DNA of 64,000 bases from Spirochaetota bacterium. GTDB taxonomy: Bacteria > Spirochaetota > UBA4802 > UBA5550. The DNA lies in NCBI GenBank assembly GCA_963664815.2, contig CAXXHB010000003.1, forward strand, positions 2,112,001-2,176,000, read 5' to 3'. The position numbers and the translations under genes are program-made. Under the pieces are notes generated by a model. It was not told where the DNA came from and did no database searches. It saw nothing but the letters and a program-made list of their open reading frames with translations. Positions 1-64,000 of the stretch are shown here, one piece after another (within the stretch, counting starts at the first letter, position 1; every line of letters starts with the position of its first letter).

Positions 1-1092
1 TGGGCGTCATACGATATCGAAACTTAATTCCAGTCAGTTAGATACGAGAGATGTAAGTAACGATATAAAATTCATAAGGGATACAGATTGGACCTGTGAA
101 GAACTTTTGAAGCTGAACAGGGATTATCTGAAAAATACAGCAAAAAAGAGTAAAGCAGGCTTTTTAATAATAGACGATACAGTTATAGAAAAACAGGGAA
201 AACCGAAGAAGATAGAGGGCCTTGGATGGCATTATTCCCATTCAAAAGGAAGAACTGTATATGGTCATTGCATGGTAAGCAGTCATTACAGAATTGGAGA
301 TATATCCTTTCCCGACGATTTCAGGTTTTATCTTAATGAAGACATAGCAGATAGATGCGGGAATGAATTTAAAAGCAAGCCCGATATAGCATGTGAATTA
401 ATTGAGAAGTTTGAATCTTTTACAGGAGAGAAGGTATACTGTTTAACAGATAGCTGGTACACATCTGAAAAGTTGTAAAAGCTGTACAAGCCAGAGAGTT
501 TGAACTTATAGGATCGCTCAAGAGTAATAGAGTATTCCAGTTCATGGAGCATGGTAAAAAACATAAGCTGTCAAGTTATGTTAAGAACTTAAGAAACTCA
601 TCCTTTGAAGAAATAATATTAAAGGGTGAAGCCTTCAAAGTCAGGCGGATAGAGGTCTGGCTGAAAGGTATCAGAGTTGTGATACTGATATCAAAAAGAG
701 TCAAGGACGGATCTAAGATGTTCATTCTTAGTACAGATATGAACTTGAGCAATGAAGAGATACTGAAATATTACAGCTACCGCTGGGATATTGAAGTTGG
801 ATATCTTTATTGTAAAGATCGTCTTGGAATGGGTCAATACCAGATGAGAAAACTGAAGGCAATAGGAAAATACTGTGCTCTTGTATTTGCTGCGTATGCT
901 TTACTTGAATCATTGAGAGTTTCTAATAATGAACAAAGTCTTGGTAAATCAAGGCAGTACTTCAAGATTATGAAGAAAAGGGAATATGTTGATCAGGTGA
1001 TCATATTACATAAAAAGGGTGTTTCAAAAAGAGACATCTATAAAAAATTAAAACTCGTGGCGTAGATATGTCTAAAAAACGCCTAACTCGAG
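1..1092 (+). mobile_element. IS701-family insertion sequence; left part lies outside the window
   Basis: DDE transposase fragments (IIDDTVIEK...GWHYSH...YGHC; DSWY; Y..RWDIE...KDRLG). The right end ...CCTAACTCGAG at 1092 abuts a sequence (1093 onward) that recurs uninterrupted at 6840. Confidence 0.75.
2..1065 (+). pseudogene. IS701-family DDE transposase, frameshifted at ~470
   Basis: The frame is open from base 2 to the TAA at 478. The neighbouring frame continues KVVKAVQAREFELIGSLKSNR into ORF 544-1065, consistent with one A lost in GAAAAG at ~467-472. Confidence 0.75.
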
Positions 1093-1255
1093 TAATTAAC
1101 TGATTCAGAATTATAGAACAGATCAATAAAATGTCAATATGTCCACTCAGCATAATTATTGCCAGATGTTCACTACGCACATCGCCGGACTTATTGAACC
1201 AGAAACTTTATACAGTCACCGGCGACGTCGTCAAGCTACTCAATTATACGATATG
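1093..1255. repeat. Palindromic cassette-boundary element, copy A (attC-like), with promoter-bearing left flank
   Basis: Closely similar to 6840-7000. Outer arms GCATAATT/AATTATAC, inner stem ACATCGCCGG/CCGGCGACGT. The core is also shared with 4727-4837. Confidence 0.85.
1110..1137 (-). promoter_or_regulatory. Consensus sigma70 promoter inside the copy A flank
   Basis: Minus strand reads TTGACA-N16-TATAAT. Confidence 0.6.
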
Positions 1256-1303
1256 AGAAACTTGTTGTTTTAGTACACTGAATTTGCATACGGGAATTAT
1301 TTG

Positions 1304-1834
1304 TTATGTATCAAACTCTATATTAACTTTTGGGGCATTTTTCATAACAAATTTTTTTTCTTTATATAATTTATAAGCTTCATCACCAATATAAAAATAA
1401 AAGCTGCTATTTTTACTTTGCTTTAAATTTTTTTTAATCCATTTCTGATATTCATTATATTGCTTATTAAGCCATTCAGGTTTTTTTATTAACTCTCCTT
1501 TTTCATCATAATATTTTGTTTGAAACCAAATTCGACCATTCCATAATTCGTTATCATTAACTATCTCACATCGTGAAAACTCGATAACCTCTGACAATGT
1601 ATCATCCACAAAACCGTTTTTCTTTATAAATATTTTCGAATCAGTTTTCATGATAAAAATTTTTCCGATTGTTGTTGAATCTAGTCTTTTACCTGAAATA
1701 TAACTTACTAGTTCCCCTATTTCATTTACTTTATTTCCACTTTTATCTACTATCACATCATTGTTCTTCTTAATAAATTCAATAAAAGATAGTTCATCAT
1801 TGGCTGTCATAAAAAAACTAATTTGCTTTCCCAT
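1304..1834 (-). CDS. Putative immunity protein for the orphan nuclease-like toxin
   Basis: 176 aa, very AT-rich, starts 11 bp after the toxin stop. Position is typical of CdiI. Confidence 0.7.
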   Translation of the reverse strand: MGKQISFFMTANDELSFIEFIKKNNDVIVDKSGNKVNEIGELVSYISGKRLDSTTIGKIFIMKTDSKIFIKKNGFVDDTLSEVIEFSRCEIVNDNELWNGRIWFQTKYYDEKGELIKKPEWLNKQYNEYQKWIKKNLKQSKNSSFYFYIGDEAYKLYKEKKFVMKNAPKVNIEFDT

Positions 1835-1845
1835 ATTCAGTATCC

Positions 1846-4728
1846 TTATTTATTATATGGATAGAATTTAACTCCATATCCAGCATTTTCAAAATCCTGA
1901 ATAGCTTTTGCTTCTCTTGAAACGGGAAGTCCACCTTTTGTTTCTTTCCCCACTTGAATGATAAATTTTTCCCCTGTTTCCTCATTTTTTACTAAAGCAT
2001 CCCCCCATCTTGATTCTTTAAACCCACCGGGTGTTTCTACTTTATATTCTGTTTTAACAGTATATCCATTCTTTTCAAAATCTGTTACAACTTCAGAAAT
2101 TTTCTCTTGATGAAGTGGACCACCTGCTTTTCCATATGGATTAGGAACTGCTTTAGCTACATCATCCGCTTTCCCTGTTACACCCAAAACATTCTCAGCA
2201 CTTGTAATACCGGAAACTGATAATCCTTTATTTATTAAAGCATTCTCAATCAATTCACCTGCAATGAAACCAGCCACTTCAGCAGGGTGTTCGGTTACCT
2301 TCTCTTTTACATTTTCTGCTACATTGCCTAAATAGTTTCCTGCACCCTGTTCACTTATATTATCTGCTAAACCTGTTACAGTCTCAACTCTTTTATTAAA
2401 TTCATAAGCACTTCCCAGTGCAGGATTTATCAGGTATAATCCACCTGTTGTTAATGATTCTTTTATTTCATCCTTAGTCGGTAATGAAGATAAAAGTCCT
2501 TCACCAAATTCACCTGCGTAATACGATAAATCCTTACCTTTTTGTCCTTCTAAATATTCATTAGTCTTCGATCTGTCCAGTTCTTTAAAGTCGGCAAGAT
2601 ACTTAGCCTCTTTTGTTTTCTCATTCGCCGCCCTTTCCTTCGCGAACTTAACCTCAATTGCATGTGCCGCATCAGGGTCAATCTCTTTAAGCAGCGCTAT
2701 CTTGGCATTTATTACAACCGCAGTATCTTTCGTATATGTATCAAGAATATCCTTTGACAGACTATTTGATAGCTCCTGCTTTACAGTTTTGTAAGCATTC
2801 AGCATATCCATCTGCTCATCGGGGCTCAGTGCTTCTCCGACAAGGTTTTTTGATCCGTAATATGCAAGTGTCTCTGATGCACTTACAGGTTTCCCGTTTT
2901 CAACCTTCTTCTCGTATTCATCCATTGTCTGGAATGATGATACATTTTTATCTTCTGTATAGTGGTCAAATTTTAACAGGTTCTCAGTCTTCTCAATTGT
3001 TGTTTCAATTTCCTGATCTACCTTCTTCGCTGTTTTCTCTGCTTCAGTTAATCCACTTTCCAATGCACCCACTGTATCATATAAAGTCTTTTCCCTGTCT
3101 TTTATCAGTTCTACTGTTGCGGTATCTACCGTAACTCCGCCTTTAAGTCCTCCGCTGTATGTATTGTATTGTGATATTGTTACATCTCTGTTAAGTCCCT
3201 CTGCCGATGTTTCCGGTTTGGTTATTGTTATTGTTCCTGCTCCTATTGTGGCCAGGTTTGTCTGTCTGTTGTCTGTGTAGCCGTAGTTTAAGCTTGAACT
3301 GTACGTATTTTCTGTTGGTTTGAAGCTGCCGCTTGCGCTTCCACCTGCATTGAAAGATACGTCCTTGTCCTTTATGTTGCTGAACTCAAGGCTTCCGGTT
3401 GTAAGTGTCAGGTTATCTGTTGTTGATGCTATTACTGCCCCTCTTAGGGTTGTCTTGTCTTCAACGTCTACGTTTACTGTCCCGCCGGTTAGGGATGTCT
3501 GTTCTGTTACCCAGCTTTTCTTCCCCGTGGAGAAGTTTGCGTTTACTCCGGCATTTCCCGATACGTTTTCGCCTGTTACACTTACTCCCCCGCTTGCGCC
3601 TATGGTCTGCGAGCTGTTTTTACTTTTATCCTGCAGTGATTGTACCACAAGGGAACCATTTACATCAAGGTCAAGCTCGTTTTTCGCCTTTACCACTCCG
3701 CCGATTACTGTTGTGTCTTCGCTGCTCTTTATTTTTATGTTGTTTCCGCTTAAATGTGCGTTGGTATATGTTTTGCTTTCGCTATCTGTCTCCGTGCTGT
3801 CTGCTGATGCATTAACTCCAATTGCTCCCGATGTTCCGAAACTTACCTTCATGTTGGCATGTTTCTTATCTTCGCTGCTGCTCTCTCTGTTCTCCGCCGC
3901 GCTTATCTCCACATTCTCTGCGTCAAGGGTTATATCCTCACCGGCTGCCACGCTGCTCCCCTTTACCTCCGCTTTGCTCCCCGCTGTTACAGTAAAGCTC
4001 CCTCCGGTTTTTATTGTCGATGCCTTTGCAGTTGTGCTTTCCGATGTCGATTTTGTTTTTGTGGCGTCTATTTCAAACTGGGCATCTCCGCTGAAGCCGA
4101 ATGCCTCTGCAGATCCCGCCGCCCCCGCTGCGCTTTGCAGCAGCGCCGCTGTCTTTGCTACCACGTTCTCCCCGCAGAGCGCTATATTCGCAATGTAAAA
4201 GGCCTCCTGCTCTCTTATTGAATCCAGATCATCCTGGTCTATAAGGTTGTTTTTATGGTCATCTTCTGCTTTCTTCAGGCTCTCCCTGTATTTCTCATAA
4301 TCATTCTTTGCCTTTACAACTGCTTCCTTTGCCTCTACCAGAGCCTTTGTTGCGTATGCTACATCCGTTGCGGCATTCTTGCCCCCAAACGAAAATTCCA
4401 CGCTTCCGTGAGTCTCTTCTGCTGTATGGCTTGTCTTCTCTTCTGTTGTCTTTATGCTTACGTTTTCTGCCGCCGTAAGGGTTACATCTCCACCGGTATT
4501 TATCTCAGATCCCGCTACTGTTATATTCTTTCCGCTGTTTACCGTAAGATCTTCCGATACATTAAGTTTTGATGAGCTCTGTGTCTCCCTGTCTGTCCTC
4601 TCCTTTACGCTGTCGTAGCTCCCCCCTGCAAGCGTTACTGACGCTCTCCCCTGGTCATAGTCAAAGGCGTTTTTGGGGTTGGTAAACAGGTCCATGTTTA
4701 TCCCCATTGTGGTCTTTTCAATATTCAT
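1846..4728 (-). CDS. Orphan CdiA C-terminal module with putative PD-(D/E)xK nuclease tip
   Basis: The first ~700 aa duplicate CdiA (8023-10115). The unique tip NPYGKAGGPLHQ...E..V.TPGG...R.GD...IIQVGK...PVSRE resembles REase-fold toxins. No signal peptide or TPS domain. Confidence 0.75.
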   Translation of the reverse strand: MNIEKTTMGINMDLFTNPKNAFDYDQGRASVTLAGGSYDSVKERTDRETQSSSKLNVSEDLTVNSGKNITVAGSEINTGGDVTLTAAENVSIKTTEEKTSHTAEETHGSVEFSFGGKNAATDVAYATKALVEAKEAVVKAKNDYEKYRESLKKAEDDHKNNLIDQDDLDSIREQEAFYIANIALCGENVVAKTAALLQSAAGAAGSAEAFGFSGDAQFEIDATKTKSTSESTTAKASTIKTGGSFTVTAGSKAEVKGSSVAAGEDITLDAENVEISAAENRESSSEDKKHANMKVSFGTSGAIGVNASADSTETDSESKTYTNAHLSGNNIKIKSSEDTTVIGGVVKAKNELDLDVNGSLVVQSLQDKSKNSSQTIGASGGVSVTGENVSGNAGVNANFSTGKKSWVTEQTSLTGGTVNVDVEDKTTLRGAVIASTTDNLTLTTGSLEFSNIKDKDVSFNAGGSASGSFKPTENTYSSSLNYGYTDNRQTNLATIGAGTITITKPETSAEGLNRDVTISQYNTYSGGLKGGVTVDTATVELIKDREKTLYDTVGALESGLTEAEKTAKKVDQEIETTIEKTENLLKFDHYTEDKNVSSFQTMDEYEKKVENGKPVSASETLAYYGSKNLVGEALSPDEQMDMLNAYKTVKQELSNSLSKDILDTYTKDTAVVINAKIALLKEIDPDAAHAIEVKFAKERAANEKTKEAKYLADFKELDRSKTNEYLEGQKGKDLSYYAGEFGEGLLSSLPTKDEIKESLTTGGLYLINPALGSAYEFNKRVETVTGLADNISEQGAGNYLGNVAENVKEKVTEHPAEVAGFIAGELIENALINKGLSVSGITSAENVLGVTGKADDVAKAVPNPYGKAGGPLHQEKISEVVTDFEKNGYTVKTEYKVETPGGFKESRWGDALVKNEETGEKFIIQVGKETKGGLPVSREAKAIQDFENAGYGVKFYPYNK
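2628..4720. repeat. ~2.1-kb direct repeat, copy 1 (orphan module; copy 2 lies inside cdiA)
   Basis: Aligns with 8023-10115 at offset 5395. Near-identical over ~2880-4720 with scattered SNPs, more diverged over 2628-2880. Confidence 0.95.
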
Positions 4729-4837
4729 ATCGCATAATTATTACTAATCATTCACTTTCTTACATCGCCGGACTCACAGTAACAGAAAATTTGTCCAATC
4801 CCCGGCGGTTTTGTTCAACTACTCAATTATGCGATAT
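4727..4837. repeat. Palindromic cassette-boundary element, copy B (attC-like)
   Basis: Perfect 13-bp terminal inverted repeat ATATCGCATAATT/AATTATGCGATAT. Inner ACATCGCCGGACT...CCCGGCG and CTACTCAATTAT are shared with copies A and C. Confidence 0.85.
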
Positions 4838-4951
4838 AGGGAATTTTTTGTGTCAGTGAACTGAACTTCTATACAAAACCTTTTTTTTTATTCATCAAAA
4901 CATTTTTTTTAGTAAACTTACAGCTTGAAAACTTTTGCAGTACAAATAAAT

Positions 4952-5266
4952 TTATTTAATAAGAATCATACTGATTAGTATTCTGAAATTAACAAAAACA
5001 AAACCCAATAAAAGTAAGATCTTCAATTCATCTTCATAATTCCAACCTATTTTATTTGTTATCCATATTACTATCAATATTGTGACTATAAAATATACCA
5101 CATAATTTGATGAATTATTAAAAACACTCTTAAGTTTATTAACTTTATCCCAATCATTGTTTTTTTGTGCATTATACCTTTTTATAAAAAACATTACTAT
5201 ATACATTACAGTTGTAGCAATTATTAATAAAAATTCCAAATTAATTATACTATGCGATCTAAGCAT
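4952..5266 (-). CDS. Putative membrane immunity protein
   Basis: 104 aa with about three hydrophobic segments, directly downstream of orphan toxin 5356-6597. Confidence 0.6.
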   Translation of the reverse strand: MLRSHSIINLEFLLIIATTVMYIVMFFIKRYNAQKNNDWDKVNKLKSVFNNSSNYVVYFIVTILIVIWITNKIGWNYEDELKILLLLGFVFVNFRILISMILIK

Positions 5267-5355
5267 AAATCTCCATTATTAAATATATTCTGTGCTGTTT
5301 AAAATAAATATCAGCTTTCTAAAAAAGGTTTTTTGAATTAAAATCTTTTAAAAAT

Positions 5356-6597
5356 TTAATCTTCGTTGACTCCGGATGTACCTTTTTTTAATCTATTTTT
5401 TACAATCGAATCAATAAATTGTTTTTGTTCAGATTTAATTAACTCCCCAGTACCATTTACACTTTTATCCACAACTTGTGTGCCTGTAGTGATTGTAGGT
5501 GTACCAGCAGTATATGTTAATGATGCTTCAGATGTCGTGATCCCTCCTCTAATTCCGATTTTCTGTGTTCCAAAATCTACTTCGACAATGACATTTTCTA
5601 AGCTTAAAGAAACGGTTCCGAAAGGATTTCCATCTCCATAACTTACGCCTGCTGTTATTGAACCTATTGTTTTTGGACCTATTCCAACTGTAGGATTAAG
5701 TTTACCTGAAATAGTTGCATCTTTATTAACAGTAAATTCGCCCGTACCACTTAAAGTGAGACCACCTCCTCGTCCATATACGTCTTCTTCTGCAAGAACT
5801 GTAGTAGAAACAACAACGTCTCCCTTCGGTAAAAATTCAATTACTTTGCCTAAGGTAGTTTTTTCTATAGAAGTCTGTACATCGGTTATCAGCCTATCTC
5901 CTTCTTTTAATTTATATGGATATTCAAGCTGAGGATTGTTCTTTAAGAATTTTTCTTTTTCTGTATCAAAATCGGTATTTATACCGAGTGCAACTTTCCT
6001 TTTTACATCTGTTTCAATAAAATCATCAACCAATGTATCACCTTTATCTACACGTTCAGTTATAACATTAACGGTACCTTTTTTGTCATATTCTTCAAAG
6101 GTTTTAGTATAAAGTAATGGTTTAGAACGTGCTACTACTCCACCATCTTCACTTGTATCAAGTTCTTTCGCCTTTTCGCTACCCTTAACCAGTGTATCTG
6201 ATTCAGCATTCGCATTATTCCAGTTAATTACAGCATCATGATTTGTAGTTGTTGAAGCTGTTTCTGAAAACCTGTTCCATAAATTTCCCGCCTGTTCTCC
6301 ACGTGAAGATGCAAGTGTAAGCTGCTGTCCTGCATCAAGGTCCAGCCCATTAGTGGTGTTATCCTTCCTCTGGGCTTCCCAGAAGAGTGATGTAATAATA
6401 TCTCCACCCTTTGATATATCTGTTCCTTCGGTATTCAGATATGTTTCATTATTATTCTGGTCATATGCTGCTGCATATCCATTCATCGCGTTATCTGTTT
6501 TATCTCCCTGATACAGATTTACATGAGATATTTTATCATCCTTAACTCCATCGCTGCTCTGAACAGTTTCAGAAACCTTATTAACCGCTTCTTTCAA
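5356..6597 (-). CDS. 5'-truncated orphan toxin C-terminal module with a LysM-like segment
   Basis: The frame stays open upstream to ~6825 without a start codon (AEVEEATETTKAKEGLG...). LysM-like V.KGDTL...NPQL..P..LKEGDRL and a Gly-rich C-terminus. Sits between two boundary elements with a small partner gene. Confidence 0.6.
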   Translation of the reverse strand: MKEAVNKVSETVQSSDGVKDDKISHVNLYQGDKTDNAMNGYAAAYDQNNNETYLNTEGTDISKGGDIITSLFWEAQRKDNTTNGLDLDAGQQLTLASSRGEQAGNLWNRFSETASTTTNHDAVINWNNANAESDTLVKGSEKAKELDTSEDGGVVARSKPLLYTKTFEEYDKKGTVNVITERVDKGDTLVDDFIETDVKRKVALGINTDFDTEKEKFLKNNPQLEYPYKLKEGDRLITDVQTSIEKTTLGKVIEFLPKGDVVVSTTVLAEEDVYGRGGGLTLSGTGEFTVNKDATISGKLNPTVGIGPKTIGSITAGVSYGDGNPFGTVSLSLENVIVEVDFGTQKIGIRGGITTSEASLTYTAGTPTITTGTQVVDKSVNGTGELIKSEQKQFIDSIVKNRLKKGTSGVNED

Positions 6598-6839
6598 TGA
6601 TGCCGCATCTTTATCAAGTGCATTATCGAGTTTTTCAGCTAAAGCCTTGTTCTCTGCCAGGGCTGCTATTGTTAATACATCCTTACGGGCATTAATTACA
6701 GCCTCGAGTGTACCCGCGAATCCAAGACCTTCTTTAGCTTTGGTAGTTTCTGTTGCCTCTTCAACCTCTGCCCGTATACAATCCTGAGAAAACGGTTTTT
6801 CACTGTATATACTATAAAAAAATTACTTTCAAAGATCAA

Positions 6840-7000
6840 TAATTAACTGATTCAGAATTATAGAACAGATCAATAAAATATCAATATGTCAACTCAACAT
6901 AATTGTCGCTAGACGTTCACTACGCACATCGCCGGACTCAGTATCAGAAACTTTATACAGCCCCGGCGATGTCGTTCTAGCTACTCAATTATTCGATATG
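6840..7000. repeat. Palindromic cassette-boundary element, copy C (attC-like), with promoter-bearing left flank
   Basis: CATAATT-GTCG-CTAGACG...ACATCGCCGG...CCGGCGATGT-CGTTCTAG-CTACTC-AATTATT. Closely similar to 1093-1255. Confidence 0.85.
6857..6884 (-). promoter_or_regulatory. Near-consensus sigma70 promoter inside the copy C flank
   Basis: Minus strand reads TTGATA-N16-TATAAT, pointing into the orphan module 6597-4952. Confidence 0.55.
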
Positions 7001-7044
7001 GAGGATCTTTACTTATTAAAATTACTTATTTTTACCAATGTGAA

Positions 7045-7332
7045 TTAAAAAAGCTTAAGAATTTTTCCCGTGGCGATCTCTTTCCCTTCCCAAAGTGTTA
7101 TAAGCTTTCCTCGTTTTAATTTTGGTAATACTAAATCTGGATTCATGAATTTTACAGGAATCTCATATATTCCACCCAATTGAAGCTCTCGACCTTCAAG
7201 TATCAAACGACAATCGAATCCGCTCCCGTCAACGAATAGAGGACACCCATAGACTTGACCTACTACAGAAGTTTTTCGTCCTCCTTCAGCAGTTGTTTTA
7301 AAACGAACCTCAATAATAACATCTGGCTTCAT
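7045..7332 (-). CDS. Putative CdiI immunity protein resembling EF-Tu domain III
   Basis: 95 aa, 7 bp after the cdiA stop. EV.....EGGR.T...Y and G..I.LWEG.EIATGKILK parallel EF-Tu EVYILSKDEGGRHT...[20 protein letters not shown]. Confidence 0.7.
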   Translation of the reverse strand: MKPDVIIEVRFKTTAEGGRKTSVVGQVYGCPLFVDGSGFDCRLILEGRELQLGGIYEIPVKFMNPDLVLPKLKRGKLITLWEGKEIATGKILKLF

Positions 7333-7339
7333 TTAAATT

Positions 7340-16745: not shown

Positions 16746-18191
16746 CTACATCCGGCAGGTTTTACGTATATCAGTATCTGTCTTCCAGCCGAGTTTTGCG
16801 GCTTTTTTAAAATCACTGCAGGCTTCGTCTTTCAGATCCATCTTTATCCGGGCATTACCCCGGTCATAATATGTTCTCGGGTCATCCGGCTTAAGTTCAA
16901 TAGACCTGCTATAATCGGCAACTGCCCCTTCAAAATCCTTCAGTCCGGCTTTTACAAGCCCCCTGTTCCCGTAAGCCTCCGCGCTGCCGGGCACAAGTTC
17001 AATGATCCTGCTGTAATCGGCTATTGCGCCGTTATAATCTTTTATTCTGTATTTAAGAAATCCCCTTGCAAAATACGATTTTTCATAGTCCCCTTTAAGT
17101 TCAATGGCCCTGTTAAAGTCTGACAAAGCTCCCTCGAAATCATTGATCTTTTCCTTTATATTTCCCCTGTTCAGATAACAGAAAATATCCCCCGGTTCCA
17201 GCTCCGAAACTTTACTGTAATCGGCTATGGCGCCGGCATAGTCCTTTGTCTTATCCCTTGCATCACCCCTGTTGTAATATGCGCCTGTATAACGGGGCTT
17301 CAGATCAATGGCAATACTGTAATCCGCTATTGCCTCGATATATTTTTCAATGGTATAGTTTATATAACCCCTGCGGTTGTATGCTTCGGCGCTGTCAGGT
17401 TTTAATCTTATTACCGCGTTGAAATCGCTTATTGCACCACGGTAGTCAGCAAGCGCACTTTTTGCGTCTCCCCTGTTGAAATATGCATCAGAATAATCAG
17501 GTTTCAGATTGACAGCTGTTGTGCAGTCGGCAAGGGTATTTTTATACCCTCCAAGCATGTACCATGCATACCCCCGGTTGTTGAATGCCTCGGCATATGA
17601 ATTATTAATGCTTATTGCCCTGCCGAAATCATTAATTGCAGCCTTGAAGCTCTTTAAAATTATTTTAACAAGACCCCTTTTGTTATACCCTTCTGCAGAG
17701 CGGGGATCAAGTTCAATGGCTTTTGTGTAATCGGCTGCAGCTTCATTATACTTATAAAGCTTAAGGTATGCATCACCCCGGCATATGTATAATTCAGAAT
17801 CATCAGGCATAAAACCGGCAGTTATAGTAAAGTCTGCAACGGCGCCGTTATAATCGTCGTTTGAAAATTCAACACTGCCCCTGTTTCTGAAAGCATCAGT
17901 AAAATCGGGTTTAAGCTCAACAGCCTTTGTGAAGCATTCAATACTCTCTCTGTATTTTTTTTCCTCTTTCAGGAGAATACCCTTCGCAAACCAGCCGTAT
18001 TCAGAACCGGGTGATATTTTTACTATATCTTTAAAAACTGGTAACCTTTCTGCAGCGTTCTGAATACTGACAGATTTTTCATACAGCTCTTTTGCCCTTA
18101 GCCTTTCATATTCACTCCCTCTCACGCATGAGACCAGAACGAGCGAGGCAGCGGCTGCCATACAGATAATCATGGTTATAGTTTTTTTCAT
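16746..18191 (-). CDS. TPR-repeat lipoprotein
   Basis: Lipobox LVSC and about 12 TPRs (AY.NRG......DY.GAI.D...AI.L.P). 16 bp upstream of cdiB. Confidence 0.85.
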   Translation of the reverse strand: MKKTITMIICMAAAASLVLVSCVRGSEYERLRAKELYEKSVSIQNAAERLPVFKDIVKISPGSEYGWFAKGILLKEEKKYRESIECFTKAVELKPDFTDAFRNRGSVEFSNDDYNGAVADFTITAGFMPDDSELYICRGDAYLKLYKYNEAAADYTKAIELDPRSAEGYNKRGLVKIILKSFKAAINDFGRAISINNSYAEAFNNRGYAWYMLGGYKNTLADCTTAVNLKPDYSDAYFNRGDAKSALADYRGAISDFNAVIRLKPDSAEAYNRRGYINYTIEKYIEAIADYSIAIDLKPRYTGAYYNRGDARDKTKDYAGAIADYSKVSELEPGDIFCYLNRGNIKEKINDFEGALSDFNRAIELKGDYEKSYFARGFLKYRIKDYNGAIADYSRIIELVPGSAEAYGNRGLVKAGLKDFEGAVADYSRSIELKPDDPRTYYDRGNARIKMDLKDEACSDFKKAAKLGWKTDTDIRKTCRM

Positions 18192-18524
18192 ATCATAGCT
18201 TCCCTTTCACGCTTCGCCGGGAAATCTTTTTTTCATATGAATTTAACGCAGGAACAAGTCAGGGGGGTATATAATTCAGGATTTTTTATACCGGATATTG
18301 AAGGTAAAACAGATATTTTCATAAAAATACTCCCGACTGTTTTATATCAAGAGTACCATATTCATCAGATTTCTTTATGTATTTTTGTATATATTACCAG
18401 TGACCTACCCGCAAAGTTAAAGTCAATACCTTTTTCACTGCATTTACCACTTTTTAAAACAAGCCTGATAACGAAATTTTTAATCAGTACCGTATTCCGG
18501 GCGTTTCCTGACTGCCCGCCTCAT

Positions 18525-19403
18525 CTATCCCGCGCATGTTATCATGCAGTGATTCATAAGGCTTTCATTGTCAGGAAACCTGCTGTCTGTTTCCTGCAGT
18601 CTTTTATTATAATCATCTGTTAAAGGCTTTTTACTCTGCTCAATAATTGCAGAACATAGCGCGAAGGAGAACTCCGGTGAAAGGTATACGCTCCGCGCAC
18701 ACTTCAGGATTCCCGTGTCGGCATCTACAAGGTGTATGCGGAGCAGTTCCTCCCATCCGGTTTCATCCGGCATTGCCGGGAGTGTCCGCATATTATCCGG
18801 CACAAGGTGAACGGAAAAGGGGGAATATCCATTTACCGGTATCAGATGTTTTTTGAAGTCTGTAAACTTATATACAAGAAGAATTATGTCATCCTTCGTA
18901 AATAATCCCAGCTGCAGCGGCATTTTCCGGATAACCTCTGTCACATACCTCGATGGACTCTTTAAAAAGAATCTCAGTTCATGATTATTGCTGAAATAGT
19001 TATATTCCACAGCCTCGGGCCAGGACGTCATTTCCGGCAGATACAGCTCCCCGACTTTCAATGCATACCTGACATTTGAATTCCCCGTATCAAACTCCCT
19101 GTCCCCCTGTTCTGTTATAAAACCAGTTTCTGTATTATATTCACAATCAATTATTATAAAGCCCTCCCGGGTTGTATATCCTCCGAGTACGGTTTTTACA
19201 GGAGCCGACACCAGCCTGTTATGATAATCATCTTCAGTCATCCCCTCAAACAGAGTATTTTCAGGAACACACAGGATCCTGTGCCCGCTGTTTCGCGTAT
19301 ACACATACCATGGAGATATATCCCCGGGGAGCGGCGAGTGGTATTTTATACCTGTCTCAACATTCTCCTCCAGCAGTTTTTTTATAATCTGCTCTTTTGA
19401 CAT
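18525..19403 (-). CDS. Hypothetical protein, apparently two domains
   Basis: 292-aa ORF with normal protein composition; no family recognised. Confidence 0.65.
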   Translation of the reverse strand: MSKEQIIKKLLEENVETGIKYHSPLPGDISPWYVYTRNSGHRILCVPENTLFEGMTEDDYHNRLVSAPVKTVLGGYTTREGFIIIDCEYNTETGFITEQGDREFDTGNSNVRYALKVGELYLPEMTSWPEAVEYNYFSNNHELRFFLKSPSRYVTEVIRKMPLQLGLFTKDDIILLVYKFTDFKKHLIPVNGYSPFSVHLVPDNMRTLPAMPDETGWEELLRIHLVDADTGILKCARSVYLSPEFSFALCSAIIEQSKKPLTDDYNKRLQETDSRFPDNESLMNHCMITCAG

Positions 19404-19789
19404 TTCAGTTTACCGTCTGTTTATTTTTATTCTCTGGTGACCGGGCTTTTTACGCAGCCATGTGCCGCGTCTCTGATGTACCGTGATAAACGCCGCAAAG
19501 TGCCCTGCCTTAAACAAAATCAGCTTATCCATTAATCCGTGCAACATATATAATTTTAATCTCAATAACGCAATATAAATTTATATTTATAACATCATTA
19601 AAGGATTAAAGAGATTTGCAGTATTTTCTGCAGACATGAAGTCCCTTACACGAACATACTTTCATCGTGCATCGGCTGTTTCAGATGCAAATTTACAGCA
19701 GATTTATGACAAATTTCACAATCTGCTTACAGAGTATTCATTTTCGCTTTAATTTCGCTTTAATTACGCCTCAAACACGTCAGCGACAG

Positions 19790-20329
19790 TTATAAACGCA
19801 CATTTTTCTCTGTCGGTAACGGTGCTGAAACGGTATTGAAACGGTTTTCAACAGGGTCTACATACTGCCTGAGTCCCGCTTTAACATATTTACCTTTATC
19901 TTTTATAGCATCAATATTACTCTGCCTGTCTGCTGATCTTCTGTTTTCTGAACAGTAACAGGTATATTCTGTAACTTCAGCGGAAGCAGATACGATCACC
20001 GCATCCCCTGTACCGCTGCTTCCAGATGATGTTACAGGTGAACCTGGAGCAATGCCGCGAAGGTATTCAGACATAAAAAGATTGTACCCTGACTTTCTCT
20101 TTCTCTTTGCCCTTTCTCTGTAAATATTCTTCTCCTCTTCCGGAAGAACCTGCCAGGCCTTAACACCGCCGCCGAAATTACCCCTGCACTTCACCTGCGG
20201 CTCAGTTCGCGGATTCTTAGGGATAGTACGTCTCTTTATATAGATTTTGCCGTAACGCCTGTAAAGCACAAGACCATCCAGACCTCCATGCGCAGTTCTT
20301 AAATAGGGATGAAGCTTAACTTTTGCCAT
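19790..20329 (-). CDS. Basic hypothetical protein with HMG-box-like W..L..EEK..Y motif
   Basis: G.L.GLV.YRR.GK.Y......PKNPRT..Q...R..F and SGYNLFMSEY. AAGGAG RBS precedes the ATG at 20329. Confidence 0.65.
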   Translation of the reverse strand: MAKVKLHPYLRTAHGGLDGLVLYRRYGKIYIKRRTIPKNPRTEPQVKCRGNFGGGVKAWQVLPEEEKNIYRERAKRKRKSGYNLFMSEYLRGIAPGSPVTSSGSSGTGDAVIVSASAEVTEYTCYCSENRRSADRQSNIDAIKDKGKYVKAGLRQYVDPVENRFNTVSAPLPTEKNVRL

Positions 20330-20486
20330 AGATTTACACTCCTTTTTGTTTTTAAATAGAGATTTATGTCTCTTATAACCAGTGCGGAAAAACAAATGAC
20401 ATGGGGCAAGCAGATTTTAAAAAATTTTTTATGCATTTAAACCAGATTTTTCAAAGGATGTATTTTGCTTTGCCCCTTTCAGGGGT

Positions 20487-22192
20487 AGCATGTTGAATAA
20501 TAAAAATTCAAAACAGGAAATATGAATTTTCTATAAATTTTTATTATACTTTCTAATTATTCAAATATTTTACTTCGACTTCATATACATCGCATAAACC
20601 ATCCACGACATCTTCTCACACTACTGCAGATTGAATTCCATCCCATCCTATATCCGCTACTGCCTTCTGAAGTTTTTTCAGGTTATATGTAATGCCGGCC
20701 AGAATCGATATAGTATTACATTTCTTTCGTCCCCGCCAATTCAAACGGCTCAGACCATTGTTGAATTTCAAGTCAAAGAAATTGTGTTCTTTTCCAATAC
20801 GCCTGTTATATTTATACTTCCATTCTTCGCTTTGCATTCGATCTCTATATTTGAACCAGAGTTCTTTATTATCAACATAGGTTTTTGATACCGTAAAGAC
20901 TCTGATCTTATTTCTATCCTTATCTTTCCAGCATGATGAATAATGCTCACATCCTACACAAAAATTACGGCTCAATGTGAATTTGTACTTATTGTCAGAT
21001 TTTTCTAATCTCCCCTTTTTCTTACGTTTACCTTTGCAGAAAAAATATACTCCATCTTCTTCTTGTTGTACATGATGTTCTCCCTTTATAAACCAGCTCT
21101 CTGTAAAATGTAATGGGGGTGCTATATATAAATCTTTACCTTCCTGAATTAATTCACTCATCTGTGTAATGTTGAAATAACCTTTGTCTAATAAATACTC
21201 ACTTTCACATTTAACTGCATTGCTTTCTTTAGCAACTTCTACTTTTTCTACCATATCTGAAAGCAGGCTTATATCGCTTTCTTTAGATGTGGCCTCTATT
21301 GAAAGAAGTATGTCGTTGCTGCAAAATGCCGCCTGCACGTTATATCCCTGAATATAGCTTTCATCCTTTTTAAGAAGCTTACTCTCACTATCGGTTAAGT
21401 TCACTTTTGTTTCAGGTGTGATTCTTTCCTCTTTGACCTCATCCTCATATGACTTTATTTTCATCATGATCTGGTCATATTTATTTTTCTGCTTTTCTAT
21501 CAGATCTTTCTCTTTATTTAATTCTTCTTCGCTTATTTCGTCATTATCTTTTAACTCTGATATGTATTTTGCTCTCGCTAAAAGTTTCGCGGATAGGTTC
21601 TCATAATGTTTTAGCTTCTTATCGAAACCTTCCTTGTCTCGTGTAAATTCTTTACTGGCATTACTGCTTATCTTTGTACCGTCTATCATTATTCTGCGCC
21701 AGTCTATCAGATTTAATTCTTCAAGTATATATAATAAACGGGCAAAGATAACTGGAATCTGATCTGGAAAATCGTTAAGAAAACGGCAAAGTGTCGAATA
21801 ATCTATTGATCTGCCGCCGCTTAAAAATAAAAATCCGGGATGATTGCGATTAAGCATTCTCTCGATCTTTCTCATCGACTCTATCCCCTGGCTTAATCCA
21901 TATAAAATTACTTTCAATTTTGCCGAGGGCTCTATCGCCTTTTGCCCTACCGTATCATTCTTATATTTTTTATCAAATGGTTTTGTATCAACATATTCAT
22001 CTATGAATCTATCAATTACCTTCTCTATTGAATTATCATCAAATATTTCTTCCGGATATATTGTTAAAAAATATCCTTGCCCCCTCTCTATAGGTTTATA
22101 CTTTGCCATGTATAATCTCCATACCTTTGATATTTTCATCATGGTTTATAATTTCCTGCCTGTCAATTAATACTTTGATTAATCAACAGGCA
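20487..22192 (-). mobile_element. IS1182-family insertion sequence with imperfect terminal IRs and 6-bp TSD
   Basis: Ends GCATGTTGAATAA (20488-20500) and TTAATCAACAGGC (22179-22191) are inverted repeats (11/13). AGGGGT is duplicated at 20481-20486 and 22193-22198. Confidence 0.85.
20616..22109 (-). CDS. IS1182-family transposase
   Basis: P...LKVILYG...GI.SMRKIE; IDGTKI.SNAS; TD.ES...IQGYNVQ; DKGY; C..C...C; G..R...RG. Alternative start at 22142. Confidence 0.9.
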   Translation of the reverse strand: MAKYKPIERGQGYFLTIYPEEIFDDNSIEKVIDRFIDEYVDTKPFDKKYKNDTVGQKAIEPSAKLKVILYGLSQGIESMRKIERMLNRNHPGFLFLSGGRSIDYSTLCRFLNDFPDQIPVIFARLLYILEELNLIDWRRIMIDGTKISSNASKEFTRDKEGFDKKLKHYENLSAKLLARAKYISELKDNDEISEEELNKEKDLIEKQKNKYDQIMMKIKSYEDEVKEERITPETKVNLTDSESKLLKKDESYIQGYNVQAAFCSNDILLSIEATSKESDISLLSDMVEKVEVAKESNAVKCESEYLLDKGYFNITQMSELIQEGKDLYIAPPLHFTESWFIKGEHHVQQEEDGVYFFCKGKRKKKGRLEKSDNKYKFTLSRNFCVGCEHYSSCWKDKDRNKIRVFTVSKTYVDNKELWFKYRDRMQSEEWKYKYNRRIGKEHNFFDLKFNNGLSRLNWRGRKKCNTISILAGITYNLKKLQKAVADIGWDGIQSAVV

Positions 22193-22470
22193 AGGGGTGC
22201 GGGGTCTTAAGAGTCAAGGTTGCTGAAGGTATACTTCACAGACAGTTCAGCTTTGCCCCTTTCAGGGGTGCGGGGTCTTAAGAGTCAAGGTTGCTGAAGG
22301 TATACTTCACAGACAGTTCAGCTTTGCCCCTTCTGGGCGCCCGAGCGTAGCGACAAAGTACCCCCGGGGTAGGTGCGGGGTCTGAGAGTTACAGGTTGCT
22401 GAAGATATATTTGCCCCTTCCAATACGCTGCACTGAGCTGCGCCGAGGTGTGCGGGTGCTGATGAGTACC
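22193..22470. repeat. REP-like tandem repeat array: 71-bp unit twice plus degenerate copies
   Basis: 22193-22261 equals 22264-22332. Degenerate copies at ~22371-22420 and ~22447-22470. A left remnant GCTTTGCCCCTTTCAGGGGT lies at 20467-20486. Confidence 0.85.
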
Positions 22471-22635
22471 AGTTCCTTAAAATTTAATATTGACATAATC
22501 ATATCTTATGTTTTGATTTAAATTCAGTGTTGTAACGTTGAAATAAAGCTTATGAGAGATCTTTCCCCTTAATTCAGAAGTGTACTTCTCTCATGTTTTT
22601 TTATATATAATTAATATATGCTTTCTGGAAAATCT

Positions 22636-23376
22636 ATGCTGAATGAAAATGAACTGAAAAGATATAAACGTCAGATGGAAATACCGGGATGGGATATTTC
22701 CACTCAGGAGAGACTTAAAAACTCCACAGTCTTTGTCGCCGGAGCCGGCGGACTGGGGAGTCCTGTTCTGTACTACCTTGCCGCGGCGGGTATAGGTCAT
22801 ATAAAGGTCTGCGACAGGGATAAAATTGAGTTATCCAACCTCAACCGTCAGATATTATATAAAACGTCTGATACAGGCATGTTCAAGGCTGAAACAGCTT
22901 CAGAAAGGGCAGCAGATCTCAATGATTCAGTCAGAGTAACCTTCTTCAACTCCGAGGCCGGCATGCAGATGTATAATGAAATCAGGGATTGCGATATTAT
23001 TGTAGACTGCCTTGATAATTTCAGTTCAAGGCATATTCTTAACCGCATATCTCTTGAAACAGGTATCCCTATGATGCATGCAGGTGTATCTGAATATTAT
23101 GCCCAGATGACTTTCCTTCAGCCGGGCGTAACACCTTGCCTTGCCTGCTTTATTCCTGAAGAAATAAATATTACTCCAGGGGGGATAACAGGCGCAATGG
23201 CCGGAATTGCAGGTTCCATGCAGGCCCTTGAGGTAATCAAATATCTGACCGGTTCCGGTGATATTTTAAAAAACAGGCTTCTTCATATTGACGGCAGGTC
23301 AATGGAAATCACATCAATTGCAATCAGAAAAAACCCGGAATGTAAAGTCTGTCCCGGATTACATAGTATAAACTAG
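22636..23376 (+). CDS. ThiF/MoeB/HesA-family adenylyltransferase
   Basis: RY.RQ, GAGGLGSP, D.IELSNLNRQ, DCLDN, PCLAC, and C-terminal CKVC. Confidence 0.9.
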   Translation: MLNENELKRYKRQMEIPGWDISTQERLKNSTVFVAGAGGLGSPVLYYLAAAGIGHIKVCDRDKIELSNLNRQILYKTSDTGMFKAETASERAADLNDSVRVTFFNSEAGMQMYNEIRDCDIIVDCLDNFSSRHILNRISLETGIPMMHAGVSEYYAQMTFLQPGVTPCLACFIPEEINITPGGITGAMAGIAGSMQALEVIKYLTGSGDILKNRLLHIDGRSMEITSIAIRKNPECKVCPGLHSIN

Positions 23377-23385
23377 AGGTTGAAT

Positions 23386-23694
23386 ATGTTTAAAAAATCA
23401 AGAATCATTATGGCCGCAATTCTCATTTTGCTTGTTATCGGAGCTTACTTCTACTTCTCCTACTATTTCACCGCCGAACAGAAGAATATTACCCAGAGAA
23501 AGATCGAATCCATTACCGGTCAGAACCTGGTCGTCACAGTATTCGGCTTTGACGGAAGGATAATCAAGAGATGGACCGGCATTAAAAAAATCACATCGTT
23601 TAACGATCAGAGAAACTACACTTTCTTTTATACAAAAGAGGGGAAATATGTGCAGATCCCCGATTCGGTATGGTATATAGCAGAAGAGGAATAG
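23386..23694 (+). CDS. Small membrane-anchored hypothetical protein
   Basis: N-terminal TM helix, GAGG RBS, tightly packed between the ThiF-family gene and recG. Confidence 0.7.
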   Translation: MFKKSRIIMAAILILLVIGAYFYFSYYFTAEQKNITQRKIESITGQNLVVTVFGFDGRIIKRWTGIKKITSFNDQRNYTFFYTKEGKYVQIPDSVWYIAEEE

Positions 23695-23695
23695 T

Positions 23696-25783
23696 TTGCT
23701 TGATCTTCCCGTTACATCAATACATGGTATAGGGAGTGTAAAATCCGGCGTACTTAAAAACGAGGCTGGCATTGAAACAGTGGAGGATCTGCTTTACTAT
23801 CTTCCTCGAAGATATCTCGACAGGTCACTGATTAAACGTATTGTTGACTGTTTTTCCGATGAATCGGTAACTGTTGCCGGAAATATAGTTTCGGTTCAGC
23901 TTATCCGCAGAAAAAAAGTTCTTCTGCAGGTGGATGTATCCGACGGCACAGATATAATATCGGCTGTCTTCTTCGGCGCTGCCGGTTATCTCTCAAAACT
24001 TTTCCATGAAGGGGACTATGTTATACTCTCCGGAAAAGTCAGTATTGTCAGAACCAGGCAGATTATTCATCCCGATTTTGATTTTACAGATGAAGGTTCA
24101 GAGATAAAATCAATCAATACAGGGAGAATTATCCCTCTTTACAGATCCACGGAGACGCTTAAAAAGAACGGTTTCGATTCACGGGGTTTCAGGAGAGCGG
24201 TCCGGGCCGCCCTTGAAAAATACGGTTCGTCAATACAGGAGACACTCCCGCAGAGAATTATCGAAAAATATAATCTGATAGATATTGACGACGCTCTCAG
24301 GGGAATACATTTCCCCGACAGCATGGAACATGCTGAGAGGTCGAGAATTCGGCTGTCTTTCAATGAAATATTTTTTTACCAGTATTATATACTTCTTGTA
24401 AAAAAAGCAAATATGAAGGAGACATTCAATGACAGGACAACAGCCGTTGATGTTATTGAACCTTTCCTGAAAACCCTTGATTTTACCCTTACAAATGACC
24501 AGCTAACCGCACTGAATGAAATAAAAAATGATCTCTGCTCTCCATATCCTATGAACAGGCTTCTTCAGGGGGATGTCGGTTCCGGAAAAACCGTTGTATC
24601 ATTCGCTACTGCACTCATATCAATAAACAGGGGTGAACAGGCGGCATTAATGGTACCAACCGAAATTCTCTCGCAGCAGCACTATGAGACAGCTCTTAAG
24701 CTTCTCCCTGCATATGTAAAAACCATCCTCATTACCGGCAGCATGACTCAAAAGGAGAAGAACATCGCCTGCGAAATGGTATCCTCCGGAGAGGTAAATT
24801 TTATTATTGGAACTCATTCTCTTATCCAGTCAGGCATTGTTTTTGCAAATCTCGGTTATATTATAATAGACGAACAGCACAGGTTTGGAGTTGAACAGAG
24901 GGGTAAACTCCGTGTTAAGGGGAAATCACCCGATCTCCTTATAATGACAGCAACGCCAATACCGAGGTCGCTGTCGATGACGCTCTACGGTGATCTTGAT
25001 GTTTCATATATACGTGAAAAGCCCTCCAGCAGGCTTCCGGTTAAAACGATGGCTTTCCCCGATTCAAGGCTGAAGGGTGTCTATAACTCGATGAGAAACT
25101 ACATGGCACAGGGTAGGCAGATTTTTTATGTCCTCCCGATAATTGAAGAATCGGAAAAGACAGATTTAAAATCGGCTGTGGAGACTTTCAATCTATTGAA
25201 AGATGAGATATTTCCCGGTATACCTGTAGCGCTGCTCCACGGTAAGATGCCTCAGGCTGAGAAGGATCCTGTAATGAACAGTTTCCGTGATGGTAATATA
25301 AAAATACTTGTGTCAACAACAGTAATTGAAGTAGGCATAGACATTCCAAACGCCAGTATAATGGTTATAGAACACTGTGAGAGATTCGGACTTTCACAGC
25401 TCCACCAGCTGCGCGGGAGAGTTGGACGTGGTGAACACCAGTCTTTCTGCATACTTGTACATCCTGAAGGAATATCAGGAGATGCATGTGAAAGAATAAA
25501 GATTATGACAGAAACCGATGACGGTTTTTTAATATCAGAAAAAGATCTTCAGCTCAGAGGGAGCGGTGAACTTACAGGAACAAGGCAGCACGGTTTTTCC
25601 GACTTCGAATTTACAAACCTTGCCACAGATACAGATTTAATTATAAACGCAAGGGAAGAAGCCGTAAAAATTGTATCGGAAATACCTGACGCAGAAGATG
25701 AACTGGAAAACATCAGAAACAGGAGGTTCAGCAGACAATTTAAAGGCCTGAGGCATAAAAAGATTCTTTCGCTGCTATCTTAG
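23696..25783 (+). CDS. recG: ATP-dependent DNA helicase RecG
   Basis: MNRLLQGDVGSGKT, IIDEQHRFGV.QR, MTATPIPRSL, FGLSQLHQLRGRVGRG. Confidence 0.97.
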   Translation: MLDLPVTSIHGIGSVKSGVLKNEAGIETVEDLLYYLPRRYLDRSLIKRIVDCFSDESVTVAGNIVSVQLIRRKKVLLQVDVSDGTDIISAVFFGAAGYLSKLFHEGDYVILSGKVSIVRTRQIIHPDFDFTDEGSEIKSINTGRIIPLYRSTETLKKNGFDSRGFRRAVRAALEKYGSSIQETLPQRIIEKYNLIDIDDALRGIHFPDSMEHAERSRIRLSFNEIFFYQYYILLVKKANMKETFNDRTTAVDVIEPFLKTLDFTLTNDQLTALNEIKNDLCSPYPMNRLLQGDVGSGKTVVSFATALISINRGEQAALMVPTEILSQQHYETALKLLPAYVKTILITGSMTQKEKNIACEMVSSGEVNFIIGTHSLIQSGIVFANLGYIIIDEQHRFGVEQRGKLRVKGKSPDLLIMTATPIPRSLSMTLYGDLDVSYIREKPSSRLPVKTMAFPDSRLKGVYNSMRNYMAQGRQIFYVLPIIEESEKTDLKSAVETFNLLKDEIFPGIPVALLHGKMPQAEKDPVMNSFRDGNIKILVSTTVIEVGIDIPNASIMVIEHCERFGLSQLHQLRGRVGRGEHQSFCILVHPEGISGDACERIKIMTETDDGFLISEKDLQLRGSGELTGTRQHGFSDFEFTNLATDTDLIINAREEAVKIVSEIPDAEDELENIRNRRFSRQFKGLRHKKILSLLS

Positions 25784-25816
25784 GAAAATTCATTCCCGAA
25801 TCCAGAAAACATGTAT

Positions 25817-25941
25817 TACACACCCTGAGATTTTTTATACATTGAGATTTTTTATACACATTGAGAGTTTTATACACATTGAGAGTTTTTATGCACCCTG
25901 AAAGTTTTTTACGCACCCTGAGCGGAGCCGAAGGGTGCGTA
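25817..25941. repeat. ~20-bp tandem iterations ending in a REP-like hairpin (possible bidirectional terminator)
   Basis: Five degenerate TAYRCAC(A/C)YTGARA.TTTT units precede TACGCACCCTGAGCGGAGCCGAAGGGTGCGTA, between convergent recG and ftsH. Confidence 0.7.
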
Positions 25942-25947
25942 TATTCA

Positions 25948-27840
25948 CTAAGCTTCAACATCAATTAAATTTTCATCACTTTCGTTTTTAGCGGTTTTCC
26001 CGTTAGCAAGCGCAGGCAGCTCTTCTCCTGCCATTATTTTTTTAATCTCTCCGGCGTCGAGAGTCTCTCTCTCTATCAGATTTTTCGCAAGAGACTCAAA
26101 CTTCTCCTTTCCTTCGAGGAGTTTTTTTCTTGCCTCATCAAGGCAGAATTTTATTATCCCGTCAACCTCCTCGTCAATCAGCTTTGCTGTGGATTCGCTG
26201 AAATCACGGTGCTGGGATATCTCCCTGCCGAGAAAAATCTGTTCCTGTTTCGCCCCGAATGACATAGGTCCAATCCTGTCGCTCATTCCCCATTCGGTAA
26301 CCATTTTTCTTGCGATGTCAGATGCCCTTGCAATGTCATTGCTTGAACCGGTTGTTACCTCTCCGAACTTATATTCCTCCGCGAGGTGGCCGCCGAAAAG
26401 AATCTGTATCTGGTTAAGCCAGTGATTTTTTGAATGAAGATGTTTCTCTTCAGCCGGCAGCTGCATTGTAAGGCCAAGCGCCCTTCCGCGAGGTATAATT
26501 GTAACTTTGTGAATAGGGTCCGAACCGGTCATTATCCCGAGAATAGCATGTCCCGATTCATGGTATGCAATTATCTCTTTTTCGGAGTCGCTTATAAGCA
26601 TAGAGCGCCTTTCGGGCCCCATAAGGACTTTATCCTTCGCCTCCTCCATCTCCTGCATTCCAACCCTTTTCTTGTTCTTTCTGGCTGTAAGCAGTGCACC
26701 TTCATTTACAAGGTTAGCAAGATCGGCTCCGGTAAATCCCGGTGTGCCGCGGGCTATTACCTTAAGATCAACCTCGCGTGAAAGAGGTATTTTCTTTGTA
26801 TGTACTGCAAGTATCTTTTCACGACCCTTTATATCGGGAATGTCAACTACAACCTGTCTGTCAAAACGTCCCGGCCTCAGTAAAGCGGGATCAAGAACAT
26901 CAGGCCTGTTCGTTGCTGCAATAATAATAACACCCTCATTTGTTTCAAATCCGTCCATCTCCACAAGCAGCTGGTTCAGGGTCTGCTCCCTTTCATCATG
27001 CCCCCCTCCGAGACCGGCACCCCTGAGACGGCCTACAGCATCAATTTCATCTATAAATATTATGCATGGCGCACTTTTTTTACCCTGTTCAAAAAGATCC
27101 CTTACCCTGGACGCTCCGACACCTACAAACATCTCAACGAAGTCCGAACCGCTGATTGAAAAAAAAGGTACTCCGGCCTCTCCGGCTATTGCCCTTGCAA
27201 GCAGTGTTTTGCCTGTTCCGGGGGGGCCCACAAGAAGAACACCGGTTGGTATCCTGGCACCTATATTGACAAACTTCTTCGGCTCTTTGAGAAACTCAAC
27301 TATCTCCTTAAGCTCCTCTTTGGCCTCATCCGCACCCGCAACGTCGTTAAAATTAACCTTGTTCTTCAGATCCGGATTAAGCTTTGCCTTGCTTTTACCG
27401 AATGCAAGCGCCTTGTTCCCCGCCCCCTGTATCTGACGGAACATAAGGAACCATATAAATGCGAAGAAGAGAAGCCACGGAAGGAAGTTAAGTATACCTT
27501 TAAGAAGAATCTTGTCATCCTCATCCGATCCCTCAATTGCAACTTTGCTGTCCCTGAGTGTTTTAATGAGATTAGGATCTTCATAAGGAATCAGCGTAAC
27601 GAAATCATACCCGTCACCACTCTGTCTTACATTTTTGTTCTCAGAGCTTTTATATTTACCGGAAATTTTTCTTCCGTTATCAATACGCACTTTAGCAATC
27701 TCATTGTTGGCAGCCTTGTCCAGAAAAACACTATAATCCAGATCAACCTTTTCTGTTCCGGTCTCGTTAATTTTGAAAATAGCCATAACTATAAGCCCGA
27801 TCAGCAGAAAAAAAGCTATCTGTTTTGTTACTTTATTCAT
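25948..27840 (-). CDS. ftsH: ATP-dependent zinc metalloprotease FtsH
   Basis: Two TM helices, [32 protein letters not shown]. Confidence 0.98.
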
Positions 27841-27993
27841 TCTTTACTCCTGAAATGTCTGTATGAAAATAGACCACAATTAATATATACTTTTTATTTT
27901 CAAGTTTTAAAACATATTTCTATACAAATTTAACATAATAATTATTAAATGCATTTTTTTTAAACCGGACAGAATTGTTTTAATTAAATAAAA

Positions 27994-29409
27994 TCAATAA
28001 TCACGGAAAAAAAAAGCAAGTATCCTTTTGGTATCTTTCCTGATATGGAAGTTACATGATACTCTGTTATTATCTGAATTTACTAAACCTGGAAGATACG
28101 CGGCAATATCCCTATCCGCCACAATCAGCGGTATACTATTTTTCATTTTACTGTCAAGTTTCTTTTCTATCATTAAATCTTTAATTTTTTTTGTTCCCGA
28201 TTCAGTTTTAATACGATCACCCGGCCGCCTGTTTCTTAATTTAACAGTTCCGGACAGATTGTCACCCCGGATAAACACTATATCATCTACTGAGCTGTTC
28301 AGTTTGTAGAATTCATAACTGACAAACCCGGCATGCAGGCTTTTTTTTATCTCCTCCACATTTATGGCAATACTCTCTTCCAGCGGCACCGTATATTCCC
28401 ATTCTGCCATATTATCAGATGAAATATTTCCCGTTGAAATACTTACAATCTTTCTCCCTGACTTTAATCCTTTTTTTATAACAAAATGATCCTTTTCATA
28501 TAAAATCATATTTGATGATTCCGAGTTGTATCTTTTAACGATTTCTTTATGAACAGATGTTTTTATCTTCAGGCCGTACACTTCATACAGTGTACGTGCT
28601 ATGTAGTATTTAACCAGCGGAATGTTTTCATGGAATCCTGTAACATCTATTACTGCCTCATCCCCGTTTTTACTGACAGCACCAGGATGCAGTTCATCTG
28701 CAAGTCTTCCAAGCAGTGACTGATTTTCAGCTGCGTGACCGGAAAGCCTGAAAAGATTCTCCTCCGCATCGGGAAACCTGGTTAAAACTGCAGGAATAAC
28801 AACATTACGGATATAATTTCTCAGATAGGTATTGTCATTATTTGAAAGATCCTCTCTCCATTCAATTTTTTTATTATCAAGAAATGAATAGATTTCACTC
28901 TTCCCGGCGAAAAGTACAGGCCTTATTATATTATCAACATGAGGACTAATCCCTTTAATTCCCGTAATTCCTGTGCCGGAAAATGCCCGCATAAGCACTG
29001 TTTCCGCATTGTCATTCATGTTATGTGCAGTTGCGATTTTGTCATAACAGCCGGTTTCCGAAATTTTTTTCAGGAATGAATACCTGACAGACCTTGCGTG
29101 TTCCTCAAATGAGATATCGCTGCTTTTGTTTCTTTTAAAATCAAAACGTTCAATATGGCATGGAATACCCAGCTCCATGCACCTGTCTTTTACAAAAACT
29201 TCATCAAGGTCTGACTCATCTCCGCGGGTTAAATGGTTAAGGTGAAAGACTCCGACAGCAAAATCTAATTCCCTCCGCAGATTATTCATAAGATGAAGCA
29301 TAAACATCGAATCTTTACCTGCGGAAAGCGAAAGGAGAATTTTTTCTCCCGGGGATATCAGGTTATTATTCAGCACATAATTTCTGAACCTGTTATACAT
29401 GTTATCCAT
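27994..29409 (-). CDS. tilS: tRNA(Ile)-lysidine synthetase
   Basis: SAGKDS PP-loop, TAHN.ND.AET.L, W.ED.SN....RN.IR, R..GD C-domain; lies upstream of ftsH. Confidence 0.93.
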   Translation of the reverse strand: MDNMYNRFRNYVLNNNLISPGEKILLSLSAGKDSMFMLHLMNNLRRELDFAVGVFHLNHLTRGDESDLDEVFVKDRCMELGIPCHIERFDFKRNKSSDISFEEHARSVRYSFLKKISETGCYDKIATAHNMNDNAETVLMRAFSGTGITGIKGISPHVDNIIRPVLFAGKSEIYSFLDNKKIEWREDLSNNDNTYLRNYIRNVVIPAVLTRFPDAEENLFRLSGHAAENQSLLGRLADELHPGAVSKNGDEAVIDVTGFHENIPLVKYYIARTLYEVYGLKIKTSVHKEIVKRYNSESSNMILYEKDHFVIKKGLKSGRKIVSISTGNISSDNMAEWEYTVPLEESIAINVEEIKKSLHAGFVSYEFYKLNSSVDDIVFIRGDNLSGTVKLRNRRPGDRIKTESGTKKIKDLMIEKKLDSKMKNSIPLIVADRDIAAYLPGLVNSDNNRVSCNFHIRKDTKRILAFFFRDY

Positions 29410-29431
29410 ATGCTGCCTGTCAAATGCCTGG

Positions 29432-29914
29432 TCAGATTTTAACTGCTGTAAATATTTCTTCTTCCAGAGAATTCATAATTTTCTCATCTTCGGCCGATCG
29501 TTCATGATCGTAACCGAGAAGATGAAGAATACCATGGATAATAAGGCGTTTTAATTCATCTCCGGTTGTGACTCCGTACTCAACAGCCTGTTCAGATGCT
29601 TTTTCCAGCGATATATATATGTCACCGAGTTCTTCAATACTGTTTTCAACTGCCGGGAACGGGTCATCCCTGTAGGCAAAGCTTATTACATCGGTAGGTT
29701 TATCCTTTCCCCTGTACCCGGAGTTTAAAGTTTTAATATATCCGTTGTCTGTGAGTATCAGGTTTACTGATATACCGTCTGTTTTTGTATGACTGAGGAC
29801 TGCATCTGCAACCGAGTGAAAGAATATTTCATTAAAATTTTCATAAGGCAGGGAAATGCTCCCTTCAGTAAAAATTCCTATATTGCGCATATCAGGAACC
29901 GGCTGATTTTTCAT
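29432..29914 (-). CDS. ybeY: Endoribonuclease YbeY
   Basis: LN..YRGKDKPTDVISF, LGDIYIS, HGILHLLGYDH. Confidence 0.95.
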   Translation of the reverse strand: MKNQPVPDMRNIGIFTEGSISLPYENFNEIFFHSVADAVLSHTKTDGISVNLILTDNGYIKTLNSGYRGKDKPTDVISFAYRDDPFPAVENSIEELGDIYISLEKASEQAVEYGVTTGDELKRLIIHGILHLLGYDHERSAEDEKIMNSLEEEIFTAVKI

Positions 29915-32183
29915 CTCTGATCTCTTTCACACCCTTTTCCAGATCCTTTATTCTTTCACTATCGGGGTATTCTATCCTCGTATGGAATATTCCGAAGAGC
30001 ATGGTCAGAAAAACATTCTGAACTATTTTAAGTTCAACCATTGAAAGACCGGAATCATCAAGATCGCCATCATTAAGTTTATTGTAAATAATCTTTCTGA
30101 CCATACCGGCAATTTTTTCCTGAGTAGGATCTTTTATAGACCTTGACGCGGCCTCTATTGAATCCGCAAGCATTACAACTGCAGTCTCCTTGCTGTGAGG
30201 CTGCGGGCCGGGATACTGGAAATCGTTTCTGTTTACCGATAACGAGGTATCGCCGCTTGCATTTTCGAGGGCCTGATGATAGAAGAAAGTCATCATCGAC
30301 GTTCCATGGTGTTCCCTGATGAAGTCAATGACAGAATCCGGGAGTCCATGCTTCTTCGCCATGATTACCCCTTTGTTGACATGGGAAATTATCAGCCTGG
30401 AATACTCGGTTGGAGTCATCTTCTTGGCCCTGATATCGGATATTCCGTTTTCAATATAAATACCCGGATCATCAATCTTGCCTATGTCATGATAAAAAGC
30501 CCCTACTCTTGCAAGCATGTAGTTGGCATTTATCTCCTTGCATGCAGCCTCCGCTATGGTTGAAACAACAAGTGAATGATTATAGGTTCCCGGTGCGTTA
30601 AGAAGCATTTTTTTGAATATATCGGCATTGAGGTCTGAAAGTTCAAGAAGCTTGAATTTGGTTGTAATGTCGAAAAAATGTTCGTAAATGGGGAAAATCC
30701 CGAGCGCCAGTATCGAATTGAGTATACCACTTGCCACTGCAAGCTCTGAATTTGAAAGGGCTATTTTCCATGGAGTGTTTTCAAGCAGGGCAATTGAAAC
30801 GATTATTATCGAGTTGATCACTCCGAGAATGAGACCCCCCTTAAAAAAGTCTGACCGCTTGTCAACGTGAAGATTTATAAAAGTTCCGATTATCGCCGAA
30901 CTGAAAGAGAGAAAAACACTCTGTGCATCAATGCCCACCACCATGAGTGCAAAGAATATTATATAAAGGGCAACAAAGAGCGACAGGTAAATGTTATAGA
31001 GTATCGAAATCATCATTGTTATAAAAGGTATAGGCATAAGAAGGATATATGACACTTTTGAGAAACCGGCAATCTCGAAATTTTCTGCAAAAAAAACATA
31101 TATCATGAAAAACATTATCAGGGAAAATATTACAATAATACCTTTCCTGTCAGGAAAATAGTAGAGCTCATAACTGAATGAAAAGAAGCTCAGCAGTGCA
31201 AGAAAAATTAGCTGCAGGAGGATTAATCCGAGTATAAAGTTAAGGTGCGATGTTTTCGCAAATCTGTTTATTATTCCGATTTTCTGAAGAACTTCATTGG
31301 TAACCGTATCACCTTCCCGGATTATTGTCTGGCCTTTCTTGAAAAGCCCCGTTACAGGTTTGATCTCTTTCAGCTTCTCATCAATACGCCGCAGAGTCTC
31401 CTCTGAGTCGAATGAAAGATTAGGCCTTAGCTGACTCCTGATTACTGCTGATACCGCCAGAAGTGTCTCCCGAGGAAGAAACGGCGCAACGGAATAACAT
31501 ATATTGAAAAGTCTGATCTTTACATTATGAACTGTCTGAAGGTCATCAATAACAGCGGTAACCTCTTCATCGCCATCGGGGGAATCTCCGCTTCTTATTG
31601 TAACAGCTTTAATATCAAGATTAAGCGGATTTGTATAATCATTATCAAGTACTCCAAGCCCTTTGTAATCATAAATATATATAAGCATCTTTGTAACAGA
31701 GCTTTTAAGCTGTCTCGGATTATCATACTGAAGAAGACTTTTAAGTATTTCATCACTGTAGTTGTGCAGTTTCGGAAGACGTGATTTTAACAGATCAAGC
31801 TGACTGTCAATATCCGGATTTCCCAGAGGCAGCGTATCTTCGCTGGTTCTGATTAAAGCTGAAAAAAGAACATCTACAGACTTTATATTCTCTTCCAGCA
31901 CTGATGTATCTTTATCAAAAACAAGCTTTTCATTCTGAACGGCAATTTTTTTCTGGGATTCTGTCTCGGCATCCTTTATAAAATGTATATCGTGCGGAAC
32001 CCTTATATCTGTTTTTGCGATATCTCCGATACTATATGAAAACGTTTTATCGGTAACTTTATAGGCAAGTATTCCCGTTGAAATGAATATCAGAAGGATG
32101 ATAAAGATATAATATGTGCGTATCTTCTTATCTTTAAAAATCCTGAAAAAATTCTGAAACGATATGTTTTTGATATATCTCAT
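29892..32183 (-). CDS. 7TM-HD phosphohydrolase (PgpH-like)
   Basis: Extracytoplasmic domain, seven TM helices, APGTYNHS, YHDIGK, EHHGT, YPGP.P.SKE..VVMLADS.EAASR; phoH-HD-ybeY synteny. Confidence 0.9.
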   Translation of the reverse strand: MRYIKNISFQNFFRIFKDKKIRTYYIFIILLIFISTGILAYKVTDKTFSYSIGDIAKTDIRVPHDIHFIKDAETESQKKIAVQNEKLVFDKDTSVLEENIKSVDVLFSALIRTSEDTLPLGNPDIDSQLDLLKSRLPKLHNYSDEILKSLLQYDNPRQLKSSVTKMLIYIYDYKGLGVLDNDYTNPLNLDIKAVTIRSGDSPDGDEEVTAVIDDLQTVHNVKIRLFNICYSVAPFLPRETLLAVSAVIRSQLRPNLSFDSEETLRRIDEKLKEIKPVTGLFKKGQTIIREGDTVTNEVLQKIGIINRFAKTSHLNFILGLILLQLIFLALLSFFSFSYELYYFPDRKGIIVIFSLIMFFMIYVFFAENFEIAGFSKVSYILLMPIPFITMMISILYNIYLSLFVALYIIFFALMVVGIDAQSVFLSFSSAIIGTFINLHVDKRSDFFKGGLILGVINSIIIVSIALLENTPWKIALSNSELAVASGILNSILALGIFPIYEHFFDITTKFKLLELSDLNADIFKKMLLNAPGTYNHSLVVSTIAEAACKEINANYMLARVGAFYHDIGKIDDPGIYIENGISDIRAKKMTPTEYSRLIISHVNKGVIMAKKHGLPDSVIDFIREHHGTSMMTFFYHQALENASGDTSLSVNRNDFQYPGPQPHSKETAVVMLADSIEAASRSIKDPTQEKIAGMVRKIIYNKLNDGDLDDSGLSMVELKIVQNVFLTMLFGIFHTRIEYPDSERIKDLEKGVKEIRDEKSAGS

Positions 32184-32314
32184 ATTGATGCTCTGTGCTT
32201 ACACCTTTAATTTGTAAGCGCAGGTATATCTGCGGGAAAATATCAACGGGCTTATGCCCCCTTGACCCTCTGAAAGAATGTGCAATTTTATATTAACTTC
32301 CATAATAAACACTA

Positions 32315-33274
32315 CTAATTATATCCTGCCCTTTCGTAGGCTTCAACTATTTTTTCTACTATAGGGTGTCTTGAAATGTCTTCTCTTGAAAAATTTATAA
32401 ATTCTATCCCGCTGATATTTTTCAGTATCTTCTGACTCTGTATCAGGCCTGAAAACTGCGGTTTTGCAAGATCTATCTGGGTAATATCTCCTGAAATTAC
32501 AAATTTTGAGTTATTCCCCAGCCTGGTGAGAAACATTTTCATCTGCGACAGTGTAGTATTCTGTGCTTCATCCAGAATAATATAGGCATTATTAAGAGTT
32601 CTCCCTCTCATATAGGCAAGCGGGGCAATTTCAATATATCCCTTTTCAATAAGTGAAGTAACGCGTTCAGGAGTTATAAGTTCAAAAAGAGCGTCATAAA
32701 GAGGCCTTAAATAGGGATTAATTTTCTGTATAAGATCTCCCGGCAGAAATCCAAGGTTTTCACCAGCTTCAACTGCGGGTCTTGTCAGAACAATCCTCTC
32801 TATTTTACCCTTCAGAAAATAGTGAATAGCCATTACAACAGCGAGGTAAGTTTTACCAGTTCCGGCAGGCCCAATGCCGAATGTTACAGGTGAGTTATGA
32901 ATGGCATTTAAATATGCCGCCTGGTTAACTGTTCTTGGCACAATGGTTTTACCGGTATCCGGTATGAATATCTTAAGGCGGTTAATCTCTTCAAGCCTGA
33001 ATTTATGGCCGGATTTGATAGTTGAGGTTATATAGCGTATTTCAAAATCATCAAGCTCCTGATTAATATCTTTTTTCATAAGATATTCCGTAAAGGCCTG
33101 AAGCACCTCCAGGCCCATGACGGCATCCGTCTCAGACTGTATAATTACCGTGTTGCCCCTGGGGATCATTGTAACCCCCAGAATCTTTTCAACCTGCAGA
33201 AGATTTTTATCTTTAAAGCCGCACACTCTTTTATACAAAGAAGTGTCATCAACCTCAAAAATTTCGCTGAACAT
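32315..33274 (-). CDS. phoH: PhoH-family ATPase
   Basis: GPAGTGKTYLA, TRPAVEAGE.LGFLPGD, APLAYMRGRT, DEAQN. Confidence 0.93.
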   Translation of the reverse strand: MFSEIFEVDDTSLYKRVCGFKDKNLLQVEKILGVTMIPRGNTVIIQSETDAVMGLEVLQAFTEYLMKKDINQELDDFEIRYITSTIKSGHKFRLEEINRLKIFIPDTGKTIVPRTVNQAAYLNAIHNSPVTFGIGPAGTGKTYLAVVMAIHYFLKGKIERIVLTRPAVEAGENLGFLPGDLIQKINPYLRPLYDALFELITPERVTSLIEKGYIEIAPLAYMRGRTLNNAYIILDEAQNTTLSQMKMFLTRLGNNSKFVISGDITQIDLAKPQFSGLIQSQKILKNISGIEFINFSREDISRHPIVEKIVEAYERAGYN

Positions 33275-35049
33275 TATTTCTTAACAACCCTGATTGAAAG
33301 TTCATCAAGCTGTTCATTTGAAACCTGCGAGGGAGCATCGCTCATAAGGCACTGCCCTTTCTGCGTTTTAGGGAAAGCCATCACCTCGCGTATTGAGTTC
33401 CGTTTAAGAAGAAGCATCATGATCCTGTCAAGTCCAAGAGCAAGGCCTCCGTGTGGAGGCGCACCATATTCAAGCGCATCAAGGAGATATGAAAATTTTA
33501 ATCTCGCCTCCTCATCTGACATGTTAAGTATACTGAATATTTTTGACTGCATTGCGGAATTGTGAATTCTTATTGAACCCCCGCCAATTTCAACACCATT
33601 GAGAACAATATCATATGCCTGAGCCTTGATTTTCCCTGCATTTTCAGGTGTAATATTGTCAAGCAGCGCTTCATGCTCCGGCAGGGGTGAAGTGAACATA
33701 TGGTGAACAGCGTAATATCTCTTATCCTCTTCATGGTATTCTATTAGAGGAAAGTTTTTCACCCATAGAAAATTAAGTTTATCATTATCAATCATATCAA
33801 GATCTCTGGCAATTTTCAGTCTCATGCCTGCCAGAGTTGTATTTACAATCTTTTCCCTGTCCACAGAGAAAAATACAATGGCCGGCTCTTTCAGATTGAA
33901 TCTTTCTGCCAGTTTCAGTTTTTCTTCATCTGTTATGAATTTTGATATACCACCTTCAATTTTACCGTCATTGTACCTGAACATGGGGAAACCCTTTGCC
34001 CCGAATTTCCTGACATAGTCAGAATAATCGTCAGTCATCTTTCGTGAAAGTCTGCCGCCATCCTCAACAGCAATTCCTTTAATAACTCCCTTTGATGAAA
34101 GCGCCGAGGCGAACACGTTAAATGTTGAAGCAGCGAATATATCCGAACAGTCCCTTATCTCAAGCCCGAATCTTGTATCCGGAGCGTCTGTCCCGTATTT
34201 ACTTATTGCCTCATCGTATTCCATAACCGGAAACCTGTATGTTATATCCCTTCCGGTAACCTCTTTAACTCCCTGCTTTACAAGATTCTCAACAATCTCC
34301 ATAATCATATCCGGAGTGATAAATGAAAGCTCAATATCAATCTGTGTAAATTCCGGCTGACGGTCATTACGGAGATCTTCATCTCTGAAGCATTTGACTA
34401 TCTGAAAATACCTGTCAAACCCAGAAACCATCAGTATCTGCTTGAAAATCTGCGGGGATTGGGGAAGAGCATAGAACTCGCCCTTATTGATTCTGCTTGG
34501 TACAAGAAAATCTCTTGCACCTTCAGGCGTTGATTTATTTAAAATAGGAGTTTCTATCTCTATAAAACGGCGTTCAGTAAGATAATTTCTGACAAACTGC
34601 ATAAGCCTGTGCCTTTTAATCATGGCTTCCTTCATATCTTCCCTGCGAAGATCAAGGAATCTGTATTTAAGACGAACCTCTTCATTTATTGAATCCCTTA
34701 TATCAAGTGAAAATGGCGGAACCAGGGATTTGTTTAGTATTTCAATACTGTCTGCAGCTATTTCAATCATACCTGTTGGAATGTTAGGATTAATTGTCTC
34801 TTCTGATCTTTTCCTGACTTTACCTTTAATATTAACAACCCACTCACTTCTTACGCTGTCTGCTGTTGCAGCACTGCTGTTGGATATTGATGAATCAAAT
34901 ACAGCCTGTATTACCCCCGATACATCACGGATTTCAAGGAATATAATACCCCCCAGGTCTCTTTTCCTGTCAACCCAGCCTGATATTGATACTTCACTGC
35001 CGGTATTTTCAATTGTCAGTTCACCGCAGTATGATCTGTCTTTAAACAT
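33274..35049 (-). CDS. aspS: Aspartate-tRNA ligase
   Basis: TPEGARDFLVPSR, ALPQSPQ.FKQ, FRDEDLR.DRQPEFTQ, PPHGG.A.GLDR. Confidence 0.97.
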   Translation of the reverse strand: MFKDRSYCGELTIENTGSEVSISGWVDRKRDLGGIIFLEIRDVSGVIQAVFDSSISNSSAATADSVRSEWVVNIKGKVRKRSEETINPNIPTGMIEIAADSIEILNKSLVPPFSLDIRDSINEEVRLKYRFLDLRREDMKEAMIKRHRLMQFVRNYLTERRFIEIETPILNKSTPEGARDFLVPSRINKGEFYALPQSPQIFKQILMVSGFDRYFQIVKCFRDEDLRNDRQPEFTQIDIELSFITPDMIMEIVENLVKQGVKEVTGRDITYRFPVMEYDEAISKYGTDAPDTRFGLEIRDCSDIFAASTFNVFASALSSKGVIKGIAVEDGGRLSRKMTDDYSDYVRKFGAKGFPMFRYNDGKIEGGISKFITDEEKLKLAERFNLKEPAIVFFSVDREKIVNTTLAGMRLKIARDLDMIDNDKLNFLWVKNFPLIEYHEEDKRYYAVHHMFTSPLPEHEALLDNITPENAGKIKAQAYDIVLNGVEIGGGSIRIHNSAMQSKIFSILNMSDEEARLKFSYLLDALEYGAPPHGGLALGLDRIMMLLLKRNSIREVMAFPKTQKGQCLMSDAPSQVSNEQLDELSIRVVKK

Positions 35050-35428
35050 GGTTCTCCTCTGAAAACTTATAATATATTTATTCCATATCAGCGTACGCTC
35101 AGCGTGTGCCATGAAAGGTAGTGCGGAATCTGCATCTATCATTTCTGCAATATAAAGCGTTGCATTATGAATATGAATAATTTTTTCAGGGAGCTATTTG
35201 TCAAGTCTAAAAAATGGATGTATATAAATACATACAATGTAATGACAATTGCTGAATGTTTTGTAAAATATGATTATTTTACCGGATTGATTTATATGTT
35301 TTGGAAGCGATACAGTTTTTATGAATTGTATATCAGAATTAAATTAATTCATAAATGACATACAATTCATAAAAGTTTAAGCCGGTTTGCAGAAGTTGAC
35401 CCGCAGGTATCAATCCCGGACAGCATGA

Positions 35429-35845
35429 TTATTTAAGCAGTGGCTTTGTTTCTTTCCCGGCATCTGCAAATCTTCTGTTCATATCCTCTCCGAGGGCAAT
35501 AAGTCCGCTGAGCGGTCTTATGAATACTTCAAAATTTATTATCTGGCCATTATCATCAAACTCTATAAGGTCAATCCCTTTTACAGATTTACCGTTTACC
35601 ACGGCGCTGAATTCAAGTGACCAGCTGTTGCCATTATAAAATTCTCTGTGGTATTTAAACTGAGTGAGAACTTCAATTACATTGCTGAGAACAAAAAAGG
35701 CTTCATCCTTTGTAGACTTGGGTTTAAAAACAACAGGGGAATAGAAAGTTATTTTATCTGATATTAATTCATTAAGTATTTTCAGATCCTTCTCAAAAAC
35801 TACTTTATGCCATTTTTCCAGAAGCGCCTTATTCTTTTGATCCAT
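35429..35845 (-). CDS. NTF2/SnoaL-like protein
   Basis: F.SPV...P, F.YHR, LEFSA...GK..KGIDLI.FD..G.I..FEV..RP. Confidence 0.8.
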   Translation of the reverse strand: MDQKNKALLEKWHKVVFEKDLKILNELISDKITFYSPVVFKPKSTKDEAFFVLSNVIEVLTQFKYHREFYNGNSWSLEFSAVVNGKSVKGIDLIEFDDNGQIINFEVFIRPLSGLIALGEDMNRRFADAGKETKPLLK

Positions 35846-36056
35846 TTTTTTCCTCCATTCTTTTTTTTCAGCTAACAAAATACAGTTTTTCTGTCAATTA
35901 TTATTATCTACACCATATTATATTTATTGAATGAATGCTCATTTATTCAGAGTTGAATAATTTCAATTTTAACGGAAGTACCGGCAGCCATTAATCATAA
36001 CATCAGAATAAACATGAATTTTCAATGAGTTCATTGCCCGGAAATTTTATAAAATT

Positions 36057-36135
36057 TAAAGTTCAAATTCAGATATGACATTTGTCCGCCTGAACGCCCT
36101 ATCTGTATTTCACCATTTAACTGTCCGGTCATCAA
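36057..36135 (-). pseudogene. Remnant C-terminus of a histidine-kinase ATPase domain
   Basis: Out of frame across the stop of 36132-37451, the DNA reads LMTGQLNGEIQIGRSGG/TNVISEFEL* with one frameshift. Confidence 0.5.
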
Positions 36136-37451
36136 TCATCCCTGAGACGTTTTCTCTCTTTTTCCATGGCTATTGAATCAAGTGCAAAAGATATATCCTC
36201 ACCAATTTCCTTTAATAATTTCAATTCTTCATCAGTAAAAAACCCGGATTCTGAAGCATACAGATTCAAAGTACCTGCAGGCTTGCCGTTCAGGTTGAAA
36301 GGAACTGCTGCAGATGAATGATAGCCTCTGCTTATTGCCTCATCTCTCCACGGGAGCATACGTGGTTCAGTTTCAATATCATGCGCTATTATAATTCTTC
36401 CTTCTTTTAGTGCAGAACCAGTAGGTCCCTGTCCCGTCAGTTGATTTCCTTTAGTTATGTTTATTCTGTCAAGATACCCGTCTTCAAAACCGGCCCGGGC
36501 TACCGGTTTTATTCTTTCATCATTATCATCGATTAATCCAATCCAGGCCATGCGGAATTTGCCGTAATCAATTGCCACCTGACAGATTTTAACGAAAAGT
36601 TCATCCTGTTCCTTTGCTTTTATAATCACCTGGTTTATCTGGCTCAACGTTGCGTATAAACGTGCCAGGTAACTCAGCTTTTTTTCTGAAAGTCTGCGTT
36701 CCGTGATATCATGATAACAAAGAAGAACACCGTTTATAACAGGATCATCTGTAAGATTTATTGCAGTAAGCTCAATCAGTTTGTACGTGCCATCTTTGCA
36801 TTTATATCTGAATTCAATAATCCTGGGTGAATTGCCATTATTAATAATCGAATAAAATTCATTTTTCAGCCGGTCTGTCTCTTCCGGATGGACTGTAAGT
36901 AAACCGCTGTTTCCAACCAGATCTTCAGGAAGCCATCCGAACCATCTTGCGATATTGGGACTTTTATATCTGATAATTCCATCAGAATCTATTATACCGA
37001 TAACATCAGATATATTTGATATCATCGCTTTCTGCTTTTCTTCACTCGCTATTATCTGTTTGTTGGCATCGAAAAGTTTGAATGCCATTTTGATTGATGC
37101 ATCAAGAACTGTAATTCCTGAATTCTTCACCACATACCCGTAAGATGTTATCTTTTCCGTTCTGGCAACTACTTCCGGTTCTGTATGACTTGATAAAAAT
37201 ACTACCGGTACAATCCGTTCTTTAAGTAAACACACTGCCGTCTCAGTGCCGTCAATATCACTTCCAAGATCTATATCCATCAATACCAGATCAATTCTGT
37301 CATCATTTTTAAATATTTCAATTGCTCTATCCCCGGAATTTGCAATTATGACATTATATCCATACTTCTCAAGTGATTTTTTACCAGCTATCGCTATAAT
37401 TGCCTCATCTTCAACCAGAAGAATTGTTTTCCCGTAATCATTTTTCATCAT
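36132..37451 (-). CDS. REC-PAS-GAF signalling protein lacking an output domain
   Basis: ILLVEDE...LMDIDL...K receiver, PAS (HPE...KDG..DITE), GAF (MAWIG, G.GPTG, SSAAVP...LNLY). Confidence 0.85.
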   Translation of the reverse strand: MMKNDYGKTILLVEDEAIIAIAGKKSLEKYGYNVIIANSGDRAIEIFKNDDRIDLVLMDIDLGSDIDGTETAVCLLKERIVPVVFLSSHTEPEVVARTEKITSYGYVVKNSGITVLDASIKMAFKLFDANKQIIASEEKQKAMISNISDVIGIIDSDGIIRYKSPNIARWFGWLPEDLVGNSGLLTVHPEETDRLKNEFYSIINNGNSPRIIEFRYKCKDGTYKLIELTAINLTDDPVINGVLLCYHDITERRLSEKKLSYLARLYATLSQINQVIIKAKEQDELFVKICQVAIDYGKFRMAWIGLIDDNDERIKPVARAGFEDGYLDRINITKGNQLTGQGPTGSALKEGRIIIAHDIETEPRMLPWRDEAISRGYHSSAAVPFNLNGKPAGTLNLYASESGFFTDEELKLLKEIGEDISFALDSIAMEKERKRLRDD

Positions 37452-37860
37452 TATTTTTATCCGTAAAAACATCCTGTTACATTCCTGCAGGCAGCCATCG
37501 TGGCTGTACTGCCGGAATTTCATAATACTTGTTCCATGAGATTCACCCCCTTTCGCGGGAATGACAATGAGCGTACTGATTAAATTGTTAACTGCTATAA
37601 TTTACAGGTATGAGGATAATTATAAAAAAATTCTGTAAAACAGACAGTTTTGATGATAATATAATCAATAAAAAATTATGTTCAATTTTTTCTATAATTG
37701 AATCATTGTTAATTTCCCGTGATTTATGATATATTATAAACATCATGAATCATTTTTAGAGTAATAAAAATTTTTTATTACTCTAAAAATGATTCCGTTG
37801 ACAAATAAAATCTTTTCTTTTAGAAATCTTTTTAAATTAAAAAAATTCATGGAGGATTTA

Positions 37861-38073
37861 ATGAATATCAACAAAGCAGTGGATAAAAGCTATGAAGACA
37901 AAAGCTTTAAAGTTCTTGCTGACTCACCAGTAGCAGCACTTCAGGGGGTAAGTGAAGGTGATGCAAAACTTCTGATGGATGCATTTAATGTAAAAACAAT
38001 AAGAGATCTGGCAAACCTTAAGTATGTTAAATGGGCACAGGCCATCGTAACCCTGGCAGACACAGAAGTATAA
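37861..38073 (+). CDS. Small conserved-looking hypothetical protein (70 aa)
   Basis: GGAGG RBS; PV.ALQGVSE.DA..L..AF.VKTIRDLA is helix-hairpin-helix-like. Confidence 0.75.
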   Translation: MNINKAVDKSYEDKSFKVLADSPVAALQGVSEGDAKLLMDAFNVKTIRDLANLKYVKWAQAIVTLADTEV

Positions 38074-38088
38074 TTTTCTTTTTAAATT

Positions 38089-38137
38089 AAAATGTTTTAA
38101 TCTCCATCAGGTTCGATATAAGAGATTAAAACATTTT
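38089..38137. terminator. Inverted repeat between convergent genes
   Basis: Perfect 16-bp stem AAAATGTTTTAATCTC/GAGATTAAAACATTTT. Confidence 0.6.
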
Positions 38138-38180
38138 TTACCAAAGACAATCATGTATAAGAATTTTCCTGATGTTTTGT

Positions 38181-38594
38181 TTATGGCCTGAGAAAAATAA
38201 AAACAGGTGACTGGATATTTCTTAAAACTGCAAATATTAAAACAATTGAGATGAAAAAGGCAATAACTTTATTATCATATTTTTTTATATTTAATATACT
38301 TTCAGATGTTATAATACGCACAATGCACCATATTGCAGAAAGCGGCACAGCTGTGACTAAAAGAAGATTGTAATGTATAGCTCTGCTGATATCTCCCCTC
38401 AGAATTGAATACAACCCCCTGCTTATACCGCATCCGGGGCAGTATAAACCGGTTATTTTATTGAAAATGCAGCCTGTATGGACAGATGTAAACTTCGGAA
38501 TTACAAAAAGAGTCAGTATTCCTGCAGCAACCAGCATTATGTTGGCGAAATATCCATTATATAATTTACCGGAAATATATTTATACAAGAGCAA
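38181..38594 (-). CDS. DUF2752-like membrane protein
   Basis: C.F..ITG.YCPGCG.SR....L.G....A..YN. Confidence 0.85.
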
Positions 38595-38904
38595 TTCCGT
38601 CAGAGCCGTTAAGTTTTCTTGTAGCGATAAGAATTATGTCAACAAGCCACCATATCCCGCACCCTCCGAATGTAAACAGCTTAAGCAATCCCAGGCCGAT
38701 ATAACCGAGATAAAACCTGTCGACACCAAGCTGACCGAAGAATATTGAGAGTATAAGCGCAATGATCAGTTCCCTTCCGGGGGCCGGCTGGCCTGAATTC
38801 GTCCCGGCGATCACATTTTCGTTAGTGGAGGCAAGCAGAGTACCGCAGCTCTGGCAGTATTTTGCATCCTGAATATATTCTTTTCCGCATTTATGACAGT
38901 ACAT
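38581..38904 (-). CDS. Zinc-ribbon plus TM2-domain protein
   Basis: MYCHKCG...YCQSCG and [28 protein letters not shown]. Confidence 0.88.
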
Positions 38905-39014
38905 TTTTTTACTCCGGATAAAATCAGATTTAAATACACTTTATATATATGAACAACAGGGATTATAATCAATTAAATTATTCCGATAATAATTCCAAAG
39001 CTTTTTATAACAGA

Positions 39015-39065
39015 AAACGATTAAATCTCACCGCCGCCAAAGGCGGCGGTGAGATTTAATCGTTT
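39015..39065 (-). terminator. Long perfect hairpin, likely terminator of the acyl-CoA synthetase gene
   Basis: 24-bp perfect stem with a 3-nt loop, 40 bp past the stop. Confidence 0.7.
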
Positions 39066-39104
39066 ATTTTACACTAAAAACATATTAATAAACTAACGTT
39101 TAAA

Positions 39105-41042
39105 TTATTCATACATTTTTGCAATCTCATCAGCATATTTTTCAATAATCTCTTTCTTCTTTACCTTGTGAGATGGTGTCAGCAGACCATTCTTCTCGGT
39201 GAATCTTTCCGGAAGTATTGTATACTGCTTAATCTTTTCATAACTCTCAAGTTCAATATTTGCTTTATCAACTTCATTGCTTATAAGCTCCTGCAATGTA
39301 TAATGAACTATAAAATCATTTCCTACTTTTGTACATGTCCTGAATCCGCCATAATCATCCCACTGAAGCTGGTCTTTTTTATATTTAACATTCTCTTTAT
39401 CGAACAGATTTATAAAGTAGTTAAAGTCAGGTACAATAAGAGCGGTAATATAACTCCTGTCATCACCTACAATCAGAATCTGATCTATATAACTGCTGTT
39501 TGAAAAAAGATCAACAATTTTGAAAGGAGAGATATTTTTACCTGAATCTGTACAGATAATCGATTTTTTCCTGTCGAGAATCATATAATATCCATCATGA
39601 TCGACTGTAACAATATCTCCGGTCTTAAACCATCCGTCAGAAGTAAAAAGCTCTGTAGTCCATTCAGGTTTTTTAAGATATTCACGGAAAACTCCGGCTC
39701 CCGTTATCTCAAGTTCACCATCATCGGAAACCCGGCTCTGCCCGCCGCATGCATTTATCCCGATGTAACCGGGCTTACAGGCTGTTATCGGGTTCATGAT
39801 ACAGGCATTAAAACTTTCGGTAAGACCATACCCTTCTACTATTGGAACACCTATTGCATAATAAAATTTAAGAAGATCCGGTGAAATTGATGCGGTCGAA
39901 GAGAATGAGTACCTGAAATGATTACCGAAAAGCGCCCTTATCTTAATAAGAATTTTATCCGCAATCTTATATTTGAACTTAAGAAAAAATCCGAGTTTAG
40001 CCATAATATCATAATTACTATGCATATTATAGCATCCCTTTTCATCTTTCCTGCATTCGAGAACTTCATAACCTACATTCAGCGCCCATGAAATTATTAC
40101 CTTCCTGAATGAATTCTGCTTCATAATATATTGTAACTGAAGATAAATTTTTTCGTATAGTCTCGGTACGCAGTTTATCCATGTGGGATTATATTTCCGT
40201 ATGTCGTTAAGCAGAGTACCCGGTTTATCTGCATATGCAATTGTTGCAGAATGATAAATCGCTAAAAGTTCACCCGATCCTCTTTCAAAAATATGTGCGA
40301 ATGGAAGGAAGCAGAGTGCCAGATCATCTTCTGTTATATCCATTCCATATCTTGAAAGAAATTCATCTGCACCTGCAATTCTTGAACTACAGTTAAAGTG
40401 GGTTAATATCACACCTTTAGCCGGTCCTGTTGTACCTGATGTATATATTATAGTGTACCAGTCATCCGGCGTTACAGAATCTTTAATTTCCAGATACTTA
40501 CTGTAATTTCCCTGTTTCCATGAATTACCCGAATCGATAAGTTCCTGAAGCCCGATTACCCTTTTATCGCTGCTTTTGTAATTCATATCCAGTACTATTA
40601 CTTTTTCAAGCCTTGGAATATCATTATATGAATTCATTATTTTATCGAGTATGTCTTCATTCCCTGCAAAGATAATTTTGCTTTCAGAATCTTTCATTAT
40701 GTAGATTATTTCTTTTGCGTGAAGTGTCGGAAAAATAGTAACGCTTACTCCCCCTGTACATGCAAGTGCCATATCGGCATGAGTCCAGTATGGTGTACTT
40801 TCTGACATAATTGCAGCACGGTCTTTTTTATTAAACCCAAGAGATAATAAACCGCAGCAGATAGATTCAACCCTTTCAAGCATCTCAGACCAGGTAAAAC
40901 TTCCTTTGCCATCTCCGGGATAAAGTTTTCCATTAAAAATCTGCGCATTTTTTTGCGGGAACCTGCTGCATGAATTGTAAAAATGCCATGGTACCGGTTT
41001 AATCTCCTCTTTTTCCCAGCGCCACTGTTCTATTACGGCCAT
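39105..41042 (-). CDS. Long-chain fatty acid-CoA ligase (AMP-binding)
   Basis: IIYTSGTTG.AKGV, EGYGLTE, DGWFKTGD, GKNISP, LLTPS.K.K. Confidence 0.9.
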   Translation of the reverse strand: MAVIEQWRWEKEEIKPVPWHFYNSCSRFPQKNAQIFNGKLYPGDGKGSFTWSEMLERVESICCGLLSLGFNKKDRAAIMSESTPYWTHADMALACTGGVSVTIFPTLHAKEIIYIMKDSESKIIFAGNEDILDKIMNSYNDIPRLEKVIVLDMNYKSSDKRVIGLQELIDSGNSWKQGNYSKYLEIKDSVTPDDWYTIIYTSGTTGPAKGVILTHFNCSSRIAGADEFLSRYGMDITEDDLALCFLPFAHIFERGSGELLAIYHSATIAYADKPGTLLNDIRKYNPTWINCVPRLYEKIYLQLQYIMKQNSFRKVIISWALNVGYEVLECRKDEKGCYNMHSNYDIMAKLGFFLKFKYKIADKILIKIRALFGNHFRYSFSSTASISPDLLKFYYAIGVPIVEGYGLTESFNACIMNPITACKPGYIGINACGGQSRVSDDGELEITGAGVFREYLKKPEWTTELFTSDGWFKTGDIVTVDHDGYYMILDRKKSIICTDSGKNISPFKIVDLFSNSSYIDQILIVGDDRSYITALIVPDFNYFINLFDKENVKYKKDQLQWDDYGGFRTCTKVGNDFIVHYTLQELISNEVDKANIELESYEKIKQYTILPERFTEKNGLLTPSHKVKKKEIIEKYADEIAKMYE

Positions 41043-41272
41043 AATCAATCTCCATTTTACAAAATTCAATAATTTAAAAACAGCTTTTACAATTCAATTA
41101 ATATTTAATTATAAAATGTCATAATTAAAAAAATGTCAATTATATAAAATATACTCAATCAATATGCATCAAATTATGTTCAGGGTTTTTATGCATAAAT
41201 AAAAAAATTGTTTGTATTTTTTAAAAATCTGTATATTAGTCACGGAAATAAAAAACAATACAGGTAATAACC

Positions 41273-42121
41273 ATGATTATAAAAACTCTTAACGAGAAAA
41301 ATCTGCTACTTCAGAACGACGGTAATCTTGATCTGTTTTTTATAGGTACCGGAAGCGCTTTTACAAAACGACAATATCAGACCAATCTTCTTATTATTAA
41401 AGGGAAAGATCATCTTCTTATTGACTGCGGCACAAAATGTCCTCAGGCAATCTCCGAACTTGGAATACCTGTTACTGAAATAAGAAATTTTCTTATCACA
41501 CATTCTCATGCAGATCATATAGGGGGACTTGAAGAAATATCATTATTGGGACGATATTCCACTAAAAAAAAGCCTGTAATGATTATTAATGAAACTTATC
41601 AGCATATATTATGGGATATGTCGCTTCGTGGAGGTTGCGAGTATAATGAAGAGGAAGCGGGTGATATGCTGACATTTAAAGATTTCTGGGACGTTATAAG
41701 ACCTCAGTGGCTCCCGGATTACAACAGAGAGACCTTTGGATTAAAAGTAGGAAATATAGATATAAAAATAATGCGTACAAAGCATATACCTGATTCTTCA
41801 TATGACTGGCAGAGTTCATTCTGGAGTTGCGGTGTTATTATTGATGACAGAATCTTTTTTACAAGTGATACAAGGTATGATTATGATCTGGTTGATTTTT
41901 ATGAAAATAAATTTAATTTTGAGGCAATATTCCACGATTGCCAGTTTTTTACAGGCGGCGTTCATGCTTCTCTTGATGAAATAAGTAATTTTTCACCTGC
42001 AGTAAAGTCCAAAATGTATCTTACTCATTATGGTGACAACTGGGAGGAATTTGACGACAGAATAAAAAAATCAGGTTTTGCAGGACGCGCAATACAACAG
42101 CAGTTTTATTCATTTGATTAA
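41273..42121 (+). CDS. MBL-fold metallo-hydrolase
   Basis: GTGSAF, LIDCG, THSHADHIGG, TSDT, HDCQ, LTHY. Confidence 0.88.
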   Translation: MIIKTLNEKNLLLQNDGNLDLFFIGTGSAFTKRQYQTNLLIIKGKDHLLIDCGTKCPQAISELGIPVTEIRNFLITHSHADHIGGLEEISLLGRYSTKKKPVMIINETYQHILWDMSLRGGCEYNEEEAGDMLTFKDFWDVIRPQWLPDYNRETFGLKVGNIDIKIMRTKHIPDSSYDWQSSFWSCGVIIDDRIFFTSDTRYDYDLVDFYENKFNFEAIFHDCQFFTGGVHASLDEISNFSPAVKSKMYLTHYGDNWEEFDDRIKKSGFAGRAIQQQFYSFD

Positions 42122-42134
42122 TATTTAGATAAAA

Positions 42135-42157
42135 AACGGGGTAAAATTTACCCCGTT
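42135..42157. terminator. Hairpin between convergent genes
   Basis: AACGGGGTAAA/TTTACCCCGTT. Confidence 0.6.
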
Positions 42158-42179
42158 CAAAGACTGGTTCATTTTAAAA

Positions 42180-42380
42180 TTATATCACTTGAACAGAAAC
42201 TGCCCGTTGACCCTTGTCGGAATCTTCAACCTGAAAATTTACCTTATCACCCTCTCTGAGACTTTTAAATCCCTCACCCGCAACACCTGTGTAATGGACA
42301 AAAATATCTCCGCCATCATCTTTTGAAATGAAACCAAATCCTTTCTTCTCGTTAAACCATTTTACTACACCACTGGGCAT
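42180..42380 (-). CDS. cspA: Cold-shock domain protein
   Basis: G.VKWFN..KGFGFI...D.FVHY...GFKSL.EG..V.F; AAGGAG RBS. Confidence 0.93.
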
Positions 42381-42462
42381 ACAAAACTCCTTAAAAAAAA
42401 TTTCATTAAAAATAATTTCAACAAACCATAAACTGACTGCTGAAAAAATTAACGGCTTGCTC

Positions 42463-42491
42463 ATTCTATATTATTAAGTTTTTTTTGTCAA
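42463..42491 (-). promoter_or_regulatory. sigma70 promoter of the cold-shock gene
   Basis: TTGACA-N17-TAGAAT on the minus strand. Confidence 0.6.
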
Positions 42492-42681
42492 AAATATTTT
42501 AAAATTTATGTATTACACTTTATCTATAAATATAAAAAACAGAGATGCCGTAAAACCTGATCTCAAGTCTGCAGACAAACACCTGCCTGGGCTTTTTAAA
42601 TGGCATCCCTTCTCCTTTTTCTATGTCGATTCAGGCGACAGTGAGGTATAACTGTTTAATTTACACTAATCCCGGCTATCT

Positions 42682-43425
42682 TTATTTTTTACTTTTAGCA
42701 GGTAAAGTCAATATCTGCCCCGGATAAAGTATTGTCGGTCTGGATATTGTTTTATTATTCAGTTTATAAATATCCTCCCATTTTTTATAATCACCATATA
42801 ACGCTTCACTTATTTTGATTAAAGAATCTTTATCTTTTACAAGATACTCATTTCCGGAAAGAGTTTTTTCCTTTATCTTTTCGGCTGTCCTGTCAATAAC
42901 GGCAGTTCCGGTTTCTGTTTTACCTGTGGGTGCAATTTCAGATTTATTTTCCGTTACACTGTTTTCACTGCCGGCTTTTTTATAGAAGTATTTATTAAAA
43001 ATAAAAATAGTTAATATTACAAGAAGCAGTATTGAAAGAAAAATTATTAATCCTTTATTACTTTTCAGTGAAAGAGCCTGATTATTCCCTTCAGAACGTT
43101 TAGTCTTCTCAGAAGATTGTTTTTTCTGAACATCTGCTTGATCTGTTTCAATAACCGCATTCTTATTATCAGTCATGTTTTCAGATAAACTTTTTTCAAT
43201 ATGTTTTAAAGCAGTTTCTGTCAGTTTATATTTTTCAAGAATATAATTTAGAGTTCTCTTCTCAATATCTGTAATTTTACCACCATCTTTAACAGCTTTT
43301 ATAATACCTCTGGCATCAGCCAGAGAAATCCTTCCATCACCTTTGCCGTCTACACTCTTATCTGCAATATCAAGCATTGCCCTGTCATAATTCTTCCCAT
43401 CTATCTTTTTATAATACGAACTCAT
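42682..43425 (-). CDS. Single-pass membrane protein with C-terminal LysM domain
   Basis: Y.VK..DSL..IS...YG....W..IY..N...I..P..LYPGQ.L.LP; central TM helix; N-terminal DGKGDGRIS loop. Confidence 0.85.
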   Translation of the reverse strand: MSSYYKKIDGKNYDRAMLDIADKSVDGKGDGRISLADARGIIKAVKDGGKITDIEKRTLNYILEKYKLTETALKHIEKSLSENMTDNKNAVIETDQADVQKKQSSEKTKRSEGNNQALSLKSNKGLIIFLSILLLVILTIFIFNKYFYKKAGSENSVTENKSEIAPTGKTETGTAVIDRTAEKIKEKTLSGNEYLVKDKDSLIKISEALYGDYKKWEDIYKLNNKTISRPTILYPGQILTLPAKSKK

Positions 43426-43758
43426 ATAACGACCTCCGGTATTAATATATTTCTGTATCAATTCCTTTAATAAAAACAGGATAAAAACCTCTGTTTTTAC
43501 AAGTCAGTTTTGTATTCAAGAAATATTGTTTCTCCTGAAATTAAATATAGATTTATAAATCAGTAAATAAGTTAATTATAATAATTTATGAATTACAATA
43601 AAAAAAAATTAATTAATGGTTTTTTACATATTTAAATTCATTTAATGATTTAATTCTTTCACCGGATTTATATCCGTAAAATATATTATAAAATTTCTTT
43701 GTTGCAATTTATTAATCAGTAATTTCTTTAAATAATAATTTATTATCCGGAGAGAATA

Positions 43759-46038
43759 ATGAAAAAAAATACCCGCCTGTACAATAATACTCTCGAAAAA
43801 TGGACTGAGTATTTTGAAAACTGGTTTAACGACAAAGCAAATTTCAAGGGAACCCGTATGGATAGTGAAATGTATCCATACTCTGCGCTTTTTGAGCCGA
43901 TAAGAATAAATTCATTAACAGTAAAGAACAGAATAATTATGGCTCCGATGGGAAACATCTGCATGGCAGATGAAACAGGTAAACCATCATCAAAAATGAT
44001 AGCATATTTTACCGAAAGGGCCAAGGGGGGTACCGGCCTCATAACATCAGGTCTCGTACCCGTAAGTCATGGTATTGATCCATCTGTTACTGAATCGGGT
44101 AATTTGTCCATGTTTCCGCGTATCGACAGATCGAGAACAAACTATGCCGGATGGAAAACTCTTGCCGAATCATTACATTCATTCGGAACTGCTTTTTTTA
44201 TTCAGCTTACACCCGGATTGGGGAGAGTAGGATCTCCTGAATGTATAGTAAAAAAACATAAACTCCCTGTTTCGGCTTCATGGAATCCAAATTTCTATAT
44301 TACTCAGGTTCCATGCAGACCTCTTACATTCCTGGAATTAAAAAAAATCGTCAGGAATACCGGGCAGGCGGCCGCTGATGCGAAAGCCCTTCTTATCGAC
44401 GGAGTGTATCTTCATGGGCATGAAGGATATCTGCTGGAACAGCTTTCAAACACGGCATTTAACAGAAGAAGTTTCGGGCCATATCGCAACTGGCAGAAAT
44501 TCGGAGTTGATCTTGTCAGAGAAATAAGAAACAGATGCGGTAAGGATTATCCTGTTATGTACAGAATAGATCTGTCATTGATGCTTAATGCAACATATGG
44601 AGAAAGGATGAACATTGTTCCATCCCTGAAAAAATTTAAAAACGAGCGAACTATTGAGATGACACTGGATTACATAAGAAATCTGATCTCTGCCGGGGTT
44701 GATATCATCGACGTGGATCTTGGCTGTTATGACAACTGGTGGCTCCCTCACCCGCCGGAGGCAATGCCTCCCGCATGTTTTATTGAAGTTGCAGAACTGG
44801 TAAAAAACTTTTTAAAAGAGAATAAAATTAAATCCAATGCAGGAATTGATGTCCCTGTAGCTGCAGTGGGCAAGCTTGGTTTTCCCGACATAGCAGAAAG
44901 GGCTCTTCAGAAAAACCAGTGCGATATGATAATGCTGGGCCGGCCGCTTCTCGCAGATCCCGAATGGCCCAATAAAGTATACGCAGGAAAAAACAGGGAG
45001 ATTATTCCATGTATAGGAGATCAGGAGGGGTGCCTGAATGAATTCATCAGCGGCGGTCATCCGCAGTGTTCAGTAAATCCGAGAACTGCATTTGAAGAAA
45101 AATATGAAACACTCCCTCCCGCTCCGGAAAAGAAAAAAATCGCTGTTGTAGGCGCCGGACCTGCCGGTGTAATGTGTGCATGTACAGCTGCTGAGAGAGG
45201 TCATGATGTAACCATATTCGATAAAAAAACAACAGCAGGCGGATTGATAATACCGGGATCTGTTCCTAAAATAAAATATGAGATAGCGAATTATCTTTCA
45301 TATATGAATAACAGACTTTTAATTTCTTCAAAAAAGTTTAAACTTAAAACTGAATTTGGTAAAACCGTAACAGCCTCTACGCTTAAAAACTGTAAATTTG
45401 ATACTATTGTAATTGCAACCGGAGGTATCGGATTAAAACCTGATATACCGGGCATTAACAATGAAAATGTTTTCCAGTCTGTAGATATATTGATGAACCG
45501 GTCTCTATGTGAAGGTAAAAATGATGCTGTAATTATCGGCGGTGGATCTGCCGGATGCGAAACCGCTCATTATCTGTCATATGAGCTGGGTATAAAAAAT
45601 ATTACAATTGTTGAAATGCGCTCCGACATTCTGAGAAATGTATGTACTGCAAACAGGGGATACATGATACATCATCTTGAAAAAAAGGGTGTAAAGATAA
45701 TGAACTGTACCGGCGTAGACAGTATTAAGCAGGGAAGCATTGTATTGAATCAGAACATTTCAAAAAAAGTGCCAGACCCTTACATCACATGGAAACCTCT
45801 TCTGCCGGAAAATATTCCTAATCCTTTCGCAAAAAAAATAGATTTTAAAAACAGGGAAATAGAAATCCAGTCTGATATTATTATAATTGCAATGGGTTGG
45901 AAACCGGATCGGACACTTTATGAAGAGTGTATGAGAAGACAGGTTGCTCCCGAAATATACCTGACCGGTGATGTTCACTCAACCGGCAGAGTTTTCGAAG
46001 CAACAAAGGGTGGTTATGCCATAGGACGCAGAATTTAA
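43759..46038 (+). CDS. NADH:flavin oxidoreductase (2-enoate reductase/OYE-like, FAD-binding)
   Basis: KNRIIMAPM, LHGHEGYLL, GRPLLADPEW, CIG...C...C.VNP, VVGAGPAG. Confidence 0.9.
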   Translation: MKKNTRLYNNTLEKWTEYFENWFNDKANFKGTRMDSEMYPYSALFEPIRINSLTVKNRIIMAPMGNICMADETGKPSSKMIAYFTERAKGGTGLITSGLVPVSHGIDPSVTESGNLSMFPRIDRSRTNYAGWKTLAESLHSFGTAFFIQLTPGLGRVGSPECIVKKHKLPVSASWNPNFYITQVPCRPLTFLELKKIVRNTGQAAADAKALLIDGVYLHGHEGYLLEQLSNTAFNRRSFGPYRNWQKFGVDLVREIRNRCGKDYPVMYRIDLSLMLNATYGERMNIVPSLKKFKNERTIEMTLDYIRNLISAGVDIIDVDLGCYDNWWLPHPPEAMPPACFIEVAELVKNFLKENKIKSNAGIDVPVAAVGKLGFPDIAERALQKNQCDMIMLGRPLLADPEWPNKVYAGKNREIIPCIGDQEGCLNEFISGGHPQCSVNPRTAFEEKYETLPPAPEKKKIAVVGAGPAGVMCACTAAERGHDVTIFDKKTTAGGLIIPGSVPKIKYEIANYLSYMNNRLLISSKKFKLKTEFGKTVTASTLKNCKFDTIVIATGGIGLKPDIPGINNENVFQSVDILMNRSLCEGKNDAVIIGGGSAGCETAHYLSYELGIKNITIVEMRSDILRNVCTANRGYMIHHLEKKGVKIMNCTGVDSIKQGSIVLNQNISKKVPDPYITWKPLLPENIPNPFAKKIDFKNREIEIQSDIIIIAMGWKPDRTLYEECMRRQVAPEIYLTGDVHSTGRVFEATKGGYAIGRRI

Positions 46039-46085
46039 GCTTCTGTTTAAATCTTTAAAATTTTTATAAAGTACAAAACTGATCA

Positions 46086-46129
46086 TTATCCTCATTGCCA
46101 CATCAACCCGGATTGAGCAATGAGGATAA
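46086..46129. terminator. Hairpin between convergent genes
   Basis: 13-bp stem TTATCCTCATTGC/GCAATGAGGATAA. Confidence 0.6.
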
Positions 46130-46139
46130 ATACAAATTT

Positions 46140-47510
46140 TTATTCTGCGATTTTATTAGTCTTTCTCCATATATTCATTTTTCCGGCAGCGGAAACAAGT
46201 TCATCTCTGAAAGATTCATCCGCAAGGGAAACGAGGAGTTCTGCCCTTTCCCATGTTGATTTACCCTTGAGGCGCGCAATTCCATTTTCTGTTACTATAT
46301 AATCAACAAATGTCCTGGGTGTTGTTACGATGCTCCCCTGCGGCAGCATTGGTAATATTCTCGATTTAAGATTACCCTCTTTATCGTCATATGTACTGGA
46401 AAGACAGAGAAAACTTTTACCTCCGTTTGACTTAAATCCGGCAATGGCAAAATCTGCCTGTCCTCCGGATCCTGAAATCTGTCTTGGCCCGGCACTTTCC
46501 GAACATGCCTGTCCGAAAAGGTCAACCATAAGGGTATTATTTATCGACCTTAAATTATCATTAAGCCCTATTATCTCCGGGTTGTTGGTATATTTCCCGC
46601 AATGGCTTGCCAGAGCAGAATTGTTATCCATAAAATCGTACATTTCCCTTGTACCCAATGCAAATGTAAAAGCTATCTTACACCTGTCGGTTGTTTTATA
46701 TCTTCCGGTAACCAGGCCTGCATCAAACATTTTAACCATTGAATCTACAAAAAGTTCAGTATGAATTCCCAGATCCTTAAGATCGGAATCACATAGCAGT
46801 TCCCCGAGAGTGTTTGGAAGGCCCCCTATTCCAAGCTGTATACAGGCTTTATCGGGAATTTCTTTCATCAATAAAGCCGCCATTTTTCTTTCAGCATCCG
46901 TTGGCGGTTTTCCTGCAGGAAGAACTGCAAGGGGTGTATTGCTCCCTTCTATCACATAGTCTGCCATCGAAACGTGAATAGAATCCTCCGACCCGCCGTG
47001 AACCCTTGGAATGTTTTCATTTACTTCGAGAATAAGAGTTTTTGCACCCAGGCATGATTCAAGGCTGTTTACATTGGTAGGCCCGAATGAAAAGAAACCG
47101 AATTTATCCATCGGGCTCACCTGTTGAACATAAATGTTGTAGTTAAAAAGATCGCCGGCTATAATTGTCTGAAGCTGGCTGAATGTAATCGGGTTATAAA
47201 ACATAAGATTTTTGTCACCCATCCGTCTGTTCCCTGTATCAAAGAACCAGCTGTTGCATATAAAGTGTTCATGAGTGGGATCACAACATGTTGTCGGAGA
47301 ATCGGATGGCAGACCGGCACACTGTGTTATCTGAACATTAAAAAGTTCGTTCATTCTTGCAGCAAGCTCCCTGTCAAAATCGACAGGTCTTCCCAGAAAA
47401 TATCCATATAATAAACTATCTCCTGACTTAACTATTTTAGCCGCATCTTTTGCAGATATAAGTTTATTTTTATATAAATCTGTATTTCGTGACGGAATGA
47501 TCTTATTCAT
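46140..47510 (-). CDS. Acetyl-CoA hydrolase/CoA-transferase family protein
   Basis: IQLGIGG.PN, DLGIHTE, QISGSGGQ.DF, VTENG.A.L.GK...ERA..L. Confidence 0.9.
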   Translation of the reverse strand: MNKIIPSRNTDLYKNKLISAKDAAKIVKSGDSLLYGYFLGRPVDFDRELAARMNELFNVQITQCAGLPSDSPTTCCDPTHEHFICNSWFFDTGNRRMGDKNLMFYNPITFSQLQTIIAGDLFNYNIYVQQVSPMDKFGFFSFGPTNVNSLESCLGAKTLILEVNENIPRVHGGSEDSIHVSMADYVIEGSNTPLAVLPAGKPPTDAERKMAALLMKEIPDKACIQLGIGGLPNTLGELLCDSDLKDLGIHTELFVDSMVKMFDAGLVTGRYKTTDRCKIAFTFALGTREMYDFMDNNSALASHCGKYTNNPEIIGLNDNLRSINNTLMVDLFGQACSESAGPRQISGSGGQADFAIAGFKSNGGKSFLCLSSTYDDKEGNLKSRILPMLPQGSIVTTPRTFVDYIVTENGIARLKGKSTWERAELLVSLADESFRDELVSAAGKMNIWRKTNKIAE

Positions 47511-47772
47511 AATTGCTCCCCGGAAATTCTATTTAGATTTATAATCTATAATTTTCACTGGAGCCAGAATCTTCACATCTTCATCCATGTCAAGCAATAA
47601 TAACTGAACAAAAAACAGAATTAATATAATGTATTTTATATTAAAAGCTTATTACGAATACAGTTTTTTAAAATTTTCAGAATTGAATGCAGTTTATTAT
47701 CTTTTCTTCTGATTTTTAAATTAAACACAAATGTCCATAATACATATTTTTTTGATATGTATTATAACGGAT

Positions 47773-47803
47773 TTCGAACCCTATAACAATAATAGGGTTC
47801 GAA
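47773..47803. promoter_or_regulatory. Perfect 12-7-12 palindrome, candidate operator
   Basis: TTCGAACCCTAT-N7-ATAGGGTTCGAA in a divergent intergenic region. Confidence 0.45.
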
Positions 47804-47903
47804 CCTCTAAATTGATTGTACACATATATAAAATAATTAATATAAAAGATACAATAACAATATCAGGCTATTTAATTTTTGCTGTAAGCGGGATGTATCT
47901 TTT

Positions 47904-48326
47904 ATGAGCACATTTCAGGTTCAATCAGAAGTCTACGTTTTTAAAAACAGAATATATAAATGCCGTATAACCGGTGAAACAGACAGGATAAAAAAATACC
48001 TTCTTGAATTATTTTTTTTTAAAAAAGAAAAGGGTTCATTAGAATTTTTAACCCTGGAAAACTACTCGGCAATTATCGATGTAATATTAAACTTTCTTTC
48101 AGTAGACGGAAGAATTGCAAGAGAAACAACATTATTATCTTTGTTCAGTTCAGAATCATATCTCATGCTGTCAGTTTATGATAATTCATTTTCAGATGAC
48201 GAAATGAGATTACTTAAAAATGAGGTGATTAATTTAATTAAAGAACATGAACACATCTTAAGTTTCAGTATACATATGACTCCATCAGCAATTTGTATTT
48301 TTATTAAACCTATCCTGCGGGGATGA
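47904..48326 (+). CDS. Hypothetical protein
   Basis: 140-aa ORF in AT-rich DNA; no family recognised. Confidence 0.5.
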   Translation: MSTFQVQSEVYVFKNRIYKCRITGETDRIKKYLLELFFFKKEKGSLEFLTLENYSAIIDVILNFLSVDGRIARETTLLSLFSSESYLMLSVYDNSFSDDEMRLLKNEVINLIKEHEHILSFSIHMTPSAICIFIKPILRG

Positions 48327-48541
48327 AGTTTAACATAACACAATATAATAAGAAAAAAATTTATTCCGAGGAAAAAATGAATTATAAATTACAGGCAATC
48401 CTTCCTGTTAATATGAAATCAATATATAACTATTCATGTAATGAATTTAGCAAGTTAAAAGTTTTAATTTATATTGAACAGCAGACCGAAACAATCGATC
48501 AAAGAGAATTATTACCTGATAACTATTATAAGTCATTATAA
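48323..48541 (+). CDS. Small hypothetical protein
   Basis: 72 aa; ATGA overlap with the preceding ORF. Confidence 0.3.
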   Translation: MKFNITQYNKKKIYSEEKMNYKLQAILPVNMKSIYNYSCNEFSKLKVLIYIEQQTETIDQRELLPDNYYKSL

Positions 48542-48796
48542 TAAATCAGGCCTGCTGGCATATAACAATTCAATTTTATCCCGGATTCGGTTTTACAATG
48601 GCCATACAGCTCCGAATTTCTTCTGATATTCCGGATGCAGCATCATATTTAAAACAATGTCTTAACCGATTTTAATATAATTTAATATTTCATTTATATT
48701 TTCTGTTGAGTTATTATTACCCCGGATTAGCCATATCAAAATTGAATATTTAAGTTTTGACTAATATTTATAAACTTTGTTAAAAATATAAATCAG

Positions 48797-51274
48797 GTGA
48801 AGATGGTGAGTGAATTAAACCGAAATGATAATTACAACCTGAATAATCCCGATATATTTAAGATGCTTCTCGAAGGCATTAATTCCGTTTTTTTTCTTAT
48901 TGATAAAGATGGTATAATTACATATGTCAGCCCTGCGTTGGAGCAGATGACAGGTTATATATCTTCAGATGTTACGGGAAAGCACTTTAATCTTTTTATA
49001 TTTGAAGATGATCTTCCCATTATACTGAAAAGCAGTTGGACAATTTTTAATGATCTATTCAATTCATATGAATTCCGTTTATTAAAAAAAAATGGCAAAC
49101 CATTTTACTGCCGGGTTTATGGAAATCGGTTGTCTATTGATAATCATTTCGACTATATAGCCGGTTTTATAATCAATAATACGGAAAAATCACTATCAGA
49201 AAACAGAAATATATACAGACTGATTGCTGATAATATCAGCGAGATAATATGGGTTATGGATAAAAATTTCAATATATCATATATAAGCCCATCCGGTGAA
49301 AAAATCAGGGGTTTTACGTTTGATGAACAGATAAAAATGAAGTTACATGAACATTTTACTCCTGAATCATATAAAGAAATAAAGCAGCTGATAAAAAATG
49401 ATTTCAATATTCAAAAACTTTCCAGTAAAAAAATTTCTTCACTTGGACCATATACGCTTGAGATGACATGTAAGCATGGTAAAGCAAAATGGCACGAAAT
49501 TATACTCACGATAATCCGCGGAAAACACAAAAGCGATATAACCTTTCTGGGAGTAGCAAGGGATGCCACTGAAAAGGTTAATATTGAAAGAGAGCTTAAA
49601 TTTTCTGAAGAGAAATTTGCAAAGGCCTTCAGGTATTCACCCAATATTCAGATACTTACAAGGATGAATGACTGTGTAACTATTGATGCAAGTGATTGTT
49701 GTCATGAATATACCGGATTCTCAAAAGATGACATCATTGGAAAAACAGCTTCAGAAATTGATTGCTGGATTAATGATGAAGACCGTAAAGGTATAAATAA
49801 ATTATTAAAAAATACAGGCACAGTAAAAAACAAAGAGTTTGAGATGAAAGATAAAAACGGGTTTGTTTATAAAATCCGTCTTTCCTCTGAAACTATATAT
49901 ATAAACAACGAATTACATATAATATCAACCCTTTTTAATTTATCCAAAGTCCGCAAGCTTGAAGATATTATTATTAAAATGGACGAAATTCAGAAAGAAA
50001 GAATCGGCCATGAACTTGATTATAATCTGTTTAATTATCTTTCAGGGATTTCAATATTATGCAGAGAATTAAAAAGAAAACTTGATGAAAAATATTCCGA
50101 AGAATCAAATCTTGCGAATAATATATCTGTCCTTATTGATGATGCAGCCTCCCAGATTCGCGGGTTAACAAGAGGAATAAATAACCTTCTCCCATGTGAT
50201 GATGATATTATTGAATTGCTTGAATCTCTTGCTGCCTCAACACGTAAATTTACAGGCATAAACTGCATATTTTCTTACGGAAACGTTCCCCGGCTTATTG
50301 ATAAATTTACTACACGCAATATATTTCTTATAGCAAAAGAAGCCGTCAATAGCGCAATAAAATTAAAATGCCCGGCGAATATAATGATTGCCCTTGAAAG
50401 TGATAACAATATAATAAAACTCATTGTCAGAGATGATGGAACTCCTGAAAATAATTTAAGAGCTGAGTTCAGTTACATTATAATAAAACATATTTCAGAT
50501 ATGATCAATGGTTCACTGGTATTTGATTATAGTGAAAGCCATAATTCACTTATCTTCACAGTAAACATAAATGAATTGAATGACCTGAAATATTTAAAAA
50601 ACAGTTACACCGAACCGGTCAAAAAAAAACGTGTTCTGGTTGTGGATGATCAGCCTCTGATACGCCAGGGATTGATAAAAATACTTAATGATTCAGGTAA
50701 GTTCGATGTCTGCGGCGAAGCAGAAAACTGCACCAAGCTTATTAAGGCTGTAAGAAAATTAAATCCTGATCTTTTAGTATGTGACTTTTATTTAAACAGT
50801 GTTTATAATATCGACCTATGCAGAAATATCTCCTCTATCAATCCCTCTCCTTCAGTCCTGATTATTTCAAACCAGGACGAACTTATCTATGCCGAACGCA
50901 TGATAAAAACCGGCGCCTGCGGCTATATAATGAAAAACGAAACTCCGGAAAAAATTATCGAAGCTTTATTAACTGTTCTCAGCGGAGAGATATATGTAAG
51001 TAAAAAATTTTCATCAACCGTTGCTTCCAAGATACGGTATTCTTACTCTTCACAGCAGGATTTAATTATCAATACACTTAGCGAGCGTGAACTCGAGGTT
51101 TTTATGATGATAGGTAAAGGCATCTATTCAAAGGAAATCGCTGACAAACTGTTTATCAGCCTGAAAACAGTTGAAGCAATAAGAAAAAGATTAAGAATCA
51201 AACTGAAACTTTCTGATTCAAGGAGTCTTGTAAAGCTTGCAGTAAGCTGGACAAACCGTCAGGAAAATGAATAA
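48797..51274 (+). CDS. PAS x3 / degenerate HisKA_3-HATPase / REC / LuxR-HTH fusion regulator
   Basis: Three PAS repeats; ERIGHELDY; VLVVDDQP..RQG receiver; LSERELEVF..IG.G..SKEIA..L.IS.KTVE. Confidence 0.85.
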   Translation: MKMVSELNRNDNYNLNNPDIFKMLLEGINSVFFLIDKDGIITYVSPALEQMTGYISSDVTGKHFNLFIFEDDLPIILKSSWTIFNDLFNSYEFRLLKKNGKPFYCRVYGNRLSIDNHFDYIAGFIINNTEKSLSENRNIYRLIADNISEIIWVMDKNFNISYISPSGEKIRGFTFDEQIKMKLHEHFTPESYKEIKQLIKNDFNIQKLSSKKISSLGPYTLEMTCKHGKAKWHEIILTIIRGKHKSDITFLGVARDATEKVNIERELKFSEEKFAKAFRYSPNIQILTRMNDCVTIDASDCCHEYTGFSKDDIIGKTASEIDCWINDEDRKGINKLLKNTGTVKNKEFEMKDKNGFVYKIRLSSETIYINNELHIISTLFNLSKVRKLEDIIIKMDEIQKERIGHELDYNLFNYLSGISILCRELKRKLDEKYSEESNLANNISVLIDDAASQIRGLTRGINNLLPCDDDIIELLESLAASTRKFTGINCIFSYGNVPRLIDKFTTRNIFLIAKEAVNSAIKLKCPANIMIALESDNNIIKLIVRDDGTPENNLRAEFSYIIIKHISDMINGSLVFDYSESHNSLIFTVNINELNDLKYLKNSYTEPVKKKRVLVVDDQPLIRQGLIKILNDSGKFDVCGEAENCTKLIKAVRKLNPDLLVCDFYLNSVYNIDLCRNISSINPSPSVLIISNQDELIYAERMIKTGACGYIMKNETPEKIIEALLTVLSGEIYVSKKFSSTVASKIRYSYSSQQDLIINTLSERELEVFMMIGKGIYSKEIADKLFISLKTVEAIRKRLRIKLKLSDSRSLVKLAVSWTNRQENE

Positions 51275-51577
51275 TATATTAAAAATTTCCGGATCAGATG
51301 CCAGTAATTCCGTTCTGAGTAACGAGACCGGATTGATTTAAGATGAGAGGATAGCAGCACTGATTATAATTGATATCCCTAATCAATCCCATCCGCACCA
51401 GAAGGGAACTACCGGTAATACTGAAAATTATTAATTGAACATATTGAATAAACTTATCTCTTTCATCTGATTCTATCTTTACATAAAATAAATGTCCGTT
51501 ATATTTTTTCTTTTAGTAAATCTTATAATACTTCATTTCATACTGCATGACATACCTGATCTTAACTGTTATGATTA

Positions 51578-53296
51578 TCAAAACTGCTCAAAGCTTTCAT
51601 TTCCAATAATTGAGACTCTCTTTTTTTCCGGAGAGCCTGAGTGATCATTTTTTGTCGTTGTATATAAGGATCTATCGAATACCGGGGAAACCGGAACTGA
51701 AACTTTACCTCTGTACAGGTTTGCACCCGAATCAGGTTTTGTCTCCCTGATTTTAAACCTCGATATTAAAGCAACAAGTTCCTGCGCCTGATTTGACATT
51801 TCCTCACTTGCTCCGGCTGTCTCCTCGACAAGGGCCGCGTTATGCTGTGTCATATTATCAAGACCTGTAATGGCAATGGCTATCTGCTCCATTCCCTGTT
51901 TCTGTTCATTTGAAGATGCTGCAATTTCATCAACTAACCTGGCTACATCCTTTACAGATACAATAATCTCTTTTAAAGATTCTCCGCTCTTATATGTTTT
52001 TTCTGTTCCGTTTTCCACTTTTGCGACAGTATCATTGATCAGGTGAGCTATCTCCCTGGCTGCATTCCCCGCTCTCTGGGCGAGGTTCCTCACTTCACCG
52101 GCTACAACAGCAAATCCCCTGCCCTGATCACCAGCCCTGGCTGCTTCAACAGCCGCATTGAGAGCCAGGAGATTTGTCTGAAATGCAATTTCATTAATTA
52201 CCGTGGTTATTTCCCCAATTTTTTTTGCGCTTGTATTAACTTCATTAATAGATTGAACAGTCTCATTGACAAGTTCCCCGCCGCGAATTGCAGTTTGAGA
52301 TGATGTTTCTGACATTCCTTTTGCATTCTGCGAATTTTCATAATTAAAATTTATAGAAGTGCTTGCTTCCTCTATTGTCGAGGCTACTTCCTCAAGTGCG
52401 CTGGCCTGTTCGCTTGTTCTCTGGGACAGATTCTGGTTTCCAATTGCTATCTGTTTTACAGCCTCAACAAGATTTTGTGATGCAGTGATAATATCCGATA
52501 TAAGTTTTTCAAGGTTATCAGCTGTTTTATTCAGTGCCTTACCGAGAGTTCCAAGTTCATCATTCTGATCAAGATCAATCCTCTCAGTAAAATCACCATC
52601 TGCCATTTTCTGGGCAAAAACAAGACCTTTATTAACCGGACTCGAAACTGATTTTGAAAGCAATGTAATGATAAATACACCGATAACCATCGAAACAGAC
52701 AGCGTAATAAGAATAAGAATATTTGTAGTGTAAACATCACCTTCCTGTTTTTCACTTAGTGATTTTCCCTTCTTAATCTGGAGATCTACAAGACTATCAA
52801 TTAAATCCATACCGGATTTATGGACAATAAACCATCCATCCATATATTTCCTGCTTTCAGTAAAATCACCTTTTATAATTGCTTCACTGAATTTTGTTCT
52901 TAATTCAGATCCCCCCTTAACCTCAGCTAATAAATTATCCAATATTTTTATTTCATCGGGAGTTCTGTTCAAGGCCATGTAGCTATCCAGATATTTTTTA
53001 TATTCCTGGATTATAACCTTACTCTCACTGATCAGTTTATCAACTTCTTTTACATCCTTCCTTTCTGCAGCCAGCTGCTGTGACAGCATATTCGTTTTTA
53101 ATACCAGGAATGTTTCATAAACTTTGCTGAGATATACCGATCCGAAAAATCTGTTATTATAGAAATCATTAAATGATTTATCTGCCTTTTTCATATTCAG
53201 GTAGTTGCTTGAAGAAATTATAACTATAATAATCAGAAAAAATGAACATGCGAACAGTACTTTTTTAGATACTTTCATATTGTTAAACCACTTCAT
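51578..53296 (-). CDS. Methyl-accepting chemotaxis protein
   Basis: TM, four-helix sensor, TM, HAMP; IAFQTNLLALNAAVEAARAG.QGRGFAVVA.EVR.LA. Confidence 0.95.
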   Translation of the reverse strand: MKWFNNMKVSKKVLFACSFFLIIIVIISSSNYLNMKKADKSFNDFYNNRFFGSVYLSKVYETFLVLKTNMLSQQLAAERKDVKEVDKLISESKVIIQEYKKYLDSYMALNRTPDEIKILDNLLAEVKGGSELRTKFSEAIIKGDFTESRKYMDGWFIVHKSGMDLIDSLVDLQIKKGKSLSEKQEGDVYTTNILILITLSVSMVIGVFIITLLSKSVSSPVNKGLVFAQKMADGDFTERIDLDQNDELGTLGKALNKTADNLEKLISDIITASQNLVEAVKQIAIGNQNLSQRTSEQASALEEVASTIEEASTSINFNYENSQNAKGMSETSSQTAIRGGELVNETVQSINEVNTSAKKIGEITTVINEIAFQTNLLALNAAVEAARAGDQGRGFAVVAGEVRNLAQRAGNAAREIAHLINDTVAKVENGTEKTYKSGESLKEIIVSVKDVARLVDEIAASSNEQKQGMEQIAIAITGLDNMTQHNAALVEETAGASEEMSNQAQELVALISRFKIRETKPDSGANLYRGKVSVPVSPVFDRSLYTTTKNDHSGSPEKKRVSIIGNESFEQF

Positions 53297-53635
53297 ATTT
53301 GCACCTCTATTAAAATTGAATAAATTATATATATAGATTAAAGATTGAGATACATCACAATATTCTAAAAATACCGATATTGGCAATAGAGTATTCAAAC
53401 TAAAAGAGAGGTTTATTCTATATATTTATCACCCTACTGGTTTATACAAATATAGTATTAATATCTTATAGATATAAACGTTAAGAAATTATTTCTTACT
53501 TCATCCATCTTTAAAAACGCGGTCTTATATATAATCCGGGTGGTAAATCTGTTTTCTTCAGGGGAATTGTTCTTTTTTCAGTTATACTGCTGAATAATAA
53601 GGTAACGACAGTATGAATTCTACAGAGGAGAAATG

Positions 53636-54292
53636 TTAATTGATCAAACCTTTTTTTATTGCATAGATTACAAGATCCGTAACTTTTCTTATATTCAGCT
53701 TTTTCATTATGTTAGAACGGTGGACATTGACCGTCTTTCCGGAAATGAACAGCATTGAGGAGATCTGTTTGTTTGTCTTCCCCTCTGCTATAAGTTTGAG
53801 GATTTCAAGTTCACGTGGAGTAAGCCTGGGAATTACAGAGCCGGAAGCTTTATCATTCTGCTGCCAGTTTGCTACAAAATTATTTACCATCTTTTTTGTT
53901 ACTTCCGGACTCAGATAAATATTATTCTTCATTACTTCCGAAATTGCGCGTATCAGATCCATGCTTGTATTCTCTTTTAATATATATCCATGGACACCAT
54001 ACTGCATCAGATGTTCAATATATTCATCATTATCATATTGTGTAAGTATTATAATCTTAATTTCCGGATGATATTTTCTCAGCTGACGCGCTACCTCCAC
54101 TCCAGTCATTGAAGGCAGTGATATATCAAGGATTACCACATCAGGTTTAAGCTGTTCTATCTTTTCAAGCGCTTCTCTTCCGTCACCTGTTTCGCCTATG
54201 ATCTCATATTCAGGCACACTCTGAATAATTGAGCAGAGTCCTTCACGGAGTATGGCATGATCATCAGCAATAAATATTCTGAGTTTTTTCAT
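53636..54292 (-). CDS. NarL/LuxR-family response regulator
   Basis: IADDH.ILREG, LDISLP, LTPRELEIL..IAEG.TNK.I...TV.VHR.NIM.KL. Confidence 0.95.
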   Translation of the reverse strand: MKKLRIFIADDHAILREGLCSIIQSVPEYEIIGETGDGREALEKIEQLKPDVVILDISLPSMTGVEVARQLRKYHPEIKIIILTQYDNDEYIEHLMQYGVHGYILKENTSMDLIRAISEVMKNNIYLSPEVTKKMVNNFVANWQQNDKASGSVIPRLTPRELEILKLIAEGKTNKQISSMLFISGKTVNVHRSNIMKKLNIRKVTDLVIYAIKKGLIN

Positions 54293-54485
54293 AAATCCTC
54301 ACCTTTTCACATAGTAGCAGAATTAAATAAAAACGATAAACTATGAAGTATTCCGGGAATTATTTCAAACATTATACTCTTTATTTAATTCTAATGGGTA
54401 AAATATGCAATAGTGATAAAGCATTAGATTAAAGGGTAATTTTATGTAGTTATATCAATCAGAAATAGAATATTAATACTATCAA

Positions 54486-55964
54486 TTACGGCAGAATGAC
54501 CTTAAGAGTAGTTCCCTTATTCACAGACGTGTCAATTAATATTATACCACCCAGACCTTCAGCTCTCTGTTTCATGCTGATTAATCCACAGTGGTTACGC
54601 GATTTTATAATCTGATAAGGATTAAATCCAATACCATTATCTTCAATGGAAAGCTTTACCCTGTCGTTCTGATTTTCCAGAGTAATTTTCACTCTGTCAG
54701 CCCCGGAATGCTTCAGGATATTGGAGAATGATTCCTGAACAATTCTGTATAGATTTATCTCTGTTTCTTTTTTTGTTTTCAGATCATTGCACAGATCAAG
54801 CTCCACAGAAATTCCTGATGATCCGAGAGAATATTTTGCATATAACCTAATCGCAGATGCAAGTCCGAATTCATCAAGAACCGAGGGAAAAAGATCCGAA
54901 CAGATTTCCCTGAGCTCTTTTACCGACTGGTCAAGCAGAAGAAGCCCACGTTCCAGCCTGTCCGGGTACAGAACTGAATCATTCTTAAACAGGGAGATAT
55001 TAACCTTCGCTGCAAGTATAGACTGCCCTACTCCGTCATGAAGATCTTTAGCTATACGCTGTCTCTCCTGCTCCTGAGAATTAATCATCAACTGATTCAG
55101 GTTTATTATTTCCTTTGTTCTTTCCAGAACTCTCTCTTCAAGCACATCATAAGATCTTTTCAAATCCTCTTCTATCTGTTTTCTGTCTGTTATATCCTGA
55201 AGAAAACCCAGAGTGGATGGTTCTTCTCCAAGTATAATTCTTACAGTATTAACTGAAACATTGAAATCAGTCCCATTTTTTTTATGGCATACGGTTTCAT
55301 AAATATCTGTATCAATTGATCCCTCTTCAAGAGAGATGTTTCTCTTAATCACCAGTTTTCTTTCATTCTCCGCTACAAGCTTAAAACCTGTCATACCAAT
55401 CATATCTTCAGGTTTATCAAATCCGAATATCTTTGCGTATGCCATATTTGCAAACAACAATCTCCTCTTCCTGTATACGACAATTCCGATAGGTGATTCT
55501 TCCAGAAGAATATGACTCTTTATTTCACTTGATCTGTGGGTTTTTTCAACCGGGTTTTTATTGCCGCTGTCAACGTAAAGAGCTATAGAGTTGATTGTTT
55601 CCGTCATATAATCTTTTATAATTACTGCAGATATATCAACCCATAGTTTTGTTCCATTTTTTTTAAGCAGGAAAACTTCAAAGCGCCCGGAGTTGAAATT
55701 TTTTTTAAAGAGCAATCTTATAGTTTTTATTAAAACATGATAATCATCCGTATGTATCATTTCAATAATATGTAAACCATTCAATTCATTACGGCTATAT
55801 CCGAAAAGTTGCTGCCATTTATGGTTTGTCTCGATAAAATATCCATACGGATTAATAACAGCAATTGCCTGAGGATTATTTTCAAAAATATTTCTGAATA
55901 CATTTTCATCCGTTTCATTTATATTATAGTTGTATTCATAAATTGATTCTTCTTTTATATACAT
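54486..55964 (-). CDS. PAS-PAS HisKA_3 sensor histidine kinase
   Basis: ERQRIAKDLHDGVGQ, QE..SNILKHS, DNGIGF, GL..M..R...LGG. Confidence 0.93.
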   Translation of the reverse strand: MYIKEESIYEYNYNINETDENVFRNIFENNPQAIAVINPYGYFIETNHKWQQLFGYSRNELNGLHIIEMIHTDDYHVLIKTIRLLFKKNFNSGRFEVFLLKKNGTKLWVDISAVIIKDYMTETINSIALYVDSGNKNPVEKTHRSSEIKSHILLEESPIGIVVYRKRRLLFANMAYAKIFGFDKPEDMIGMTGFKLVAENERKLVIKRNISLEEGSIDTDIYETVCHKKNGTDFNVSVNTVRIILGEEPSTLGFLQDITDRKQIEEDLKRSYDVLEERVLERTKEIINLNQLMINSQEQERQRIAKDLHDGVGQSILAAKVNISLFKNDSVLYPDRLERGLLLLDQSVKELREICSDLFPSVLDEFGLASAIRLYAKYSLGSSGISVELDLCNDLKTKKETEINLYRIVQESFSNILKHSGADRVKITLENQNDRVKLSIEDNGIGFNPYQIIKSRNHCGLISMKQRAEGLGGIILIDTSVNKGTTLKVILP

Positions 55965-56373
55965 GTAAGATCTCTTGCTATATAGATTTTTTATTATTAC
56001 AAATCAGTATATGTCCCACTATTATGTAATGTTTAATATTTAATATTTGATATTTTAAAATCTAACATTACTGGCAGATAAGCATGTATTTTGTCAAGGA
56101 TGATACTATGTAAACTGTTGATATACAAAACAAACTAAATTTTTGACAGAAGATCTTTTTAGTCTGGTATCACCAAAAAAATATTGACACGCTAAAAAAA
56201 CGTTTTTATCAATAAAAACAGGATTATGATTTAACCACCTTGATTAATATTTTCAAAAAAATAAAAAATATGGGTAATTTTATGGCTTTTTTTCTACTTA
56301 TTATATAGGTTTTTGCCACCTTTTATCTGTTGATAGCAGTAAGAAATATTCTTAAATTTTTAAGGAAGTTAAA

Positions 56374-57822
56374 ATGAATTTAAAAAAATGTATAAAATTT
56401 ATAATTACGTTTTCAGCAGCTATAATCTTATCTCTTGCCCTTGAAGTACCATTAATGGCTGAATTTATCTTTTTAAAAGACGGTTCTATTACTGAAGGCG
56501 TTATAATATCTGATTCGGCCGGTTCTGTAACCTTCCGTACTGCTGATAAAAAAGTTAAACAGATACCACGTCATTCAATACTGCGTATACTATATACAAA
56601 GCTGAAAATGGGAAAGATATATATACAGAAACGTGATGGCAAAGGTCTTGTTGCCTTTATGGTCGATGAAGATCAGGAGAATTATACATTCCGAAAAGAG
56701 TTATTTAAACCTGAAGAATTCATAATTAAAAGAAGTGATGTACTCTTTGTATCTGAAAAAAATCCATCAGGACTGCAGGTTGATGGAGATATCTCAACAG
56801 ACAGGGTTTCTCTTTTATGGCTGCCTCCGTACGATGCTGTAAAGAAGTATAATATTTATATTAAAAACAGTGAAAAAGATAAATACAAACTTATCGACAG
56901 CACTGGAAGTAAATCAATAACTTTGAAGCACCTTTCCAGTAACACTACATACTTTATAATTGTGACAAGCATAGACAATACTGATTACGAATCGTCACCA
57001 AGTAATGAACTTAAAATAACGACAAGGAATATCAGGCCATCCAGACCTGTTATTTCATCAATAGATATAATAAATGCAAACGACAACAGGATTATGTGGG
57101 AACCCTCTGATGATCCTGACGGCAAAGTGGAAAAATACAGGGTATATGCAATACTTGATAAAAAACGCACCATGATAACTGAACTTAAAAAAACAGAGTA
57201 CACTTTAAAAGACGTCCAACGTTATAGCAGGGTTGAAATCGTCGCAGTTGATGATAAAGGCGATGAATCATATACATCAAATGTCAAATTTGAGAGGAAT
57301 ACAATATTTGGAATTTATCCGGGAGTTATAATACCACTCGGGAAATTTTCAGATATTGCAGGCATCGGCTATGGCGGGTTGATTAAATTCAGCGAAAGAA
57401 ATATACTCTTTAAAAGATTTGAAGTTGGGATAGGTGCGGGATTCTACTATATGGATGGTAAAGACCTTATTGAAAAAGGTAAATCGCTTTATAACAGATT
57501 TCTCATAATTCCATTGCTTGTCAATACGGGGTACAGATTCACTTTCGGTGACAGTTTTTCTATTGCTCCTTCTTTATCTCTCGGCGCTTCGTTTATCAAT
57601 ATTAATTATATGAGCAAAAAGCTTACAACCATGGGTGATCTGGCAGAAATTAATGAAACAGGCAATACAATCGATCCCACAGCTAAAGCGGGGTTAGGTA
57701 TTGAATACAGAATAACAGATTCCATATCCTTTTCGCTGCAGGGAGAATACGGATTGTTTGTTGAAAAAGGCGGTTCAATGCCGTTCGCAACCGCGACACT
57801 GAGTACGGATTACAGGTTTTAA
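56374..57822 (+). CDS. Exported FN3-domain protein with C-terminal outer-membrane beta-barrel
   Basis: Signal peptide; FN3 (W......YNIY...L..NTTY...V.S....ES..S); alternating beta pattern ending YRF. Confidence 0.75.
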   Translation: MNLKKCIKFIITFSAAIILSLALEVPLMAEFIFLKDGSITEGVIISDSAGSVTFRTADKKVKQIPRHSILRILYTKLKMGKIYIQKRDGKGLVAFMVDEDQENYTFRKELFKPEEFIIKRSDVLFVSEKNPSGLQVDGDISTDRVSLLWLPPYDAVKKYNIYIKNSEKDKYKLIDSTGSKSITLKHLSSNTTYFIIVTSIDNTDYESSPSNELKITTRNIRPSRPVISSIDIINANDNRIMWEPSDDPDGKVEKYRVYAILDKKRTMITELKKTEYTLKDVQRYSRVEIVAVDDKGDESYTSNVKFERNTIFGIYPGVIIPLGKFSDIAGIGYGGLIKFSERNILFKRFEVGIGAGFYYMDGKDLIEKGKSLYNRFLIIPLLVNTGYRFTFGDSFSIAPSLSLGASFININYMSKKLTTMGDLAEINETGNTIDPTAKAGLGIEYRITDSISFSLQGEYGLFVEKGGSMPFATATLSTDYRF

Positions 57823-57848
57823 TCTATTTTAGAAAAAGGAAATTTTAC

Positions 57849-58841
57849 ATGAATACAAAAATTTTTATCTCAATTATCTTTCTTTTAAACATACTCTCCT
57901 GCTACAACGGAATAAATGATTCATATAATACAACAAGCGACACGGTGCCAGCCGGATACAGCGTTTCATACAAACTGCCCGACAGTGTAAGCTTCAGCAT
58001 GAAGTATGTCCCCGGTGGAACATTCCCGACAGGTGTCAATGATTCAGGGGATACAGATGGTGATAACATCAACGATGTCTCTTCGCCGTCAACAATAAGT
58101 ACTCCATTCTGGATAGCTGAGACTGAAACCACATATCAGCTATGGAAAGCAGTTTACGATTGGGCATTAACACACGGTTATACAATTTCACATGCCGGAG
58201 TAATGGGAGATGGTACCGGAGATACAAATCAGCATCCTGTAACTACAATAAACTGGCGTGATATGATGGTTTGGTGTAATGCACTGACGGAGTACTATAA
58301 TGCCAATAACAGCAGCGATAAAGATCTGGATTGTGTATATTATACTGATGCAGCCTTTACTGTCCCAATCCGGGCAGCTGATGACACCGCCTCACTCTCG
58401 GCAGCACCTGGTGCTGAAGATAATCCTTATGTAAAATCAACAGCCAGCGGGTTTCGTCTTCCGGGGAGCATGGAATGGGAATGTGCTGCACGATATAAGA
58501 ATGGAATTACATGGACTCCCGGATCATATGCGAGCGGAGCAACAGCTGCCTACACAGATGTAACGGCTACCGAGCTGGTCTCGTGGGATTCTGCGAATGC
58601 CGGTAGTAGTACGCATGCTGTAAAAAGTAAATCAGCCAATTCTCTCGGTATTTATGACATGAGCGGTAATGTCTGGGAATGGTGTTTTGATGGGAAGCCA
58701 TCCTATCCTTATGGTACTCGAGTAGAAAGAGGTGGCAATATAAGTTATACCAAAAATGCTTTACAAGTGGGATTTGTTGATTATCTGGGAACATGGAACG
58801 AAGGCACTTATATCGGTTTCAGGATAGCAAGAACTCAATAA
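57849..58841 (+). CDS. FGE-sulfatase (SUMF1/C-type-lectin fold) lipoprotein
   Basis: Lipobox ILSC; ETT...W, HPV..INW, GFRLP...EWE.AAR, NSLGIYDMSGNVWEWC, RGG, IGFR.AR. Confidence 0.88.
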   Translation: MNTKIFISIIFLLNILSCYNGINDSYNTTSDTVPAGYSVSYKLPDSVSFSMKYVPGGTFPTGVNDSGDTDGDNINDVSSPSTISTPFWIAETETTYQLWKAVYDWALTHGYTISHAGVMGDGTGDTNQHPVTTINWRDMMVWCNALTEYYNANNSSDKDLDCVYYTDAAFTVPIRAADDTASLSAAPGAEDNPYVKSTASGFRLPGSMEWECAARYKNGITWTPGSYASGATAAYTDVTATELVSWDSANAGSSTHAVKSKSANSLGIYDMSGNVWEWCFDGKPSYPYGTRVERGGNISYTKNALQVGFVDYLGTWNEGTYIGFRIARTQ

Positions 58842-58891
58842 TCTTTTATTATATTTTTATATTTTTTGCCGAGACAGGTGATAAAAGCAGG

Positions 58892-64000: not shown

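Follow-up and report, generated by a model that had tools for sequence, protein, structure and literature searches.

A strand-specific hairpin as a conserved end-piece of toxin-immunity modules in a Spirochaetota family

A hairpin element of ~115 nt is a conserved end-piece of toxin-immunity modules in one Spirochaetota family. The window, that is, the whole 64,000-nucleotide stretch of DNA analysed here, holds three copies (A, B and C) that were located with an nhmmer profile, all on the minus strand, which is the gene strand, and 40-109 nt past the stop codons of the three small ORFs listed in Table 1. The element is a discrete unit with a stem that is kept by compensatory changes; it folds on the gene-sense strand, and the hairpin is under selection for its fold. 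It is linked to the sequence downstream of it and not to the gene upstream. We tentatively read it as a transcribed hairpin at the module end that also provides shared homology for module exchange, although our confidence in this falls short of even.

The array in the window combines cdiB, cdiA and a small putative immunity ORF with truncated cdiA 3' fragments that are accompanied by small ORFs, which is the composition of a CDI locus with orphans. The small ORFs presumably have immunity functions, judging from their position. Orphan 1 shares its first ~224 aa with 5 other orphans and has a variable toxin tip, and orphan 2 matches the main CdiA at 92% identity over 721 aa before it continues into a different C-terminus. 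An IS with at least 6 other copies sits in the leader between the promoter-like site of copy A and its orphan, where it is flanked by a 7-bp target duplication; copy A is separated from its orphan by this insertion. The element was also considered as the end of the neighbouring IS and rejected, since the IS has unrelated ends of its own together with the duplication and only interrupts the joint.

Table 1. Positions of the hairpin copies and neighbouring features in the window
Feature	Coordinates	Strand	Description
IS 3' part	1..1092	+	~1.3-kb IS, DDE_5/DDE_Tnp_1, transposase frame broken
Promoter-like site TTGACA-16-TATAAT	1110..1137	-	12/12 matches, best in 900-7400; directly 3' of copy A
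Hairpin copy A (P3)	1144..1258	-	nhmmer; covariance model 135.6 bits; weak fold
Candidate immunity gene of orphan 2	1304..1834	-	176 aa; no family
Orphan 2	1846..4728	-	cdiA fragment from residue ~1380
Hairpin copy B (P2)	4726..4842	-	nhmmer; middle stem decayed; 3' end joined to cdiA fragment via 6 shared bases
Candidate immunity gene of orphan 1	4952..5266	-	104 aa; weak membrane-protein matches only
Orphan 1	5356..6822	-	start-less CdiA C-terminal fragment; 73% to a CdiA-type protein
Promoter-like site TTGATA-16-TATAAT	6857..6884	-	11/12 matches, second best in 900-7400; 3' of copy C, towards orphan 1
Hairpin copy C (P1)	6891..7003	-	nhmmer; covariance model 129 bits; folds; stems intact; 40 nt past cdiI stop
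cdiI candidate, main locus	7045..7332	-	95 aa; no family
cdiA	7340..14251	-	2303 aa; TPS domain, Fil_haemagg_2 repeats
cdiB	14897..16729	-	ShlB/FhaC-type transporter, POTRA domains

An initial annotation of this DNA had placed three palindromes at 1145-1254, 4727-4837 and 6892-6999, an observation that is confirmed here, with the boundaries given by the profile listed in Table 1. The palindrome is present in each case, but the repeat is longer: in copies A and C it extends ~50 nt into the promoter-like spacer, and in copy C it continues further into ~1 kb of orphan coding sequence. Copy B runs straight into a cdiA fragment beginning at residue ~1377-1380. This junction is a 6-bp microhomology join, and a loose end at 4720 is seen in the contigs of 4 of 4 public runs.

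Copy C folds as had been described, with the base ATAATTG/CAATTAT, a CTAGA stem and the inner stem ACATCGCCGG/CCGGCGATGT, and its fold z-scores are -3.9 and -4.5 as DNA and -3.7 as RNA. Copies A and B fold weakly as DNA (z of -1.0/-1.25 and -2.4/-1.9, respectively) because their middle stems have decayed, as has the stem of the copy P10. A structure-blind alignment of 17 copies showed covariation in 8 of 22 pairs. In a 40-copy alignment, which was fitted to the model and contains mutually related copies, compensatory changes were found in 15 of 22 pairs (0 of 500 shuffles), pairing reached 90% versus 23-49% in slid controls, and the 22 pairs contained 86 G.T versus 17 A.C cells, indicating that the gene-sense strand folds. 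Consistent with this, sense RNA was more stable than antisense by 6.5-14 kcal/mol in all four copies folded. The base boxes ATAATKG and CAATTAT occur in 52-53 of 53 non-redundant copies, and the loop and the 3'-arm bulge AGCGAAC are likewise conserved in sequence. The spacers are asymmetric (3 versus 2 nt), the 7-nt bulge is one-sided, and the terminal part varies between subfamilies and takes insertions of 20-45 nt, while the loop is conserved within a subfamily. It is very improbable that the element is a functionless palindrome, a relic hitch-hiking in the duplicated joint between orphan modules: although stems have decayed in copies A, B and P10 and some module joints lack the element altogether, it keeps 70-84% identity across genera with at least three fully compensated stem versions, and the bias to one strand and the invariant boxes also argue against a relic.

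The source genome, from an uncultured type of Spirochaetota (3 contigs, 5.2 Mb, 96% complete), holds exactly 10 copies with E <= 9e-16, and the next match of the 115-position profile in the 5.2 Mb has E = 0.1. All 10 copies lie within three cdiBAI-orphan arrays and none elsewhere in the genome. Elsewhere in the family, 12 of 63 further genomes carry the element, and it was also found on 22 metagenome contigs; it spans 5 of 25 genera at 1-10 copies per genome. In these relatives it stands 3' of toxin-immunity-like or toxin-antitoxin pairs on the same strand. Across the family it lies 5-120 nt past the last gene of a module, and the modules are of three kinds: pairs of CdiA-CT and immunity gene, other pairs of two genes and, in a few cases, toxin-antitoxin pairs. 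A same-strand ORF stops within 120 nt upstream in 40 of the 50 non-redundant copies and within 350 nt in 7 more, and the orientation relative to the upstream gene is fixed in 47 of 50. TPS-domain cdiA was undetected in 12 element-bearing genomes. Arrays consist of same-direction copies spaced by cassettes of ~0.6-2.7 kb, some of which carry reversed toxin-antitoxin genes, and the sharp 5' edge of the element was seen beside more than 25 unrelated upstream contexts. Element-free module joints exist, for example at C3:2093583-2093700 and in the neighbouring array, where none follows the first immunity gene. An occurrence on a viral contig (a single pattern match at 67% G+C with no profile match) was discarded as chance; the pattern is G+C-rich, and 27 high-G+C matches in one set and 5 of 27 in another were put down to chance as well. 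Neither positions 1-8000 of the window nor five foreign loci had a match in Rfam, and literature searches, largely at the abstract level, returned no description of such an element.

REP/REPIN, ERIC and Correia-type repeats are hairpins of 100-150 nt in transcribed intergenic DNA, with tens to hundreds of dispersed copies and no fixed orientation. The element resembles them in its hairpin, its compensated stems (REPINs also show compensatory stem changes) and its mosaics with other short repeat modules; a second palindrome family shares its 3' tail. It could be a MITE-, REPIN- or ERIC-like mobile repeat, non-autonomous and moved by a transposase encoded elsewhere, with a preference for module 3' ends; the RNA hairpin would then be a by-product or a secondary benefit. 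Its ends are discrete, though placed only to within a few bases, and form imperfect terminal inverted repeats of ~18 nt; these, a conserved 5' flank ART, and the low and variable copy number in few genera fit this explanation, which we nevertheless consider improbable. No target duplication or direct repeat was seen at the flanks of the inspected copies, the IS beside copy A has unrelated ends, and the Y1 (RAYT/IS200) transposase family PF01797 had 0 matches in the 96% complete genome, while the same search found it in 6 of 14 known genomes used as a control. An IS91-type transposase is present in 6 of 13 genomes with the element and in 27 of 51 without it and hence does not track it, and neither type of transposase is supported as a partner. 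Unlike REP, ERIC and Correia repeats, the element is confined to the surroundings of toxin-immunity or toxin-antitoxin modules in a locked orientation, and a generic genome-wide repeat was rejected on the grounds of 10 copies that all lie in cdi arrays.

In relatives, a conserved tail and a predicted intrinsic terminator follow the element; by a crude rule of our own making, 18 of the 48 copies whose 3' end is intact have a hairpin plus T-run within 110 nt downstream, in many cases inside the conserved tail. The element itself was rejected as an intrinsic terminator, since it is not a GC-rich hairpin with an immediate T-run: no T-run abuts it, and a terminator scan found none at the three window copies. 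In this genome, the promoter-like site lies 3' of 4 of the 10 copies in exact form and a TATAAC variant follows 2 more. Blocks of homology shared between joints begin at the element and reach up to 1148 nt downstream; within this genome they measure 0.75-1.15 kb at 89-96% identity. When loci of relatives with different modules were compared, homology started 1-12 nt from the 5' edge of the element, and in near-identical loci with different upstream modules it started at element position 1, 2 or 8, with 99.6-100% identity from there on.

According to our preferred reading, the element would be part of the immunity-gene transcript, where it would act as a stem-loop in the 3'-UTR, either protecting this RNA or ending it. 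The tail appears in this genome to have been replaced by a near-consensus sigma-70 promoter, and hairpin plus promoter would therefore be a joint at which one module closes and the next orphan starts. Because it is the sole sequence common to unrelated modules, the element would also be the downstream homology arm at which modules are swapped and arrays grow by ordinary homologous recombination. Illegitimate joins probably also happen now and then, the copy B junction being an example. Classical cdiA-CT/cdiI orphan arrays are known from E. coli, Neisseria and Burkholderia. The array described here is like them in its order, with cdiB-cdiA-cdiI followed by start-less cdiA 3' fragments that each have an immunity gene, and in the conserved cdiA stretch that the orphans retain before the variable part, but it differs in the structured repeat and the dedicated promoter-like site at its joints. 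Most orphans have no nucleotide homology to the resident cdiA, so simple swapping with the main gene through upstream homology is unavailable to them.

The initial annotation proposed instead that the palindromes follow the design of integron attC sites and that a tyrosine recombinase acting on the folded sites captures or shuffles the modules. Its association of the element with toxin-immunity modules holds and the hairpin is indeed selected, but the attC and recombinase part is not supported. In attC sites, the core boxes read RYYYAAC (R'') and GTTRRRY (R'), and the strand that folds and is active is the bottom one, which is antisense to the cassette gene. An integron cassette brings its own attC along at its 3' end, and the crossover takes place at the 3' box. 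The element does share with attC an imperfect palindrome of similar length (chromosomal integrons have homogeneous ~120-bp repeats), inverted base boxes, a covarying stem with unpaired, extrahelical bases on one arm, a variable terminal structure, and same-direction copies that part small cassettes, including toxin-antitoxin genes. Its boxes are ATAATKG/CAATTAT, however, and its sense strand folds; loop and bulge are conserved in sequence; and its 99.6-100% identity between loci continues into the downstream sequence, which supplies an intrinsic terminator or a promoter, whereas the modules upstream differ from locus to locus. The AAT/ATT motif had been presented as a change from AAC/GTT; the boxes do differ from AAC/GTT, but this is a comparison, with no observed substitution and no descent link to attC. 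For Treponema, the passages of PMC3607928 cited here describe attC sites with R and L boxes and a protruding G, and its abstract names this genus as the only spirochete clade known to have integrons in 2013. An integron integrase was not found in this genome: the best TIGR02249 match, in a gene 140 kb from the arrays, falls into two stretches of 126 and 100 bits, below the cut-off of 265, with the middle of the model missing. No Phage_integrase match lies in the window, in line with the recombinase-free window noted initially, and a look for IntI/Xer-like genes near other copies, as had been suggested, placed none of the 9 Phage_integrase matches in the genome within ~100 kb of an array. Among 47 element-bearing loci from other genomes, recombinase homologues were found in 2, both in one recombinase-trio element; this trio was rejected as a partner because it lies beside one foreign array in one genome only.

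A broader version, and the main rival of our preferred reading, in which the element is a folded recombination site (attC-like or phage-Xer-like) and an unlinked tyrosine recombinase, e.g., of the host Xer type, cuts the sense-strand hairpin at the base boxes to insert, excise or reshuffle adjacent modules, is possible but doubtful. That this would amount to a new integrase-less cassette system, in which a host Xer-type recombinase recognises the boxes on the folded sense strand and moves toxin-immunity and toxin-antitoxin cassettes, we regard as unlikely. Three outcomes named beforehand as speaking against a module-bounding site were all absent, since the copies are not scattered genome-wide, the stem covaries, and the homology breakpoints of relatives do not fall away from the element. 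The invariant inverted boxes, the covarying middle stem with its conserved one-sided bulge and variable terminal part, the arrays of cassettes with some reversed genes, and the modules in genomes without cdiA would all suit such a site. Also in its favour, it is the lagging-strand template that can fold in all 3 arrays, the element is interrupted at one and the same base by two different toxin-antitoxin cassettes, found in two genomes, and four full-length Xer-like recombinase genes are encoded elsewhere in the genome, whose tyrosine recombinases include those at C3:1942723, 1972178, 2478025 and 3696635. The homology start at position 1, 2 or 8 also fits, but shared sequence that simply happens to begin with the element would give a sharp edge as well. 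Against it, break-points inside the element are heterogeneous (after CAATT, after GAGTCCGG, after GATGTGC, before ATAATTG), copy B is joined through microhomology, no role is left for the conserved tail and terminator, and recombinase genes are missing near the arrays and from most foreign loci. The outer arm resembles a XerD-side arm in Table 1 of PMC2731167, and this likeness serves as a lead only. Two pattern searches did not identify a host dif site for comparison, and the Xer idea is therefore a lead only. Read mapping had been suggested as a check for circular modules. In the contigs of four public runs (Logan), joints and loose ends are explained by paralogous copies and no extra joints appear; they are thus uninformative on circles or expression, and contigs cannot show rare circles.

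Phages of the CTX-phi type, which use XerCD, have folded single-strand attachment sites. By analogy, the hairpin of one strand could form a recombinase site with a partly unpaired centre and no dedicated recombinase gene, but unlike those sites, the arrays are not at the replication terminus and the second arm varies. The arrays are also reminiscent of Bacteroidales rAID-1, which are arrays of orphan immunity genes with some toxin fragments, and in both cases modules occur in genomes without a delivery system. In the passages of 10.1101/471110 cited here, rAID-1 is defined by a XerD-like recombinase gene at the 5' end of a co-directional array. The arrays described here have no linked recombinase, belong to another phylum, involve CDI and not T6SS, and carry a 115-nt hairpin repeat.

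For the transcribed module-end hairpin with shared homology speak the sense bias, the covariation, the orientation, the terminators, the promoters, the shared homology and the copy B join. Against it stand the near-invariant base boxes and the sharp 5' edge next to so many upstream contexts. Such boxes beside covarying stems suggest that their sequence is specifically recognised, and a purely structural RNA would not require this. Array cassettes with genes pointing the opposite way also weigh against this reading, and in the 12 element-bearing genomes without detectable TPS-domain cdiA the upstream homology arm is missing.

The usual account of how modules are gained, stacked and exchanged in polymorphic-toxin loci is homologous recombination within the conserved region of the toxin gene. 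The element described here, which is structured, strand-specific and conserved across genera, lies at the other end of the modules, and it is also present in genomes that have orphan modules only. As an RNA element, it would be a 3'-end motif of a new kind, setting the expression of immunity and insulating stacked modules. As a DNA site, it would represent a second hairpin-based cassette system beside integrons, and should the attachment-site reading be true, spirochetes would trade modules with it, even into CDI-less genomes, and stack them behind cdiA. In both cases, the element provides a short marker with which uncultured spirochetes can be searched for such modules, and something concrete to experiment on.

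The palindrome lies in three cdi arrays of a 5.2-Mb genome in three contigs (C3:2082230-2089580; the window, G000:C3:2112001-2176000; and C2:472888-482614, where C2 and C3 are contigs of this genome, G000), each behind one of the genome's three TPS-bearing cdiA genes. Every gene in window positions 1-16729 is encoded on the minus strand, and each module there ends in a hairpin copy.

Features of the window's cdi array in gene order
Feature	Position	Strand	Remarks
cdiB	16729..14897	minus	ShlB and POTRA domains
cdiA	14251..7340	minus	TPS domain and haemagglutinin repeats
95-aa ORF at the cdiI position		minus	after cdiA
Hairpin copy C	6891..7003	minus	after the 95-aa ORF
Start-less 480-aa orphan and 104-aa ORF		minus	after copy C
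Hairpin copy B	4726..4842	minus	after the 104-aa ORF
960-aa cdiA fragment and 176-aa ORF		minus	after copy B
Hairpin copy A	1144..1258	minus	after the 176-aa ORF, followed by the IS
IS beside copy A	1-1099 (C3:2111784-2113092)		~1.3 kb, DDE_5/DDE_Tnp_1 family

The 960-aa fragment is 92% identical to CdiA residues 1380-2100. An N-terminal block of 224 aa is common to six orphans (start-less cdiA 3' fragments with small candidate immunity ORFs) and absent from the products of all three resident cdiA genes; a metagenomic CdiA-type protein has it directly after its equivalent of the NTYSGGL motif. Three long cdiA fragments, at window 1846-4728, C3:2095051-2097873 and L114:1964-2866, have nearly identical starting residues (~1336-1380); the last is on a metagenome contig, where it likewise follows a hairpin copy. 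This hints that cdiA has a favoured breakpoint or an internal start site. Immediately left of the window (G000:C3:2098848-2111758), head-to-tail on the same strand, is another complete cdiA with an orphan array of its own; both C3 arrays together form one ~45-kb toxin island, and contig C2 (842 kb) carries the third array. In front of each cdiA, the gap contains an opposite-strand ORF of 127-161 aa and no family (14342-14827 in the window), which may be spurious or a small regulator. IS21-type, GGDEF, EAL and chemoreceptor genes flank the arrays.

The three palindromes reported by the initial annotation are real, and the element ranges more broadly than was seen then. A profile search found exactly 10 copies in the genome (next match E = 0.1); a covariance model recovered the same 10, all inside the three arrays. 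The repeat begins sharply ~40 nt past the immunity stop in gene direction and continues through the hairpin; an A+T-rich spacer of ~85 nt comes next. This spacer contains the two highest-ranking sigma-70 matches in window 900-7400 (TTGACA-16-TATAAT after A, TTGATA-16-TATAAT after C); the promoter-like site is exact behind 4 of the 10 copies, with a TATAAC variant behind 2 more. Past the spacer, ~50 nt of degenerate cdiA sequence, corresponding to the stretch immediately before the NTYSGGL motif, lead into the orphan. The join between copy B and cdiA runs through six bases found in both partners. Another copy, P6, lacks its first 11 nt and is joined to a cdiA fragment ending exactly at NTY, and the joint at C3:2093583-2093700 lacks the hairpin interior, apparently through deletion between the two copies of a 9-nt direct repeat, one in each arm. 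The IS beside copy A, whose transposase frame is split at ~478/544, has at least 6 further copies, 83-85% identical. It was inserted in the leader with a 7-bp duplication and separates the copy-A promoter from the orphan coding fragment, so this orphan is probably silenced.

Among the window's copies, a better-than-shuffled fold is clear in C alone, the middle stems of A and B having decayed. Across copies, compensatory changes occur at 8 of 22 predicted pairs in a structure-blind alignment of 17 copies, and the middle stem exists in three fully complementary versions. In a model-based alignment of 40 copies, such changes affect 15 of 22 pairs and 90.3% of cells pair versus 78.3% in shuffles (observed values reached in 0/500; slid-partner control, 23-49% paired), although this alignment is biased towards the model and its members are related to one another. 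Conserved sequence begins ~15 nt ahead of an ATAAT box that is invariant in 52-53 of 53 copies; the main subfamily conserves both the loop AAGTTTCTGATAC and the bulge AGCGAAC, and a second has a different interior with the base and GCGAAC unchanged. We ranked the reading of the element as a relic fourth and consider it very improbable. The wobble bias is one-sided (G.T 86 versus A.C 17 overall, 68 versus 10 in foreign copies), and sense/antisense RNA folds gave -48.3/-41.8, -41.8/-27.8, -41.4/-33.5 and -40.4/-32.0 kcal/mol.

Between loci with unrelated upstream modules, homology begins at element position 1 (99.8%), 2 (99.6%), 8 (100%), 3 (89%) or 12 (89%) and persists for 300-1270 nt beyond; therefore the element goes with the downstream sequence. 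These onsets fit a fixed site where modules are joined, and also an element that is merely the first sequence common to all modules, since subsets of copies also have a 10-60 nt leader in common. Breaks within the element are heterogeneous, except that two distinct toxin-antitoxin cassettes, from two genomes, interrupt it behind the same base. Ranked first, if tentatively and at less than even chances, is a transcribed hairpin at the module end that also serves as a homology patch.

A recombination site acted on in trans ranked second and seems to us rather unlikely. The genome encodes no integron integrase and no Y1 transposase, none of its 9 Phage_integrase matches is within ~100 kb of an array, and the distribution of the element does not follow that of the IS91-type transposase; among foreign loci, 2 of 47 carry recombinase homologues. 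In one related genome alone, three tyrosine recombinase genes in tandem make up an element of the recombinase-in-trio type (L067:15380-17927, L068:183-1112), 3-5 kb away from hairpin arrays. The initial annotation had proposed an attC-like folded site used by a tyrosine recombinase: the attC reading fails on five tested defining features, whereas a folded site at module borders survived all refutation tests set beforehand. By GC skew, each of the three arrays runs in the direction of replication, which makes the foldable strand the lagging-strand template. The nearest described analogue is the rAID-1 array of Bacteroidales, with integron-like intergenic repeats and a linked XerD-like recombinase (10.1101/471110).

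Of 60 other genomes, 7 gave BLAST matches to the palindrome; the covariance model detected it in 12 of 63 family genomes (5 of 25 genera, 1-7 copies each). Pattern scans gave 27 metagenome loci, 22 true by profile, and 9 true loci among 36 species-genome matches, the others being from high-G+C taxa and set aside as chance without a profile check. Where at least 400 nt of preceding sequence were available (50 non-redundant copies), a same-strand ORF stops within 120 nt in 40 and within 350 nt in 7 more. Upstream there is mostly a gene pair, encoding a ~250-600-aa protein of no family and a second protein of ~140-260 aa with LRR, ankyrin, HEAT or DUF3467 domains or of unknown type. Direct matches of the first protein to CdiA C-terminal regions or orphans of this genome were obtained for 7 distinct foreign loci (L021, L024, L063, L067, L069, L091, L123), and matches via one intermediate for ~7 more. 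BrnT/BrnA, ParDE and HicAB cassettes also lie between or beside hairpin copies. That the element is a MITE-like repeat ranked third, an improbable reading. The TPS domain was found in 4 of 64 family genomes only, this one and three without the element; among the 12 other element-bearing genomes it counts only as not found, because most are incomplete.

In relatives, 48 copies have an intact 3' end, and 18 of them are followed within 110 nt by a hairpin with a T-run. Many of these terminator-like hairpins sit inside a conserved tail; hairpin, tail and terminator therefore form one unit, which at one locus is positioned immediately ahead of a phospholipase-like gene, rimP and nusA. Within the window, a 41-69-nt unit occurs four times in tandem-like fashion at 22193-22489, flanked by an IS-type transposase gene (20616-22142) and a ThiF-family gene; the unit ends in GCCCCTT, and its start, GGGGTGCGGGG, resembles one of the tails found behind the hairpin in relatives. 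In two genomes (L024:2985-3150; L025, minus strand), a second, unrelated palindrome family of ~150 nt lies directly upstream of the hairpin and ends in the same 3' tail, TCGAAGGAGAGAGTAT, which suggests that a wider set of mosaic hairpin modules exists.
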